Part shown: positions 1-58,128 of the stretch, in pieces
Layout: the number at the start of each line of letters is the position of its first letter
Numbering within the stretch: the first letter of the stretch is position 1
DNA from: a virus
Taxonomy: Duplodnaviria; Caudoviricetes
DNA length: 58,128 bases
Strand: one strand, 5' to 3'
Virus record (IMG/VR): IMGVR_UViG_3300030104_004696
Location: 1-58,128 of that record
Position numbers and translations under genes: made by a program
The notes under the pieces: model-generated
Told to the model about the DNA's origin: nothing
The model's input: the letters and a program-made list of their open reading frames with translations, nothing else
Database searches by the model: none

Positions 1-98
1 CAAAAGCAACATGGTGTGATTGGATTATCTCTAATTTAAAATATAAAGACAGGCAAAAAAGAAAGGAAGCTTTGGAATTATTAGTAAAAACTATAAGT
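1..98. repeat. Terminal overlap, left copy (circular assembly)
   Basis: Bases 1-98 are identical to 58030-58127, and one ORF reads through the junction. Confidence 0.95.
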
Positions 99-230
99 GA
101 TAAAGCAGAAAGTTTAGGGAAAAAATATGTATATGCACTGATTAAAAACAAACCTTTAATTAATGTGTATAAAAAAATAGGTTTTGTGGAGGGTAGTACC
201 TACACTCATGAAATGATTAAAACAATATAA
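1..230 (+). CDS. 3' part of GNAT-fold/internal virion protein A-like gene (starts at 57849 and wraps)
   Basis: Frame continues from 57849 as ...KATWCDWIISNLKYKDRQKRKEALELLVKTISDKAESLGKKYVYALIKNKPLINVYKKIGF...EMIKTI, with stop at 228-230. Confidence 0.7.
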   Translation, partial: KATWCDWIISNLKYKDRQKRKEALELLVKTISDKAESLGKKYVYALIKNKPLINVYKKIGFVEGSTYTHEMIKTI

Positions 231-232
231 TT

Positions 233-988
233 ATGGCAGTAGTAACAGCAGCAGTAGTAGGTATAGCAGCAACAGCAGCAAGCACAACAATGAGCTTTAG
301 AAATGCGGCAAAACAAAAAAAAGCAGCTGAAGAGGCAGACGCAGAAGCAAAAAAAGCAATGCAAGAGGCTAAATCAAAAGCTGAAGTAGATTATTTTGCT
401 TCATTAAATGTTCCGTTAGATGCTTATGAAGCAGAGTTTGAAAATCAATTAGCGGGTCAACAGCAAGCAATAGAGGCTCTTCAAGAAGGAGATGCCAGAG
501 CTTTAGCCGCTGGAGTAGGAAGGGTGGGAGCTCAGCAAACTGCAGCAGGAGAGCAAACTCGTATCGCTATGGGTGAAGAAATATCTGATCTTAACATGAT
601 GAAAGCAGAAAGTAAAGACGCTATAAATCAACAACTTATAGAGATGGATGTAGCTCAAGCAAGAGAACAAAACCAAAGGAGAGCAGATGCTGAATTTGCT
701 CGTAGCCAATCTATTCAAGAAGGAGTAGCTGGTGTAGGGGCTTTAGTAGGTCAAGTTGGGGATGCCGCTCCTTTATTTAGTCAAAGTGGGGCCACTCGAA
801 GAGGTGCTAAATTAGCTAAACAATCTCAAGTAGGTAAAGGAGACATGAATGATGCACAATATCAGAATAAATTAAGTGAGCTTGGCTTAACCAGAGAAGA
901 GTATAGGAGAGCAAAAGGAATGAATGATGCTCAATTAACAGAATTCTATAAAAGCAAAGGGTTTAACTTTCCGAAGAAAAATATTTAA
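233..988 (+). CDS. Putative internal virion (ejection) protein
   Basis: Ala/Gln-rich helical 251 aa protein with hydrophobic Ala/Gly N-terminus; lies after tail genes and before giant proteins, as in podovirus ejectosome modules. Confidence 0.6.
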   Translation: MAVVTAAVVGIAATAASTTMSFRNAAKQKKAAEEADAEAKKAMQEAKSKAEVDYFASLNVPLDAYEAEFENQLAGQQQAIEALQEGDARALAAGVGRVGAQQTAAGEQTRIAMGEEISDLNMMKAESKDAINQQLIEMDVAQAREQNQRRADAEFARSQSIQEGVAGVGALVGQVGDAAPLFSQSGATRRGAKLAKQSQVGKGDMNDAQYQNKLSELGLTREEYRRAKGMNDAQLTEFYKSKGFNFPKKNI

Positions 989-996
989 TAATAAAG

Positions 997-3033
997 ATGG
1001 CAAATAAATTCGCAAAAAAAACTATAGACTTTGATGTTTACGAAAGACAAGATAAAGATTCTTTAATTAATTGGAGTAAGGTTGGTGCTGATATTACTAA
1101 AGCTTTTAGTGATGTTGCCACTGCGAGAGAAACCAAGAAGGCTGCAATACAGAAAGCTTTTACTGATCAACAAGCGGCAGCGGCTGACATGGGAGAATAT
1201 AATGATGTTACCATTCAGCAATATGCAGTAAATGGGGGTCAAAAAATTGCTAACTACAATCAAGATATGTACAACTTAGTACAAAAAGGAATAGTGAAAC
1301 CTTCAGAATTTACTAAGTTTCAAAACAACGTGACTGCGAATTTAAAATTAGTAAAAGCTAATGCTCAGGCTTATGACCAAGCTTTTAAATTATATACTGA
1401 TCGTACTCAGACTGATAAAAATGCTGCATTAGAAAGATACCAAGCGGGTATGTTGGAAGGGTTTGCTTCTTTAAATAATTTAGAATTAGACTGGGATCCT
1501 ATGACAGGAGAGGCGGTAAACATTCGTGTGGACAATGAGGGTAATCCTATACCAGGAGAAAGTATGACGGTACAAAATATGAGTGTTATGTTAAAACAAC
1601 AATATGACGCATATGATCTTAATGGAAGTATAAATACAGTGAAAGATAGATTAGGTAGTGTTATTACTGCAGATTTAAAAAGATCTTTAGGTAATTCGGT
1701 AGTAATCACTGAAGAAATGGTAACCAAGGCAGAACAAGATTTTTTTGATCCTAAGAATAAAAGAGGACAGGATGTGTTGAGAAAAGAAGCCCTTTCGGTA
1801 TTAACAAATGATGTAGGGAAACAAGATTTATTAGCAGAAAACTCTGCTATTTTAACAGAAAAAGGAGAGCAATATAAAGTAGGTAGTTTAGAAGAATATG
1901 AGAAGTGGAATGAGGAGAATCCTGGAGACGAAAAAAATAATCCTATATTGAGAACTAAATTTGAAGGAGGTAGATTAGTTCCTGAGTTTAATGAGTTTCA
2001 AGATGAGGCTGCAACTAAGTATATGATGGGTATGATAAGTAGCTCTTTAGATGTAAAGCAAACTAAAGAAAGTAAAAACCTTCCATTTGCCCCTCAAGCA
2101 ACTCAAGCAAATATACAAGCTGGTCAAGACAAAGACATAGGAAAAGGTGCATTTACTACCCTAAGAACTTTTATTACAGGTACGGGAGCTGATGCTCAAG
2201 CGGCAGGAGATGAGTTAGCTATTATGTATAATAAAAATGTAAAAGAAGGAGAAAGGAAAATGAGAAGAATTGATCGTATGGCTAATGGTCAGTTTAGAGT
2301 TATATATTCAGAGGGAGATGATGATATACTTGGGGATCCAAATGGTTCAGTTAAAAATGCTGAAAGAGCATTATATGCTGTTATTCAAGCGGGAACGGAT
2401 ATGCCGCAACTTTATGATAGTGCTTTAAAACAATTTGATTTAAGTGCTGCGGAAGGCGATGTAACTTTAGATGATCCATTATCAGGATTTACACAACAAG
2501 CAGAATCAACATATACACCAGGTTTAGTGGCGGTATTAGAAGATGGTAAGTATGTAAATAAAAAACTATCTGAGGTTTCTAAGAGTATTTCTACAGAAAA
2601 TTGGTTGGGTAGAAATGCTAAACCTGAACAGTTAGTAACAGACTTTACAGAGCTCATTAACACACCAGGGTTTTTACCTGCAACATTTAAGACTGACTTG
2701 AAAAGAATAGGTCAAGCAATAGAGGTGGATACGGATGCTAATGGTGATGCTTTTTTTAGAATAGTGGATAGAAAAAACAATGGAAAAACAGTTCAGGTAA
2801 AAGATAGTGAAGGTAATTTATTTGATGCAATAATCACTATGGGAGATACATTCCTGGATAAAAACTCTGGAGAAGATATTGCTACCCAAATACAAGAGCT
2901 GGTTAAAAAGAAAAATACAGACATAAACAAAAGGTTTAATAGAACTGATAAAAACTTCCCGACCTATAAAGAATGGATAAAAGAAAATCAAGGGAAAACT
3001 TATACTGATTATATAAGAGCTAAAAACCAATAA
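997..3033 (+). CDS. Putative internal virion protein (678 aa)
   Basis: Long ORF between two other internal-protein candidates; no recognised catalytic motif. Confidence 0.55.
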   Translation: MANKFAKKTIDFDVYERQDKDSLINWSKVGADITKAFSDVATARETKKAAIQKAFTDQQAAAADMGEYNDVTIQQYAVNGGQKIANYNQDMYNLVQKGIVKPSEFTKFQNNVTANLKLVKANAQAYDQAFKLYTDRTQTDKNAALERYQAGMLEGFASLNNLELDWDPMTGEAVNIRVDNEGNPIPGESMTVQNMSVMLKQQYDAYDLNGSINTVKDRLGSVITADLKRSLGNSVVITEEMVTKAEQDFFDPKNKRGQDVLRKEALSVLTNDVGKQDLLAENSAILTEKGEQYKVGSLEEYEKWNEENPGDEKNNPILRTKFEGGRLVPEFNEFQDEAATKYMMGMISSSLDVKQTKESKNLPFAPQATQANIQAGQDKDIGKGAFTTLRTFITGTGADAQAAGDELAIMYNKNVKEGERKMRRIDRMANGQFRVIYSEGDDDILGDPNGSVKNAERALYAVIQAGTDMPQLYDSALKQFDLSAAEGDVTLDDPLSGFTQQAESTYTPGLVAVLEDGKYVNKKLSEVSKSISTENWLGRNAKPEQLVTDFTELINTPGFLPATFKTDLKRIGQAIEVDTDANGDAFFRIVDRKNNGKTVQVKDSEGNLFDAIITMGDTFLDKNSGEDIATQIQELVKKKNTDINKRFNRTDKNFPTYKEWIKENQGKTYTDYIRAKNQ

Positions 3034-3037
3034 TACC

Positions 3038-6000
3038 ATGGATGAGAAAGAGTTAGAAGCTTTATTTGAACTATTACAAGAAAGTGAGAGTGGTCTTGAA
3101 GATGTAAACGAGGCGAGAGCTATAATTGAAACTGAAGGGATAGGAGTTTTCTTTCCCTTAGTAGAAGATAGTTTTGAATCTACAGAACAATTTCAACAAG
3201 CTTTTCCAAGCTTAAAAAAAAAAGACGATTCACAATTTTCTTCCGAAGAGGAAGTTATGGTATCAGATACAGAACAAGTTCAAGAACCTGGCTCATCGGA
3301 GCCTTCTCCTCAAATACCATCTGAACCAGCTGGTAGTTCACTAACCACACCCCCTATTCAACCTGAAGTAGTTGAGACTACTGCAGAAGAAGTTGTCACA
3401 GAAACTCCTGTTGAGGAGGATCTGATGGAAACAGATACTGAAGAACTATATCAGTCTGATGGTTTAATTACTGATGAATATACTTCACCTGGTCTAATAG
3501 AGGCTACTGATGAAGATGTAGATAATCTCCCTGGTATATTAGGATTGTTCGATTATAACGAATGGATGGACTTTGGAGATGATGTAGTTAAAACTGTAGG
3601 GAACGCTGTCGATAGAGGTAACACAGTAGATGAAGCTTTAAAATTATTATATGAGGGAGCTGATGCTAAAGATATAGATATAGAAAACTTTCTAAAAGTA
3701 TTACAAGATTTAGAAGACGGGGAATATGTAAGAGAAGAGGAGGAATGGAATAAAGCTAAAGAAAAATGGGGTGGCGGAGCTTTTGGTTGGTTGATGGCTT
3801 ATTATGAAAACCCTACTCGAGCTCCATTAGCACTAATACAATCTGTTACTCAATTAGCAAACAAAGCATCTTTATCAGCGGGGGGAACTGTAGTGGCAGG
3901 AACAACAGCGGCAGGAGCTGCAGCGGCAGGAGCAGGTGCAGTACCTGCATTTGTAGCCAGTCTTCCTTGGGCTTATGGTGCGGCCAGTGCTACATTAGAA
4001 ACAGGTCTTACTTTTGCAGAGTTACTTGAAGAACAAGTAAAAGAAAATGGAGATGAATGGAATTTAGAAGGGGTAAAAAAAGTATTAAGTAACCCAGAGC
4101 AGCTTCAAGATTTAAGAATAAAATCTGCAGGTAGAGGTGCGGTTATAGGTTTAGTAGATAAATATACGGGAGGTATAACCAGTTCTATGGTTAAAAAAGC
4201 CGCTAAAGATGTAAGTAAACAAACCCTTAAAGAAGGACTTAAAACAGCGGTAAAAGTAGAAGCAGTAGGTTCTGTAGGTGGAGGTGTTGGGGAAGTTTTA
4301 GGTATGACGGTAGCTGGTCAAGAGTATGATGTAGCAGAAATTTTAGACGAGATGTTTATAGGAACTCAGGGTACCGCAGTAGAGGCGGGTTCTGCTATTA
4401 CATTAAATAAAATTAGACCTGCTGTTTATAAACTAAACTCTAAAGGAAAAGATGGTATTGTATCAGAGCAAGATATGATTACTTTTTTAAAGACAGCTAC
4501 TGATGCAGAAATAGCAGAGGCTGAAGTTACTATTGAAAATAATAGTGCTCTTAAAAAAATTGCGGAAGATAGAAAGAACAAAGCTCAAAAGGATGCTATA
4601 GTAAAAGCAGAATTAAAACGATTAGGCATTAATAATGAGCAAGATTTAAATGAACTTACATCTTTAGAGCATGAAAAAAGCAGGTTAGAAAAAGATAATA
4701 CCAGAGCTTCCAAGAGAAGATTGGTAGAGGTTAATAATAGAATAGATGAAATATTAGATAATACAAAAGTAGAAACAACTGCAGAAGTTGAGGTGACAGA
4801 TCAAGAAGCAAGAGAGTCTTTGGAGTTAGACAATGAATTAAACGCTCAAATGGAATCACGAGGTATGCCTAATTCAGGGCAACAAATTATTGATGATGCC
4901 GCAATACAAGAAAGAAAAAATAAACTAATAAAAGAGAAACAAGATGCCATTCAAGAGTCAAGCACAACGCAGGTGGATGTACAAGAATCTACCCAAGATA
5001 GCCAAGAGGTGGGAGAAAGAGACACCCCTGGGCAGCCTACCCAAGAAGGTCAAGAAAATCAAACAGATATTGAAACGCAACAAGAGACGGAAATAGAAAC
5101 TCCCGCTTTCGAGCAAGTAGATGAAACAGTATCTATGAATAGGAGTAAAATACCTCCTAATAAAACTCGTTTTGCGTTTAGCGAATTAGTAAAAGAAACT
5201 GCTGTTAAAGCAGGGAAAGCTTTAAAAAACATTGTACCTGAAATAAAAATTGTACTGCATGAAAATGCTAATGACTTTGCTGATCAAGCAAATGACAATG
5301 CTAATAACAGAGGGGTATATGATAACAATACTAAAACCATACATATTAATTTAGAAAAAGCTAAACGTTCTACTATAGCTCATGAAACTTTTCACGCAAT
5401 TATTTTAAGTAAACTTAAGACTGATGTTAATACTCAACAAGTTACTAAAAAAATGATGCAGTCGTTAGCAAAGACATTACCTAAAGATTCAGCTTTGTTA
5501 AAAAAAGTAAATGAGTTTGCGGCTAACTATGATGCTAATTTACAAAACGAAGAAAAGGTGGCAGAAATAGTAGGAGAATTATCTTCTAACTACCAGCAAT
5601 TATCGGCTCCTCAAAAGAGTTTAATTCGTAGATGGATAAATAAGATTGCCCAAACTTTAGGTATTAAAAAAGAATTAGATAGTGCTACCCAAACTGACCA
5701 GGATGTAATTGATTTACTTAATACTTTATCTAAAAAAGTTAGAACAGGAGAAACCATTACTGAGCAAGATGTTAGTGTATTAGATGAAGGAAGAGTTCAA
5801 AAACCTGTGAAGGAAACTAAAAAAACTTCTAAACCTAAACAGCGTCAGCAGAAAGGACAGCCTACAACTATGGCTAAACTTATGAACTTTTATAAGATGG
5901 ATAAAGATGGTTTTATAGAACCTAAAAATGTTTATGATTTAGATGCCTTGGAAGAATGGGCGGGGAAGGTAGGACATAGAGTGGACCGATCAAGAGGTGA

Positions 6001-9000
6001 TAGAGGAGAAACTACAAAGTATTATTTAAGAGATAAACAAACAGACAGAAAGTTTAATCCTGTTACCAAGCGTCAGCAGAAAGGAGAGATGACGGGTTAT
6101 GAAAGAATGATGAAAGAAGTAGAAGGGATTATTTCTAAGTCTGAAAAAAGAGGAGTTAAATTCAATAAGATTTCTGAAAATGTAATTGAATACATTAAAG
6201 GGTCTAAGGTTTATGAAAGAGCGACAGATATACAAAGAGAAAATTTATTAAGAGATGCTCGAGAAAGATTTGGTATTAAAGATAAACCTTCAGTAACAAT
6301 GAATAAGTTGTTTGATAAATTAAAAGACGTTAAGAAGATAACGGTATCAGACAAGACTTTATTGTATCAAAGGTTAAGAGATTTAAACAGAGGGGCTAAA
6401 ACTGCTAAGGCTGCTTTCGTAAAAGGAAGCAAAGAGTTAGCTGCTACCACTAAAGAATTGGTTTCATCAGGAAGAATATCTGCTAAACAAGCGGCAGCTG
6501 TTATCAGTAGATTCTCAAAAGTAAATATGTTTAATGACGCTTCTGTTAATTCCTTTATTGATTACATGGCTAATGTATTTAAAGATGCGGAGTATAGTTC
6601 TAAGATGGCATTTGCTAATAAGAAAAGAAAGCAAGCTAAGAAAAATATATTTACTAAATTAGGTAAAGCAGATGGTTTATTAGGTTCTTTAAATAGATTG
6701 CTAAGTGTAAACCCTACTCTGATTCCTGATAGTGTGCTTAATAAATATTTAGAAGTATTAGAAATGTTTGGTGAAAGAGCTTCTGTACTTACACTGGATG
6801 AAAAAAGTAAAAGCATTAAAGATGTAGAAAGTATTTTAGAAGCATTGGAGATGGAACAATCTAAAGTAGATGAACTCTCTTTAATTTTTGCTGACTCTAA
6901 TAATAAAGTTTATAATGATAACGACACTATAAATTATACTGAGACAGTAAAGAAAATGTTAGACGAGGGAGAAATTACTACTGAGTATGCGGACTTAATG
7001 CGTAAGTATAAAAAAGATATTTCACCTCAATTAGAAGACACGCAACAAACAGACGCAGAATTAGATCAAGAAAGACAAGATATAATAAAAAGATTTGATA
7101 ATGTAATTATAGATAAAGATTCTTTACCTACTCGAGAGGAAAGAGCTTTAGCTAAAAGATTAGATAAATTAATTAACACAGTAGCTTTAGACCAGTTGAA
7201 TATTACGCAGCTAAAAAACTTGTTAAAAGTTATAGATAATATAAACAACGGATACCTCCCTCACTATGCTCAGTTATTAGTAGAAAGCATGGAAGCGATT
7301 AATGATGGGGATACTTTAGCTGATGGTATAAGTAAAGGAAAGCCATTACCACTTTCTAAAATATATGCAAACTTTAAATCCCTATTAACCAGAAAAGATG
7401 CTTACTTAGAAATGATAAGAAGAAACCCTTTGTTTTATATTGACCAAGTTTTTGGTAATTTTAAAGGGAAAGATATTTATAATTCTTTATTTAATCCTCT
7501 TGCAAAAGCTAAAGCTACATTTGATAAAGCATTTTCTACTGTTCAACAGAGAATTGAGAGAGCACAAGATAAAGTAAAAAAATCTTTTAAATCGGATATG
7601 AATAAGTTATTAAAGTCCAGCTTTAAACAAACAGCTTACATGGTCCAATTAGAGTTTGAGTCTAATCCTGATAGTAAACAAGTAAATCCAGCTGCTGAAT
7701 ATATTAAGTCTACTATTAAAGCAATTAGAGATGGTAAAACTCATTACGCTGAAAAAGATGCTCAAGTATTAGAAGATATTTTAGAAGATTTTTCTGACTC
7801 AAAAGGAAATATAAATTTAGATAAACTTTATAATTCTTTTAATCCTGCAGAAAAAAATTCTATCAAAGTAATTCAAGATGTAAATAAAGAAATGCTTCCT
7901 CTTGCCGAATATACTTCGGGAGTTATAAGAGGAGATAAAATTAATCCAATAGATAATTATGTTCATTTAAATGTAATACAAGATACTACTGAAACAATTA
8001 AAGGAACAGATAGTGTAACGGAATTTAGTGATTCTTTAAACCCTTCTACAAAAGCTAAGTCTTTAATTTCTCGTACAGGTAAGGTAGCTCCTCTTAATTT
8101 TAATATTTACTCCTCAGCCCAAAGGGGAGCAAAGTTTGTTTTATTAGATAGGTACATGACAGAACCTGTGAGGACTGCTCGAAGAACTTTAAAATTTGCC
8201 GAAAATAAATTAGAGCAAGACAATAATGGTAGGATACCAAAAGAACAACGAAAGATATTTAATGCTATTAAAGGAGCTTTTAATGAATCTATAGAAATGG
8301 ATCTTGTCAACATGTTTACGGAAAGCACTTTAGGAGATAGAGCATTTGATTACATGAGTAAACAAGGATACCGTACTATGTTAGCGGGAACAGGAAGGTT
8401 TGCTGCCGAATTATTAGCCAACTTATCTTATGCGGTTTTTGTAAATCCACAAGCTTTATTAACTGCTGGTAAGCTCAGATCTTTTGTTATGTCAGCTGAT
8501 GCTGTCCAAGTAATGGATAATGTAAATAGTACCCAGACTAATCGTATGTTTCCTGGAGATAAGCTGTCAGGAAGAATGGTGGATACTAATATTTTAAATC
8601 AAAGTATAGGTAAAAAAGATAGTAAAACAAAAAGTATAGTTGCTAATAAACTACAGCAAATTTATAATTTATCTCTTAAAAAATATATGAATTTTGTTGA
8701 GCTAACAGCCGATACATTAATATCATCTCCTGATAAAATGATTATGAAACCAATATGGTTTGGAAGCTTTGCAAATGCTTTTAAAGAAGCAGCAGGAGTG
8801 GAGGTTGATTTGGATAAGATAGCAAAAAATGATGAGGCTTACATGACTAAATATGCGGAGGCAATTAAAACCGCTCAAGTTAAAGCTGATGAAAACTCTG
8901 TTCAAGCAGGAGCAACTACAAACCCTTACCAAACATTTTTAAAAGGGAAGACAAATAAAAATCAAAGCATTTCTGCAAGAGCCTTTAATATATTTAATAA

Positions 9001-9802
9001 TTTTATGCAGAACTTCTTAATCTTTGAGTATATGACAGCCCGTACTGGAATTAACGCTGCAGTAGGTAATGGTATGATAAATAAAATACAAGGAGCAAAA
9101 ATGATAGCGGGAGTTACTTCTCGTATGGTTCTTTATACCTTGTTAGTCAAAGTGATGGGCAGTGGTTTAATAGGATTGTTTAGTGATGAAGAAGAGGAGG
9201 AGAAAAAAGATATAGACAAGCAAGTAGGACAAGCGGTTCTATCTGCATTTTCCACTTTATTACTTGGAAGGGACTTTGGAAATGTAACTAAAAGTTTAAT
9301 AAATATAGGTGTTGAAAACTTTAATGAACAAAACCTTGAGATGTTAAGAGATGGTGAGTACGATCCATATAAAGATGCATTACAATACACTATTACTGCA
9401 GGAAGAAGAGAATATAAAGGTTATGATTTAGGAAAGATAATGCTTAACTTATTTGGCCCTTATACTCCGGCTATTAAAACATTATCTTTTGGAGTTTCAA
9501 AACTGGGTGAACCAAAGCGTAAAACAAAAGCTGCACGAGAAAGACAAGAAAGAGAGATTAGCGAAAGACTTCCTTTAGAAATTTTAGGAAACTTAGGATT
9601 AATTCCTATCTATAAAGATGTAAGAAAAGAGGTTATTGGAACTATATATAAAGACATAAACAAAAAACCAAGCACACCAATGAGTGATAAGGATATGAAA
9701 AAATATCATCCAGAATTATACAGGATGCAAAAAGATTTGGAAAAAAGAACTCCTCAAACTCCAAATATTCCTACACCTCCAACACCTAAATTACCCAGGT
9801 GA
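3038..9802 (+). CDS. Giant internal virion/polyvalent protein with zincin-like metallopeptidase motif
   Basis: 2254 aa; acidic N-terminus, Gly/Ala hydrophobic segments, and RGVYD...IHINL...TIAHETFHAII...EEKVAE (HExxH plus downstream Glu). Confidence 0.7.
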   Translation: MDEKELEALFELLQESESGLEDVNEARAIIETEGIGVFFPLVEDSFESTEQFQQAFPSLKKKDDSQFSSEEEVMVSDTEQVQEPGSSEPSPQIPSEPAGSSLTTPPIQPEVVETTAEEVVTETPVEEDLMETDTEELYQSDGLITDEYTSPGLIEATDEDVDNLPGILGLFDYNEWMDFGDDVVKTVGNAVDRGNTVDEALKLLYEGADAKDIDIENFLKVLQDLEDGEYVREEEEWNKAKEKWGGGAFGWLMAYYENPTRAPLALIQSVTQLANKASLSAGGTVVAGTTAAGAAAAGAGAVPAFVASLPWAYGAASATLETGLTFAELLEEQVKENGDEWNLEGVKKVLSNPEQLQDLRIKSAGRGAVIGLVDKYTGGITSSMVKKAAKDVSKQTLKEGLKTAVKVEAVGSVGGGVGEVLGMTVAGQEYDVAEILDEMFIGTQGTAVEAGSAITLNKIRPAVYKLNSKGKDGIVSEQDMITFLKTATDAEIAEAEVTIENNSALKKIAEDRKNKAQKDAIVKAELKRLGINNEQDLNELTSLEHEKSRLEKDNTRASKRRLVEVNNRIDEILDNTKVETTAEVEVTDQEARESLELDNELNAQMESRGMPNSGQQIIDDAAIQERKNKLIKEKQDAIQESSTTQVDVQESTQDSQEVGERDTPGQPTQEGQENQTDIETQQETEIETPAFEQVDETVSMNRSKIPPNKTRFAFSELVKETAVKAGKALKNIVPEIKIVLHENANDFADQANDNANNRGVYDNNTKTIHINLEKAKRSTIAHETFHAIILSKLKTDVNTQQVTKKMMQSLAKTLPKDSALLKKVNEFAANYDANLQNEEKVAEIVGELSSNYQQLSAPQKSLIRRWINKIAQTLGIKKELDSATQTDQDVIDLLNTLSKKVRTGETITEQDVSVLDEGRVQKPVKETKKTSKPKQRQQKGQPTTMAKLMNFYKMDKDGFIEPKNVYDLDALEEWAGKVGHRVDRSRGDRGETTKYYLRDKQTDRKFNPVTKRQQKGEMTGYERMMKEVEGIISKSEKRGVKFNKISENVIEYIKGSKVYERATDIQRENLLRDARERFGIKDKPSVTMNKLFDKLKDVKKITVSDKTLLYQRLRDLNRGAKTAKAAFVKGSKELAATTKELVSSGRISAKQAAAVISRFSKVNMFNDASVNSFIDYMANVFKDAEYSSKMAFANKKRKQAKKNIFTKLGKADGLLGSLNRLLSVNPTLIPDSVLNKYLEVLEMFGERASVLTLDEKSKSIKDVESILEALEMEQSKVDELSLIFADSNNKVYNDNDTINYTETVKKMLDEGEITTEYADLMRKYKKDISPQLEDTQQTDAELDQERQDIIKRFDNVIIDKDSLPTREERALAKRLDKLINTVALDQLNITQLKNLLKVIDNINNGYLPHYAQLLVESMEAINDGDTLADGISKGKPLPLSKIYANFKSLLTRKDAYLEMIRRNPLFYIDQVFGNFKGKDIYNSLFNPLAKAKATFDKAFSTVQQRIERAQDKVKKSFKSDMNKLLKSSFKQTAYMVQLEFESNPDSKQVNPAAEYIKSTIKAIRDGKTHYAEKDAQVLEDILEDFSDSKGNINLDKLYNSFNPAEKNSIKVIQDVNKEMLPLAEYTSGVIRGDKINPIDNYVHLNVIQDTTETIKGTDSVTEFSDSLNPSTKAKSLISRTGKVAPLNFNIYSSAQRGAKFVLLDRYMTEPVRTARRTLKFAENKLEQDNNGRIPKEQRKIFNAIKGAFNESIEMDLVNMFTESTLGDRAFDYMSKQGYRTMLAGTGRFAAELLANLSYAVFVNPQALLTAGKLRSFVMSADAVQVMDNVNSTQTNRMFPGDKLSGRMVDTNILNQSIGKKDSKTKSIVANKLQQIYNLSLKKYMNFVELTADTLISSPDKMIMKPIWFGSFANAFKEAAGVEVDLDKIAKNDEAYMTKYAEAIKTAQVKADENSVQAGATTNPYQTFLKGKTNKNQSISARAFNIFNNFMQNFLIFEYMTARTGINAAVGNGMINKIQGAKMIAGVTSRMVLYTLLVKVMGSGLIGLFSDEEEEEKKDIDKQVGQAVLSAFSTLLLGRDFGNVTKSLINIGVENFNEQNLEMLRDGEYDPYKDALQYTITAGRREYKGYDLGKIMLNLFGPYTPAIKTLSFGVSKLGEPKRKTKAARERQEREISERLPLEILGNLGLIPIYKDVRKEVIGTIYKDINKKPSTPMSDKDMKKYHPELYRMQKDLEKRTPQTPNIPTPPTPKLPR
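5841..6085 (+). repeat. 17-bp direct repeat AGCGTCAGCAGAAAGGA flanking an in-frame cassette
   Basis: Exact copies at 5841-5857 and 6069-6085, 228 nt (76 codons) apart; both encode RQQKG. Confidence 0.85.
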
Positions 9803-10224
9803 TAACTAAATATTTTAAATATCTTTTTGACATATTAAAATATTACGATGTCCAACCTTTACTTTTATTTTGGTGTGTGTCAGATATATTAAACAATCAA
9901 GTCCTTTGGACTGACTATCAATATTGGTTAGACTTAGGTCAGCCTAATACTTATTACTTATACGGGGCTTACTTAATAGTAAGTATAGGGATATTTACAT
10001 CTATGTATTGTATTAAAAGATGTACGTTTTTTGTATCCGTATATCTGTTGCTAACTTTGTTTGCCACTATTAGGTATGTAGTAGACCTGTCTTGTAATCC
10101 TGAGTCTTCATTTGATTTAGCAGCATTAAAAGCTTTAACCATTACGTTTTTTTATTTGTTTATTTGGATATGGATATGGGTTAAACTTAAAAATGAAATC
10201 CTGTATAGAAAAATAAAATCATAA
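9799..10224 (+). CDS. Multi-pass membrane protein
   Basis: Three to four hydrophobic segments; GTG start overlaps the upstream stop. Confidence 0.6.
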   Translation: MITKYFKYLFDILKYYDVQPLLLFWCVSDILNNQVLWTDYQYWLDLGQPNTYYLYGAYLIVSIGIFTSMYCIKRCTFFVSVYLLLTLFATIRYVVDLSCNPESSFDLAALKALTITFFYLFIWIWIWVKLKNEILYRKIKS

Positions 10225-10511
10225 TGGATCCAAACTTAACAACAATAATTACATCATTAATTGCTGTTCTCTTTGGAGGAGGAGCTTGGAAGTTTTATGA
10301 ATTTTTAGTAAGAAAGAAAGCTAAAGATAAACAAAGCATTAAGTCCGAGCAGACTATGTACAGAGATGATCTTATCCTTAGAGTGGAAAAATTAGAATCA
10401 GAAAAAGATAAATGCAGTGAAAAACTAATGGAATTAAGCAGTCAGCTTGCGGCTTTAACTGTAGAATTAGAGTTCATTAAAAAAGAAAACGAAAGACTGA
10501 AATATAAATAA
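10224..10511 (+). CDS. N-terminal TM plus coiled-coil protein (holin/spanin-like)
   Basis: TIITSLIAVLFGGGAW transmembrane segment followed by a heptad-rich tail. Confidence 0.5.
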   Translation: MDPNLTTIITSLIAVLFGGGAWKFYEFLVRKKAKDKQSIKSEQTMYRDDLILRVEKLESEKDKCSEKLMELSSQLAALTVELEFIKKENERLKYK

Positions 10512-10512
10512 T

Positions 10513-10746
10513 ATGAAAAACTTTAATGAAGACCTTTGTATGAGGCACAGTTATAATTTATTGTTAGGTAAAAAAACATTAGATGAATTAATTGAAGAGA
10601 CAGCAGAGTTAACTTTGATGTTTAATCCTGCACGAAAATATGTTAAGATGGAGGATGATCTTTATGATACTCTAATAGAATACTTTACTTATACTGAAGA
10701 GTATGAGAAGTGTGCAGAGCTTCTTAAAGCAAAGAGCTCTCTTTAA
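10513..10746 (+). CDS. Hypothetical protein with UvrB/UvrC-like C-terminal helix motif
   Basis: EEYEKCAELLK motif; last gene of the plus-strand arm. Confidence 0.5.
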   Translation: MKNFNEDLCMRHSYNLLLGKKTLDELIEETAELTLMFNPARKYVKMEDDLYDTLIEYFTYTEEYEKCAELLKAKSSL

Positions 10747-10924
10747 TCTCGTGGTTTATTAAATCGAATAGTTGAGCGGCAGTGTAGATAGGGAGTTTAT
10801 CATTGTAGTTCTGATAGATTTGAGTAAAGTTTTTTTCCTCCCTATCCCACGTCCATAATGTGTTTACTTTATTTTTAATGTTCTGTTTAAGAACCCACTT
10901 AATAGTTTTATATTTCATGCTCAA
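10724..10924 (-). CDS. Hypothetical protein
   Basis: Last ORF of the tightly packed minus-strand operon. Confidence 0.55.
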   Translation of the reverse strand: MSMKYKTIKWVLKQNIKNKVNTLWTWDREEKNFTQIYQNYNDKLPIYTAAQLFDLINHEIKESSLL

Positions 10925-11291
10925 ATTTTATATGGTCTTTAAGGTCTCGGTTTCTATTGTATTGGTCTACTAAAAAATTCTTATCATAATTTTTTCTTTC
11001 AGCCTCTAACTTATAATATAAGAACGCCTGGAATCCATTAACATGTGAGTCAGTAGGAAAGAAATATTTCCACCCTTTAGATTTTCCTTTAGCAATATAA
11101 TAACAAAATGCTACTCCTATTTTTCCACTATTCTTTTTAAAATTAATAACCGCAGTATGATCAGAAGTTGGTATAACCTCTTCTACCTTAAATGATTCAT
11201 TATTTACATTTCCCTCTCTGTCTGTACGAGAAAACCTTTCGGCTATTACTTTACTAAACTCGTTTAATTCTTTAGCTATTTGTTTATTCAT
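10908..11291 (-). CDS. Hypothetical protein
   Basis: 127 aa ORF overlapping its neighbours in the operon. Confidence 0.7.
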   Translation of the reverse strand: MNKQIAKELNEFSKVIAERFSRTDREGNVNNESFKVEEVIPTSDHTAVINFKKNSGKIGVAFCYYIAKGKSKGWKYFFPTDSHVNGFQAFLYYKLEAERKNYDKNFLVDQYNRNRDLKDHIKFEHEI

Positions 11292-11544
11292 GTGTATTAA
11301 TATATATTGGTGTTTTTTTCCCCATGTCAGAACCTAAAGTTTTGTAGTAAAAAAAATCTATTGCATCTTCTTTACTCATATTATCCTCTTCCATTAAACA
11401 TTTAATACACAACTGAGCATCATATACAGCGACAGGGTTAGCCCCTTCAGTTATACCTATTAAAGCTTTATTATATCCTGCAGCTAACAAGCATTCATTG
11501 TGCTCTAACTGCATTAAGAGTAGTTCATTTATATTATGTCTCAT
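11284..11544 (-). CDS. Conserved phage hypothetical protein
   Basis: GYNKALIG...AVYD...C...EDAIDFF...G..TP pattern recalled from small aquatic-phage proteins. Confidence 0.65.
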   Translation of the reverse strand: MRHNINELLLMQLEHNECLLAAGYNKALIGITEGANPVAVYDAQLCIKCLMEEDNMSKEDAIDFFYYKTLGSDMGKKTPIYINTHE

Positions 11545-12065
11545 TGTATTAAAAAGTAAATTTCATTTTCATTATTTTCAGGATGAAAAGCATCAAATAA
11601 TTCTTCTGTTATTTCTTTACTTAAGTTATTTTTAGAAAAACTTTTTACATCCTCACTCACAGGCTGAGGTTCAATAAAGTTTTTATATTTTTTTGATCCC
11701 TCAGATTCTTTATTTTGAACAACAAAAAACTCGTCTTCTTTAGATTTAAAATTATATGTTGCTATTAGTTTATTATCTTTATCTAATCTATATTCTTTAT
11801 CATTGCTAAATTTAGATCCGTTGTAAGATCTTAAATACATAGAATCAAAATTTATTTTATTATTTTTATAATTAAATTTTAAAATAGCATGTGTTTGAAT
11901 GTTAGTTCTAAAATGAACGTATATAACTATAATTTTTCCATCTAATATTCTAATAAAACCTGTGGATTCTTCCCATGGTTCAATATGATAAATATCTATT
12001 AGTTTTTGTGGCACCTCTTCAAATAATCTTTCACTAAAATCTTCTTTAAAATATATATTATTCAT
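11541..12065 (-). CDS. Hypothetical protein
   Basis: 174 aa, very AT-rich ORF coupled to its neighbours. Confidence 0.6.
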   Translation of the reverse strand: MNNIYFKEDFSERLFEEVPQKLIDIYHIEPWEESTGFIRILDGKIIVIYVHFRTNIQTHAILKFNYKNNKINFDSMYLRSYNGSKFSNDKEYRLDKDNKLIATYNFKSKEDEFFVVQNKESEGSKKYKNFIEPQPVSEDVKSFSKNNLSKEITEELFDAFHPENNENEIYFLIQ

Positions 12066-12408
12066 TGTTTTTATTTCTTTTATGTGTTATTATTCTGTGG
12101 CAATTAGAACATCTTATCTCACATTTTTTTATTTCTTTTTTTATAGATTCTATACTATAACAGTTTCTTACCATATTAGAAATACACATTGTTTTATTTC
12201 CTCTTACATGATCAAAATCTAAAACTAAAGGATTTGTTTCTCCGCAATCCACACACTCAGATAAACCTTTTACTGCATCTACAAATTCTTTGGCTATTTT
12301 CCTCTGACTTTTATTTCTTTTATGAGAACGTTTTTTTATTTTATCTTTATTAGCCTCGTAATGTCTTTTACTGGCTGCTGCTTGATCTATTTTACTTTTA
12401 TACGCCAC
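12058..12408 (-). CDS. HNH endonuclease
   Basis: CVDC...LDFDH...CEIRCSNCH zinc/HNH motifs. Confidence 0.85.
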   Translation of the reverse strand: MAYKSKIDQAAASKRHYEANKDKIKKRSHKRNKSQRKIAKEFVDAVKGLSECVDCGETNPLVLDFDHVRGNKTMCISNMVRNCYSIESIKKEIKKCEIRCSNCHRIITHKRNKNNE

Positions 12409-12448
12409 TTCTTAGCAAGGCCACAAAACTACCAGGTTAAAAGTATTT

Positions 12449-12640
12449 TTAAATTTCATCTGATAAAGATCGTATAAGTGTTTGAAGTTCTTTAACTAAT
12501 TCTTCTGCTTTTACTTTAACTTTTTTGTGTTCTCTATCCATTAATTTCTCATAAATATCATCTCCAAAGTCGTGAATAGTATCACATAAAAAAGTAATGT
12601 GTGCAATTTGCTGACGGTCTTCGGGTGCTATTCGTGGCAT
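12449..12640 (-). CDS. Hypothetical protein
   Basis: 63 aa ORF in the operon. Confidence 0.6.
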   Translation of the reverse strand: MPRIAPEDRQQIAHITFLCDTIHDFGDDIYEKLMDREHKKVKVKAEELVKELQTLIRSLSDEI

Positions 12641-12643
12641 CAG

Positions 12644-13072
12644 TTATAATCCATTATTGATTAGTTTTTTTATCTGTTCCAACTGTTCTTGAACATTATT
12701 TAATGACAAATTTAACATTTTATTTTGTTCACGCAAATATTTCAGTTCTTTTTTTATAAACACCGGCTTTACTTCATTAAAATCTCCAGACACCGCAGCC
12801 CATAACGCCTCAATTTTTTCTGAATCCCTTCGCATTTGAGCGTCTGACATCAGCATATATTTAAAGTTTTTTAAGGTTAATAAGACTGTTGAGTGATGTT
12901 TAGTGAAGTGCCTGCCTATTTCAGTTACCGTCATATATTCCTTGTTTCTAAGAATATCATAACAAATTGCCCGAGCATTTACCACTTCTCTTTTACTGCT
13001 TTTGAGTGTAAAATCAACCTTACAAACGTCTTCTACGATTTGTTTTAGGGTTTGGACTTTTTGATAGTTCAT
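12644..13072 (-). CDS. DnaA C-terminal (domain IV)-like HTH protein with coiled-coil tail
   Basis: SSKREVVNARAICYDILR...TVTEIGRHFTKHHSTVL resembles the DnaA R..AR....Y...SL..IG..F...DHTTV pattern. Confidence 0.75.
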   Translation of the reverse strand: MNYQKVQTLKQIVEDVCKVDFTLKSSKREVVNARAICYDILRNKEYMTVTEIGRHFTKHHSTVLLTLKNFKYMLMSDAQMRRDSEKIEALWAAVSGDFNEVKPVFIKKELKYLREQNKMLNLSLNNVQEQLEQIKKLINNGL

Positions 13073-13379
13073 TTGATTTTAAATTTAATAAGTCTAAATA
13101 TTCATCCATTGAAATAAGCTGGAGATCAGATAATATAATTTGAGTGGAATAATCTTTTATTATTTCTACCGCAAAAGTAACAGGCTCTTTCTCATCATTT
13201 ATAACAACACCTCCTAAAATTGTTGACACATTAAGGTTGGGTTGCACATGGTCTACATTAGCTTGAATAAATTTAGCTATCTTAATAGCTGTCCGAATAT
13301 CAAATTGTTGAATGGTTTCTACAAACCCCTCATCAATATCAAACCCCGCCTCCTTTATATACTTCTGTTCTACATCCAT
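13020..13379 (-). CDS. Hypothetical protein
   Basis: 119 aa ORF in the operon. Confidence 0.6.
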   Translation of the reverse strand: MDVEQKYIKEAGFDIDEGFVETIQQFDIRTAIKIAKFIQANVDHVQPNLNVSTILGGVVINDEKEPVTFAVEIIKDYSTQIILSDLQLISMDEYLDLLNLKSNELSKSPNPKTNRRRRL

Positions 13380-13587
13380 GTTTTTCTAATTCTTTTAATC
13401 TATATTCTTGTAGCTTTGAGAGTTTGCCATTTGGTTTTTTTACTTCCGAAAATAAAACTTGACAGTCAGGAGGAATAGCAAGGAGGTCGGGTATACCATT
13501 CTTATTGGTCTTTATTAGCTTAAGAACATAGTATCCTTCCGACTCCAGTTGCTTAATCCTCTTGCTTTGTATTTGTTGTTCGGTCAT
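13339..13587 (-). CDS. VRR-NUC domain nuclease (Holliday junction resolvase-like)
   Basis: TEQQIQ...GIPDLL...FSEVKKPNGKLSKLQ PD-(D/E)xK signature. Confidence 0.85.
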   Translation of the reverse strand: MTEQQIQSKRIKQLESEGYYVLKLIKTNKNGIPDLLAIPPDCQVLFSEVKKPNGKLSKLQEYRLKELEKHGCRTEVYKGGGV

Positions 13588-13762
13588 ATTTATAGTCTAA
13601 ATAAAATCCTATTGCTACTATTACATTCATTCCTATTGATGAAACAATTTCTATTACATCATGGAAATCATGTATAGATAAGTGAATATGTCCTACCACC
13701 CAAAATGGTATTGCTAAATTTTGACTTATCCAAATGAGTGTAAATATAACAAACCTTTTCAC
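13553..13762 (-). CDS. Small membrane protein
   Basis: Two hydrophobic segments; GTG start lies 5 nt after a TAAATTTG box. Confidence 0.55.
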   Translation of the reverse strand: MKRFVIFTLIWISQNLAIPFWVVGHIHLSIHDFHDVIEIVSSIGMNVIVAIGFYLDYKYDRTTNTKQED

Positions 13763-13764
13763 AT

Positions 13765-14997
13765 TTACAAATTTACAAAATCCCTTTTGAAATGTGTGAG
13801 GGTATAATCTTTCTTCTTAACCACTGCCTTATATATATCTTTTTCAATACCTCCTTTGCTAAATATCCAGTAGATGTTATTTTTTAACCTATCTTTAGTT
13901 GTCATTCTATCTCTGCTCTGCCAATAAGATGTAGCACTAAAGTCAATGTTGTAATATACTAAACACTCCGCCTTCCTTAAAGAGATACCTTCCCTTCCAC
14001 TAACTATTTGAAGAGCAATGTTTTTATTAGTAGTATTAAAGCAATCTAAGTCAGTACATATATTATCTCCAAACACTTCTTTAATAGCATTAAGTTCCTC
14101 TTTAAATTTATAAAACATTCCTATCTTTTTTCCTTTAAAGTGTTCTTTAATAAATTCGGCCTTACTTAAATCTAACACCATCGAATTACCGCTCTCAAAC
14201 TTAATAGTTCCACTGCATAGCTGATGAACTTTAGTCATTAGTTTAACAGAAGTGTCTGCTAATATTACCTCACTATCCCCCTCTACTACTAAATCTCTTT
14301 TTAATTTTTTTATCAGATCAAGTGTAGAGGTTTTAATATTTACCTCTAAAACTTGTTCGGTGGTATCTACTACAAATCCCGCATCCTTTTGACTAAAGTT
14401 AATAGTATAAGGAGACATATGTTCTATAATTTTTATATTCCCTTTAGAGTAGTCATTGATATACATTCCTCCTATTTTCTTTTGGACCACCTTAACGTAT
14501 TGTTTAGCAAACTGATAAAAGTTTTTATAGTGAGCAAACGGACTGGTAGGAATAAAATAAACTTGATGATACATTTGAGAGTAAGACTCTGGAGTAGGGG
14601 TACCACTAAGTAATATCACATATGGATTAGATCTAAATATTATATTTTTTACCTTCTTAGATCTACCACTTGGTTTAGGGAATGCTCCCATTCCATGAGC
14701 CTCATCACATATAACTACATCCCAACCCGTTTGTCTTACCTTGTGCAAAGATTCATAGTTAATTACTTCTAATTCAAAATCAGGTTGAAGTAGTTCATAA
14801 TCATTTTGTATACTCGAAATAGCTTTCTTTTTAGTTATAAATAAAACATTATCTATATGTAATTTTTCGCATATACCTAAACTTGTCAAAGTTTTTCCTG
14901 TTCTAACCTCCATTGCTAAATATAAAAAGCGATGAGGTTTTAAGATGCCTATACCTCTTGATATAATATCTTTTTGATAATTTCTAAACTCTATCAT
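13765..14997 (-). CDS. Superfamily 2 (SNF2/DEAH-like) helicase
   Basis: FRNYQ Q-motif, VRTGKT Walker A, ICDEAH, LSGTP, SGREGISL and QSRDR motifs. Confidence 0.9.
   Translation of the reverse strand: MIEFRNYQKDIISRGIGILKPHRFLYLAMEVRTGKTLTSLGICEKLHIDNVLFITKKKAISSIQNDYELLQPDFELEVINYESLHKVRQTGWDVVICDEAHGMGAFPKPSGRSKKVKNIIFRSNPYVILLSGTPTPESYSQMYHQVYFIPTSPFAHYKNFYQFAKQYVKVVQKKIGGMYINDYSKGNIKIIEHMSPYTINFSQKDAGFVVDTTEQVLEVNIKTSTLDLIKKLKRDLVVEGDSEVILADTSVKLMTKVHQLCSGTIKFESGNSMVLDLSKAEFIKEHFKGKKIGMFYKFKEELNAIKEVFGDNICTDLDCFNTTNKNIALQIVSGREGISLRKAECLVYYNIDFSATSYWQSRDRMTTKDRLKNNIYWIFSKGGIEKDIYKAVVKKKDYTLTHFKRDFVNL
13768..13775 (-). promoter_or_regulatory. Bacteroidota-type -7 promoter box (TAAATTTG)
   Basis: Matches TAnnTTTG; 5 nt upstream of the GTG at 13762. 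Confidence 0.5.
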
Positions 14998-17396
14998 ATG
15001 TCAAGAGCTGCTTGAGGTTCTTTAGCTACAAACTCAATCCACTTACCTATATTATCCCTCCCCTCAATAGGATCACATCCATATTTATAATGAGAGTATG
15101 AAATCAACCACTTACCAAACCTTACCCTGCTAACAGCCATTCTTGATTTAGGGGCATAGTCAGGATACTCATTGGTAAAATCTATATATAAATCATTAAT
15201 CTTTATTCTCATATTTTCAACCAACTTACTATTAGAACTACCCCCTATTACCCCACACCATTCTATAAATTCATGGGAAGTCTCAGCGGAAAACTTTCTT
15301 GCTTTTAGATTAACAAAGTCACTCTTTATTAGTCCTTTGTCTAAGTATAACTGAAGACACGATATCATATAGTTATCAAATTGACACCAGTCATTATCAT
15401 CCCACTCACCAAACATTAATTTACCAAACTCTACAAGAGGAGTAAACTCTTTGGTGTAAAATTGACTTAGCTCTAACTCCCATTTCCTTCTTTCAAAAGA
15501 TGATCCCTTCCCTTTGATAGCATAGTTAGTAGTGATTGCTACCTTTGGAGATTTACTAAATGGTATTTTGATAGCATCTTTATTTTTCTTTTCAAGAGTT
15601 AAACCTTCAGTCACTACACTGAATAATCTCTCAAAGTCAAAATGTTTCTTAACATCATCAAAGCAAAGTATTTGCGTGTCAGCAGAAACAAGTTGGTAGG
15701 CAAAAGATTTTTCAAAGTTAAATGATTTACCATCTATCACTACTAATTTTTTCATATGAGATATTCCATTCATAAATAATCCTTTACCAGTTCCTCCTTC
15801 AGGATTGTCCGATATAACCTCATCATTTAAAATAGTTGCAGGACAATAAGATAAATTTTTCCATCCATGTAATAAGTATCCAATAGTAGATTCCATAGAT
15901 GTTGTTCTCTTTTCAGTACCTCCACTAATATTATTTATAAAAGTTTTATAATCACAATCCGTAATCTCACATAAATCAAATACCCTATCAATAACATGAT
16001 CCTTCCATACATAACCTCCTAAATCTAAATAATCTATAGGAATGGTTTCATCTTTAGTAATTTTTACCGCACAATTTTTGTAGTATAAGTAGGCGGTATC
16101 TTTATCATCTGCAATAAAGTAAACATTAATGGAAGAGAGTAAGGTTAGAAATTCTTCTCTAAAATATCTTACTTGGTCCGCAAAATAATTATATACAGAG
16201 ATGTCATCTATATCTAATAAATAATTTAATACAAAGTCTTTAATTTCTTTTTCAGAGGTATGGTCTATTAAGTTGTTAGTTACCTTAACGAACACATAGT
16301 TCTTGCTTCCTTCAGGATTAAATTTATAAAACCCATTATCTTCTAAAAACTTTTTAAAAGATATGTGCACAATCTTTACTACTCCCTTTTCAGATTTACT
16401 CCAAAACTTTTGTTTATCTTGCTCCTCCTCTAACCTACGAATTACATTGTCTAAAACACTTTCCTCTACATCTGAAGACTCCTCTATAGTAGATTTTATT
16501 TCTCCTTTAGACACCCCTTTACGCAGTTTCGACTTTACTTCATTAACCTTTTCCTCATCCTCATAATACTTTGTGCCAAAGTTTTGCACTTGTTTATATG
16601 CGGAATGTATAGTTCTTTTAATTTCACTTTGAGGAAAATCTTTACTTACAAAATTACCCATTACATACTCTGCTAAAGTTTTATTAACCCCAAAGTCATT
16701 AAAGGCAGATGCCAATATATATACATTATTGTTTCTTTCCCCACTATTTAACCCATACTTTCTTTCCCACCACTTCATGAGTATATCTACAATTTTATTT
16801 TCATCAGTTATAGGTATGGTTTGAATATCCTTATGCTTTACAACCTCTTGGTATTCTTGTTCTAAAATTTGATTGAATACACTGGATTGTTCATTAATAT
16901 AAATTAAAGGATCGTAAGACTCATAACAAACTCTTGATACATTCTTACAAGTAATGTCAAAATAAGGAGAATCAAAATGATGTTGTAAAGAATTAAAAAA
17001 TTGTTTATGAGTTTCAATATCAGCCGGTATCTTTACTAATACCTTTAGCCCCAAACCACTTGGAGATATGAAACACGCAAATGTATACCTGTCTTTAGTT
17101 ATTAATTCCTTCTCCTCTAATAATAACTTGTCAGTTTCATACCCATCAAAGTCTAAACATATTAACCCACTATGTTTGCTTAATGAGGAATCATTTCTTT
17201 TTGTAAATTTACCACTAAAACATATTGCAGGTAATGATTGCTTTAATTTATTTCTTACTTCTTTGTCTTTTTCTCCCCTTATTGATCTTACTATTTCTTG
17301 GGACGCTCCTTCTCGAATTCGTTCTAATATCTTTGATACATCTCTATAAAAAGGTTGAGCAGTATCTTTAATATCTTTAAATATTGTTATTTCCAT
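14994..17396 (-). CDS. Primase-helicase (VirE-N/BT4734-like primase domain, PriCT, SF3-like helicase)
   Basis: KQSLPAICFSG...SGLICLDFD...FISPSGLGLK N-terminus; GERNNN; GGTGKG Walker A, FDD Walker B, ITTNY. Confidence 0.85.
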   Translation of the reverse strand: MEITIFKDIKDTAQPFYRDVSKILERIREGASQEIVRSIRGEKDKEVRNKLKQSLPAICFSGKFTKRNDSSLSKHSGLICLDFDGYETDKLLLEEKELITKDRYTFACFISPSGLGLKVLVKIPADIETHKQFFNSLQHHFDSPYFDITCKNVSRVCYESYDPLIYINEQSSVFNQILEQEYQEVVKHKDIQTIPITDENKIVDILMKWWERKYGLNSGERNNNVYILASAFNDFGVNKTLAEYVMGNFVSKDFPQSEIKRTIHSAYKQVQNFGTKYYEDEEKVNEVKSKLRKGVSKGEIKSTIEESSDVEESVLDNVIRRLEEEQDKQKFWSKSEKGVVKIVHISFKKFLEDNGFYKFNPEGSKNYVFVKVTNNLIDHTSEKEIKDFVLNYLLDIDDISVYNYFADQVRYFREEFLTLLSSINVYFIADDKDTAYLYYKNCAVKITKDETIPIDYLDLGGYVWKDHVIDRVFDLCEITDCDYKTFINNISGGTEKRTTSMESTIGYLLHGWKNLSYCPATILNDEVISDNPEGGTGKGLFMNGISHMKKLVVIDGKSFNFEKSFAYQLVSADTQILCFDDVKKHFDFERLFSVVTEGLTLEKKNKDAIKIPFSKSPKVAITTNYAIKGKGSSFERRKWELELSQFYTKEFTPLVEFGKLMFGEWDDNDWCQFDNYMISCLQLYLDKGLIKSDFVNLKARKFSAETSHEFIEWCGVIGGSSNSKLVENMRIKINDLYIDFTNEYPDYAPKSRMAVSRVRFGKWLISYSHYKYGCDPIEGRDNIGKWIEFVAKEPQAALDI

Positions 17397-17399
17397 TTG

Positions 17400-17592
17400 A
17401 TTTGTGTTGTTTAATGTTAACTTTATGTTGACTTTATTTATTCTTTTTTTATCTATTTACTACTTATATATTTTATTTATAGTGTTAAAGTGTTAATAAT
17501 AAATATAAAAAATATAAAATAAAAAAGTATATAATATGTATAAATGTATAGGGCTTAAGTTTTAGTGTTTAATTCAACACTTTAACACTTTA
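17400..17592. other. Candidate replication origin (inverted repeats around an AT-rich spacer)
   Basis: AGTGTTAAAGTGTT (17481-17494) and its inverse AACACTTTAACACT (17576-17589), plus further TGTT motifs, directly upstream of the primase-helicase. Confidence 0.5.
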
Positions 17593-17594
17593 AG

Positions 17595-17627
17595 AACAAA
17601 AAGAAAGGGGACACGAAGTCCCCCTTC
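17595..17627 (-). terminator. Rho-independent terminator after ssb-like gene
   Basis: GGGGAC-ACGAA-GTCCCC hairpin followed by a U-rich tract on the minus strand. Confidence 0.8.
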
Positions 17628-17643
17628 AATTATTTTATTCCAC

Positions 17644-17916
17644 TTAGAAAGGTAAGTCCTCATCTACTGCTGGTGCAGCAGCTGGAGCTTCCTCTTTCTT
17701 TGCTTCAGGTTTAAATGTATCTATAGCTACATAATGTGTTTTACCATAGTCATCAGCCCCATCTCTTTTTGCTGATACATTTACCTTAATGTATTTCTTA
17801 CCATTGTACTCAAACATATGTTCTTGAGGTAGATCTGATAAACAAATACTGCATGAGATTAAGTTCCCATCAAACTTGGAAGTTCCACTTCCGACATAGA
17901 TTTTTTCGTCTGCCAT
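17644..17916 (-). CDS. Putative single-stranded DNA-binding protein
   Basis: Small beta-rich protein with an acidic DEDLPF C-terminal tail, next to recombination genes. Confidence 0.7.
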   Translation of the reverse strand: MADEKIYVGSGTSKFDGNLISCSICLSDLPQEHMFEYNGKKYIKVNVSAKRDGADDYGKTHYVAIDTFKPEAKKEEAPAAAPAVDEDLPF

Positions 17917-17918
17917 AA

Positions 17919-18086
17919 TTAAAAATTTTTATAAATTATTTGCTCCAACTTATTCATTGTTGCCTCCATGACTTTATCACGATCAGCCTGTGAAGTGTAA
18001 TTGGTTGGAACTCTCAACCACACCACATTTTCTTTTTTATTAAAGCGTTTCTTTAATAATGTATGTTTCAATATCTTCTTCAGCAT
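17919..18086 (-). CDS. Hypothetical 55-aa protein (not in ORF track)
   Basis: MLKKILKHTLLKKRFNKKENVVWLRVPTNYTSQADRDKVMEATMNKLEQIIYKNF fills the gap between exonuclease and ssb genes. Confidence 0.45.
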   Translation of the reverse strand: MLKKILKHTLLKKRFNKKENVVWLRVPTNYTSQADRDKVMEATMNKLEQIIYKNF

Positions 18087-18777
18087 CTTTACTATAAAAT
18101 TTGTTATACACTTCTATCGCTCTCTCTACTTTTTCTTTACCATAACTTAAAAAAGTTTCTGATGGATAGTATACTCCTAACTCAAAGGTTAGTTTATCTA
18201 CCACATAAAACACTAATGGTTTGTCAAAGAATTGTTGATATAAATATGCTTGACTATCATAGTTGTATTTCCTTGCACTATATTTAAAGTCTTTTATGTT
18301 AGATGTAGTCTTTAGGTCTATTAACATATCCTCCCCAACTATATCTGCCTTACCTTTCCATTTCATCCCCATTACCTCGTGAATTATAGGAACCTCAAAC
18401 TTATTCTTATCATCATAGATTGCCTCATAAAATTCTAAATTGTTTTTCATTGTACTAATTGCTTTGTCTATCTCTACCTTTTCTTTTGTTAACATCATTA
18501 AAGGTCTTTTATAATGCAGCAGTTGTTCTTTATATAATTTAGTATTTCTACTTGATGAATCTATAGTCCAATACTCTACACCTGATAATTTCTCTGGCTC
18601 AAGCATAGCTGTATGAAAATATCTCCCCACCAACATTGCTTTAGTCATAGGTTTATCTTGTCTAAAATTTTTAGGATCGTTTAATAAAGTTATGATATCT
18701 GAATTAGATAAGAATTGTTTACCAAACTTACCATAGTAATGACTATCCTCTTTAAGTAACTGTAAATCCTTATCCAT
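18040..18777 (-). CDS. PD-(D/E)xK exonuclease (RecE/ExoVIII-like)
   Basis: LSNSDI...AMLVGRYFHTAMLEP...KGKADIV...IDLKTT...YNYDSQAYLY. Confidence 0.85.
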   Translation of the reverse strand: MDKDLQLLKEDSHYYGKFGKQFLSNSDIITLLNDPKNFRQDKPMTKAMLVGRYFHTAMLEPEKLSGVEYWTIDSSSRNTKLYKEQLLHYKRPLMMLTKEKVEIDKAISTMKNNLEFYEAIYDDKNKFEVPIIHEVMGMKWKGKADIVGEDMLIDLKTTSNIKDFKYSARKYNYDSQAYLYQQFFDKPLVFYVVDKLTFELGVYYPSETFLSYGKEKVERAIEVYNKFYSKDAEEDIETYIIKETL

Positions 18778-19385
18778 TACTTAACGCTTTTAGATAATTC
18801 CTTCTTTACTATTGCTTTAATATTATATTTAGTTTCAAGATTCTTTACAATCTTTGGTAGACCTAATTCTTTATTCTCTGCTACATACTTTAATACCTTA
18901 CTCCAATTAGCATCTCCAATATCTAAAGTCATTTTAGTCATTGTCTTAGCACTTGGGGTTTTGCTTACTGCTTGAGGGGCTTTAACTACTTGTGCAGTAT
19001 CCTCTCCTATCCATAGACTTAACCCTAATCCATGCATCGCTATGGCTTTAGCAGTTGATCTTTGTATTGCAGTATTAACATCCATTGATGTAATCTTTTC
19101 CATTGAAATAGAATTGTTACGATAGTCCATTACAGGTAAATAATCAATATGTTCCATACCATTTATAGTGATTCCAACCTTTACATACGCAGTCTTACCA
19201 TCAGTAAAAAAGTTCAATCCAGTATGCTCAGACTCATATACTTTTCTTTGTGCATCAGGATATTGTTCTTTAACCATACTCCACGCAGTTGCCCACGACA
19301 TATAGTCAAACTTTCCTTTCTTATCAGTTTTCCCTTTAATTGAGATGGATGATAAATCCTTAAATATGTTTTGTTTTTTGTCCAT
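18777..19385 (-). CDS. Sak-like single-strand annealing protein (DUF1071-like)
   Basis: KKGKFDYMSWATAW...YPDA...LPVMDYRN...VNTAIQRSTAKAIAMHGLGLSLW. Confidence 0.85.
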   Translation of the reverse strand: MDKKQNIFKDLSSISIKGKTDKKGKFDYMSWATAWSMVKEQYPDAQRKVYESEHTGLNFFTDGKTAYVKVGITINGMEHIDYLPVMDYRNNSISMEKITSMDVNTAIQRSTAKAIAMHGLGLSLWIGEDTAQVVKAPQAVSKTPSAKTMTKMTLDIGDANWSKVLKYVAENKELGLPKIVKNLETKYNIKAIVKKELSKSVK

Positions 19386-19779
19386 TTGTTATTTGATTTA
19401 ATTGTTTATTACGATTTGAATATTTAAGCAAGAGGTTTTCTCTTGTCGTTTTTAATTTTTGTATATGTTTATCGTTTTTTCTTGTATTTACTTCTGTTTT
19501 AATTTTTTCCTCTACAATTTCTAACTTTCTTTTATAGTTCAACATAGATAAACGAAGTGACCCTTCTCTCCATCCATACTTATAAAATAAATTATATTCC
19601 TCTATGTTACATTCTTGAAAATAATCCCCGCTTCTTGAGCAATTAAGTATTTCGGTTTTGGAATTAAACTTTTGAATTTTAACTCCATAGTTCAAAACAC
19701 TATTTACATTTGGCTTTTCTATTTTAAGGGAATTACTATCGTTTAATGCTTGAGCAAATATATCATCTACACTATACAT
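19360..19779 (-). CDS. Hypothetical protein
   Basis: 139 aa ORF with a coiled-coil C-terminus. Confidence 0.65.
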   Translation of the reverse strand: MYSVDDIFAQALNDSNSLKIEKPNVNSVLNYGVKIQKFNSKTEILNCSRSGDYFQECNIEEYNLFYKYGWREGSLRLSMLNYKRKLEIVEEKIKTEVNTRKNDKHIQKLKTTRENLLLKYSNRNKQLNQITNGQKTKHI

Positions 19780-20065
19780 TTTGTAGTGTCTTAACTACAG
19801 ACTCATAATCTTTATCCTTATCTATAAGTTCTTTGGCTTTTTTATATCCATGAATGATTGTAGAATGGCTTACTTTATGTCCCTGATCCTCCATAAATCT
19901 TTGTATGTACGATATTCTAATTGGTCGTTCCATACACATATAGTAGAGCATTTGTCTTGCATCTACTATTTCCCTTTTCTTTGTTTTGTCAAACATCTGA
20001 TCCATAGTCAGATGAAATCGCTGTGCAATAGCTACTGCATAAGCATCAAATATGTCTTTTTTCAT
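19772..20065 (-). CDS. Second DnaA domain IV-like HTH protein
   Basis: KTKKREIVDARQMLYYMC...SHSTIIHGYKK. Confidence 0.75.
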   Translation of the reverse strand: MKKDIFDAYAVAIAQRFHLTMDQMFDKTKKREIVDARQMLYYMCMERPIRISYIQRFMEDQGHKVSHSTIIHGYKKAKELIDKDKDYESVVKTLQNV

Positions 20066-20093
20066 TATATTTTATTAAGATTAAATTAGTCGG

Positions 20094-20125
20094 CTAATAT
20101 AATTCTTTTTCAATTAATAGCCAAA
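20094..20125 (-). promoter_or_regulatory. Variant Bacteroidota promoter for the replication operon
   Basis: Minus strand TTTG, 20-nt spacer, then TATATTAG (one mismatch to TAnnTTTG). Confidence 0.45.
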
Positions 20126-20142
20126 TCTTGTTTAAGTTTTTT

Positions 20143-20409
20143 TTATTTCTTTTCTTTTTTACATTGCACCCTGTACAATATAAGGTAGCCAATTAGATCA
20201 AGCATTGTGTCCTCTGTCTTATCATTGAGTCCTACTTGCTTGATTCTACTTAACTTATCATCTATCCTCGCCAGTATTCCTTCTTTAGCTGATAGCTTTG
20301 AAAATATTTTTGGTGGTTTATTAGCAGTATCTCCGTATGCTTTATTCTTTTCAAGTAGTAGCATTATTACTTCTCTACCTACTTCTTTGATTAAGTCCTC
20401 TGTTTTCAT
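20143..20409 (-). CDS. Nucleotide-modification-associated all-alpha protein (DUF1599/Nmad1-like)
   Basis: LLEKNKAYGD...ARIDDKLSRI...EDTMLDLIGYLIL. Confidence 0.75.
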   Translation of the reverse strand: MKTEDLIKEVGREVIMLLLEKNKAYGDTANKPPKIFSKLSAKEGILARIDDKLSRIKQVGLNDKTEDTMLDLIGYLILYRVQCKKEKK

Positions 20410-20564
20410 TTCAATTTACTTGTTAAAGTTTTACGTTTAGATAATAATTGTTTTGTTTCCTCCTCATTATCTCTTATTTTCTTTTTCTTTAATCTACCAT
20501 CGATCTTTTGTATCTCTTGAAAGATAGCCATTCTTACATTTGTTTTGCCTTTTCTTTTACTCAT
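20406..20564 (-). CDS. Small basic hypothetical protein (52 aa, not in ORF track)
   Basis: MSKRKGKTNVRMAIFQEIQKIDGRLKKKK...; ATGA overlap with the next gene. Confidence 0.55.
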   Translation of the reverse strand: MSKRKGKTNVRMAIFQEIQKIDGRLKKKKIRDNEEETKQLLSKRKTLTSKLK

Positions 20565-20575
20565 CTTATTTAATT

Positions 20576-20941
20576 TTAATTTGTGATTAATTCTATATCT
20601 CGTATTGTATCTACATAATCATAGTAGTCTCCTATTTCAGAATGTAAGTTTCCATCCTCTCCCATTCCTAAACAAAATACATTGTCTATTCCATCTTGCT
20701 TATCTATTTTATAATCATCCATCTTTCCTAAAAATAGCATAATTTCTCTGCACCATTCATCATCGTGATACCATTTTATATAATCAAATGTATAGGTTTT
20801 GTATTCCTCCACCTCTCCTACCACTAAATGATCGGTGTGAGGTTGATCTAATTGAAAATCGTGTTTCTTTAATATCTCATCAAATTCTTTTGATAATATT
20901 CCTTTTTTTACTCCTACAATTACTTTACTTCTATATCCCAT
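20576..20941 (-). CDS. Hypothetical early protein
   Basis: MGYRSKV...IKWY...FCLGMGED pattern recalled from phage early proteins. Confidence 0.65.
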   Translation of the reverse strand: MGYRSKVIVGVKKGILSKEFDEILKKHDFQLDQPHTDHLVVGEVEEYKTYTFDYIKWYHDDEWCREIMLFLGKMDDYKIDKQDGIDNVFCLGMGEDGNLHSEIGDYYDYVDTIRDIELITN

Positions 20942-20942
20942 T

Positions 20943-21128
20943 TTATTTAATTTTATTTAGTTGTTTTTTCCAAAATTCTTTTTTACCTAATTTAGTTTCT
21001 AAATATACTTTTTTAAGTTGATTCTCAAAATATTCTCTCATATATTCGTTGTCTAATATTATTCTCCCCTCAGCATCCTCGTGGTAGAATATAGGTATAG
21101 TCATGTGTGTTCTTATTTTTTTTTCCAT
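20943..21128 (-). CDS. Hypothetical early protein
   Basis: 61 aa ORF in tandem array. Confidence 0.55.
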   Translation of the reverse strand: MEKKIRTHMTIPIFYHEDAEGRIILDNEYMREYFENQLKKVYLETKLGKKEFWKKQLNKIK

Positions 21129-21400
21129 AATTCTTTAGCTTTTTTATTTGATTCATATCTATTTTCTATCCATCTTTTATGCATATATTCATTCATCATA
21201 TCTACCTGTGGATTTTTCTGTATCCATTTTTGATACTCTTTTTCATTCTGCTCTATTTTTTTATATACTCCTTTAGTCTCCTCTGTCTTACCACTATACT
21301 TAAAATAGTGATCCATTTCTATGGTGTTTTGTCTCCATAAATCCTCTAAAAATTTCTTTTGCTTTACTTCTGCTATTAAGTTTTGAGTAAGATCTTTCAT
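21113..21400 (-). CDS. Hypothetical early protein (likely start MKDLTQ at 21400)
   Basis: A small membrane ORF occupies the upstream segment, favouring the internal ATG. Confidence 0.55.
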   Translation of the reverse strand: MKDLTQNLIAEVKQKKFLEDLWRQNTIEMDHYFKYSGKTEETKGVYKKIEQNEKEYQKWIQKNPQVDMMNEYMHKRWIENRYESNKKAKELWKKK

Positions 21401-21632
21401 ATAAAAAATATTTTTATTAAAGGTACTATTGCAATGTAATACATAAATATTGTTACAATTATTCCTATCCATCCCAATAATATTAGTAATGTTTTATTTT
21501 TCATTTTTTATTTGTATATAGATGTATTCCATCCATTCGTTGTAGGTTTTAGCAGTACGCTTCCCTACTTTATATGCTCTTATTTTTTTCATTCTGCAAT
21601 AATAAGTATTAATATTTAATTATACAAGTTTT

Positions 21633-21803
21633 CTACAATATATAATGTAACAACTTGATTATCTGTAATATAACAAATGCTACAAAAATAATTATTATAG
21701 CCATAATTACTCCAAATTGTATTCCTTCTTTAATAAATTTAGGTAATTGCTTTTTAAAATTCTCCCATTCCTCTGGCGTAGGATCTAAATCTTTATTTTT
21801 CAT
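21633..21803 (-). CDS. Small membrane protein (56 aa, not in ORF track)
   Basis: MKNKDLDPTPEEWENFKKQLPKFIKEGIQFGVIMAIIIIFVAFVILQIIKLLHYIL. Confidence 0.55.
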   Translation of the reverse strand: MKNKDLDPTPEEWENFKKQLPKFIKEGIQFGVIMAIIIIFVAFVILQIIKLLHYIL

Positions 21804-21805
21804 AT

Positions 21806-22072
21806 TTATTTACTTTTATTTATTAATTCTATTGCGTACTTATTTAATTCTTTTTTTGATCGTTTACCTATTCTCTCTATAATTTCTTCAAGTAGTTTCA
21901 TATCATTCTCCTCTACTAATCCATAGTAACTCGCTTCTCCAATAAAACTCTCCATTATACTTTCATCTTCATATAGGTTATATTTGGATAGCCTTTTAAA
22001 ATATAGGTTATAAAACTTACCTAATTGTTGGTACTGCATTAAATTCCCTATTGTTTCTTGTTCGTATTTCAT
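21806..22072 (-). CDS. Hypothetical early protein
   Basis: 88 aa; AATAGAT-ATG leader. Confidence 0.65.
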   Translation of the reverse strand: MKYEQETIGNLMQYQQLGKFYNLYFKRLSKYNLYEDESIMESFIGEASYYGLVEENDMKLLEEIIERIGKRSKKELNKYAIELINKSK

Positions 22073-22091
22073 ATCTATTTTATTTTAATTA

Positions 22092-22265
22092 TTATATATT
22101 TTTTACGTGTTGATGCCAATAGTTAAGAATTTGTTGTATTTTTTCAATATCTTTTTTAAATTCTTTATCATTACCTCTTACTATTAAATTATCTATTATT
22201 TCGTTTGTATGATAATCTAATTTTATTAAATCATCTTTTAAAAATTCTTTTAAAGTTTCTTTCAT
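22092..22265 (-). CDS. Hypothetical early protein (57 aa, not in ORF track)
   Basis: MKETLKEFLKDDLIKLDYH...; same AATAGAT-ATG leader as neighbours. Confidence 0.55.
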   Translation of the reverse strand: MKETLKEFLKDDLIKLDYHTNEIIDNLIVRGNDKEFKKDIEKIQQILNYWHQHVKNI

Positions 22266-22284
22266 ATCTATTTAATTTTAATCT

Positions 22285-22360
22285 TAGAAAACACTATTGT
22301 CCTCTACCACCAAAAGCCCACTATTTTCATAGTGAGCCAAAGGTGTCCTACACACACAAT
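22285..22360 (-). ncRNA. Unclassified structured RNA element (two hairpins)
   Basis: Minus strand CACC-UUU-GGCUCACUAU-GAAA-AUAGUGGGCU-UUU-GGUG, then UAGAGGACA-AUAG-UGUUUUCUA; the G-U pairs work only on the minus strand. Confidence 0.55.
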
Positions 22361-22364
22361 TAAA

Positions 22365-22613
22365 TCATAACCAATACTCTTGACTGCACCATTTACTACA
22401 AAAGGTATTTTCTTCTTCTACCTCTTCATTGCAATTATTACATAAGTAAGGGTTTAATTCTTCATTACATTCATCACAATATTCTTCGTCCCAACCTCTT
22501 GGCACTTCTTTCCATTCATAATACTCATCACAATTATAACATTGCTCAAGATCCTTTGTTTTTTCTAATTCAGGAAACTCCATAAATTTTGCTTCTAATT
22601 CTTTTCTTGTCAT
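22365..22613 (-). CDS. Small Cys-rich zinc-finger protein
   Basis: CYNC, CDEC, CNNC and CSKWC motifs. Confidence 0.7.
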   Translation of the reverse strand: MTRKELEAKFMEFPELEKTKDLEQCYNCDEYYEWKEVPRGWDEEYCDECNEELNPYLCNNCNEEVEEENTFCSKWCSQEYWL

Positions 22614-22615
22614 AT

Positions 22616-22795
22616 CTATTTAATTTTATAATATTCAATTAGCAAACTATCTTGCTTTACTTGGTATTCGTTCCATAATTTATTCATCTCGTAATCAATC
22701 TTACTTCTTTGATGTAATTGTTCATCAGTAAGTTTGTTCATCATTCCACATGAAGTTAGTAAACTCGCTGTTATTACTATTAATATCTTTTTCAT
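22616..22795 (-). CDS. Small lipoprotein (59 aa, not in ORF track)
   Basis: MKKILIVITASLLTSC signal peptide II/lipobox; AATAGAT-ATG leader. Confidence 0.7.
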   Translation of the reverse strand: MKKILIVITASLLTSCGMMNKLTDEQLHQRSKIDYEMNKLWNEYQVKQDSLLIEYYKIK

Positions 22796-22797
22796 AT

Positions 22798-23268
22798 CTA
22801 TTCTATTTCAGTTAATACTCCGTTAATTTCCTCATACTGATAATCTCCAGTACATTCCCATTCAGTATAATATACTCCATAGTGATTGTATCCTATCTCT
22901 AATATATCATCATCATTTTTACTTTTCCAATTAGCAAATTCTACTCCACCATTTGCTATTTCCTCATCCATAAGTTCTTTGATATGTTTTACTGCATCTA
23001 CCTTATTCTTAAAGTATTCATCAGTTTGTTCATCTATCCATCCCTCATTCATTCCTTTGTGAGTGATAGAACATTTTCTTGCGTATTTCATATTGTGTGT
23101 TATGTACTCAGACGCCCATTCTAAAACTTGCTTAGATGATACTTCAGCATCTATGGTATCAGATAACTCATCATTCCATACTGATAAGTATAAATTGTCT
23201 TTATAGATTCTTGCATCTATTCCGTACTTACTTTTAAGTACCTCTACTGCTTTTTCGCTTGTTGTCAT
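22798..23268 (-). CDS. Hypothetical early protein
   Basis: 156 aa; its ATG is 23 nt downstream of the hammerhead A cleavage site. Confidence 0.7.
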   Translation of the reverse strand: MTTSEKAVEVLKSKYGIDARIYKDNLYLSVWNDELSDTIDAEVSSKQVLEWASEYITHNMKYARKCSITHKGMNEGWIDEQTDEYFKNKVDAVKHIKELMDEEIANGGVEFANWKSKNDDDILEIGYNHYGVYYTEWECTGDYQYEEINGVLTEIE

Positions 23269-23285
23269 TGTGTGTTATTTAAATT

Positions 23286-23339
23286 AATACTGACACTACT
23301 TGCGTAGTGTTTCGTCCCATTAGGACTCATCAGAGTATT
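23286..23339 (-). ncRNA. Type I hammerhead ribozyme A
   Basis: Minus strand AAUACU-CUGAUGA-GUCC(UAAUG)GGAC-GAAA-CACUAC(GCAA)GUAGUG-UC/AGUAUU: complete catalytic core, three perfect stems and GUC triplet; predicted cut between 23292 and 23291. Confidence 0.95.
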
Positions 23340-23465
23340 TTATCTGTATGCAGGACAGGAAGTAGCGTTCTTTTTAGCATAGCTTGATGCATATGGACAA
23401 TAGCTACTTGCACAACTTGATAATAAGAATGTTAATACTACCGCTACTAAAATTGACTTTTTCAT
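23340..23465 (-). CDS. 41-aa lipoprotein flanked by hammerhead ribozymes
   Basis: MKKSILVAVVLTFLLSSC lipobox; mature CASSYCPYASSYAKKNATSCPAYR; ACACACAAAACAA-ATG leader. Confidence 0.75.
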   Translation of the reverse strand: MKKSILVAVVLTFLLSSCASSYCPYASSYAKKNATSCPAYR

Positions 23466-23484
23466 TTGTTTTGTGTGTTGTTTT

Positions 23485-23542
23485 ATACTGACTATCTCAT
23501 TTGAGATAGTTTCGTTGCATTTCAGCAGACTCATCAGAGTAT
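23485..23542 (-). ncRNA. Type I hammerhead ribozyme B
   Basis: Minus strand AUACU-CUGAUGA-GUCUGC(UGAAAU)GCAAC-GAAA-CUAUCUCA(AA)UGAGAUAG-UC/AGUAU: complete core with one bulge in stem II; predicted cut between 23490 and 23489. Confidence 0.92.
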
Positions 23543-23710
23543 TTATTTGACCTCAACAAACTCAAAGTTTTTAAATTTGTCTCGTAGTTTTTGATTAATC
23601 TCTTTTATCAATTCAGACTCTTTAATCTTATAAAATGCGATTAACTCTTTGTTGTCTTTTGGGTTTTGGTTTAAACTCTTTATGAGTCTTTTTAATTCAA
23701 TTATATTCAT
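23543..23710 (-). CDS. Hypothetical early protein (55 aa, not in ORF track)
   Basis: MNIIELKRLIKSLNQNPKDNKELIAFYKIKESELIKEINQKLRDKFKNFEFVEVK; its stop abuts hammerhead B. Confidence 0.6.
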   Translation of the reverse strand: MNIIELKRLIKSLNQNPKDNKELIAFYKIKESELIKEINQKLRDKFKNFEFVEVK

Positions 23711-23738
23711 TTGTTTATTGTTTTATATTAATATTCTG

Positions 23739-24152
23739 TTAAAGGTTGTTGTATTGAGGCATTCTTTTTTGATAGTGTGCCGCTTTATATGATTTATGCA
23801 AATTGTGAAATAGTGTGTATTGTGCATGAAATAGCATATCCATTCCACACCCTGAAATTCTGCCATTCTCAGAAACACCCGCTAAGGATAATATTTCTTT
23901 ATCGCCTATTTTATGCAGTTTGTTCTTATAGATGTAAGCAAGTTTTATTGTTCTGCTCCTTCCTGATTTGCTAACGCTTTCAACACCGGCGTAAAATTTA
24001 CCTTTTAATAGTGCGTTTTTAATTCGTTGCAATTCTTCCGCTTTCCAATTTGTTAACTGCGGTTTGTCTTTCTCTGTCCAAAAATCAGAGGTTTTAATAT
24101 CTTCATTAACTAACGCTTCCGCAAGATTTAAAATATGTTTTGTTGTTTTCAT
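23739..24152 (-). CDS. Hypothetical early protein
   Basis: SVSKSGRSRTI...ISGCGMDMLF motif recalled from phage early proteins; ACACACAA-ATG leader. Confidence 0.7.
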   Translation of the reverse strand: MKTTKHILNLAEALVNEDIKTSDFWTEKDKPQLTNWKAEELQRIKNALLKGKFYAGVESVSKSGRSRTIKLAYIYKNKLHKIGDKEILSLAGVSENGRISGCGMDMLFHAQYTLFHNLHKSYKAAHYQKRMPQYNNL

Positions 24153-24171
24153 TTGTGTGTTTTTTTATTTA

Positions 24172-24309
24172 TTAATTTATTGTTTCAATTATTACGTCAT
24201 CATAACCTTTATTAATCCACTCTGATTTTTCAATTTGGGCTTCAATTAAGGTATTAAAATAGTTTGGAATCCCTCCAATCCATACAATATATTTTGTTTC
24301 TTTTTTCAT
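24172..24309 (-). CDS. First early gene, 45 aa (not in ORF track)
   Basis: MKKETKYIVWIGGIPNYFNTLIEAQIEKSEWINKGYDDVIIETIN; ACACACAA-ATG leader. Confidence 0.6.
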   Translation of the reverse strand: MKKETKYIVWIGGIPNYFNTLIEAQIEKSEWINKGYDDVIIETIN

Positions 24310-24349
24310 TTGTGTGTGATTTAAGTTAATATTATATTTAATTATTGTG

Positions 24350-24357
24350 CAAAGATA
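24350..24357 (-). promoter_or_regulatory. Early promoter -7 box TATCTTTG
   Basis: Matches TAnnTTTG at the head of the minus-strand arm. Confidence 0.75.
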
Positions 24358-24436
24358 GTTTAATTTTTCATATAATCACTATTAATTTAGTTTTATTTTC
24401 TTTACACATATGTTTTTATATTGTAAGTATATTGAT

Positions 24437-24449
24437 TATCAAGCAGTTA
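24437..24449 (+). promoter_or_regulatory. IHF-consensus-like site
   Basis: TATCAAGCAGTTA matches WATCAANNNNTTR. Confidence 0.4.
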
Positions 24450-24488
24450 TGTTGTTAATAACTTTTTGTTTTGTTTATGTGTTTTGAT

Positions 24489-24790
24489 GGTCGGAGGGGG
24501 ATAATGGGGGAAGTCTCATTGAGACAATGAGTCTTTAATCGTTCTTTATGCGGGGGAAAGGGGGAAAGGTTGGACAATATGCGTAGACATTAAGCAGTCA
24601 TTAAGGGATAATAAGAAGATAGACAGGGGGACAGGTAGGCGAACAGGTACACCCACCAACACCCCACCAAAAAAAGCTAAAAAATCTACACAAAAAATTT
24701 TAAAAAGTCAAAAGACAAACAACCCCCCCACCCCTTTCTCTATGGCGATGCTTGAGCGTATGATGTAGTATAGCCCTCAACCCCCAGACA
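24489..24790. other. Non-coding divergence region with G-tracts, hairpin and C-tracts (candidate packaging/terminus or control region)
   Basis: Five G5 runs, hairpin AAGTCTCATTG-AGA-CAATGAGTCTT (24511-24535), three ACAGG copies, then C-runs. Confidence 0.45.
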
Positions 24791-24805
24791 TCTAAAAAAA
24801 TTTTA

Positions 24806-24813
24806 TATCTTTG
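24806..24813 (+). promoter_or_regulatory. Promoter -7 box TATCTTTG
   Basis: At the head of the plus-strand arm. Confidence 0.75.
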
Positions 24814-24828
24814 TAAAAAATAAAAAAT

Positions 24829-24999
24829 ATGCCTACAGTAAAATATAAATGTGGAGACACAGGTAAAATGAAAAAGAAAACTTTCCCATACAATGCGGTG
24901 GGTAAAGCACAAGCAAGTGAGTTTGCTAAAACAATGGGTGGTAAGATTAAGAACAATCCAAGTTATGGTATGGAGAAAACAATGAAGTCCAGTTACTAA
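24829..24999 (+). CDS. Small basic protein (56 aa, not in ORF track)
   Basis: MPTVKYKCGDTGKMKKKTFPYNAVGKAQASEFAKTMGGKIKNNPSYGMEKTMKSSY. Confidence 0.65.
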   Translation: MPTVKYKCGDTGKMKKKTFPYNAVGKAQASEFAKTMGGKIKNNPSYGMEKTMKSSY

Positions 25000-25000
25000 T

Positions 25001-25282
25001 ATGAATTGTGGTTGCGGACAAACTCCTTGTAAGACTTATGGAAATAAAAAAAACAATAATAATATGAAAATGATGAACAACCCATTTAAAGGATCCGACA
25101 ATGTTGGAGGTCTTTATGTAGAAGACGGTAGATTAATTAATGGTCGTATGGACGGTGAAACGGGAATAGCACAAGCTGCTCGTATTAAGCGTGCAATTAA
25201 AAACGATAGAAAGATAAATAGAATAGCTGAAGGTATTGAATTGGCTGATAACAAAAAGAACTGGAGAGAGTTAGAGTTCTAA
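25001..25282 (+). CDS. Hypothetical protein
   Basis: 93 aa ORF followed by a terminator. Confidence 0.65.
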   Translation: MNCGCGQTPCKTYGNKKNNNNMKMMNNPFKGSDNVGGLYVEDGRLINGRMDGETGIAQAARIKRAIKNDRKINRIAEGIELADNKKNWRELEF

Positions 25283-25309
25283 AGATTCCCATTTGTTCTG
25301 TTGTGAAAA

Positions 25310-25342
25310 GGAGGTAAGACATTTAGTCTGCCTCTTTTTTTT
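25310..25342 (+). terminator. Rho-independent terminator
   Basis: GAGGTAAGAC-ATTTA-GTCTGCCTC hairpin plus T-tract. Confidence 0.75.
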
Positions 25343-25349
25343 ATATATA

Positions 25350-25512
25350 TGTTAATGTTCAACACTAAAGTGTTATTCTTTTTTAAAGTCAACACTAACT
25401 TAACTTATTGATTTACAATAACTTAAATACTATTAGTGTTAAAGTGTTAAGTTAAACTCTTTTTTTTATAATAATAATAATAATAATAATAATAGAATAT
25501 ATATATATATAA
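25350..25512. repeat. Second origin-like locus: AACACT/AGTGTT repeats, IHF-like site, (ATA)n and (AT)n tracts
   Basis: TAGTGTTAAAGTGTTAA at 25434-25450 is identical to 17480-17496; palindrome AACACTAAAGTGTT at 25361-25374; AATCAATAAGTTA on the minus strand at 25401-25413. Confidence 0.6.
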
Positions 25513-25562
25513 AAGAAAAAATAAATACAACATCTCACCACAATGTATATATATATTTTTAT

Positions 25563-25570
25563 TATCTTTG
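25563..25570 (+). promoter_or_regulatory. Promoter -7 box TATCTTTG (groEL)
   Basis: Matches TAnnTTTG upstream of groEL. Confidence 0.75.
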
Positions 25571-25602
25571 CCATAAATTAAATTTAATTAAATCACAACA
25601 AA

Positions 25603-27183
25603 ATGAAAGACCAAGGATACATTCCAAAAGACCTGTCTTTTGATGACAAGGCAAGAACCAAATTAATATCGGGAATCTCAAAAATCTCTAACGCAGTTAA
25701 ATCAACTCTGGGCCCCCAGGGCCAGACTGTATTGATTGAGTCAACACAGCATACTCAAGGGTTAACAGTAACTAAAGATGGTGTGACTGTCGCTAAGTCA
25801 ATCTTTCTTTTAGATCCTGTAGAAAACTTAGCGGTTAGAATGATGAAGCAGGCTTCTGAGAAAACTGCTAATACTGCAGGAGATGGAACAACTACAGCGA
25901 TTGTTTTAACGGAGGCTTTAGTAAAGGCTGGACAAAAGTATATTAAAGAAGGAGAGAATACTATTAAGGTAGTAAGGGCTATAAGAGAAGCAGGTGATAA
26001 GTTATTAGAAAGAATAAAAGAAGAATCGGTTGATGTAACTGATGATATGTTAAAAGATATAGCAACAATCTCTGCAAACAATGACAACGAGATTGGTGAG
26101 ATTATAGCTAAGGCTTATAAAGAAGTAGGGCGTGATGGCATAGTAACAGTTGAAAGATCTCAAACTGATGAGACCTATGCTGAGGTTACTAATGGTATTA
26201 AAGTAGATAGAGGATGGACTTCTCCTATGTTTATTAATGACCAAAGAAAAGATGAGTGTATATATGAGGATGTTAAAGTTTTAATATGTGATAGTGAAAT
26301 AAATAATATATTACAAATTGAGAATGTTCTAAAACCTATTATCAATGCAGGAGAAAAATTACTTATCATTGGAGACTGCTCAGGTAATGTGATTAATACT
26401 TTAGCCGCTAACGTACAAAGAAACGGACTGAAGTTCTGTAATATTGTCCCTCCATCATTTGGATATAAGACTCACGAGTTAATGCAAGATATTGCGTTTG
26501 CAGTAGGTGCTAAATACTTTTCAGAGAAAACAGGAGACGATTTATCCCTAATTAGAATGGAAGACTTAGGTCATGCAGATAAAATTATTGTAGGAAAAGA
26601 TAATACTATCATTATAAAAAACGGTGAGATTACTAAAGAGACTATAGCAAGAGTAGACGAGCTAAGAGACCAGCAAGAAAGACTAACAGCTAAACATGAG
26701 AAAGATTTTATTAATGAGAGAATCGCTTCTTTAGTTGGAGGAATAGGATGTATACAGGTAGGAGCTACTTCTGATATAGAGCAAAAAGAAAAATTTGACA
26801 GAGTCGATGACTCTGTCTGTGCAGTGCGTTCCGCACTACAGGAAGGAATAGTTGCTGGAGGAGGATTATTATTAAACACCTTATCTAAAGAATTAAAAGG
26901 AAAGAGTACTGCTGATAAGATTCTTAAAGAAACATTACAAGCTCCCTTACAGCAAATACTTGTAAACGCAGGATTAAATAAAAAAGATATCTATGAAGAA
27001 GATCTTAAAAAGAACTTCGGATATAATGTTGTTACAGGTAAATATGGAGATATGTTTGAAATGGGAGTTGTGGATCCAGCTAAGGTTACTATACAAGCTT
27101 TATCCAACGCTATTAGTGTAGCAACAACTATACTTACTACCAACGCTATAATAACTCACGCAAGAATAGGACAAGATGATTAA
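25603..27183 (+). CDS. groEL: Chaperonin GroEL (Cpn60)
   Basis: STLGPQG, VTKDGVTVAKSI, AGDGTTTA, IATISAN, EGIVAGGG and GVVDPAKV motifs; no GGM tail. Confidence 0.97.
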   Translation: MKDQGYIPKDLSFDDKARTKLISGISKISNAVKSTLGPQGQTVLIESTQHTQGLTVTKDGVTVAKSIFLLDPVENLAVRMMKQASEKTANTAGDGTTTAIVLTEALVKAGQKYIKEGENTIKVVRAIREAGDKLLERIKEESVDVTDDMLKDIATISANNDNEIGEIIAKAYKEVGRDGIVTVERSQTDETYAEVTNGIKVDRGWTSPMFINDQRKDECIYEDVKVLICDSEINNILQIENVLKPIINAGEKLLIIGDCSGNVINTLAANVQRNGLKFCNIVPPSFGYKTHELMQDIAFAVGAKYFSEKTGDDLSLIRMEDLGHADKIIVGKDNTIIIKNGEITKETIARVDELRDQQERLTAKHEKDFINERIASLVGGIGCIQVGATSDIEQKEKFDRVDDSVCAVRSALQEGIVAGGGLLLNTLSKELKGKSTADKILKETLQAPLQQILVNAGLNKKDIYEEDLKKNFGYNVVTGKYGDMFEMGVVDPAKVTIQALSNAISVATTILTTNAIITHARIGQDD

Positions 27184-27245
27184 GTTTATATACTGGCTTT
27201 TAGGAATAGGAGAAATAAATAATATAGAATCAAACATTAAACAAT

Positions 27246-27503
27246 ATGAAACCAATAGGGAAGTATATAGTAATAAAAAAAATTGAGGAAGAATTAAAGA
27301 CTGAATCAGGATTATTACTTTCTGCTCAAGACGCTTCGAGCTTTAGATATAAAAAAGGAGAAGTAATTAAGGAGGGTACTGATGTTAAAGTCATCAATAA
27401 GGGAGATGTAATTTATTATGACGGAGCTGCAGGGCATCAAATGCTTATTAAGGATAATCCTTATACGGTTATTCAGGAGAGAGATGTCGTTGTTGTTTTA
27501 TAA
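27246..27503 (+). CDS. groES: Co-chaperonin GroES (Cpn10)
   Basis: MKPIGKYIVIK...KTESGLLL...GEVIKEG...GDVIYY...IQERDVVVV. Confidence 0.92.
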   Translation: MKPIGKYIVIKKIEEELKTESGLLLSAQDASSFRYKKGEVIKEGTDVKVINKGDVIYYDGAAGHQMLIKDNPYTVIQERDVVVVL

Positions 27504-27942
27504 ACTGATTCATCTCTATAATCATATTGCGATAAATCTTATCCATATAAGATGCATCGTGTCTAAATAAGGGGTTAGCCTGCGGGCTTTCCCCTATCTC
27601 TTCACCATTTAATTTCTTATATAGTGTGTTAATCAAGCGTTTACCTTTATAGGATAGTTCATATAGGGTTGTTTCTTTACCCTTTCGCTTTCTCCAAATA
27701 TGTATCCATCCTTCTTTAAGTAGTCTATGGAACCTGGGCTCGTCCCATGACATACACTCTTCAAACTCTTTAAACTTTGTTTTATTGAATATTTGTTCGC
27801 TATATAGAAAAAATAGCATATCTATATCGGGAGTTCCGATCTTATACTTGGCTTTAGCCCAGTACCTTATCACCCTCCAATACTTCATGTAATCGTGTGA
27901 GGGTTGAACTCTATCGTAGTTCTTTCTTATTATATTTGGCAT
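27469..27942 (-). CDS. Putative winged-helix (MarR-like) DNA-binding protein, antisense within the late arm
   Basis: IDMLFFLY...RFHRLLKEGWIHIW...LYELSYKGKRLI wing motif; likely start MPNIIRK. Confidence 0.65.
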   Translation of the reverse strand: MPNIIRKNYDRVQPSHDYMKYWRVIRYWAKAKYKIGTPDIDMLFFLYSEQIFNKTKFKEFEECMSWDEPRFHRLLKEGWIHIWRKRKGKETTLYELSYKGKRLINTLYKKLNGEEIGESPQANPLFRHDASYMDKIYRNMIIEMNQFIKQQRHLSPE

Positions 27943-27955
27943 TAAATTAAATTTG

Positions 27956-27963
27956 TATCTTTG
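27956..27963 (+). promoter_or_regulatory. Promoter -7 box TATCTTTG
   Basis: Upstream of the basic-protein cluster. Confidence 0.7.
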
Positions 27964-27995
27964 CAAGAACAAAAGTAATAAAAAATATATTTGAT

Positions 27996-28241
27996 ATGCC
28001 AAATCCTAAAACAAAAAGAGTAAGCAAAAGGAATATGAGAGATCCTTTAGCTCCAAGTCAATTTGACGAATTTAAAAAAATTATTACCCAACAAAATCGT
28101 GAGGCCAAAGCTGCTGAATTAAAAAAGCGATATGAGGAAAAACTAAAAAAGGAATATGAGGAAAGGAAAAAAAACATAAGGAAAAAGTATAAGTCAAGCC
28201 GCCAGCCTTTTAAAGACAAAAAGACAAAAGGAGGAAAATAG
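27996..28241 (+). CDS. Small Lys/Arg-rich protein
   Basis: Highly basic 81 aa ORF. Confidence 0.65.
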   Translation: MPNPKTKRVSKRNMRDPLAPSQFDEFKKIITQQNREAKAAELKKRYEEKLKKEYEERKKNIRKKYKSSRQPFKDKKTKGGK

Positions 28242-28266
28242 TTTCAAGAAAATAAAAAAATAAATT

Positions 28267-28560
28267 ATGTCTGATAAAAAGAAAACTAAAGTAGAAAAGA
28301 AGATTCACAAACTGAGAAAAAAAGATGCTCGTATTATGCATCGTGCTCATAAAGTAGAGGGTAAGGCTAATGAGAAAATAGATAAAATTAAAGCTTCAAA
28401 TCTAACAAAAGAAGAAAAAGATAAAAAGATACAAAAAATTTATGAGAAAACTAATCGTAAGTTAGATAGGGTTACAAGAAAAACACCTAAGATAATGCAA
28501 CAGATTAGAGACTTATCTACACCTTTAGCTACGACTCCTAAATTTAAAATGAAACCTTAA
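28267..28560 (+). CDS. Small Lys/Arg-rich protein
   Basis: Highly basic 97 aa ORF. Confidence 0.65.
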   Translation: MSDKKKTKVEKKIHKLRKKDARIMHRAHKVEGKANEKIDKIKASNLTKEEKDKKIQKIYEKTNRKLDRVTRKTPKIMQQIRDLSTPLATTPKFKMKP

Positions 28561-28562
28561 TT

Positions 28563-28847
28563 ATGCCAGATCCTAATAAAAAAATAGCTCGTCTTAAAAA
28601 GAAAATAGAAAGAGTAAAGGCAAAAACAAAGAAGAAAACTCAAAAACAAATTGATAAAACAGCAAGGAAATTAAAGAGAACTGCTAATAGAACTACGGGT
28701 ACTTTTGTAAACCTGTCTCCACAAAAAGCACGTAAGACAGTAAGACAAGGAAAGGAAAAGATAGCAAAGATCACTAAAAGAGGTGAGAAAAGAGAAAAGA
28801 AATTATTAGATAGATTAGCAAAAATTAAAGCAAGCCTGCAAAACTAA
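28563..28847 (+). CDS. Small Lys/Arg-rich protein
   Basis: Highly basic 94 aa ORF. Confidence 0.65.
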   Translation: MPDPNKKIARLKKKIERVKAKTKKKTQKQIDKTARKLKRTANRTTGTFVNLSPQKARKTVRQGKEKIAKITKRGEKREKKLLDRLAKIKASLQN

Positions 28848-28851
28848 AACT

Positions 28852-29580
28852 ATGTCTGACAAAAAGAAAAAAGTAAGCCGTCCTCAGTTAAGAAAAACAA
28901 AAAAGAAAACTACTGTTAAGTCAGTGGCTACTGTTAAAAAAGAAAAACAAGAAGCTAAAAGGAAAGAGGCGGATAGAATAGCTGCGGAAAAAATAAAAGC
29001 AGCTGAAAAAGAGCAAAAACAAAAAGAGTCAACCGCAACTTCTGAGGATAAGGTAGACAGGAGTTATGATAAAGAAGATAAAAGGTACACTAAAATATCT
29101 GAGAAGTACAAGAAGAAATCAGCTAAAATAAAAAAGAAGTCTGAGGAAAAAAGAGAAAGAATAAAAGCTAATAAGGAAAAAAAGGGGAAGAGAAATATAG
29201 AAAAAGCAAAAAAACTTCAAGATAAAAAAACAGAGGTAAAGAATAATAACAACCTAACTAAAGAGCAAAAAGAAAAAAAGATTGCTTCCTTAAATAAAAG
29301 AATAGAAAAATTAGAAGAAAAAGGCAAGAAAATAGTTGCTCGAAGCAAAACAAAAACAGCTAAAAGCACAGATCGAGAAAAAAGAAGATTAGAAAGAGCT
29401 GAAAAAAGATACACCAAGGGGAGTCTGAGGAATGAAAGAAGAGCAGAGCGAGAACGAGACCGGGCTACTGGTAAAACTAAGATGTCTCGTCAAAAACGTA
29501 GAGCTACTAAAAGAGCTAATCGTAAAAAAAGAAGCCAAGCTGTTACAGGTATTAAACGGTGGGATACAACTTGGAACTAA
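28852..29580 (+). CDS. Lys/Arg/Glu-rich protein (histone H1/protamine-like composition)
   Basis: 242 aa low-complexity basic coiled coil. Confidence 0.65.
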   Translation: MSDKKKKVSRPQLRKTKKKTTVKSVATVKKEKQEAKRKEADRIAAEKIKAAEKEQKQKESTATSEDKVDRSYDKEDKRYTKISEKYKKKSAKIKKKSEEKRERIKANKEKKGKRNIEKAKKLQDKKTEVKNNNNLTKEQKEKKIASLNKRIEKLEEKGKKIVARSKTKTAKSTDREKRRLERAEKRYTKGSLRNERRAERERDRATGKTKMSRQKRRATKRANRKKRSQAVTGIKRWDTTWN

Positions 29581-29594
29581 ATAAAAAAATTAAC

Positions 29595-29602
29595 TATCTT
29601 TG
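29595..29602 (+). promoter_or_regulatory. Promoter -7 box TATCTTTG
   Basis: Intergenic match to TAnnTTTG. Confidence 0.7.
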
Positions 29603-29625
29603 TAAAATATTAAAAATTATAAATT

Positions 29626-29835
29626 ATGAAAAAGCAAGGTTACAACGCAAGACTTGATGAGTCTTTAGGAAACAAGCATAAAGGAAAACATTCTCAATCT
29701 ATGAAAGATAGAAGAGATGAATCTAAAGCTATGTCAAAAAAAATATATGGTCATGCATATGGTGGAGATCACAATATGTCTTATGAAAAAATTAACAATG
29801 TTAAGAAGCACGTTGGTGCTGCTATTAGAAAATAA
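29626..29835 (+). CDS. Small basic protein
   Basis: KKQGYNARLDESLG...QSMKDRRDES motif recalled from marine phage proteins. Confidence 0.7.
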   Translation: MKKQGYNARLDESLGNKHKGKHSQSMKDRRDESKAMSKKIYGHAYGGDHNMSYEKINNVKKHVGAAIRK

Positions 29836-29837
29836 TT

Positions 29838-30050
29838 ATGGCCAAAAAAGGACGAACTAAAAAAGAAGCCTTTCCAGAAATAAAAGAATCTCGTCAGGGA
29901 GCTTTTACTAAGTGGGCTAAAAATAACGGATTCAAAGATGCGTGTAGTGCAGCGTCTGCTGTCATGAAGAAGACTGATAAGTATTCTGAAAAGGTAGTAA
30001 AGATGGCTAACTACGCTAACAACTTTGGGTGTAAAACTAAAAGAGGTTAA
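29838..30050 (+). CDS. Small basic protein
   Basis: MAKKGRTK...GAFTKWAK...KMANYANNF. Confidence 0.7.
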   Translation: MAKKGRTKKEAFPEIKESRQGAFTKWAKNNGFKDACSAASAVMKKTDKYSEKVVKMANYANNFGCKTKRG

Positions 30051-30051
30051 G

Positions 30052-30192
30052 ATGGGTAAATTATTAATATGGTTAGGAGAGTCTATCTCTAACCTGTGGT
30101 GTAAACTACAATGTAAATGGAATTGGATGATTTCTAAAATAATGTTTAATGTAGAAAGCTGTCCTAATAAACTTTGTACTTGTAATAAATGA
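30052..30192 (+). CDS. Small Cys/Trp-rich protein (46 aa, not in ORF track)
   Basis: MGKLLIWLGESISNLWCKLQCKWNWMISKIMFNVESCPNKLCTCNK. Confidence 0.55.
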   Translation: MGKLLIWLGESISNLWCKLQCKWNWMISKIMFNVESCPNKLCTCNK

Positions 30193-30368
30193 AAAGAACA
30201 TCAGTAAATCAACTAAAATCAAGAGGCTTTGGAGATACTGTAGAAAAATTTACCAAAGCAACAGGAATAAAAAAAGCAGTCGACACCATATCAAAAGCAA
30301 CTGGAACTGACTGTGGGTGTGGAAAACGAAGAGATACTTTGAATAGAGTATTTCCTTATAATAAATAA
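30189..30368 (+). CDS. Small conserved phage protein (59 aa, not in ORF track)
   Basis: SRGFGDTVEKFTKATGIKK...DCGCGKRRDTLNRVFPY pattern recalled from Bacteroidota phages. Confidence 0.7.
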   Translation: MKRTSVNQLKSRGFGDTVEKFTKATGIKKAVDTISKATGTDCGCGKRRDTLNRVFPYNK

Positions 30369-30379
30369 AAAGAAAAAAA

Positions 30380-30922
30380 ATGGCATATCAAAAATTACAA
30401 AGTAGAGAGGCATTAGCAGTTATACCCGATAATTTTGTTCCTATACCTGACCCAAGCACAGCTATTAATTTAATTAGCACTACAGTAGCGGCAATAGATG
30501 GTGTAACAGTAATTCAGGTAGCCGCAAATGCGGGTTCTGTTTTAACTGGAACTAACACTAAGTTTACTGAAATGAATATTCCTGTAGGGGCGATTATATA
30601 TAATTCTACAGCATCAGAAGCTTACTTTGTAGTAAGTATAGATAGTGATACTCAGATTACTGTAAGCAAAGCAGTTGGAGGAGGAGCGACAGATAATATA
30701 ACAATATATACTAAACCAACTATAGGTTGTGCGTTATTTGTAGGAACAGCCGGAGATCTTACGGTGCACATGGCATCACAGAACGGTAATACTACTGTAT
30801 CAACAAGACCTGCTAACCAGAGAATGGTTTATAAAAATATACCTAACGCATCTTTTCTACCTATTCAAGTAAGAGCAGTTCTCGCACTTAGTACAGCAAC
30901 GGACGTTGTAGCAATGTGGTAA
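30380..30922 (+). CDS. Putative virion structural protein
   Basis: Beta-rich; ALFVGTAGDL...FLPIQVRAV...TATDVVAMW. Confidence 0.6.
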   Translation: MAYQKLQSREALAVIPDNFVPIPDPSTAINLISTTVAAIDGVTVIQVAANAGSVLTGTNTKFTEMNIPVGAIIYNSTASEAYFVVSIDSDTQITVSKAVGGGATDNITIYTKPTIGCALFVGTAGDLTVHMASQNGNTTVSTRPANQRMVYKNIPNASFLPIQVRAVLALSTATDVVAMW

Positions 30923-30923
30923 C

Positions 30924-31697
30924 ATGGGATTAGGACTTGGTAACGGAAACGCAAATCAATGGACACCGATAAAAGGGCCAACAGGACCTGCTTACAGCTG
31001 TAAGACAAGTTACTCTATACAATTTGACGGATTAACAGAAAACGGATCAACCGTAGGTAAAAATGTTCCTTTATTAGGATCGGGGGGTACGGGTAATTTT
31101 TGTATTTCATTTTGGTTCAAAACTCCAGATATTACGGGAGGTGGTACTAATCAACGTATATTTACCACTGGAGGTTCTGCTTATAATTGGAGTATATATT
31201 TAAAAGGTTCAGATGGTAAACTAATAATAACAGGAACTCCTTGGGGATCAGATGCGTGTAATTTTGTATTTAGTAATAACACCTGGTTCCATGTTGCTTA
31301 TTCAGCAGCTCGTGGAAGTTTTGGTAGATGGGTCGTTAATGGATCTCAATCAGATGTAAAAAATATTTCTTCGGGAGCAGGGTTAGCTTTTACAAATGCA
31401 GGAACAAGCTATTTAGCATCTAATACTTCAGGAGCTCAAGATTTTGAAGGAAACTTAACAGAGATAGCGATTTGGAATGAAATAATGAGTGATGCTAAAT
31501 TAACTGAGTTATATACTAATACAGAAGGTAAATGTTATGCAAGTGATTTTTCTTTTTCAAGTACTTTGGCTCACTACTACCCATGCTTTAATCCTTCTGG
31601 AACCTTTACAAATCCATTACCTGACACGATAGGAGGGGATGATTATACTTTAGTAAATATGGATGCTTCTAATGTTTCAACTGATACACCTTTATAA
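30924..31697 (+). CDS. LamG/concanavalin A-like domain virion protein
   Basis: SIQFDG...FCISFWFK...NNTWFHVAY...FEGNLTEIAIWN. Confidence 0.85.
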   Translation: MGLGLGNGNANQWTPIKGPTGPAYSCKTSYSIQFDGLTENGSTVGKNVPLLGSGGTGNFCISFWFKTPDITGGGTNQRIFTTGGSAYNWSIYLKGSDGKLIITGTPWGSDACNFVFSNNTWFHVAYSAARGSFGRWVVNGSQSDVKNISSGAGLAFTNAGTSYLASNTSGAQDFEGNLTEIAIWNEIMSDAKLTELYTNTEGKCYASDFSFSSTLAHYYPCFNPSGTFTNPLPDTIGGDDYTLVNMDASNVSTDTPL

Positions 31698-31699
31698 TT

Positions 31700-31996
31700 A
31701 TGCCGAGAGATTTATACTACGCAAGAATACCTATAGATAATGCTAAAGACATAGTGTTTGAAGAAGTTATGGAAAATAGTTGGGATACCGCAAGATGGGA
31801 TACCGATCAAACTGAAGTTCTGGTTCATTGGGTTGGCGAGACTCCTCCTTCGATATCAAAAATTTTAGGTGCAATAAAGAGTGAACCTCAAACTCATACT
31901 CAAGAATATGATTACATTAAAAAAAGTGACGAAGGAAAATCAAAGTGGGAAGACAGGCCAGTAGCTCCTTCTCAACCAAAGGATAAAAAGAAATAA
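31700..31996 (+). CDS. Hypothetical protein
   Basis: 98 aa ORF following the LamG gene. Confidence 0.6.
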   Translation: MPRDLYYARIPIDNAKDIVFEEVMENSWDTARWDTDQTEVLVHWVGETPPSISKILGAIKSEPQTHTQEYDYIKKSDEGKSKWEDRPVAPSQPKDKKK

Positions 31997-32003
31997 ATTT
32001 TAT

Positions 32004-32011
32004 TATCTTTG
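32004..32011 (+). promoter_or_regulatory. Promoter -7 box TATCTTTG (lysis operon)
   Basis: An ATG of a 25-aa ORF (32017-32094) lies 5 nt downstream. Confidence 0.7.
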
Positions 32012-32090
32012 CATTTATGAAGTGGATACAAACACATACAAGTATAGGGGATTTTAAATATATCCAAACCTCTACGTGTAATATAAAAAA

Positions 32091-32246
32091 ATGAACACAG
32101 AAATGAAAGATACAGTAGAAGTAGTAGCCGCCAACGGGGGGGCTTTAGGGTTAACATTAATGCAGGCTAATGAAATACTTCAATTTGTTTCTCTTTCGCT
32201 TGCTATTGCATTTACAATTTATAAGTTTATAAAAAAGAAAAAGTAA
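32091..32246 (+). CDS. Putative holin (51 aa, not in ORF track)
   Basis: MNTEMKDTVEVVAANGGALGLTLMQANEILQFVSLSLAIAFTIYKFIKKKK: hydrophobic segment and basic tail directly upstream of the endolysin. Confidence 0.55.
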   Translation: MNTEMKDTVEVVAANGGALGLTLMQANEILQFVSLSLAIAFTIYKFIKKKK

Positions 32247-32248
32247 TC

Positions 32249-32617
32249 ATGAAATATTTTACCCACAGTGAGTTTGATTCTCCTGATGAGAGTGGTTCAG
32301 GGAAAAATATGAGACATGACTTTTTAGAGATGTTAGACTTCGCCAGAGAAGAAGCTGGTATACCTTTCAAGATAACATCAGGATTCAGAACAGAAGCATA
32401 CAATAAAGATTTACAAGACAGGGGATATCAAGCAAGTCCTAATAGCTCACACTTAAAAGGATGTGCTGCTGATATTGCGTGTGGTAATTCAGAAAAGAGA
32501 TCTATAATGGTTAGAGCATTAGTTAATGTGGGGTTTACTCGTATAGGGATTTCAAAGACCTTTTTACATGTAGATAATGATCCTAATAAGTCTGCCGCAA
32601 TATGGTTATATGCATAA
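32249..32617 (+). CDS. Endolysin, peptidase M15A family
   Basis: YFTHSEFD...ITSGFRT...NSSHLKGCAADI...RIGI...FLHVD. Confidence 0.9.
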   Translation: MKYFTHSEFDSPDESGSGKNMRHDFLEMLDFAREEAGIPFKITSGFRTEAYNKDLQDRGYQASPNSSHLKGCAADIACGNSEKRSIMVRALVNVGFTRIGISKTFLHVDNDPNKSAAIWLYA

Positions 32618-32775
32618 TGGCAAAGAAAGGAAGAACTAAAGATAAAGGAAATAAAATCTGTAAGGCAGGTAAAGATTGGGCCATGAGAACTTACGGTAAG
32701 TGGTCAGCTTATGCTGCAATGGGAGCTTCAAAGTATTGTAAAGATCCTAATTATGCTAAAAATAAAAAGAAATGA
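32617..32775 (+). CDS. Small basic protein (52 aa, not in ORF track)
   Basis: MAKKGRTKDKGNKICKAGKDWAMRTYGKWSAYAAMGASKYCKDPNYAKNKKK. Confidence 0.65.
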   Translation: MAKKGRTKDKGNKICKAGKDWAMRTYGKWSAYAAMGASKYCKDPNYAKNKKK

Positions 32776-32903
32776 TAGATAAAAAGAAACTTAAAACAAT
32801 AGCGGCTGAATTAAAAAAAGCATCAGCTATGCATAAAAGTCAAGCTCTTAGAATAGATAAAATGTTAAAATCTATTAAGACTCCAGCTAAAAAGAAAAAG
32901 TAA
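32772..32903 (+). CDS. Small basic protein (43 aa, not in ORF track)
   Basis: MIDKKKLKTIAAELKKASAMHKSQALRIDKMLKSIKTPAKKKK. Confidence 0.6.
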   Translation: MIDKKKLKTIAAELKKASAMHKSQALRIDKMLKSIKTPAKKKK

Positions 32904-33142
32904 TGGCAGGAGCTTTAAAAAAATGGAGAGACGAAAAGTGGGTTCGTATAGGAACTGATGGATCTATATTAGGTGCTTGTGGAACAAGTAAAGCTAAAAA
33001 AAATCCCTCAAGATGTTTACCATTATCTAAAGCTAAATCATTAACTAAATCAGAAAGAGCGGCAACAGCAAAAAAGAAAAAAAGATCAGGTGGAAAAAAA
33101 CAATTTGTAATGAACACTAAAAAAGCAAAAGTACGTGGCTGA
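32903..33142 (+). CDS. Small basic protein (DUF5872-like)
   Basis: LKKWRDEKW...RCLP..KA.SLT..ERAAT..KK....KQFV pattern. Confidence 0.65.
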   Translation: MAGALKKWRDEKWVRIGTDGSILGACGTSKAKKNPSRCLPLSKAKSLTKSERAATAKKKKRSGGKKQFVMNTKKAKVRG

Positions 33143-33425
33143 TAAAAGCAGAATGAAATGTAACCGAGTAGTAGCTTCTGACCGTCCAGGTAAAAAGAAG
33201 ATGGTTAAAGCATGTGAGGGTGGCAAAGAGAAGTTAATTCACTTTGGAGCTAAAGGTTATGGCCATAACTATTCTGCAGCTGCAAGAAAATCTTTTAAAG
33301 CAAGACATAAATGCGGGACAGCAAAATCCAAACTAACAGCACGATACTGGTCTTGTAAAAAATTATGGGCAGGTAAAGGTGGTTCAACTAAAAGTTCACC
33401 ATCTAATAGAAGAGGTAAATACTAA
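33135..33425 (+). CDS. Small basic conserved viral protein
   Basis: KKKMV...KLIHFGAKGY...RKSFKARHKC...TARYWSCKKLW. Confidence 0.7.
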   Translation: MADKSRMKCNRVVASDRPGKKKMVKACEGGKEKLIHFGAKGYGHNYSAAARKSFKARHKCGTAKSKLTARYWSCKKLWAGKGGSTKSSPSNRRGKY

Positions 33426-33631
33426 TGGAAGAGATTTTAAAATTAATAGAAGGATACGGATTACCTTTAGTGTTATTGTTAGGAGCATTATATGCTTTAT
33501 ACAATTTCTTTTTTTTCAGTATTAGAGAAGTTAAAAATACATTTTCAAAACATCATGAAAAAAATGCTGATAACATGGAAGAGATAAAAAAGAAAATAGA
33601 TATCATATTAGAATACATTAGAAAACAATAA
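33425..33631 (+). CDS. Single-TM holin-like protein (BhlA/UviB-like layout)
   Basis: N-terminal TM segment followed by a charged coiled coil. Confidence 0.45.
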   Translation: MEEILKLIEGYGLPLVLLLGALYALYNFFFFSIREVKNTFSKHHEKNADNMEEIKKKIDIILEYIRKQ

Positions 33632-33635
33632 TATT

Positions 33636-34091
33636 ATGCCAGAAAAAAAAACTAAGACAAATGCTATTAATCTGAAAGACATGAGTGCTCAGGAAAAGCA
33701 AGAATTGTTTTCTAAATGGAAAAGAGAAAGAAACAATAAACAAACTCAAGGAAATAATAAGACTAATAAAACTCACCGTACTAACGTAAAAGAAAATAAG
33801 AGAACTAAGAAAGAACAGGATGCTATAGCGTATTGGAAAGCAAATCCAAATAAAAAACATTCTATGAAGTACGGAGTTAATCCTAAGAACCCTAATAAAA
33901 AATTTATAGAAAAAACTGCTTACGATGGCTCTGGATTTGGTAAAGATGATAAGATTAGTAAAGCGTTTAGTGTAGGGGCGAGCACTTTGTTAACAGGTGG
34001 TGTCACTAATGCTCTTAAACTTAGAGGGCTAAATACAGCTGCTAAAACAATTAAGGTGGGATCTAAAGTTAAAAAAGGTACAGATCTATAA
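33636..34091 (+). CDS. Basic hypothetical protein
   Basis: 151 aa, Lys/Asn-rich. Confidence 0.6.
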   Translation: MPEKKTKTNAINLKDMSAQEKQELFSKWKRERNNKQTQGNNKTNKTHRTNVKENKRTKKEQDAIAYWKANPNKKHSMKYGVNPKNPNKKFIEKTAYDGSGFGKDDKISKAFSVGASTLLTGGVTNALKLRGLNTAAKTIKVGSKVKKGTDL

Positions 34092-34483
34092 TGAGTATTT
34101 GGACTAAAATATTTGGAAAGGGAGCATTAGATGTAGCTGGGAAGGTTGCAGGAATTGCTGATAGGTTTATTCAAACTAAAGAAGAGAAGGCAGCTTTTGA
34201 AATGGAGATGCAAAAAATCTTTATTGAAGCAGAAGCTGAGATTCAAAAGAATGTAACAGAAAGATGGAGAAGCGATATGACCAGCGATTCCTGGTTAAGT
34301 AAAAATGTAAGACCTCTGGTATTAATATTTTTAGTTGTATGCACTGTCTTAATGATATTTATAGATGCAGGCTCTATTAACTTTAAAGTAGAGGATAAAT
34401 GGACAGACCTTTTACAGTTAGTATTAATAACAGTTATTGGGGCTTACTTTGGAGGAAGGTCATTTGAGAAAATTAAAAAATAA
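34091..34483 (+). CDS. Holin of 3TM (GTA-holin-like) family
   Basis: DRFIQTKEEK...RWRSDMTSDSWLSKNVRPL...VIGAYFGGRSFEK. Confidence 0.8.
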   Translation: MSIWTKIFGKGALDVAGKVAGIADRFIQTKEEKAAFEMEMQKIFIEAEAEIQKNVTERWRSDMTSDSWLSKNVRPLVLIFLVVCTVLMIFIDAGSINFKVEDKWTDLLQLVLITVIGAYFGGRSFEKIKK

Positions 34484-34500
34484 AGTCTAAAAACTTTTCT

Positions 34501-34508
34501 TATCTTTG
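34501..34508 (+). promoter_or_regulatory. Promoter -7 box TATCTTTG
   Basis: Upstream of the tail fibre/terminase operon. Confidence 0.7.
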
Positions 34509-34540
34509 TAAAAAATTAACTATAATTTAAATTTATTAAA

Positions 34541-34789
34541 ATGAAAAAAATTGAAGAAAAAGAATTAACAGATTTACAAGAGTTGCATGCTGAATTTAAT
34601 AAGCTAAAAACTCAACTTGGAGATTTAGCTTTACAGAAACATGGAATATGTTTAAGAGTGGAAGAGTTAAAAGCTGATTTTCAAAAGCATGAACAAGCTT
34701 TAGTTGACAAGTACGGTGTAAACTCTGTTATTAATTTAGAAACAGGAGAATTAAAAGAAAAAGAAGAACAAAAAGAAGCTAATGGCTAA
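34541..34789 (+). CDS. Coiled-coil protein (possible fibre chaperone)
   Basis: Heptad pattern ending KYG...INLETGE. Confidence 0.6.
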   Translation: MKKIEEKELTDLQELHAEFNKLKTQLGDLALQKHGICLRVEELKADFQKHEQALVDKYGVNSVINLETGELKEKEEQKEANG

Positions 34790-35309
34790 AATTGAAAACA
34801 CTACCGTATATCCTAATATAATCCCTACAGTAAATGATTATGTAATATTAACAGATGTTAGTGATAACAATGCAACTAAAACTGCTAAGGTATCTCAGTT
34901 TCAAGAATCTTTTGGAGTGAGCACGTTGGAAGTTACAATAGATAAGCATGTTATTACGGGATTGTTTTCTAATCCTAAAGTATTGTTAACTTGTAATGCG
35001 GGAGAGTATATTCAACCTATCTGTTCTGTTATAAAATATGTATATGATTCAATAGCATATACATTTGCTGCTCAATTAGAATTAAGAATGGGGCCTACAA
35101 CAAATAATGCTATACATACTTGGCCTGCTTCAGCTTTATTTAATGGAATACAAAATGTAGTAGCCTGGTCAAACCCTACAGCTTCTTCTTATGAATATGG
35201 TAATGCAGCGGGAGGAGACTCGTTAACATTAGCCGCTACAGCTCTGAATCCTGTAGGGGACGGGGGAACAATGACGATTAATGTACAATATAGAATTGTA
35301 AAATTTTAA
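34782..35309 (+). CDS. Short tail fibre/appendage protein
   Basis: Shares an N-terminal MAKIENT.VYP...TDVS module with the next gene. Confidence 0.6.
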   Translation: MAKIENTTVYPNIIPTVNDYVILTDVSDNNATKTAKVSQFQESFGVSTLEVTIDKHVITGLFSNPKVLLTCNAGEYIQPICSVIKYVYDSIAYTFAAQLELRMGPTTNNAIHTWPASALFNGIQNVVAWSNPTASSYEYGNAAGGDSLTLAATALNPVGDGGTMTINVQYRIVKF

Positions 35310-35312
35310 GAT

Positions 35313-37178
35313 ATGGCTAAAATTGAAAACACTAAAGTTTACCCTACGGTCACACCAGCAATGGATGACTTACTTATTGCTACAGATGTAAGTAATAAAA
35401 ATGAAACAGTTACATTTTTAGTAAGTGATTTAATAGGTGGTGCAGGTGTTCTTCAAGGATTACAATCTGTTTTAGACACAGGGAATACAGCTACTCAAAA
35501 TATAAACTTAACAGGTGTAGGGGCAGGAGGAGGAATAACGGTTATTGGAACAGTTTATCCTACTACAATTACAGCAAGTGGAACAACAGGGGTGGCAGGA
35601 CAAATATTAAGTTCTACAGGAACAGGTATACAGTGGATCAATAGCCCTTCTGTATCTTGTTGTGGCTGGGAAGACACGTTGATAATAGATCCAGAATCAT
35701 CTGTAAACGCAGTAATGGATGCTGCCACTATGACTTTTCAAAACGCAGGTGCTGGAATAATTATAACAACACCAGGAACATTAAGTAACAGTGGTATTTC
35801 TACCTTTACAGGACAAGTAAATGTTAATAGTACCTCAATAAACTTTAATGCAACAGGCCAAATTAATGATGGTGCAGGAGCTACAGGAACAGCAGGGCAG
35901 TGGTTAACATCTACCGGAACAGGATTAGCGTGGAGCAGCACTATACCTCCGGCATCTTGTTGCGACCTTCAGAGTACATTAAATATTGGATCTACATCCT
36001 TCAATCAAGGAATGAGTTTTACAGGTACCAGTAGTATTACAATGGCTGCAGGAGTTAGTATAGGGTCATCAGGAAACAATGTTTTCAGTGGAACTAATAC
36101 TTTCTCAGGAACATTAGATGTAGATGCGTGTTTAGAAGATTCACTTGGCTCTTGTGGTACCGCAGGTCAAGTATTAATATCTACAGGTAGTGCAGTTCAA
36201 TGGTCAAATGGAGCGGGTATTGGTGCTCAAAATTTACAGGGAGTTTTAGATACAGCACCTTTTGGAGCAACAGGAGCAAATGCTAATGTGGTAATTTCAG
36301 GAACATTAAATGCAGGGACTATTACTGATAACTCAGGAAGTACAGGAGCAGTAGGTCAGTATTTAGCTATAAGTGGTGCAGGTTTAACTTGGACTACTTT
36401 AGCTCCAGGTGGAGTTACTTCTGTAACCGCTGGTTCTCCGGCTATATCTACAGGTGCACCACTAACTATTACTCCTACCACTGGTGCGGTAGTAGCAACA
36501 TCAAATTATTTTGGAGGATCAAATAATGTAGGGCATGTTCCTGATTCAACAGCAGTAGATCAAATTACAAACTTTTTGCGAGCAGATGGGTCGTGGGCAG
36601 TACCACCTGGTGGAAGTGCTTCTAATCCAGAAGAAGTGGTGAGAATTCCTTTCTTTAATCCAAAATGGGATCCTGGTACTACAGGGGCAAGTGATTACTA
36701 TACTTTTGATGGAATAACACAGGGACCAGCATTTGGCATAATAGGAAATAATAATGTAGGAGCAACAATTCCATCGTCAGCAACTATTACTGCAGAAGAT
36801 TATATTGGAGGTATGGTGTGGGGATATCCACCGGCAGGAAGTTGTACATTATTATATAATTCTTGGGCGGTATGTTCTGTAAAATTTCAAGTTTTCAGTG
36901 ATACTAATACTTCTTTTTTCTTTCAACTGTGGAAAGGACCTTTATGTCCTACAGGTACTGGTGTAACAGGTCTTACATTATTAGCAAATTGCGAATTTGC
37001 AGAAGTCGATATAACCAAAATTGCGTGTTGTGATGGAACTGTAGCAGCATCCCCAGCAAATCTAATTGGTCATGGCGAAGCACTTTTTATGACTTTAACT
37101 AATGCGGGTGTGGGATCAAATGCAGTAAAGTTTCAAGGAAACGTATTTATAAACTTACAAAAAGCTGTAAAACCTTAA
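35313..37178 (+). CDS. Tail fibre protein
   Basis: Gly/Thr-rich; four GQ.L.STG.G..W-like repeats and three LQ..L repeats. Confidence 0.75.
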   Translation: MAKIENTKVYPTVTPAMDDLLIATDVSNKNETVTFLVSDLIGGAGVLQGLQSVLDTGNTATQNINLTGVGAGGGITVIGTVYPTTITASGTTGVAGQILSSTGTGIQWINSPSVSCCGWEDTLIIDPESSVNAVMDAATMTFQNAGAGIIITTPGTLSNSGISTFTGQVNVNSTSINFNATGQINDGAGATGTAGQWLTSTGTGLAWSSTIPPASCCDLQSTLNIGSTSFNQGMSFTGTSSITMAAGVSIGSSGNNVFSGTNTFSGTLDVDACLEDSLGSCGTAGQVLISTGSAVQWSNGAGIGAQNLQGVLDTAPFGATGANANVVISGTLNAGTITDNSGSTGAVGQYLAISGAGLTWTTLAPGGVTSVTAGSPAISTGAPLTITPTTGAVVATSNYFGGSNNVGHVPDSTAVDQITNFLRADGSWAVPPGGSASNPEEVVRIPFFNPKWDPGTTGASDYYTFDGITQGPAFGIIGNNNVGATIPSSATITAEDYIGGMVWGYPPAGSCTLLYNSWAVCSVKFQVFSDTNTSFFFQLWKGPLCPTGTGVTGLTLLANCEFAEVDITKIACCDGTVAASPANLIGHGEALFMTLTNAGVGSNAVKFQGNVFINLQKAVKP

Positions 37179-37215
37179 TAAAACAGTTTAATCAAATTAA
37201 TTAAAATAAAATGAA

Positions 37216-37434
37216 ATGGACATTAGAAAAATATCAATCGGTTCTGACTATAAGTCTGGAGCTATGCACTACATAGTTGGTCAAGAAGTATTGGGAGGGT
37301 CACATACAATACATCTTATTCAAGGAACTGAATCTTCTTATAAAATTTGGATACAAAAAAAAGAAGAAATATATTTATGGAAAGAATTCCTTAGCACCCT
37401 TCCTATATCGTTAGAATTTAACATTAACTTTTAA
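37216..37434 (+). CDS. Conserved hypothetical protein
   Basis: IRKISIGSDYK..AMHYIVGQ.V pattern. Confidence 0.7.
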   Translation: MDIRKISIGSDYKSGAMHYIVGQEVLGGSHTIHLIQGTESSYKIWIQKKEEIYLWKEFLSTLPISLEFNINF

Positions 37435-37997
37435 TGCGTTCTCCATATAATTTTATTGTTACACCTTTAAAAAATAAAAGGTATGACAACAGTAAAGACA
37501 TAGGGGGTGTCGATTTTATTACAAGCGTTTCTAAAGAAGACCACAAAACATCTAATAGGCTTGCTAAAGTAGTTGCTTTGCCTATAGATTATAATGGTCC
37601 TATAAAAGAAGGAGATACTTTATTAGTTCACCATAATGTATTTAAATTATATTATGATATGCAAGGAGTAGAAAAAAGTGGTAGAAGCTTTTTAAAAGAT
37701 AATTTATTTTTAATAGATAATGAGCAGTTTTTTTTATATAAACAAAATAAAAAATGGAAGGCTCATAGTAAATATTGTTTTATAAAACCTATATTATTAG
37801 AAGACTCTTATATTTTTAAAGGAGGAAATGAAGAACCTTTAGTAGGGATAGTAAAGTATATTAATAAAGAATTAGAAAAATTAGGAGTAAAAGAAGGAGA
37901 TAAAATATCTTTTACACCTGATAGTGAATATGAATTTAATATAGAAGGGGAAAAATTATATCGAATGTTTACTAATAATATAACAATGACCTTATGA
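37434..37997 (+). CDS. GroES-like protein with two tandem Cpn10-like domains
   Basis: FIVTP...AKVVALP...IKEGDTLLVHHN and FIKPI...GIVKY...GVKEGDKISF...IEGEKLYRM. Confidence 0.6.
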   Translation: MRSPYNFIVTPLKNKRYDNSKDIGGVDFITSVSKEDHKTSNRLAKVVALPIDYNGPIKEGDTLLVHHNVFKLYYDMQGVEKSGRSFLKDNLFLIDNEQFFLYKQNKKWKAHSKYCFIKPILLEDSYIFKGGNEEPLVGIVKYINKELEKLGVKEGDKISFTPDSEYEFNIEGEKLYRMFTNNITMTL

Positions 37998-38572
37998 TAT
38001 ATATTCAAGATGATTTTATAGATAAAGATCTTTTTAATATAGCTTGTAATTATTTAAAGAAAGGAGATTTTATTACACATACAGTAGGAGAAAAAAATTT
38101 TTATATACAAGAATCTCCTTCTACTTTTGATGAATATGTTTTAAATAAATTAGCCCTTACAGAAGGAAGACCTTTAGAAAACATATTAAGTTTTTTTAGA
38201 GTATCAACAGATAAATTAGATAATACTTGGAGAATACATTCTGATTTAAATATAGATGGTAAACGTCCTGATAGAGCTGCTGTCTTATATATGTCTCCTC
38301 GAGAAAGAGAAGATTTGCATGGTACTGCATTTTGGGAGCATGCTATTTATGGTAAAAATTTACCTTCAGATATTACTGATGAAACGTATGATCAATTAAT
38401 AAGAGTAGACTCTGAAAATTTAGATATGTGGAGGCTGGTTTCAGTTTCAGGTTATGAGCAAAACAGATTAATATCTTATCCTGCCAATTATTTTCATAGT
38501 AAATATCCTAATAAATCTTGGAAAGAGGGCAGGGAAGTATATGTTATATTTTATAAATTTAAAAAAAATTAA
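37994..38572 (+). CDS. 2OG-Fe(II) oxygenase superfamily protein
   Basis: IQDDF...IHSD...AAVLYMS...GTAFW...NRLISYPANYFHS...R (HxD...H...R). Confidence 0.8.
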   Translation: MIYIQDDFIDKDLFNIACNYLKKGDFITHTVGEKNFYIQESPSTFDEYVLNKLALTEGRPLENILSFFRVSTDKLDNTWRIHSDLNIDGKRPDRAAVLYMSPREREDLHGTAFWEHAIYGKNLPSDITDETYDQLIRVDSENLDMWRLVSVSGYEQNRLISYPANYFHSKYPNKSWKEGREVYVIFYKFKKN

Positions 38573-38575
38573 ATC

Positions 38576-38782
38576 ATGGGAGTACAAAAAAACATTGGAA
38601 TACTAAAAGCTAAAGTAGAAAGTTTAACAGATAACCTTCAGAAGTTAATTATAGAAGAAAAACAAACTCGAGATATGGTCTTAGGTGCGTTGCAAATCTT
38701 AAAAGAAATGCCAGGACATGAAAAAGCTTTGAAAAAACTACAAGAAAAATTTGAAAAAGAAAATGGACATAAGGGAGCTTAA
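38576..38782 (+). CDS. Hypothetical coiled-coil protein
   Basis: 68 aa ORF in the operon. Confidence 0.55.
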   Translation: MGVQKNIGILKAKVESLTDNLQKLIIEEKQTRDMVLGALQILKEMPGHEKALKKLQEKFEKENGHKGA

Positions 38783-39041
38783 AGCAAATATAATACAAGC
38801 TGGTGAGAAAGCGGTCAAACAACTTATTAAGGTTGCAAAAGAAGATATTATAAAATTTGATAAAGATGATGAGTTAGCAGCAGATAGATTAAAAAATGCG
38901 GCAGCCACTAAAAAGCTGTGTATTATGGATGCGTTTGAAATATTAAAACGTATAGAAGAAGAAAGAGCTTTATTAGATGGGAATGTAACAGAAAAGAAAA
39001 CTAACACCCCTAAAGGATTTGCGGAATCAAGATCAAAATAA
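38763..39041 (+). CDS. Putative terminase small subunit
   Basis: Small helical protein immediately upstream of and overlapping terL; call is positional. Confidence 0.5.
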   Translation: MDIRELKANIIQAGEKAVKQLIKVAKEDIIKFDKDDELAADRLKNAAATKKLCIMDAFEILKRIEEERALLDGNVTEKKTNTPKGFAESRSK

Positions 39042-41265
39042 TTTACATAAAGAAATAAAAAACTTTATACCTAAATCTGTTATTACTAATAAAAACAGGG
39101 CTAAAACTTGGCTGTATGGATATAACGAAAAATACGACATAGTAGTAATTTCTCGAAATGGAACATTAGGTAAAGTAATAGATATTAATGGATTAAAAAT
39201 AGGATTACCTAAAGAGCCTAAAAAAGTTTATTCCAAATCTAAAAAAAAGGAAGAACAATATTGGGAGCCTACTTTAATTTCAAAACAGCTAAGTAGAATT
39301 AAATCTATATTTCAGTGGCATGAAACTCCTGATGCTTTTAAATCCCAATGGGTAGATTACATAGAAGAAGAATTTAACCGAAGAGAAGAAGGCTACTGGT
39401 TTATGAATAATGGGACTCCTACTTATATAACGGGAACTCATTATATGTATTTACAGTGGACTAAAATAGATGTAGGTAATCCTGACTTTAGAGAAGCTAA
39501 TAGAATTTTTTATATATTTTGGGAAGCGTGCAAAGCGGATAAAAGAAGTTTTGGAATGTGTTATTTAAAAATTAGACGTTCAGGATTCTCTTTTATGAGT
39601 TCGTGTGAAGGTGTTAATCAAGCAACTATAACTAAAGATGCTCGTATTGGAATACTTTCTAAAACAGGTTCCGATGCTAAAAAAATGTTTACCGATAAGG
39701 TTGTTCCTATTTCAAATAACTATCCTTTCTTTTTCAAACCTATTCAAGATGGAATGGATAAGCCTAAAACAGAATTAGCCTATAGGGTTCCAGCTTCTAA
39801 GATTACTAAAAAAAATATGCACAAGATTTCTGAAGAAGAGTTAGAAGGATTAGACACTACTATTGACTGGAAAAACACAGGGGACAATAGTTATGATGGT
39901 GAAAAATTACAATTACTATTACATGATGAAAGTGGTAAATGGGAGAAGCCTGATAACATATTAAATAACTGGAGGGTAACTAAAACTTGTTTGAGACTGG
40001 GTAGCAAGGTAATAGGGAAATGTATGATGGGATCTACTTCTAATGCTTTAGATAAAGGGGGTAGTAATTTTAAATCTCTGTATGAGGACTCTATGCCCAG
40101 TAAAAGAAATGCTAATGGACAAACTAAATCAGGGTTATATTGTTTGTTTATTCCAATGGAATGGAACTTTGAAGGTTATATAGATAGGTATGGAATGCCT
40201 GTATTTAAAACACCTATTAAACCAGTTATAGGTATAGATGGAGAGGATATTAAAGTAGGGGCTATAAATTATTGGGAAAATGAAGTAGAGTCTTTGTCTC
40301 ATGATCCTGATGCGTTAAATGAATTTTATCGTCAGTTTCCAAGAAGTGAATCTCACGCATTTAGAGATGAGAGTAAACAATCTATATTTAACTTAACTAA
40401 GATTTACCAACAAATCGATTATAATGATTCTCTTATAATGGATCATCATTTAACCCGAGGATCATTTTCTTGGGAAAACGGAATAAAAGATTCTAAAGTA
40501 ATTTGGAGTCCTAATAATAGGGGTAGGTTTTTAGTTAGTTGGACCCCTCCTAAACATTTACAAAATAAGATTGTGATGGAGCGAGGAACAAAAAAACCGG
40601 GTAACGAACACATCGGTTCATTTGGATGTGACTCTTATGATATATCGGGAGTTGTGGTAGGGAAAGGGTCTAATGGAGCACTGCATGGGATGACTAAGTT
40701 TAGTATGGAAGAAGCTCCAAGTAATGAGTTTTTTTTAGAATATATTGCCAGACCTCAAACTGCGGAGATATTTTTTGAAGAAGTTTTAATGGCTTGTGTA
40801 TTTTATGGTATGCCTATACTGTGTGAAAATAACAAACCTCGTTTATTATATCATTTTAAAAATAGAGGTTATAGAGGCTTCTCATTAAACAGGCCAGATA
40901 AAACTTACAATAAATTGTCTAAAACAGAAAAGGAATTAGGAGGTATCCCTAATACATCTGAAGATGTAAAACAATCTCACGCTTCTGCAATAGAATCTTA
41001 TATTGAAAAGCATGTAGGTATAGATTTTAATGGTGATTACAGGGATGCAGGAGATATGGGAGTTATGCATTTTGGTAGAACTTTAGAGGATTGGGCTAAG
41101 TTTGATATTAGTAATAGAACAAAGTTTGATGCTGCTATTAGTTCAGGATTAGCTATTATGGCTAACCAAAAACACTTATACACACCATCTAAACAAAAAT
41201 CAAAAATAAGTATTAACTTTGCAAGATATAATAATGCCAGCAATAAAAGTCAAATAATTAGATGA
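39019..41265 (+). CDS. terL: Terminase large subunit
   Basis: KIRRSGFS Walker A, LLLHDESGK Walker B, GSTSN motif C, FGCDSYD nuclease motif; start codon uncertain (TTG). Confidence 0.9.
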   Translation: MRNQDQNNLHKEIKNFIPKSVITNKNRAKTWLYGYNEKYDIVVISRNGTLGKVIDINGLKIGLPKEPKKVYSKSKKKEEQYWEPTLISKQLSRIKSIFQWHETPDAFKSQWVDYIEEEFNRREEGYWFMNNGTPTYITGTHYMYLQWTKIDVGNPDFREANRIFYIFWEACKADKRSFGMCYLKIRRSGFSFMSSCEGVNQATITKDARIGILSKTGSDAKKMFTDKVVPISNNYPFFFKPIQDGMDKPKTELAYRVPASKITKKNMHKISEEELEGLDTTIDWKNTGDNSYDGEKLQLLLHDESGKWEKPDNILNNWRVTKTCLRLGSKVIGKCMMGSTSNALDKGGSNFKSLYEDSMPSKRNANGQTKSGLYCLFIPMEWNFEGYIDRYGMPVFKTPIKPVIGIDGEDIKVGAINYWENEVESLSHDPDALNEFYRQFPRSESHAFRDESKQSIFNLTKIYQQIDYNDSLIMDHHLTRGSFSWENGIKDSKVIWSPNNRGRFLVSWTPPKHLQNKIVMERGTKKPGNEHIGSFGCDSYDISGVVVGKGSNGALHGMTKFSMEEAPSNEFFLEYIARPQTAEIFFEEVLMACVFYGMPILCENNKPRLLYHFKNRGYRGFSLNRPDKTYNKLSKTEKELGGIPNTSEDVKQSHASAIESYIEKHVGIDFNGDYRDAGDMGVMHFGRTLEDWAKFDISNRTKFDAAISSGLAIMANQKHLYTPSKQKSKISINFARYNNASNKSQIIR

Positions 41266-43697
41266 AAGACGTAAAAATACAGATAAACTCTGCTGCGTTC
41301 CCAGATCAGTTTGCAACCGATAAACAAAAAGCTTCAGATGAATTCGGGTTACAAGTTGGTCAGGCAATTCAATATGAGTGGTTTAGAAAAGATGGAATGA
41401 GGTGTAGGTTTTATAATCAGTGGGGAGAATTCCATAGATTAAGATTGTATGCCCGAGGAGAACAAGCCATAGGTAAATATAAAAATGAATTAGCAGTAGA
41501 TGGAGATTTGTCTTATCTAAATTTAGATTGGACTCCGGTTCCTATTATACCAAAATTTATAGACATTGTGGTAAACGGAATGTCAGATAGAATGTTTAAA
41601 GTAAATTGTATTGCAATGGATGCTTTGTCAGCAGAAAAAAGAAATACATTTCAAGATACGGTAGAAAGAAACATAGTATCAGGTGACATATATAGACAAG
41701 TTGAAAAGGAGTTTGGGGTTCAAATGTTTGAAGTAGACCCGGAAACATTACCTGAGACTAATGCCGAGATGGAGTTGTATATGCAATTAAACTATAAGCC
41801 TGCTATTGAAATAGCAAATGAAACTGCTATTAATACAATGTTAGAAGAAAATCATTATGTAGACACTCGTAAGAGGGTTGATTATGATATTGCAACTTTA
41901 GGTATTGGAATGTGCAAGCATATGTTTCAATTAGGAGATGGTATAAGAGTAGAGTATGTAGACCCTGCTAATGTAGTTTATAGTTATACTGAAGATCCTT
42001 ATTTTAAAGATTGTTTCTATTGGGGTGAGATTAAAACTTTACCTATAGCTGAATTAGTAAAGATAGACCCTGAGATTACCAACGAACAAATGGAAGAAAT
42101 TTCTAAATACAGTCAGTCTTGGTATGATTACTATAATGTAGCACAGATGTATGAGAATAGTATGTTTTCAAGAGACACCTGTACTTTATTATATTTTAAT
42201 TATAAAACCACCAACAGTTTTGTTTACAAGAAAAAACAAACTGCCGAAGGAACATTTAAGACAGTAGAAAAAGATGATGAGTTTAATCCTCCACAAGAAA
42301 TGATGGATGAGGGTAACTTTGAAAAAGTAGAAAAAAGAATTGATGTGTGGTATGAAGGTGTAATGGTCATGGGTACTAACATTATTTTAAAATGGGAAAT
42401 GATGGAAAATATGGTTAGACCTAATTCGGCTAATCAATATGCTTACCCTAACTATGTTGCTTGTGCTCCAAGAATGTATAAAGGAGTATTAGAGTCTTTA
42501 GTAAGAAGAATGATTCCTTTTGCCGATTTAATTCAATTAACACATTTAAAAATTCAACAAGTAGTTTCTAAAGTAGTTCCTGACGGAGTCTTTATTGACG
42601 CAGATGGATTGAGTGAAGTTGATTTAGGAACAGGAGCTGCGTATAATCCTGAAGATGCTTTACGATTATATTTCCAAACTGGTAGTGTGGTAGGTAGGTC
42701 TTATACCCAAGATGGAGAATTTAATAATGCCAGACAACCTATTAGTCAGTTAACATCCAGTAGTGGTCAAAGCAAAATGCAAATGTTAATTGGAAACTAT
42801 AATCATTATTTGAACATGATAAGACAGGTGACAGGATTAAATGAAGCTCGAGATGCTTCTACTCCAGACCCTAATTCTTTAGTTGGTGTTCAGAAATTAG
42901 CAGCATTAAATTCTAATGTAGCAACTCGACATATATTAAAAGCAAGTTTATATATAACTAAAAGATTAGCTGAATGTTTATCTATTAGGACTGCAGATGT
43001 ATTAGAGTATTCAGATTTCCGAGATGAATTTGCAATGCAAATTGGTAAATATAATTTAGGTATATTAGAAGAAATATCAAATCTATATTTATATGACTTT
43101 GGTATATTTATAGAAATGACTCCTGATGAAGAAGAAAAGGCTCAGCTTGAACAAAACATACAGATGGCTTTACAAAGTGGTGGTATTGATTTAGAAGATG
43201 CTATTGATATTAGAACTATTAATAATTTAAAATTAGCTAATCAATTACTTAAAGTAAAACGTAAACAAACAGAGAAGGTAAAGCAACAACAAGCTCAACA
43301 AGCCCAAGCAATGCAAGGCCAGCAACAACAACAGTTACAGCAAATGAAAGCTCAAGCTGAAATGCAAAAATCCCAACAAGAAATGCAGTCTAAAATTCAA
43401 ATTAAACAAGCTGAGATTGCTTTTGAAATAGAAAAACAGAAAAACGAAGCAGACTTGAAACGTAGACTTATGGATGTTGAGTTTAATTATAACATGCAAA
43501 TTCGAGGTATGGAACAGAAACAGATAGATATGCGTGAACAAAAAAAAGAAGAAGGTAAATCACAAAGAATAGCTGAAGCAAATTCTCAACAATCTAAATT
43601 AATTCAACAAAGAAAAAATAATTTACCACCTGTAAGTTTTGAATCTAATGAGGATAGTTTAGATGGGTTTGATTTAGCAGAATTCAATCCAAGATAA
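41262..43697 (+). CDS. Portal protein
   Basis: 811 aa after terL; PIIPKFIDIVVNG, Q-rich helical C-terminus; typical gene order. Confidence 0.85.
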   Translation: MKDVKIQINSAAFPDQFATDKQKASDEFGLQVGQAIQYEWFRKDGMRCRFYNQWGEFHRLRLYARGEQAIGKYKNELAVDGDLSYLNLDWTPVPIIPKFIDIVVNGMSDRMFKVNCIAMDALSAEKRNTFQDTVERNIVSGDIYRQVEKEFGVQMFEVDPETLPETNAEMELYMQLNYKPAIEIANETAINTMLEENHYVDTRKRVDYDIATLGIGMCKHMFQLGDGIRVEYVDPANVVYSYTEDPYFKDCFYWGEIKTLPIAELVKIDPEITNEQMEEISKYSQSWYDYYNVAQMYENSMFSRDTCTLLYFNYKTTNSFVYKKKQTAEGTFKTVEKDDEFNPPQEMMDEGNFEKVEKRIDVWYEGVMVMGTNIILKWEMMENMVRPNSANQYAYPNYVACAPRMYKGVLESLVRRMIPFADLIQLTHLKIQQVVSKVVPDGVFIDADGLSEVDLGTGAAYNPEDALRLYFQTGSVVGRSYTQDGEFNNARQPISQLTSSSGQSKMQMLIGNYNHYLNMIRQVTGLNEARDASTPDPNSLVGVQKLAALNSNVATRHILKASLYITKRLAECLSIRTADVLEYSDFRDEFAMQIGKYNLGILEEISNLYLYDFGIFIEMTPDEEEKAQLEQNIQMALQSGGIDLEDAIDIRTINNLKLANQLLKVKRKQTEKVKQQQAQQAQAMQGQQQQQLQQMKAQAEMQKSQQEMQSKIQIKQAEIAFEIEKQKNEADLKRRLMDVEFNYNMQIRGMEQKQIDMREQKKEEGKSQRIAEANSQQSKLIQQRKNNLPPVSFESNEDSLDGFDLAEFNPR

Positions 43698-43726
43698 TTT
43701 GCTTAAAAATATAATAAAATTAGTAT

Positions 43727-43734
43727 TAACTTTG
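43727..43734 (+). promoter_or_regulatory. Promoter -7 box TAACTTTG (scaffold/capsid)
   Basis: Intergenic match to TAnnTTTG. Confidence 0.7.
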
Positions 43735-43757
43735 TAACCTAAATTAAATTAAATAAA

Positions 43758-44918
43758 ATGGAAGAAAATAAATTTGTCGTAAAAGACGTAAGCGGTGTTG
43801 AAAAATCCAAAGTAGAAATAGAAGAAAAATTACTTAAAGAGCATGAAGAAAAATTTGAAGCTCCAGAAAGTAAACCTGACGTGGAACGAGTGGATACAAG
43901 CACTGCGAGTGCCGACACCAATACGAAACAAGAAGAAGTACAACAGGAAGAAGAAACACAAAAAGAAACTACCGCATCAGAGTTAAATGATGCAGACGTT
44001 CTTTCTTATATTAAAAGCAGATACGATAAAGATATCGAATCGGTAGATCAATTATTTGACACCAAAGAATCAAATGAAGAATTGCCAGAAGATGTTGCAG
44101 CGTATTTTAAATACAAAAAGGAAACTGGACGTGGAATCAAAGATTTTGTTGAATTACAAAAAAACTTTGATGAAATGGATGGAGACCAAGTGCTAAAGGC
44201 TTACTATTCTAAAACTGAAGAAGGTTTAGATATAGAGGATATTGAAGATATCATGGAGGATAAATTCTCATTTGACGAAGAATTAGATGATCCAAAAGAT
44301 ATTAAGAAAAAGCAATTAGCTAAAAAAAGAGAACTTGTAAAAGCTAAAAAGTTTTTAAATGAACAAAAAGATAAATATAAAGCTCCTCTTGAGTCAAGTG
44401 GGGGTGGATTATCTAAAGAGTCCATGGAAGAATTTGATAGCTATAAAAGTTATGTAGAGGAATCTAACAATGCTAAAGAAGCACAGAAGAAAAGGTATGA
44501 CTATTTTCTTAATAAAACCGATGAGGTTTTTAACGATGAGTTCAAAGGTTTTGAGTTCAAAATCGGAGAGAAAAGTTTTACATTTAAACCTGGGGATAGA
44601 GAGGAGTTAAAAAGTAAACAATCTAATGTAAACAACTTTGTTGAGAAATATATGGACAAAGAAAGTGGATTGATGAACGACCCTCAAGGATATCATAAAG
44701 CTATAGCAGTTGCCATGAATCTTGACAAGTTTGCTGAATTCTTTTATAATCAAGGAATGACCGAAGCTGTAGATAATGTTTCTAAAAAATCAAAAAACAT
44801 TAATATGGAAATGAGGAACACTCCACAAAGTTTCAGTAAAGATGGACTTAAGATTAGAAGTATGGGTGACCAAAGCAGTGGAAGAGGACTCAAAATTAGA
44901 AGTATAAAAAAATTATAA
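43758..44918 (+). CDS. Putative capsid scaffolding protein
   Basis: Highly charged helical protein between portal and capsid genes. Confidence 0.65.
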   Translation: MEENKFVVKDVSGVEKSKVEIEEKLLKEHEEKFEAPESKPDVERVDTSTASADTNTKQEEVQQEEETQKETTASELNDADVLSYIKSRYDKDIESVDQLFDTKESNEELPEDVAAYFKYKKETGRGIKDFVELQKNFDEMDGDQVLKAYYSKTEEGLDIEDIEDIMEDKFSFDEELDDPKDIKKKQLAKKRELVKAKKFLNEQKDKYKAPLESSGGGLSKESMEEFDSYKSYVEESNNAKEAQKKRYDYFLNKTDEVFNDEFKGFEFKIGEKSFTFKPGDREELKSKQSNVNNFVEKYMDKESGLMNDPQGYHKAIAVAMNLDKFAEFFYNQGMTEAVDNVSKKSKNINMEMRNTPQSFSKDGLKIRSMGDQSSGRGLKIRSIKKL

Positions 44919-44938
44919 ACTAAAAAAATTAAAAAATT

Positions 44939-46390
44939 ATGTCAGTATTAGCAACACCAGGCTTTGACTTGCAGCCAAGTGCACAGCAAGTAGCGTTAGC
45001 CTCAAATTACATTACTAACTTTGATTTTCTTAATCAGTATCTTCCAGATACATATGAGAAAGAATTTGAAAGATATGGTAATAGAACAGTAGCATCATTT
45101 TTAAGAATGGTTGGTGCTGAAATGCCTTCTAACTCAGACCTTATAAAATGGGCTGAACAAGGAAGGTTACACACTAAATATACAGCGTGTACTTTAGCAA
45201 CTTATGTAGGTAATGAAACTACACAGGTAATAACAATCCCTGCAACACAAATCAACCCTGTAGCTCCAGCATCATCAGCTCCAAGTAATGGTTTTGCAGC
45301 AATCAGAGTAGGTCAAACTATTATGATCTCAGATGAAACTGCTGGATCAACTTTAAGTAATAAAGCAATAGTTACAGCTAATTCAGGATATGTTGCTGGT
45401 GGTCCAATGACTATAACAGTAGCTTACTATGAATTAACTCAAGCAGCTTATGCGGCAGCTTCAACTGTAAGTATATTTATTTATGGATCTGAATTCAAAA
45501 AAGGAACTGCTGGAATGTCTGGTTCTTTAGAAGCTCAAGACTTTATCTTTGACAACTCTCCAATTATCATCAAGGACACTTACGAAGTAAATGGTTCTGA
45601 CATGGCTCAAATTGGATGGGTTGAAATTTCTACTGAAAATGGTGGATCTGGATACTTATGGTATATGAAGTCTGAGCACGAAACAAGACTTCGTTTTGAA
45701 GACTATCTTGAAACTGCAATGGTTGAAGCGGTTCCTGCAGCAGTAGGTTCTGGTGCGGCAGCTACTACAGGTCCAGAAGGAAACAAAGGATCTGAAGGAG
45801 TATTCTACGTAGTTAATAACCGAGGAAATGTATGGAGTGGTGGTAACCCAGTTGCTCTTGCAGGTTTCGATGCAGTAATCCAAAGATTAGATAAGCAAGG
45901 TTCTATTGAAGAAAATGTTATTTTCGTAAATAGAGATTTCTCATTTGATATTGACGATATGTTAGCAGCACAAAACTCTTACGGAGCTGGTGGTACTTCA
46001 TATGGTTTATTTGATAATGATGAGGAAATGGCTTTAAACTTAGGCTTTACAGGTTTCCGTAGAGGTTATGATTTCTACAAGTCAGACTGGAAATACTTAA
46101 ACGATCCTACAATGAGAGGTGGTTTAACAGGTGGTAAAATCAATGGACTTATGGTTCCAGCTGGTTCTACAACTGTATATGACCAAATCTTAGGTAAGAA
46201 CGCTAAGCGTCCATTCTTACACGTTAGATACAGAGCTTCAGAAACTGAAGACAGACGTTACAAAACTTGGATCACTGGTTCAGCTGGTGGAGCAAGAACG
46301 TCTGATGTAGACAAGATGCAAGTTAACTTCTTATCTGAAAGAGCTTGTTGTACTTTAGGTGCAAACAACTTCTTCTTATTCCAAGATTAA
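44939..46390 (+). CDS. Major capsid protein
   Basis: 483 aa, visibly biased codon usage, followed by a strong terminator; position after portal and scaffold. Confidence 0.85.
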   Translation: MSVLATPGFDLQPSAQQVALASNYITNFDFLNQYLPDTYEKEFERYGNRTVASFLRMVGAEMPSNSDLIKWAEQGRLHTKYTACTLATYVGNETTQVITIPATQINPVAPASSAPSNGFAAIRVGQTIMISDETAGSTLSNKAIVTANSGYVAGGPMTITVAYYELTQAAYAAASTVSIFIYGSEFKKGTAGMSGSLEAQDFIFDNSPIIIKDTYEVNGSDMAQIGWVEISTENGGSGYLWYMKSEHETRLRFEDYLETAMVEAVPAAVGSGAAATTGPEGNKGSEGVFYVVNNRGNVWSGGNPVALAGFDAVIQRLDKQGSIEENVIFVNRDFSFDIDDMLAAQNSYGAGGTSYGLFDNDEEMALNLGFTGFRRGYDFYKSDWKYLNDPTMRGGLTGGKINGLMVPAGSTTVYDQILGKNAKRPFLHVRYRASETEDRRYKTWITGSAGGARTSDVDKMQVNFLSERACCTLGANNFFLFQD

Positions 46391-46406
46391 TAAGTATCAT
46401 TAATTT

Positions 46407-46437
46407 AGGGGAGGATTAACCTCCTCCCCTTTTTTTT
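46407..46437 (+). terminator. Rho-independent terminator
   Basis: AGGGGAGGA-TTAACC-TCCTCCCCT plus T-tract. Confidence 0.9.
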
Positions 46438-46459
46438 AACTTTAATTAAATTATATAAA

Positions 46460-47254
46460 ATGAAAAAACAAAACAAAGCTGTTGCTAAACAGTACCGATT
46501 AAAAAGAGATGTAGCTCCTTTATGTTTTATGCTATCTTCTCACCACAACAAAAGAACCCCATTACTTTATTTTGATGAAGACAAAGGGATAAACCGAGCT
46601 TTACGTTATGCACGAAATCAAAAAAGCCCTTTTGAGGATGAACAGGATGGAAATGCAATTATGGAACCTATTGTTTTTGAAGATGGGTTTTTAAATGTAG
46701 ATAGAGGAAATCAGGTTCTTCAAGAATTTTTATACTACCATCCACAAAATGGACATGTATATGAAGAAATTAATAATGCTAAAGACGCTGCGGAAGAATT
46801 AGAAATAGAAGAAATAATTTTAGATGCTCAAATATTAGCAAAAGAATTAGATCTTTCTACCCTTGAGAGTTTATCCAGAGTTTTATTTGGATCACAAGCA
46901 GATAAAAGAAGTACAGCAGAACTTCGTAGAGACATGTTAGTGTTCTCTCGTACTAACCCAGCTGATTTTATGGACATGTTAAATGATCCTTCACTTCAAG
47001 TGTATGATGATGTTTCTCAATTTTTTGGAGCTAACTTATTAATAGTTAAAAACAAAAATAGAGATGTTTACTTTAACTTAGCTACTAATAAAACTAAAAT
47101 GTTAACTGTTCCTTTTGGAGAAGACGCTAAAGATATTGTGGCTTCTTATATGCAAACTGATCAAGGAGTAGAAACATATAAGCTTTTAAATAAAATGCTA
47201 AAAGGAGACACTAAGAAATCTTCTAAAAAGAAACTCAAAAAGACTGAAGAGTAA
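46460..47254 (+). CDS. Conserved hypothetical protein after capsid gene
   Basis: 264 aa ORF between two terminators. Confidence 0.7.
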   Translation: MKKQNKAVAKQYRLKRDVAPLCFMLSSHHNKRTPLLYFDEDKGINRALRYARNQKSPFEDEQDGNAIMEPIVFEDGFLNVDRGNQVLQEFLYYHPQNGHVYEEINNAKDAAEELEIEEIILDAQILAKELDLSTLESLSRVLFGSQADKRSTAELRRDMLVFSRTNPADFMDMLNDPSLQVYDDVSQFFGANLLIVKNKNRDVYFNLATNKTKMLTVPFGEDAKDIVASYMQTDQGVETYKLLNKMLKGDTKKSSKKKLKKTEE

Positions 47255-47260
47255 TAAAGA

Positions 47261-47288
47261 GAGCACCTTAAATAGGTGCTTTTTTTTT
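47261..47288 (+). terminator. Rho-independent terminator
   Basis: AGCACCT-TAAAT-AGGTGCT plus T-tract. Confidence 0.85.
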
Positions 47289-47291
47289 ATC

Positions 47292-47299
47292 TATCTTTG
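47292..47299 (+). promoter_or_regulatory. Promoter -7 box TATCTTTG
   Basis: Directly after the terminator. Confidence 0.7.
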
Positions 47300-47329
47300 C
47301 ACTTTATTAACCCATTAAAATTATTAATT

Positions 47330-47623
47330 ATGGACAAATTTTTAGACACTCCTGTAACGGGAGAAACGGACATGCTTGTAAGCTGTTCAGATGTGATTGC
47401 TGTAACTATTGGAGATCCAGCAGGAGCAAACGCAACAACCAAAACTACTATTACTTACAATAGTGCTAACACAGTAACGATGACTCATGCTACAGTATCT
47501 ACTGCTTTAGAAATGAGAGATTCAATACAAAACGCTATGGAAGAAGCCTTAAAAACTTCTTGGACGGATGTTGCATTTGCATACGTACCAGCTAAAGCTG
47601 TTAGTGCAATAGCAGTAGCCTAA
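47330..47623 (+). CDS. Putative virion protein (start MDKFLDTP)
   Basis: The longer 47276 start overlaps the terminator and promoter, so ATG 47330 is preferred. Confidence 0.65.
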   Translation: MDKFLDTPVTGETDMLVSCSDVIAVTIGDPAGANATTKTTITYNSANTVTMTHATVSTALEMRDSIQNAMEEALKTSWTDVAFAYVPAKAVSAIAVA

Positions 47624-47628
47624 GTAAG

Positions 47629-48426
47629 ATGTATAGATATATTAATTTACCCGTACAAATGTATCCAGGTTCTACCGCAACAAATGCAGTTGCTGCAGAC
47701 TCTGGGACAACTGATGCGGCTACTGAAGGAAAACTAACTCAGTCAGGTCAAAACTTTTTAACTTCAGTTAGTGTAGGTGACTATGCTGTTATTACTACAG
47801 GTATTTCTGGGTATCCAGTAAGAACCTGGTCAAAAATAACAGCAGTAGATAGTGACACTGTATTAAGTATTAGTGGTGCTGGAAATCCTGCTACAGGTAC
47901 AGGAGGATTATCTGCTTCAGGAACAGTTTATTCTATTATAGCGGCAGCTGATATTTCTAAATGCGTATTAGCAGGGGCTAAGTTTACAGAAAATGTGCAA
48001 GCAGGAGATGTAGTGTGTAATGTAACTACTAATCTTAACTACACTGTAGCTTCGGTAACTAACGATACTACTATTGTTTTATCAGGAGATAATTTTGGAA
48101 TCCTTGTTGGTGATGACTTTTTTATCTTAACAGATAGAGGTTCTCAAGGAGCGACAAAAGTAAGATTAGATAACGCTACTGAAATTAGAGGTAATGCTTC
48201 TAATGGAGAGGTTACTGTTCATTACAAAAAAGTAGGATCTACTAATGATAAGTTAGCGATTAGCATGGGAGACACTGTAACGGATGATGCTTACTTTATT
48301 AAGTTTAAAGAAGTAGCGTTAGAAGTTATGAAGTCTAAATGGACTACTAATTCTGAAACGATGCCTTTAATGCCATCTACTGGTACTCAAGGTATTCAAT
48401 GGGCAGGTACTTTTACTTGGTCATAG
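47629..48426 (+). CDS. Putative virion protein with two beta-module repeats
   Basis: Two F...V..GD...T......V.SDT.L modules. Confidence 0.65.
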   Translation: MYRYINLPVQMYPGSTATNAVAADSGTTDAATEGKLTQSGQNFLTSVSVGDYAVITTGISGYPVRTWSKITAVDSDTVLSISGAGNPATGTGGLSASGTVYSIIAAADISKCVLAGAKFTENVQAGDVVCNVTTNLNYTVASVTNDTTIVLSGDNFGILVGDDFFILTDRGSQGATKVRLDNATEIRGNASNGEVTVHYKKVGSTNDKLAISMGDTVTDDAYFIKFKEVALEVMKSKWTTNSETMPLMPSTGTQGIQWAGTFTWS

Positions 48427-48443
48427 AGTATTAATTTACATTT

Positions 48444-48484
48444 TAAAAGAGAGGTTTACAAAAAAAGTAGACCTCTTTTTTTTT
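48444..48484 (+). terminator. Rho-independent terminator
   Basis: AGAGGTTTAC-AAAAAAA-GTAGACCTCT plus T-tract. Confidence 0.8.
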
Positions 48485-48486
48485 CT

Positions 48487-48494
48487 TATCTTTG
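48487..48494 (+). promoter_or_regulatory. Promoter -7 box TATCTTTG (tail operon)
   Basis: Directly after the terminator. Confidence 0.7.
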
Positions 48495-48512
48495 TAAAAA
48501 TCTTTATAAAGA

Positions 48513-49472
48513 ATGGCGGCATCGATAAACGAAGTTAGAAATACAGTATTAGCAATAGCTAATAAAAATAATTACGGATATATAACTCCTCAAGATTTTA
48601 ATCTTTATGCTCAGCAAGCACAGTTAGATATGTTTGAGGATTATTTTTATTATTATAATAATTGGATAAATAGAGAAAATAACCGATCTGCAGGAACAGG
48701 TTATGCAGATGTAATGAAGGGGTTAGAAGAAGTGATTGATACCTTTTCAGTAACTGTTACATTAGGAAATATTTTTGCTTCTAATGTATGGCAACTACCA
48801 AGGGATTATTATTTAATTAATAAAGTATTTTATTATTCCGATCCTTTATTTACAGGTACTAATACAGCTGCCGGAGTCAACGTTTTAATTGACGGAGCGG
48901 CTACTGGTTGGACTACTATTCCAACTTCATCACCAACTCCTCCTATTGGAAGTCTGGTGGTTAACACCGCTACTTTTGAGGAGGCTTACATTACAGGGGT
49001 AGTTTCAACCACGGAAGTAACTTTAAGTAGAAGTATTTTCCCGGTGGTATTAGGGCAAGAATATGTAATATATAATAATACTAAAATACGAGAAGTAGAA
49101 AGAGTAACACAAAGTAAAATTTGGTATTTAACTAATTCTCAATTAACCGCCCCTACTAAAACTTATCCTGCTTACACTATGGAGGGAAGTAGGATTACGG
49201 TATATCCTACTACTATTACAAATAGAGCTTCTATTAGGACTCAATATATTAGATATCCAAGACCTCCAAGATGGACTTTTCAAAACTTACAATTAGGAGA
49301 ACCTCAGTTTGATCCTACTCAACAAGATTTTCAAGAGTTTGAATTACCTGATTCTGATGAGCCTACGTTGATTGCTAAAATCTGTCAGTATGTAGGTATA
49401 GAAATACGAGAAGCAGAAGTTTATAACTTTGGAAAAGCAGAAGAAGATAGTGAAACACAAGAAAGTAGTTAA
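48513..49472 (+). CDS. Tail ring/head-tail adaptor protein
   Basis: NKNNYGYITPQDFN...LPRDY...YIRYP; position in the podovirus tail module. Confidence 0.65.
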   Translation: MAASINEVRNTVLAIANKNNYGYITPQDFNLYAQQAQLDMFEDYFYYYNNWINRENNRSAGTGYADVMKGLEEVIDTFSVTVTLGNIFASNVWQLPRDYYLINKVFYYSDPLFTGTNTAAGVNVLIDGAATGWTTIPTSSPTPPIGSLVVNTATFEEAYITGVVSTTEVTLSRSIFPVVLGQEYVIYNNTKIREVERVTQSKIWYLTNSQLTAPTKTYPAYTMEGSRITVYPTTITNRASIRTQYIRYPRPPRWTFQNLQLGEPQFDPTQQDFQEFELPDSDEPTLIAKICQYVGIEIREAEVYNFGKAEEDSETQESS

Positions 49473-49474
49473 TT

Positions 49475-50395
49475 ATGACATATATAACAGATTATCAATA
49501 TTACGAAAACAATCAAAATGTACCTACAGATGCTAACTGGGGTTCTTACCAATATGTTTCTTTGGAAGATATTGTTAATAATTTTATGCTAATGTATCAG
49601 GGCAACAACGAACTGATTAATAATATAAATCGATACCAAGTTTTGTTTCACGCAAAAAGAGGAATTCAAGAATTGAATTATGATGCGATGAAAGAAATAA
49701 AAATATTAGAGTTACAAATATGTGATCAATTAAGATTTGTCTTACCTCAAGATTATGTTAATTGGGTGAGAATATCTTTAGAGCAAAATGGAATGCTTTA
49801 TCCTATGACAGAAAATATTCAAACTAATTGGAGTGGGGCTTATTTACAAGACCATGAATGTAGAATATTATTTGATATTGATGGGAATGTTTTAAAACCT
49901 CATAACTCTTTTTGGGATAAAGAAAGATTAGGTAACCAACAACGAACTATGTATTTAGGAGATGGACCTTATAATGGACAGTTGGGGTACTTAGTAGACG
50001 GAATATGGTATTTTGATTATCAAATCGGAGCTCGATATGGTTTAAATACAGAGACTGCAAATGTAAATCCTACTTTTAGTATAAACAAAAAAGGAGGAGT
50101 AATAAACTTTAATTCAGGAATGGCTGGAAAGTTAGTGGTATTAGAGTATGTTTCAGATGGCATGGAAAATGGTGACGACTCCAGTGTAAGCGTAAATAAA
50201 TTATTTGAAGACTTTATATATGCTTATATAAAGTATGCTATTTTGAATGGCCGATTTGGAGTACAGGAATATATAATTAATAGAGCAAGAAAAGATAAAT
50301 CATCTTTATTAAGAAATGCTAAATTAAGATTAAGTAACATACACCCTGGTAGACTCTTACAAAATTTAAGAGGTCAGGATAAATGGATAAAATAA
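49475..50395 (+). CDS. Tail ring/tubular protein
   Basis: LPQDYVNWVRI...LEYVSDG...IYAYIKY; adaptor-like. Confidence 0.65.
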   Translation: MTYITDYQYYENNQNVPTDANWGSYQYVSLEDIVNNFMLMYQGNNELINNINRYQVLFHAKRGIQELNYDAMKEIKILELQICDQLRFVLPQDYVNWVRISLEQNGMLYPMTENIQTNWSGAYLQDHECRILFDIDGNVLKPHNSFWDKERLGNQQRTMYLGDGPYNGQLGYLVDGIWYFDYQIGARYGLNTETANVNPTFSINKKGGVINFNSGMAGKLVVLEYVSDGMENGDDSSVSVNKLFEDFIYAYIKYAILNGRFGVQEYIINRARKDKSSLLRNAKLRLSNIHPGRLLQNLRGQDKWIK

Positions 50396-50396
50396 T

Positions 50397-53300
50397 ATGA
50401 CAAATGTTAGCACGAATTTTATAAAGGGTAGAATGAATAAGTCTGTTGACGAAAGACTTATTCCTACAGGAGAGTATATTGATGCATTAAATGTTCGTTT
50501 AGGTTCTACAGAAAATACTGAAATAGGTGCGGTAGAAAATTCAAGAGGTAATAGTATTTTAACTGATTTACAGTTTCAAGGAGTCCCTTTGGTTGGAGAT
50601 GTGAGAACTATTGGAGTGTATGAGGATGGTATTAATGAAACTCTTTATTGGTTTATTCATAACGAAAACAATCCTAACTCTGTAACTACAGGGGTGGTAG
50701 ATATGATTGTATCTTATAATACTAATATAGGGTCCTTAGTTTATCACGTTATTAGTACTTCAGTTTTAAATTTTGATTTTAAATATTTAATAACCGGAGT
50801 AAGTAAGATTGAAAACTTATTATTTTTTACCGATGATTTAAATCCTCCTCGAGTTATAAATATAAAAAGAAATTATGATGACCCTGGACCTGGAACAGTA
50901 GATGATGTTTTTGAGGAAGAGGATGTAAGTGTTATTGTAAAGCCACCGGGCTTTGAGGATTTTGATGCAACTGCAGGACAGGTAGCTCCTTTAGGAGCTC
51001 CTTTTATAAAGCTTATTGCAATCCCTGGATTTAGTAATGCTGGTGGTGGTATCGAAAGTCCTAACTATATGGATGTTAGGTTTTTATCTTTTGCTTATAG
51101 ATATCGTTATGAAGACGGACAGTATAGTGCTACGTCTTTATTTACTAATCCTGCTTTTCAACCTCAGCCTGATTTTGAATTAAGCCTTCAGAATTTTTGG
51201 AACGATGCCATGAAAAATCGTTTTAATGGATGTAGAGTAACAGTTTCTACAGGATCTAAAAGGGTAAAAGAAATAGATATTCTTTTTAAATTAACAGGAT
51301 CTAATGTTATTAATGTAATTAAAAGATATGATAAAGAAATACTGGGAATTAATAATAATCAATTTTATGAAATTGAATTTCTTAACAGTGAAATATATAG
51401 CACTTTAGGATCAGACGAATTATTAAGACTTTATGACAATGTTCCTCGTACTGCTAAGGCTCAAACCATTCAAGGTAATCGTTTAATGTATGGTAATTAT
51501 GTTGATCAATACGATATTGTAGATGCTCCAGGAGGAAGTAAGATACCTATTACCTATCATGTCAATCCTATAACAGAGACTATAGCTGGTCAACCATTAC
51601 CAAATGGTGTTGGTTCTCCAGTTGATTATACTATTGATACTTTTACAGGAGGGACTCATACAGAGCCACTTGCAGCTTTGACTTTTGATTTATCAGATGC
51701 AGCTCCTGCAGGTGGGGCTCCTCTTGAAATTGGCACTACATTTAAATTTGAATTTAGCATGCAACAAGTGACCCCTACTACGGTAATTAATAATGGTATC
51801 ACTCCAGCACCAACTGCTACCATACAGTCCTCTCCATTTACTGTAGGATTTCTTTTTACGGTAGACCAGCCTTATGCGGATATTAATACTATGTTAAATT
51901 CAAGTGCTTTTAAAAATAGAATTGGAGGTAGTGTGGCTCAGGGCTTTGCCCCTGGTACTGCTTTGGAGCAAGGATTATTAAAATCTTTATATCCTTGTAA
52001 TGACTCTAATACAGGGGCTACTTTAGGGGATAAATTTTACGCTACTGCAGACTCACCAATGGTAGGAACAAGCTTTATATTAGTAAGTGGAGGAATAACA
52101 AATGCACCATGTGCTCCTGCTGTTTTAGATACTACCCCTTTTCCTATAGTTTGTACCACTAATTCTATTGCTTCGGGTGTTACTTCTTGTGGGGCTGCAC
52201 CATTAACTCCTTGTGCCGCTATAACTCCTCCTGTTCCTCCAGCTACGCAAGATACTGGACAAATGATTGTAACAGGTACTGATATGGGAGTTTTCGGTAT
52301 ACAAGTTGGAGATATAGTATACGATCAGCTAACTGGTTTATCAGCAGCAGTAATAGCACCAGCTCCAGTGGCTGGAGATGAGTTTGTTAATTTAGAAGAT
52401 ATAGATGGTGGATTAGCGACTTTAGCGGTCGATGGAACTACTTTTGTAATTATTCCTGGAGGAGCACCAACTGCACAATTATGTTTTCAAGATGGATTTG
52501 ATTATACGGTGTCGGGAGAATCATTTACTATTAAAGCTCCTGCTACTCAATATTTCCAGGCAGATGGAAGTGCGGGAGGAGTTTTTGCAAATGCATTTAG
52601 ATATTATCAGTTTATTGAGTTTTCTTGTTTTGCTTCTTATAAGCTAACAGCTGATACTTCAAGTCTTCATTCTAATAGAGACTATCAAGTAGGAATTGTT
52701 TATATGGATGAGTATGGAAGGTCTTCCACAGTGTTAACCAGTCAAGAGCCTACAGTATTTTTTGATGCGGGCAATTCGGTTAATCAAAATAAAATGCAAG
52801 TTAATCTTTCCAATATACCTCCTTATTGGGCTACTAAATATAAATTTGTAGTCAAGCCAAGTCAAGGTACCTATGAAACTATTTTTTCTAATTTATTTTA
52901 TGAACAAGACGGAACAGCTACTTTAGCAGATGCTGGATCTTCTTTACCAATAGCAGGAGAAAATGACCCATCGCAAGTATGGTTTAGGTTAGAGGGTCAA
53001 AACCAAAATGTTTTAAAAGTAGGAGATGAACTAATAGTAAAGTCAGATACTCAAGGTCCTCTTCCTACATTAGAAAAAGCGGTAGTTTTAGCTATAGAGG
53101 CTTATTCCAGTAGAGGTGTTACAAATAAATCTTTAAAAGGTTTATACATGCTTTTAAAACCATCTGGGTGGACTACTGAATCAATAGATCAGTCAGAAAT
53201 TTTTTATCCTCAAAAAAGTAAAAAGAATGAGAGTGGGGGTAGTATATCAGGAAGTTGTATTACAGCCTATAGTTTAAATTTTAGTAATGGAATTCCATAT

Positions 53301-55757
53301 GATATTCCAGCCGGATCTACTATAAGAATAAAACTTCAATCAACAAGAGGAGGAGGTGCTTGTAGAAGAAGAATATATTATGACAGAACTTTTATATCTA
53401 CACAAAGTTATGGTAATTTTCACCAATGGGCAATAGGAGATGATTTAGAAAGTCAAATGTTTTGTTCAGGAAATGGTGGTTCTGTTTCACCAGGAGTAAG
53501 TGATGTTGATGGAATGAACCTTAAATTTTTCCCTAACCTATATAGTAGTAGTTCATCGATATGTACTGCTCAAGGTGAGTTTAATGCAAGTTTTGGAATA
53601 TACCAAAACGCTGCGGGTTCAATGTATGCCGCATATCAAGGAGCACTTACCAGGTGTTCTGATTGGGGTGGATTGTTTCCAGGGAGAGCCCGATTAAAAA
53701 TAGAGGTAACCAGAACAAGTGGTATATTTTGTTTTGAAACAACACCTCAAGATGCAGATCCTAATTTATATTACGATGCTTCATCACTTTTAGATATTGG
53801 TACAGACCCAACTACTGGTAAGAAATTTCATAAAGCTAAACAAAATTTTGATCCATCTACATCTTTATATTCTTTAGCATCATTAGGACAAGATCAGGTA
53901 GTAGATGCTTCTGGTAATACAGTGGTTCCTTTAGTTACAATGCTTGATGCTTATAACTGTTACACTTTTGGAAATGGTGTAGAAAGTTATAAAATATATG
54001 ACAGTCCCTCTGGAAGAAGTTTTAATTTAGGAGAAAGAACGTTAGCTGTATCTAATCAAGACTTTCAAGAAGCAGACAGATTTGCAGGAATGACATATAG
54101 TGGAGTGTATAGTAGTTCAGCTAACAGTAATAATCTTAATGAATTTAATTTAGGGCTTGCAAACTTTAAAGATTTAGAAACTACATTTGGTCCTATTCAA
54201 AAACTTCATGCTCGTGAAACAGATATACTTGTATTACAAGAAGATAGGATATCTTATGTTTTAGCTGGTAAAAATGTTATTACAGATTCTACAGGAGGAG
54301 GGGCTATTGCTTCGGTACCTCAAGTATTAGGAACCCAAGTTGCCAGAATAGAAGAGTATGGTATAAGTTTTAATCCTGAAAGCTTTACTTCTTGGGGTTA
54401 TGACATGTTCTTTACTGACACTAAAAGAGGAGCTGTACTAAACTTAAGAGGAGCCTCGCAAGGTAGTGATCAATTACAAGTTGTTTCTACTTATGGGATG
54501 AATAGTTGGTTTAGAGATTGTTTTAACGCTAACTTAACTACTCAAAAATTAGGAGGATATGACCCTTATATGAAAGAGTATGTATTAGGAACTAATTTAA
54601 GGCAAGTACCAATGCCTGTTGATGAAATACCTTGTGGAACTTCTGTTAGTCAATTAAATGCTACTCAACCTATTACATTTGATGTTAATTTAGGATTGGT
54701 AATTGGTCAAGTAGACATACCATTTAGCGTGAATTCAGGAACTGTAACTATTACTGTAGAATGGGATGGGGCAGTTGTTGCAAGTGCTTCAGCTTTTAAT
54801 AACGGAATGCTTTCTTTTAATAAAACCACTAACACTCCTTCAACGTGTACGGTAACTTGTACGCCTTCAGGAGGAGCACCTATTGTTCCGGCTACTTATA
54901 AAATTACAGTAAGGTGCCCTAAAGAAAAAAAATTAACAGTTATTCAGGTAGTAGTAAATTCTAATAACTATAATGGACAATTTATTCATACTAATTATAA
55001 TTGGTTTAACTCAACTAACGTTAGTGCTTTTACAGGGTTTAGTTCAGCTGAATTAAATACTCCTGATGCTGCCGAGTATAGTTCTAATACAGGGATACAA
55101 TCTTTAAATGTGATACCGTATAACGGAGCTTCCATAAGATTGAGAACTGAAAAATATGGTATAGATAATTTTGATTTTGATCCTTCAATTCATAAATTTA
55201 GAATACATTATTCTACCACATTATATAACAATGTACCATCAGAAATTCAAACTTTATTAACAGCCTCTTCAGTAGTAAGTGGAGCTATTACTAATCCTTC
55301 ACCTGGAGTTTATGAAGCTGTTGAGCCTGCATTCACTATCCCTGGGGATAAATATTTATATTTAATTTGGGATTTCAGAATAGTTGGTTCTTCACAATTA
55401 TGTTATTGTTCTGATCCATCTTCAGCTGAAGAAGTTTGTTGCCTATGTGAAGTGCCTTGTAAGTTTGTTACTTTAGGCCCTCTCACTGCTACGCAGCCGC
55501 AGGCATGTATTAGTACCATTGGAGACCCAGGAAGTGCACTTAAAGGATTTACAGGAAATGGGGCATTGCCAACTTTAGGAAGTGTACTTTATAATAATAC
55601 TAAATGTAATTTATACCCAACTCCACCTTCGATACTTTCAGGTTATGCAGCTCCAGGATTTTATAGAGCAGATAGTTCAATAGTTGCTCCATTTAATGAT
55701 AATAAGTGGATAGAGATTGGTGCTAACGGAGTAGTAATATCAGAGGGAACATGTTAA
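50397..55757 (+). CDS. Tail nozzle/stabilisation protein (tubular B-like) with large insertions
   Basis: 1786 aa; GRMNKSVDERL..GEYIDALN start, LFFTDDLNPPRVIN, GNRLMYGNY, YGISFNPESF...FFTD. Confidence 0.75.
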   Translation: MTNVSTNFIKGRMNKSVDERLIPTGEYIDALNVRLGSTENTEIGAVENSRGNSILTDLQFQGVPLVGDVRTIGVYEDGINETLYWFIHNENNPNSVTTGVVDMIVSYNTNIGSLVYHVISTSVLNFDFKYLITGVSKIENLLFFTDDLNPPRVINIKRNYDDPGPGTVDDVFEEEDVSVIVKPPGFEDFDATAGQVAPLGAPFIKLIAIPGFSNAGGGIESPNYMDVRFLSFAYRYRYEDGQYSATSLFTNPAFQPQPDFELSLQNFWNDAMKNRFNGCRVTVSTGSKRVKEIDILFKLTGSNVINVIKRYDKEILGINNNQFYEIEFLNSEIYSTLGSDELLRLYDNVPRTAKAQTIQGNRLMYGNYVDQYDIVDAPGGSKIPITYHVNPITETIAGQPLPNGVGSPVDYTIDTFTGGTHTEPLAALTFDLSDAAPAGGAPLEIGTTFKFEFSMQQVTPTTVINNGITPAPTATIQSSPFTVGFLFTVDQPYADINTMLNSSAFKNRIGGSVAQGFAPGTALEQGLLKSLYPCNDSNTGATLGDKFYATADSPMVGTSFILVSGGITNAPCAPAVLDTTPFPIVCTTNSIASGVTSCGAAPLTPCAAITPPVPPATQDTGQMIVTGTDMGVFGIQVGDIVYDQLTGLSAAVIAPAPVAGDEFVNLEDIDGGLATLAVDGTTFVIIPGGAPTAQLCFQDGFDYTVSGESFTIKAPATQYFQADGSAGGVFANAFRYYQFIEFSCFASYKLTADTSSLHSNRDYQVGIVYMDEYGRSSTVLTSQEPTVFFDAGNSVNQNKMQVNLSNIPPYWATKYKFVVKPSQGTYETIFSNLFYEQDGTATLADAGSSLPIAGENDPSQVWFRLEGQNQNVLKVGDELIVKSDTQGPLPTLEKAVVLAIEAYSSRGVTNKSLKGLYMLLKPSGWTTESIDQSEIFYPQKSKKNESGGSISGSCITAYSLNFSNGIPYDIPAGSTIRIKLQSTRGGGACRRRIYYDRTFISTQSYGNFHQWAIGDDLESQMFCSGNGGSVSPGVSDVDGMNLKFFPNLYSSSSSICTAQGEFNASFGIYQNAAGSMYAAYQGALTRCSDWGGLFPGRARLKIEVTRTSGIFCFETTPQDADPNLYYDASSLLDIGTDPTTGKKFHKAKQNFDPSTSLYSLASLGQDQVVDASGNTVVPLVTMLDAYNCYTFGNGVESYKIYDSPSGRSFNLGERTLAVSNQDFQEADRFAGMTYSGVYSSSANSNNLNEFNLGLANFKDLETTFGPIQKLHARETDILVLQEDRISYVLAGKNVITDSTGGGAIASVPQVLGTQVARIEEYGISFNPESFTSWGYDMFFTDTKRGAVLNLRGASQGSDQLQVVSTYGMNSWFRDCFNANLTTQKLGGYDPYMKEYVLGTNLRQVPMPVDEIPCGTSVSQLNATQPITFDVNLGLVIGQVDIPFSVNSGTVTITVEWDGAVVASASAFNNGMLSFNKTTNTPSTCTVTCTPSGGAPIVPATYKITVRCPKEKKLTVIQVVVNSNNYNGQFIHTNYNWFNSTNVSAFTGFSSAELNTPDAAEYSSNTGIQSLNVIPYNGASIRLRTEKYGIDNFDFDPSIHKFRIHYSTTLYNNVPSEIQTLLTASSVVSGAITNPSPGVYEAVEPAFTIPGDKYLYLIWDFRIVGSSQLCYCSDPSSAEEVCCLCEVPCKFVTLGPLTATQPQACISTIGDPGSALKGFTGNGALPTLGSVLYNNTKCNLYPTPPSILSGYAAPGFYRADSSIVAPFNDNKWIEIGANGVVISEGTC

Positions 55758-55778
55758 ATAATAAAATAAAATAAAGAT

Positions 55779-56927
55779 ATGGCGTGTAATAATTCAGGAG
55801 TTTTCTATTGGGCAGGGGCAAGTTTTCTTACTGCTACCGCTTTGTATACAGATGTTAATTTAACTAACCCAGCCCCTGATGGATGGTATTCTATAGGTGG
55901 TGTTTTTAGGCAAATATCTGGAGGTGTTTTAAGTGCTCCTACCACCTGTCCAACATGCGATGATTTATATTGTCCCACAGGCTTATTAACAGGTAGTGGA
56001 AATGCTGGTAAATATACAATGAATATAAATGTAGGGTCAGATATGGGGGCTATAGTAATTAGGTTTAATCCTGAGAGTAGACCTGATAAATGTACTTGGA
56101 CTTTTGATGGGGTGAGTGCTTCCGAATATAGTCACCCTATAAAAGGTTATATGCAAGGTTTCGTGGGAACTTGGGGTTATAGTATTCCTTATGTCCCTCC
56201 TACAACAAATCCCATCCCTGATTGTACAGCTAATACAGGTAGTGGTTTAGGTGCTTATTATAGTAATGATCCTGCTGTTCAACCACCTCCCTTTGGGCCT
56301 ACACTCCCTACAGGTTCTTTAAATCCTGTGGTACCTACTAATCTTTCTTTATGTGTTAATGCGTGGCCAGGAAATACTCAAACTGTAAATGGGTTTAATT
56401 ATGAATGGGATTTTGCAAGCTCAAGTTTTATGCCTACTCAAACAGGCGGGGTTAATGATATAATTACTTTGGGACCTTATACCACTCCTAACACAGGAAT
56501 ACAATCATCATCTCCTTCTAACACTGGTAGACCTTGGGTTTATATGGTAGTCCCTAAGCCTAACCCTACTCCTGGAACCGTGCAAGTTGTAGTAGAGGGA
56601 TTAGACCCTTCTACACAGTGGAACATAGAAGTTTATTGTCCTGTCAAACTTAGTTCTTGGCCTATTGGTGTAGCGGGAGGATCATGTAGTGCAACTACCG
56701 CAACAACTTTATATACTCAATATGTGGGTACTCCCCCTGCAAGTCCTTTTGTGCCAGGTAGTGCTCCTTATTTATCTAACGGAGATTGGTGTTTTACTGA
56801 TCCTGATGGAGTAACTCCATTTCCTGCAGGAACTTATCCTGTAAATGTTGGTGGAGCAATCCAGTGTGTTACTATAAGTTCAGATGGAGTAATTACTAAC
56901 TTAACCACATGTGTAGGAACATGTTAA
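55779..56927 (+). CDS. Cys/Pro-rich tail appendage protein
   Basis: LYTD..LT.PAPDGWYS and Cys-containing modules similar to the C-terminus of the upstream gene. Confidence 0.6.
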   Translation: MACNNSGVFYWAGASFLTATALYTDVNLTNPAPDGWYSIGGVFRQISGGVLSAPTTCPTCDDLYCPTGLLTGSGNAGKYTMNINVGSDMGAIVIRFNPESRPDKCTWTFDGVSASEYSHPIKGYMQGFVGTWGYSIPYVPPTTNPIPDCTANTGSGLGAYYSNDPAVQPPPFGPTLPTGSLNPVVPTNLSLCVNAWPGNTQTVNGFNYEWDFASSSFMPTQTGGVNDIITLGPYTTPNTGIQSSSPSNTGRPWVYMVVPKPNPTPGTVQVVVEGLDPSTQWNIEVYCPVKLSSWPIGVAGGSCSATTATTLYTQYVGTPPASPFVPGSAPYLSNGDWCFTDPDGVTPFPAGTYPVNVGGAIQCVTISSDGVITNLTTCVGTC

Positions 56928-56945
56928 TTTTAAAAATATAAAACT

Positions 56946-57827
56946 ATGTCAGATCCACTTAAAGCAAATACCTTATCTTACAGTGAAGATGTAAAAGGAT
57001 GGCCTTCTTTTTATTCTTTTCTTCCAGACTATATGTGTGGTATGAACGGTTTTTTCTATAGTTGGAGTGGAGGAAATTTATATCGACACAATACTAATCC
57101 TTTAAGAAATAATTATTATGGGGTTCAATATAGCTCTACTATTCAGTCAGTGTTTAATGTAGAGCCTCAGACTATTAAGTTGTTTAAAACCATGTCATAT
57201 GAAAGTAATGACGCTTGGAATTGTACAGGGTTATTTACAGATTTAAACACTGGCTCTATGCCTGGTACTGGTCCCGCACCTATTCAAACATGGTTTGTGC
57301 AAAAAGAAGGTGAGTGGTTTTCATTCTTAAGAGAAAATTCTACCACCACTAATTTTAGAGACAGATCATCTAATGGTATAGGAGCATCTAATAGTGTAAT
57401 AGGTCCACTTAACGCTATAGTAATTAATTTTAACCTGCAAGATTTAGGGAGTATAGTAACCGTTGGAGATCAAGTTTATTCTATTGTTTCTACAGTACCA
57501 CCAGCAACACCTGGGGTTCCAACTTTTGTGGGAGCAGTAACTAACATTGTAAGGCAACAAACTACAGATGTTGTAACTGGTGTAGTTACATTACCTTCTA
57601 TTACGGTAGATACAGTAGGTCCATACCCACCAGTAGGTACTCCTTTACCTTATCCGTTTCCAGGAGTTGTTCCTCCTATTGGTGATTTTATATTGATAAT
57701 AAAAGATCCTATAGCGGCATCCAATGGTGCTCGTGGATACTTTATGAATTTTACGCTACAAAATGATAATACTGAAGCTGTAGAATTATTTTCTGTCGGT
57801 AGTAGTTCGATGAAAAGTAATCCATAG
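56946..57827 (+). CDS. Tail protein (nozzle C-terminal-like)
   Basis: YSEDVKGWPSFYSF...NNYYG...KLFKT...KEGEWF...GARGY. Confidence 0.65.
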   Translation: MSDPLKANTLSYSEDVKGWPSFYSFLPDYMCGMNGFFYSWSGGNLYRHNTNPLRNNYYGVQYSSTIQSVFNVEPQTIKLFKTMSYESNDAWNCTGLFTDLNTGSMPGTGPAPIQTWFVQKEGEWFSFLRENSTTTNFRDRSSNGIGASNSVIGPLNAIVINFNLQDLGSIVTVGDQVYSIVSTVPPATPGVPTFVGAVTNIVRQQTTDVVTGVVTLPSITVDTVGPYPPVGTPLPYPFPGVVPPIGDFILIIKDPIAASNGARGYFMNFTLQNDNTEAVELFSVGSSSMKSNP

Positions 57828-57835
57828 AATTTTAT

Positions 57836-57843
57836 TATCTTTG
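57836..57843 (+). promoter_or_regulatory. Promoter -7 box TATCTTTG
   Basis: ATG lies 5 nt downstream (57849). Confidence 0.7.
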
Positions 57844-57848
57844 TAGAA

Positions 57849-58128
57849 ATGAAATTAAATATAATGCCACTAAAAAAAGGAGACTATGAAAACATTCTAT
57901 GTAAGTGGTGGAAAGATTGGAGATGGACACCTCCTTCAACAGATTTTTTACCAGAGAACGGAATGGGTGGGTTTATTGTTTATGATGGAGACACACCAAT
58001 TTGTGCGGGGTTTATGTATGTAACTAATTCAAAAGCAACATGGTGTGATTGGATTATCTCTAATTTAAAATATAAAGACAGGCAAAAAAGAAAGGAAGCT
58101 TTGGAATTATTAGTAAAAACTATAAGTA
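57849..58128 (+). CDS. GNAT-fold/internal virion protein A-like gene, 5' part (continues to position 230)
   Basis: MKLNIMPLKKGDYENILCKWWKDWRWTPP...GFIVYDGDTPICAGFMY; ends ...VYKKIGF across the junction; position before internal proteins. Confidence 0.7.
   Translation, partial: MKLNIMPLKKGDYENILCKWWKDWRWTPPSTDFLPENGMGGFIVYDGDTPICAGFMYVTNSKATWCDWIISNLKYKDRQKRKEALELLVKTIS
58030..58127. repeat. Terminal overlap, right copy
   Basis: Identical to bases 1-98. Confidence 0.95.

What the first reader, a model, noticed from the sequence alone, without database searches (positions are those of the whole stretch)
23286..23542. Two tandem hammerhead ribozymes punctuate the phage early mRNA
Seen: two complete type I hammerheads on the transcribed minus strand, each with CUGAUGA, GAAA and a GUC triplet. 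Stems II and III differ entirely in sequence between the copies yet still pair, which argues for selection on structure. Each begins at the base immediately after a stop codon (23543, 23340) and cuts 24 or 23 nt before the next ATG (23465, 23268). Established: hammerheads self-cleave after NUH, leaving 5'-OH and 2',3'-cyclic phosphate ends. Inference: the phage uses ribozymes as protein-independent processing sites that cut the first early transcript into single-gene units, analogous to T7 RNase III sites. Hammerheads are known from some phages, but I know of no described function for this tandem gene-flanking layout.
Basis: partly seen in the sequence, partly recalled or inferred. Interest (0 to 1): 0.93.

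Follow-up and report, generated by a model that had tools for sequence, protein, structure and literature searches.

The report
Two hammerhead ribozymes between phage genes
Two genuine self-cutting hammerhead RNA motifs sit between small genes of an uncultured marine Flavobacteriales phage and most likely chop one long message into single-gene pieces, a layout first described for phages in 2011.

Summary
On the minus strand there are two complete type I hammerheads (23542-23485 and 23339-23286). Each starts right after a stop codon and would cut 24 or 23 nt before the next ATG.

Rfam does not report them at its gathering scores. A covariance model built only from relatives' copies scores them at 65.2 and 40.9 bits, against 16.4 bits for the next best hit in the window.

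The same module was found 70 times in 48 sources, almost all contigs of related ~60-kb phages:
- 98.1% of cells are paired, and 15 of 17 pairs show compensatory changes.
- In 62 of 70 copies the cut lies 19-35 nt before an ORF start.
- 68 cultured Flavobacterium Elemovirus records hold the homologous locus of a variant copy, labelled only as hypothetical proteins.

Processing of a polycistronic message is the best reading, but nothing here shows cleavage or RNA ends.

It is not new. Perreault et al. 2011 (PMC3088659, passages seen) described clustered hammerheads flanking single phage genes, proposed this function and showed cleavage in vitro. This scan has also noted such layouts on other DNA.

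Verdict: a real, well-conserved, uncatalogued subfamily, and a new member of a known kind.

The parts
23485..23542 (-). Hammerhead HH1, type I (stem I open). Predicted cut between 23490 (C17) and 23489.
   Evidence: Sequence read. Rfam RAGATH-1-hammerhead 31.2 bits, E 0.0032 on 651 nt, below the gathering score. R2 40.9 bits, E 5e-10. Stems II and III are recovered by thermodynamic folding in every context, stem I is not.
23286..23339 (-). Hammerhead HH2, type I. Predicted cut between 23292 (C17) and 23291.
   Evidence: Rfam Hammerhead_1 24.6 bits, E 0.0015 on 651 nt, below the gathering score. R2 65.2 bits, E 1e-17. The full three-stem fold is the minimum-energy structure of the isolated 54-mer.
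23466..23489 (-). 24-nt leader left on the downstream RNA after the HH1 cut: the stem I 3' strand plus an A/C-rich stretch ending just before the ATG at 23465.
   Evidence: The same ACACA-type leader precedes the first two leftward genes, which have no ribozyme.
23269..23291 (-). 23-nt leader left after the HH2 cut, ending before the ATG at 23268.
23543..23710 (-). Upstream 55-aa ORF. Its stop codon (23545-23543) abuts HH1.
   Evidence: No Pfam family.
23340..23465 (-). 41-aa ORF between the two ribozymes, with a signal peptide and a lipobox-like LSSC (small lipoprotein candidate). Its stop codon (23342-23340) abuts HH2. The 64-aa ORF listed from 23534 starts at the AUG inside the CUGAUGA core and is probably spurious.
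   Evidence: A homologue follows a hammerhead in relative G001.
22798..23268 (-). 156-aa ORF downstream of HH2. Function unknown, with a weak DUF5376 match below the cut-off.
   Evidence: Its 91%-identical orthologue in L116/L069 is also preceded by a hammerhead, and a 45%-identical homologue in L115 is not.
23292..23489 (-). 198-nt fragment that double cleavage would release. It carries the 41-aa ORF with nearly the whole of HH2 at its 3' end.
   Evidence: Arithmetic. The existence of this RNA is inferred.
24350..24357 (-). TATCTTTG box, a candidate Bacteroidota-type -7 promoter element for the leftward gene block.
   Evidence: the only copy on the minus strand, against 11 on the plus strand. 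The TAnnTTTG consensus is recalled from memory, and the general motif is not enriched (97 found, 89.1 expected).

Best explanation
Both elements are functional type I hammerhead ribozymes carried in the leftward polycistronic transcript of a ~58-kb phage of marine Flavobacteriales. That gene block also holds the replication genes, so it is probably the early transcript.

As the RNA is made, each ribozyme folds and cuts itself after C17, at 23490|23489 and 23292|23291.

Because the type I topology leaves stem I open, almost the whole ribozyme stays on the upstream piece. That piece therefore ends about 50 nt after its stop codon in two stable hairpins and a 2',3'-cyclic phosphate.

The downstream piece starts with a 5'-OH, 5-6 nt of weak A/U-rich stem I strand and an unstructured A/C-rich leader of about 24 nt before its ATG.

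The long message is thereby divided into a promoter-proximal three-gene piece, a single-gene piece and the downstream remainder. The stability and translation of each piece can then differ.

What is shown: the motif, its conservation, its covariation and its geometry. What is inferred: cleavage in vivo, the transcript map, and the effects on stability and translation.
For: - Complete core and three stems in both copies.
- An independent model from relatives scores both copies far above the background of the window.
- 70 copies in 48 sources, 56 of them distinct. 98.1% of cells pair, 15 of 17 pairs have changes on both sides, and the covariation score is 0.680 against 0.139 in shuffles (0 of 500 reach it) and at most 0.091 with slid partners. 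The only invariant pairs are the two the catalytic fold requires, G10.1-C11.1 and A15.1-U16.1.
- Geometry: in 62 of 70 copies an ORF of at least 30 codons starts 19-35 nt after the cut (median 26). In 58 of 66 the upstream stop lies within -6 to +14 nt of the ribozyme start.
- In 20 related records, chosen because they hold a copy, there are 1-4 copies each. In the 13 of these 20 records that hold more than one, all lie on one strand; they sit within about 0.4-4.3 kb of each other. One record has four within 1.5 kb.
- Where both flanking genes are conserved between contigs, the partner junction also carries a hammerhead in 40 of 41 pairs. The one exception is an ORF-calling artefact.
- An orthologous site (L069/L116) keeps the ribozyme with different stems I and II.
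- There is one candidate promoter box and no terminator-like site on the minus strand across the region.
- Published precedent: clustered prophage hammerheads cleave in vitro and in E. coli, and the 5' end of a halovirus transcript maps within 3 nt of a hammerhead cut 13 nt before a start codon (passages of PMC3088659).
Against: - No RNA data: no RNA run was listed as holding the stretch, and the two runs laid do not cover 22692-24111.
- Rfam gathering scores are not reached.
- Stem I is only 5-6 mostly A-U pairs. In HH1 and in longer contexts the minimum-energy fold replaces it with other pairings.
- I identified no stem I / loop II tertiary contact, which natural hammerheads usually need for fast cleavage at cellular Mg2+.
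- The loci were gathered with a pattern taken from the window's own stem I and core. Conservation of those parts is therefore partly by construction. The alignment was also fitted to the model.
- The ribozyme is not tied to particular genes. Of 2 relatives of the 156-aa gene found by protein search, 1 has a plain hairpin instead. One related record (MW202828.1) and one more distant one (Maribacter phage Panino) gave no hit.
- Most genes of the same block are packed with a median gap of 12 nt and no ribozyme, so processing is not generally needed for their expression.
Confidence: 0.7

Rival explanations
1. The ribozyme with its leader is mainly a portable boundary of gene cassettes. Its conserved core would serve as a homologous-recombination junction for swapping small early genes between co-infecting phages, and cleavage would be secondary.
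For: - Compared with relative G001, the window has HH2 plus the 156-aa gene as one ~540-nt unit. It sits exactly between a lipoprotein stop codon and the next gene.
- HH1 combines the stem III of one G001 ribozyme with the gene that follows another.
- 62 downstream ORFs fall into 39 protein clusters, and identical ribozymes precede unrelated genes. Identical stem III sequences also occur with different stem II sequences.
Against: The control does not single out the ribozyme junctions. The gene after the junction is also homologous in 31 of 142 pairs (0.22) at hammerhead junctions. At ribozyme-free junctions within 1.5 kb the figure is 122 of 512 (0.24), and beyond 3 kb it is 0.62. The whole region is therefore mosaic. 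ORF calling in that script was crude.
Confidence: 0.1
2. Cleavage is a conditional switch coupled to translation of the upstream gene. Because the stop codon touches stem I, a terminating ribosome would hold the 5' strand and core unfolded, so the cutting rate would report upstream translation. A related version is that cleavage is needed to free a 5'-proximal leader for translation of the next gene.
For: - The stop codon lies within -1 to +2 nt of the model start in 34 of 66 copies, and the cut-to-ATG spacing is narrow.
- RNA mycoviruses use type I hammerheads just upstream of ORFs for translation initiation (PMC13725137, passages).
Against: - Tight spacing is also what simple genome compaction would give.
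- Neighbouring genes without ribozymes carry the same leader and are presumably translated.
- There are no data on kinetics.
Confidence: 0.12
3. The pair excises a 198-nt RNA that is circularised. HH1 and HH2 share the same stem I sequence, so the ends of the excised piece could be brought together in a rebuilt hammerhead and ligated.
For: - The stem I strands of the two copies are identical, and the fragment length is 198 nt.
- This is how retrozyme-like circles arise (mentioned passages).
Against: - Perreault et al. looked for circular or spliced products of clustered phage hammerheads and found none.
- Neighbouring copies in several relatives have different stem I sequences, for example L051 and L076.
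- The ORF has an ordinary stop codon.
- There are no RNA data.
Confidence: 0.04
4. The motifs are non-catalytic intergenic hairpins (stabilisers or pause sites), or HH1 is the coding N-terminus of a 64-aa protein, and they resemble hammerheads only by chance.
For: - Both score below Rfam's gathering scores.
- An open frame runs from the AUG in the HH1 core into the lipoprotein ORF.
Against: - The core nucleotides are invariant in all 14 and all 18 seed copies (U7 is C in one of the 18) while the stems covary.
- Only 3 of 300 shuffles give any hit to the strict descriptor.
- The N-terminal extension would bury the signal peptide, and it is out of frame in HH2 and in relatives.
Confidence: 0.04

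Closest known systems
Clustered hammerheads flanking genes in prophages (Perreault et al. 2011, PMC3088659; passages seen)
   Same: - Several same-strand hammerheads close together bracket single genes or short gene blocks of varying identity.
- The proposed role is processing of long phage transcripts into single-gene or operon-length mRNAs.
- Three such arrangements cleaved in vitro and one in E. coli.
   Different: - The tested examples came from Clostridium, Azorhizobium and Agrobacterium prophage regions.
- Here the copies are all type I, lie in ~60-kb phages of Flavobacteriales, and follow a near-fixed stop-ribozyme-~25 nt-ATG geometry.
- I could not see that paper's figures or Dataset S1, so similar marine copies may already be listed there.
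HHphage of haloviruses HF1/HF2 (discussed in PMC3088659)
   Same: A hammerhead lies a few nucleotides (13) upstream of the start codon of an early gene, and the mapped 5' end of the transcript lies within 3 nt of the cut.
   Different: It is a single copy with a variant core, in an archaeal virus, at the start of a transcript rather than between genes.
Rfam Hammerhead_1 (RF00163) and RAGATH-1-hammerhead (RF03152)
   Same: Same catalytic core and type I topology. Both models align end to end with the two sites.
   Different: The scores are below both gathering cut-offs (24.6 against 34, and 31.2 against 56.3), so routine annotation misses them. The upstream hairpin of RAGATH-1 is not evident here.
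Type I hammerheads in UTRs of RNA mycoviruses (PMC13725137; passages seen)
   Same: Type I topology, a long helix III, no obvious loop-loop contact, and a cut a few nucleotides before an ORF start. In one case the ribozyme fills the whole intergenic UTR.
   Different: Those are RNA genomes of eukaryotic viruses, where the proposed role is cap-independent translation. Here the ribozymes lie in a DNA phage of bacteria.
RNase III processing sites of the phage T7 early mRNA, and synthetic ribozyme insulators such as RiboJ
   Same: In function they are cuts between genes of one early transcript. They leave defined ends and a hairpin at the 3' end of the upstream piece, or a defined 5' leader.
   Different: T7 depends on a host protein enzyme, and RiboJ is engineered. 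Neither shares sequence or fold with these sites.

Membership tests
Hammerhead ribozyme (clan CL00010) | Conserved core: C3 U4 G5 A6 N7 G8 A9, G12 A13 A14, and H17 (not G) at the cleavage site | tested here: met
   Both copies read CUGAUGA ... GAA ... U C17. The core columns are invariant in all 14 and all 18 aligned copies, except that U7, a free position, is C in one of the 18.
Hammerhead ribozyme (clan CL00010) | Three helices around the core, with G10.1-C11.1 and A15.1-U16.1 closing pairs, supported by covariation | tested here: met
   98.1% of cells paired, 15 of 17 pairs with changes on both sides, and the two closing pairs invariant in 56 of 56 distinct copies. Caveats: the alignment was fitted to the model, and stem I was partly fixed by the search pattern.
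Hammerhead ribozyme (clan CL00010) | Score at or above Rfam's curated gathering threshold | tested here: not met
   No hit at gathering scores over the whole window. Sub-threshold hits of 24.6 against 34 (RF00163) and 31.2 against 56.3 (RF03152). This is a property of those models' seed alignments, not of the motif definition.
Hammerhead ribozyme (clan CL00010) | Site-specific self-cleavage giving 2',3'-cyclic phosphate and 5'-OH ends | not testable with these tools
   The RNA runs listed do not cover the site. An in vitro assay is needed.
Hammerhead ribozyme (clan CL00010) | Tertiary contact between stem I and loop II, needed for fast cleavage at low Mg2+ | tested here: inconclusive
   Stem I is 5-6 pairs with single strands beyond it. 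By eye I saw no consistent Watson-Crick match between loop II and the flanks among the copies, and I ran no formal test.
Type I topology | Stem I open (5' and 3' ends), stems II and III closed by loops | tested here: met
   All 70 copies align to the type I model end to end, except one cut by a contig end.
Clustered gene-flanking phage hammerheads (Perreault 2011) | Two or more same-strand hammerheads close together that bracket single genes within one phage transcription unit | tested here: met
   The two copies are 198 nt apart and bracket one 41-aa ORF, on the same strand as all neighbouring genes. Relatives carry 1-4 copies. The single transcription unit is inferred.

The most novel reading that the evidence does not exclude
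In these phages of Shine-Dalgarno-poor Bacteroidota, the type I hammerhead plus its ~25-nt unstructured leader would be a promoter-independent 'message start' module. Cleavage would create a free 5'-OH end at a near-fixed distance from the ATG and would be required to switch on, or strongly boost, translation and stability of the downstream small gene. That would be a bacterial counterpart of the ribozyme-assisted translation initiation just reported for RNA mycoviruses, and it would let newly acquired genes be expressed without their own promoter.
Probability: 0.18. Interest if true: 0.7.

Novelty: new member of a known kind. Interest (0 to 1): 0.42.

Why it matters
The biological role of nearly all genome-encoded hammerheads is still unproven. 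The processing hypothesis for phage clusters dates from 2011 and, according to a 2019 review, still needed work.

This case adds three things:
- A large, coherent and currently unannotated subfamily. Rfam thresholds miss it, and in GenBank Elemovirus records the site is covered by a spurious opposite-strand ORF.
- A rule-like geometry of stop codon, ribozyme, ~25-nt leader and ATG, which makes quantitative predictions.
- A cultured host-phage pair carrying a variant copy (Flavobacterium sp. BAL314 with its Elemovirus isolates). With it the hypothesis could be tested directly by end-specific RNA sequencing and ribozyme-dead phage mutants.

It also matters for annotation. The AUG inside the CUGAUGA core can seed false gene starts.

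Tried and rejected
- **Rfam:** the search at gathering scores over the whole window found nothing.
- **DNA similarity:** blastn of 22000-25000 against GenBank phages gave no match.
- **RNA evidence:** no RNA holder was listed. The two metatranscriptome contig sets from the same sample were laid at 85% likeness and gave only short, poorly matching pieces, with none on 22692-24111. This says nothing either way.
- **Promoters:** the sigma-70 scan was uninformative (36 sites against 35.3 expected). The general TAnnTTTG motif is not enriched (97 against 89.1). Only the specific TATCTTTG variant shows a pattern.
- **Recombination-junction idea:** I tested it against neighbouring junctions and found no excess.
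- **Circular RNA:** considered and kept only as a low-probability rival.
- **Tertiary contact:** I looked by eye for loop II pairing with the flanks among the copies and found nothing consistent.
- **Protein-based search for relatives of the 156-aa gene:** it returned only 2 loci, too few for an unbiased conservation rate.
- **Literature:**
  - A search for hammerhead plus Flavobacterium phage returned 4 papers, none on this topic judging by title and abstract.
  - A search combining hammerhead ribozymes, gene cassette, recombination and mosaic listed 12 of 378 papers holding at least 4 of 5 terms, none relevant.
  - The Baltic Flavobacterium phage paper PMC7077304 has no occurrence of 'hammerhead' or 'ribozyme'.
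  - Supplements, including Perreault's Dataset S1 alignments, and figures were not seen.

Full report
**The site.** The window is a whole IMG/VR virus record of 58,128 bases with 33% G+C, rated 100% complete by CheckV. On the minus strand, one search shows two complete type I hammerheads.
- HH1 (23542-23485): stem I AUACU/AGUAU, core CUGAUGA, a stem II with one bulged C and a UGAAAU loop, GAA, an 8-pair stem III and C17 at 23490.
- HH2 (23339-23286): a 6-pair stem I, the same core, a 4-5 pair stem II, a 7-pair stem III capped by GCAA, and C17 at 23292.
- The stop codons of the upstream ORFs end at 23543 and 23340, one base before each ribozyme.
- The predicted 5'-OH ends are 23489 and 23291, and the next ATGs are at 23465 and 23268.

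**More than chance?**
- Rfam reports nothing at its gathering scores.
- On a 651-nt stretch it gives sub-threshold hits. Hammerhead_1 hits HH2 with 24.6 bits against a cut-off of 34. RAGATH-1-hammerhead hits HH1 with 31.2 bits against 56.3.
- A strict descriptor of my own finds HH2 as the only hit in the window, and 3 of 300 dinucleotide shuffles give any hit. It misses HH1 because of the stem II bulge.
- Model R2, built only from 18 copies in other contigs, scores the two sites at 65.2 and 40.9 bits (E 1e-17 and 5e-10). The next hit scores 16.4 bits and looks like a terminator hairpin at 47238-47287.
- Model R1, which included the window copies in its seed, finds the same two and nothing else.
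- The window therefore holds exactly two copies.

**Relatives.**
- A 15-base stretch of the window's ribozyme, and then a pattern built from stem I, the core and the cleavage triplet, were scanned over viral contigs. This returned 47 loci. Many come from contigs of 50-65 kb.
- The first four loci share synteny and 70-95% identical proteins with the window, including a GroEL-like gene and the replication genes.
- R1 finds 70 hammerheads in the 48 sources, including copies with other stem I sequences that the pattern could not have selected.
- On the model-fitted alignment (56 distinct rows):
  - 98.1% of cells pair and 15 of 17 pairs have changes on both sides.
  - The covariation score is 0.680, against 0.139 in shuffles (0 of 500 reach it) and at most 0.091 with slid partners.
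  - The two invariant pairs are exactly G10.1-C11.1 and A15.1-U16.1.
- Caveats: the alignment is fitted to the model, and most of stem I was fixed by my pattern.

**Layout.**
- In 62 of 70 copies an ORF of at least 30 codons starts 19-35 nt after the cut (median 26). Seven are farther or nearer, and one is cut by a contig end.
- In 58 of 66 copies with a detectable upstream ORF, its stop codon lies within -6 to +14 nt of the ribozyme start. In 34 of 66 it lies within -1 to +2 nt.
- Twenty related records, chosen because they hold a copy, carry 1-4 copies each (36 in all). In the records with more than one, all copies share one strand and lie within about 0.4-4.3 kb of each other. One record has four copies within 1.5 kb.
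- The leaders are A/C-rich. The same ACACA-type leader also precedes the first two leftward genes of the window, which have no ribozyme.

**Host and cultured relatives.**
- The primase-helicase is closest to proteins of Flavobacterium, Polaribacter, Cellulophaga and Maribacter phages.
- The same ribozyme pattern occurs in 16 contigs of the species-genome collection. Fourteen of them are labelled Flavobacteriales, Weeksellaceae or Bacteroidetes.
- Among named records:
  - Flavobacterium phage vB_FspP_elemoE_10-3D (MT497078.1) has one variant copy at 27095-27152, scoring 38.4 bits. It lies between two same-strand genes under an opposite-strand 'hypothetical protein'.
  - The locus is at least 95% identical in 68 Flavobacterium phage records.
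  - MW202828.1 and Maribacter phage Panino gave no hit.

**Transcription context.**
- The leftward block from 24309 down to about 11541 holds many small ORFs followed by replication genes. These are a primase-helicase, an SNF2 helicase and a PDDEXK nuclease.
- The only minus-strand copy of TATCTTTG lies at 24357-24350, 41 nt before the first leftward ATG. Eleven plus-strand copies mostly sit just before plus-strand genes.
- No terminator-like site lies on the minus strand between 24300 and 20000.
- This fits a single leftward transcript with the ribozymes about 0.8 and 1.0 kb from its start. The promoter consensus is recalled from memory and the timing is inferred.

**Mechanism.** The type I topology puts nearly the whole ribozyme on the upstream product. 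That product keeps its stop codon and ends in two hairpins with a cyclic phosphate. The downstream product keeps only 5-6 nt of a weak A/U stem and an open leader. Thermodynamic folding recovers stems II and III in every context, but not the weak stem I of HH1. A weak stem I would favour release of the product, but it also leaves activity at cellular Mg2+ uncertain. I identified no tertiary contact.

**What is known.**
- Perreault et al. 2011 (passages) state three things:
[quoted passage not shown] - Three tandem arrangements cleaved in vitro and one in E. coli.
- They also looked for spliced or circular products and found none.
- A 2019 review says the idea still needs work.
- Earlier notes of this scan reached the same conclusion for other genomes.

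**Mosaic region.**
- Compared with G001, the window carries HH2 plus the 156-aa gene as one unit. It sits between a lipoprotein stop codon and the next gene.
- HH1 looks like a hybrid of two G001 ribozymes.
- Downstream genes fall into 39 clusters among 62 ORFs.
- However, synteny across hammerhead junctions (31 of 142 pairs) is no lower than across ribozyme-free junctions within 1.5 kb (122 of 512), so the ribozymes are not special breakpoints.
- Where both flanking genes persist, the ribozyme persists in 40 of 41 pairs, and the one exception is an ORF-calling artefact. The loci were ascertained by ribozyme content, so this figure is biased.
- In a small protein-based sample, 1 of 2 homologues of the 156-aa gene has a hammerhead upstream and the other has a plain hairpin.

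**Verdict.** The case is a new, large and testable subfamily of a known kind.

Noticed in passing
window 22280-22352 (minus); copies in L097, L098, L013, L059, L085: A conserved two-hairpin intergenic RNA-like element lies about 20-25 nt before a gene start. In relative G001 one copy lies directly after a hammerhead. Across 7 copies, 15 pairs are predicted and 8 of them have compensatory changes. There is no Rfam match (best E 1.4, noise). It occupies the same kind of slot as the ribozymes, and its function is unknown.
   Followed up: partly
window 23340-23534 (minus): The AUG inside the CUGAUGA core of HH1 is in frame with the small lipoprotein ORF. This gives a 64-aa ORF that a gene caller could pick by mistake. 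In GenBank MT497078.1 the hammerhead is covered by an opposite-strand 'hypothetical protein'.
   Followed up: partly
L013, L035, L057, L059, L063, L069, L070, L071, L080, L085 (hammerheads whose stem I reads GAUACU): In this subclass the 3' cleavage product starts with a sequence that can fold into a 5-pair 5'-terminal hairpin, using the stem I strand and a downstream near-copy of its partner. Such a hairpin would compete with stem I and could cap the new 5' end. It is not present in the window's two copies.
   Followed up: no
window 24310-25600: The divergent region between the leftward and rightward gene blocks holds G-rich and C-rich runs and a long ATT/ATA simple repeat (about 25455-25529). 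In many relatives the contig ends within a few kb of the hammerheads, so a genome terminus or an assembly break may lie here.
   Followed up: no
window 25603-27183 (+): A 526-aa GroEL-like chaperonin gene, 70-87% identical in related contigs.
   Followed up: no
window 47238-47287 (+) and 47292-47299: A hairpin followed by a U run (terminator-like) is followed at once by a TATCTTTG box. Eleven such boxes on the plus strand mostly sit just upstream of plus-strand genes and may be the phage's promoter -7 element.
   Followed up: partly
L050 about 4265-4330 (+): Directly after one hammerhead there is a second, degenerate hammerhead-like motif with a CUGAUGA core and a GAAAC.
   Followed up: no
window 22616-22795 and 23340-23465 (minus): Two small ORFs with signal peptides and lipobox-like cysteines (59 and 41 aa) lie among the first leftward genes. 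They are candidates for small lipoproteins such as superinfection-exclusion factors. This is inference only.
   Followed up: no

Follow-up and report, generated by a model that had tools for sequence, protein, structure and literature searches.

The window, by which we mean the whole stretch of DNA analysed, is a complete IMG/VR virus record of 58,128 bases, and the sequencing runs of its source sample are labelled marine metagenome. Eight of its ten large ORFs gave PHROG matches (large terminase, portal, virion protein, two helicase/primase proteins, exonuclease and a GroEL-like chaperonin), and those to terminase, portal, helicase and primase proteins identify the source as a tailed dsDNA phage. 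A leftward run of small minus-strand genes extends from 24309 to about 21400 and leads into the replication genes; inside it lie two hammerhead motifs, HH-B and HH-A, on either side of a very small predicted lipoprotein gene. The features that concern us, from upstream to downstream in the direction of that run and followed by three large plus-strand genes, are:

23543..23710, minus strand: upstream ORF of 55 aa, with no PHROG match
23485..23542, minus strand: HH-B, type I hammerhead (read directly; covariance model R1; RAGATH-1-hammerhead match below its gathering threshold)
23489..23490, minus strand: predicted cleavage site B, after C23490, placed by the GUC^A position in the hammerhead fold; A23489 would be the new 5'-OH end
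23292..23489, minus strand: 198-nt RNA between the predicted cuts (24-nt leader, 41-aa ORF and HH-A)
23466..23489, minus strand: 24-nt A/C-rich leader AGUAUAAAACAACACACAAAACAA, without a Shine-Dalgarno motif
23340..23465, minus strand: predicted lipoprotein precursor of 41 aa, MKKSILVAVVLTFLLSSCASSYCPYASSYAKKNATSCPAYR (start MKKSILVAVVLTFLLSSC...)
23286..23339, minus strand: HH-A, type I hammerhead (read directly; fold; covariance model R1; Hammerhead_1 match below its gathering threshold)
23291..23292, minus strand: predicted cleavage site A, after C23292, placed by the hammerhead fold
22798..23268, minus strand: downstream ORF of 156 aa, MTTSEKAVEVLK..., starting 23 nt past predicted cleavage site A
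22616..22795, minus strand: second small lipoprotein gene, 59 aa, MKKILIVITASLLTSCGMMNK...
25603..27183, plus strand: GroEL-like chaperonin (phrog_5725, E 6.5e-136)
3038..9802, plus strand: very large ORF of 2254 aa
50397..55757, plus strand: very large ORF of 1786 aa

Between 22300 and 24300 on the minus strand we found no terminator-like sites, and promoter-like sites occurred at chance level (17 versus 18.6 expected), which is consistent with co-transcription of the genes around the two hammerheads. Throughout the window, 39 ORFs are 100 aa or longer, and no Shine-Dalgarno-like tetramer (GGAG, GAGG or AGGA) occurs in the 17 nt before the start of any of them; this absence, together with the lipoprotein signal peptides, suggests that the host is probably a Bacteroidota bacterium. 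Leaders here are A/C-rich in place of a Shine-Dalgarno motif, as fits Bacteroidota-style initiation. The window contains no tRNA genes, and comparison of 22600–24200 with the phage GenBank collection in distant mode gave no match.

Direct reading of the minus strand established the layout of both ribozymes. In HH-B, which follows immediately 3' of the TAA stop (23545–23543) of the 55-aa ORF, AUACU (23542–23538) and CUGAUGA (23537–23531) precede stem II, GAAA, stem III, GUC (its C being 23490) and AGUAU (23489–23485); stem I has 5 bp, stem II has 5 bp with a bulged C and a UGAAAU loop, and stem III has 8 bp. HH-A, immediately 3' of the TAA stop (23342–23340) of the lipoprotein ORF, has the same order of elements, with (A)AUACU at 23339–23334, CUGAUGA at 23333–23327, then stem II, GAAA, stem III, GUC (C being 23292) and AGUAUU at 23291–23286; its stem I, AAUACU/AGUAUU, has 6 bp, stem II has 5 bp, and stem III has 7 bp closed by a GCAA loop. 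The segments CUGAUGAG and CGAAAC are hammerhead core segments, and the AUACU/AGUAU stem I that the preliminary description had given to both ribozymes is indeed common to them.

Several lines of evidence establish both motifs as genuine type I hammerheads. A strict core pattern applied to the entire 58-kb genome was found twice on the reverse strand, never on the forward strand and never in a backwards control, and core-pattern, Rfam and covariance-model searches agree that HH-A and HH-B are the only hammerheads in the genome. A search of IMG/VR with the stem I pattern yielded 24 related loci, in which a structural scan identified 40 hammerheads, those of the window included; 30 of these were aligned, exact duplicates and three with a very long stem III being left out. 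In this alignment 96.3% of cells pair, versus 67.3% in shuffles and 24–48% in slid controls; 14 of 17 pairs have changed on both sides; none of 500 shuffles reaches the score of the alignment; and T stands at the variable core position in 29 of 30 sequences, every other core column being invariant in the relatives. Scored with a covariance model of these 30 phage hammerheads, HH-A reaches 71.8 bits (E 3e-18) and HH-B 55.4 bits (E 2e-13); the model detects 42 hammerheads in 25 whole records, with one to four per record. It is this comparative evidence that makes the fold secure, despite missed Rfam thresholds: at gathering thresholds the window has no Rfam match, since the Hammerhead_1 model (RF00163) scores HH-A at 24.6 bits against a gathering threshold of 34, with HH-B absent from its matches, and RAGATH-1-hammerhead (RF03152) scores HH-B at 31.2 and HH-A at 22.7 bits against 56.3. 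The window motifs share the catalytic core and type I topology of the RAGATH-1 and Hammerhead type I families but lie below both thresholds. The RAGATH-1 model can be aligned with HH-B over its full length, and the alignment takes in a possible upstream hairpin that would fall inside the 55-aa ORF. The whole-window E-value search also returned L20-leader and SurA matches, which were weak and which we regard as chance.

The two motifs differ in how well they fold in isolation. The minimum-energy fold of HH-A is the hammerhead (z = -2.6). That of HH-B is not, a local hairpin being preferred over the 5-bp stem I and bulged stem II, and HH-B activity therefore probably depends on contacts, perhaps tertiary ones, beyond the energy model used. 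Inspection by eye revealed no convincing pseudoknot between loop II and the flank such as has been described in type I hammerheads. At 54 nt (HH-A) and 58 nt (HH-B) the motifs are minimal, with no ligand-binding or extra domain seen.

Cleavage at both predicted sites would release a 198-nt RNA (23489..23292), and this fragment holds, as was described at the outset, one leader, one 41-aa ORF and one ribozyme. In its minimum-energy fold the leader is unpaired, as are the first 41 nt of the fragment, start codon included. Signal peptidase II substrates carry N-terminal basic residues, a hydrophobic core and a lipobox of consensus [LVI][ASTVI][GAS]C. Inspected by eye, the 41-aa ORF has MKK, the hydrophobic stretch ILVAVVLTFL and an L-S-S-C lipobox, and its predicted mature part of 24 aa has two further Cys and a C-terminal CPAYR. 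Few relatives of the protein were found: a search of 5.8 billion proteins returned one 37-aa match, its sole IMG/VR relative (39 aa, 64% identical) is encoded on the contig of locus L009, where the signal peptide, the L-S-S-C lipobox and CPAY are all kept, and its single PHROG match is weak (E 0.0038) and to a family of unknown function. Among the ten small early proteins scanned against PHROG, eight had no match and two had weak matches to families of unknown function. An exact 38-base stretch of the lipoprotein ORF found no records among metagenome contigs.

The placement of hammerheads relative to genes is stereotyped in the related phages. For 36 of the 40 hammerheads an ORF ends 0–15 nt before the core (three of the four exceptions had less than 230 nt of flank), and for 34 of 40 an ORF starts 24–34 nt past the cut; of the six that depart from this start distance, two had less than 210 nt of flank, three had their ORFs or starts beyond the 900 nt inspected and one had an earlier ATG at +4. 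The window pair and 14 further neighbouring pairs, with different genes between them, show the same clustering of hammerheads, and these 15 pairs bound 198–4094 nt containing one to several unrelated genes. The 198 nt of the window is the shortest of the 15 inter-ribozyme units. As the fragments vary over this range and in gene content, the window unit represents the short end of an ordinary series. In other phages, sampled with stem I left free (see below), fragments of 183–308 nt mostly hold one small ORF, sometimes encoding a hydrophobic peptide, among the matches listed. In one of these, L139, candidate hammerheads on the minus strand lie 167 nt apart with no ORF of at least 15 aa between them, again among the matches listed; this pair has weak stems (5 bp and 4 bp in stem I), and one of the two may be a false call.

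We assign a probability of about 0.7 to a reading in which these elements, judged on sequence, are active type I hammerheads that process the early-operon transcript, at its intercistronic spacers, into linear mRNAs. Each hammerhead would fold during transcription directly 3' of the preceding gene's stop codon and cut itself 23–24 nt before the next start codon, so that the polycistronic transcript would become linear single-gene mRNAs, each starting, with a 5'-OH, in a short A/C-rich leader free of structure and ending in a compact pair of hammerhead hairpins with a 2',3'-cyclic phosphate. The mRNA of the 55-aa ORF would then end in HH-B, and the tiny 198-nt lipoprotein message would part from its neighbours, uncoupling its stability and translation from theirs. 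This reading is favoured because the cores are complete, the helices covary, placement is stereotyped, the genes between pairs vary, and the L009 lipoprotein gene has a hammerhead only upstream. What we infer here is cleavage in vivo into linear products and the consequent uncoupling of expression; the benefit of excising the lipoprotein message is conjecture. Two metatranscriptome runs from the source sample contained almost nothing of this sequence and gave no contigs over 23000–23900, a result that speaks neither for nor against any form of the RNA.

If cleavage occurs, it might instead make the flanking messages shorter-lived, or be switched by conditions or factors. Perreault et al. (PMC3088659) raised regulated cleavage for phage hammerheads, and the marginal fold of HH-B in isolation would allow modulation; against this, the 54- and 58-nt motifs lack any visible domain through which a ligand could act, and the stereotyped site just before start codons fits the provision of translatable 5' ends better than destabilisation. 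We regard regulation or destabilisation as a very improbable main role.

Comparison of the window with its relatives revealed a mosaic whose seams coincide with the hammerheads. Nucleotide homology to relatives begins and ends where the hammerhead-plus-leader units do, and the genes on either side differ. The stretch of HH-B plus leader (23545..23463) has counterparts in L009 (88% identity) and L018 (83%), each lying before a different gene, and homology to L015 (23344..23105, 87%) begins exactly at the 5' edge of HH-A, the upstream gene being different. Homologues of the 156-aa ORF adjoin hammerheads in L015 and L026 too. In L009, the sole related phage found with this lipoprotein, a hammerhead precedes the lipoprotein gene and none follows it: after a spacer of a few tens of bases comes a homologue of the second lipoprotein gene, with no hammerhead between the two. 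In the window, HH-A and the 156-aa gene lie between these two lipoprotein genes. The gene thus needs no bracketing by ribozymes, as its L009 counterpart does without the downstream one. The second lipoprotein gene has 78–87% nucleotide identity in L009, L012, L019, L020 and L024, and in L024 it lies directly 3' of a hammerhead.

Such boundaries invite a reading at the DNA level, close to the ribozyme-bounded mobile cassette proposed earlier, in which the units are linkers for the exchange of early genes by homologous recombination and RNA cleavage is secondary. The breaks in homology at HH-A and at HH-B plus leader, the position of HH-A and the 156-aa gene between lipoprotein genes that adjoin in L009, and the reassortment of stems II and III (below) all speak for it, and to this extent, at the DNA level and in part, the earlier proposal holds. 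A linker, however, needs no intact catalytic core, yet the core columns are invariant and the helices covary in ways that keep pairing, which points to selection on the RNA fold; moreover, the roles of DNA linker and of RNA cleavage are not mutually exclusive. Mosaic boundaries at gene junctions are also common in phages that have no ribozymes, which weakens the case further. We consider it unlikely that exchange is the primary function and processing the by-product.

Sharing of stem I between HH-A and HH-B was the starting point for the proposal of a circle, and we therefore examined how widely it occurs. AUACU/AGUAU-type stem I is present in 34 of the 40 hammerheads, in a sample that had been fished with this very stem; because the search demanded one AUACU/AGUAU copy per locus, only 16 extra copies are informative, of which eight share stem I and six do not, the other two falling outside this reading. 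Four of the 11 near-complete genomes have a single hammerhead with the AUACU/AGUAU stem I, so this stem is kept even without a partner. We accordingly reject any view of the shared stem I as peculiar to the HH-A/HH-B pair: it is the common stem I of this phage group.

To free the comparison from this selection, we turned to a sample taken with stem I unspecified, consisting of at least 120 loci (L058–L177), of which 86 have a total of 129 structurally valid type I hammerheads; none of these 129 has the AUACU stem I, among the matches listed. Dropping identical hammerhead sets left 83 loci with 122 hammerheads and 39 neighbouring pairs. Among the matches listed, stem I is identical in 15 of the 39 neighbouring pairs versus 1.0% of random pairs from different loci, and the strands of neighbours are cross-compatible over at least 5 bp in 24 of 39 versus 3.5% at random; the same closing pairs of stem II occur in 8 of 39 (random, 6.4%), and of stem III in 1 of 39 (random, 0.3%). 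The 23 loci with pairs comprise, among the matches listed, 13 in which all pairs are compatible, three that are mixed and seven without any compatible pair. Sharing of stem I by neighbouring phage type I hammerheads is thus real and general, though not universal. We found no statement in the literature that neighbouring phage hammerheads have stem I in common and differ in stems II and III; this may be visible in the supplementary alignments of PMC3088659.

For a circle to close, the upstream ribozyme must contribute its 3' strand and the downstream ribozyme its 5' strand (forward pairing); the opposite, reverse, arrangement has no bearing on circles. Among the matches listed, 54 neighbouring pairs show no directional preference: forward pairing is better in 11, reverse pairing in 12 and the two are equal in 31. 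For the window pair itself forward pairing gives 5 bp versus 6 bp in reverse, and the sixth position of the end-joined form is an A.A mismatch. Such symmetry is what shared descent or recombination predicts. The sixth pair of stem I covaries in cis (G-C in 11, A-U in 7, U-A in 6 and C-G in 1) and is mismatched in 9 of the 34 AUACU hammerheads, HH-B included (eight with AATACT/AGTATA and one with CATACT/AGTATA), as expected of recombinants. Stems II and III also reassort: 34 combinations draw on 22 types of stem II and 27 of stem III, and the graph that links the types contains one closed cycle. A crossover inside the ribozyme core would part the two strands of stem I and leave the local hairpins II and III whole; recombining units would therefore have to share stem I, since their products would otherwise be inactive. 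We infer that the uniform stem I stems from recombination inside the ribozyme core, which would account for the pattern without circles.

We can now consider the proposal that the excised 198-nt RNA becomes a circular coding RNA, in which base pairing of its 5' AGUAU with HH-A's AUACU would be followed by end joining, either by the ribozyme or by host RtcB, to give a long-lived lipoprotein mRNA. The geometry is sound, in that this pairing would rebuild a hammerhead and place the 5'-OH beside the cyclic phosphate; the closing helix, at 5 bp, is the one HH-B uses in cis; cross-compatibility of neighbours exceeds random expectation in the sample free of stem I selection, among the matches listed; the unstructured leader and start codon make internal initiation conceivable; and RtcB was found in a Bacteroides control genome, so that a Bacteroidota host might supply the ligase. 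The end-joining helix is nonetheless weak, at -2.6 kcal/mol and about 4% of the modelled ensemble of the linear fragment, in which a competing local hairpin sequesters part of AUACU-CUGAUG. Also counting against the circle are the lack of a downstream hammerhead at the L009 lipoprotein locus, the seven of 23 paired loci without a compatible pair (among the matches listed), the want of directional preference, the retention of the same stem I by genomes with a single hammerhead, and the phage genome itself, in which neither RtcB nor the PF09414 RNA-ligase family found a match. Although the 198 nt make exactly 66 codons, an "endless" ORF translated around the circle was rejected: the ORF frame has one stop and the other two have many, leaving a stop in every frame of the circle. 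A circle would therefore give only the same 41-aa product, which we also count against it. Perreault et al. report that neither circular nor spliced RNAs could be detected for the prophage arrays (data not shown; PMC3088659), and at the level of titles and abstracts we found no literature reports of circular mRNAs from phage hammerheads. As a product or purpose of this locus the circle thus finds no support, with L009, the lineage-wide stem I, the forward/reverse symmetry and the weak helix all leaning against it, and we judge it very unlikely.

We are equally doubtful of the general form of this idea, that neighbouring phage type I hammerheads keep a matched stem I so that excised gene-length RNAs close on themselves, whether closure may be by a non-covalent end-to-end hammerhead clamp or by ligation through the ribozyme or host RtcB. 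Were it true, exonuclease-resistant, possibly circular mRNAs would arise during infection of Bacteroidota and other hosts, and among natural examples of a self-closing gene-length RNA the 198-nt lipoprotein unit would then be the smallest. Stem I sharing and mosaic breakpoints at the units could in this sense be seen either as a footprint of recombination in the ribozyme core or as a hint of end-to-end pairing.

Linear intercistronic processing also agrees with what has been described for phage hammerheads. Type I hammerheads in phage DNA are known (De la Pena et al., 2020, PMC7761336; NAR 2026, PMC13725137), and the relevant passages of these two papers contain no claim of phage circles. Hammerheads flanking phage genes are a layout known since 2011, when Perreault et al. 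(PLoS Comput Biol; PMC3088659) reported prophages in which several hammerheads flank a single gene or a short gene block, obtained the expected cleavage products in vitro from all ribozymes of three arrays and proposed that transcripts are processed to operon or gene length; they considered circular or spliced RNAs conceivable as well. The window resembles those arrays in its same-strand, clustered hammerheads in a phage operon that flank one or a few variable genes, and differs from them, as far as the text of that paper describes them, in belonging to a marine-sample lineage with minimal type I motifs only, a lineage-wide AUACU/AGUAU stem and a conserved leader of about 25 nt. It is thus a new example of the 2011 layout. 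Weinberg et al. (2019; PMC6765202) state that such ribozymes may process polycistronic transcripts and that their purpose needs additional work, and here the locus offers a compact test object: its unit is only 198 nt long, the ORF is tiny and both ribozymes are minimal, so that a single construct could decide between linear and circular products and between stabilising and destabilising effects.

Retrozymes and viroid-like RNAs offer a parallel to the proposed circle: there too two hammerheads of the same polarity release a unit able to rebuild the ribozyme (PMC7761336, PMC5680766), and these RNAs are circularised in vivo. They are, however, repeats of one ribozyme, non-coding and highly structured, with mostly type III hammerheads in infectious circles (PMC13725137). 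HH-A and HH-B, in contrast, differ in stems II and III, with direct repeats of only 17, 13 and 11 nt, and the 198-nt unit encodes a conserved ORF and folds no better than ordinary sequence (z = -0.97; 37 of 200 shuffles fold at least as well). A further likeness is to the hammerheads of linear RNA viruses (NAR 2026, PMC13725137), which are type I, lie in a short intergenic spacer, have a long helix III and cut a few nt before a start; their authors link such hammerheads upstream of ORFs to translation initiation, although the hosts of these ribozymes are eukaryotic RNA viruses with a different translation system from that of the window phage.

Two further intergenic stretches also drew our attention. 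A simple-sequence stretch at 25447–25574, read on the minus strand as poly-Tyr and poly-Ile ORFs, occupies the intergenic gap before the chaperonin gene. Where the leftward early operon and the rightward genes diverge, the short non-coding segment 24753–24835 shows conservation across many relatives, with 98% identity to L018 (55 nt) and 89% identity to L020 (74 nt), and is probably a shared promoter or operator region.
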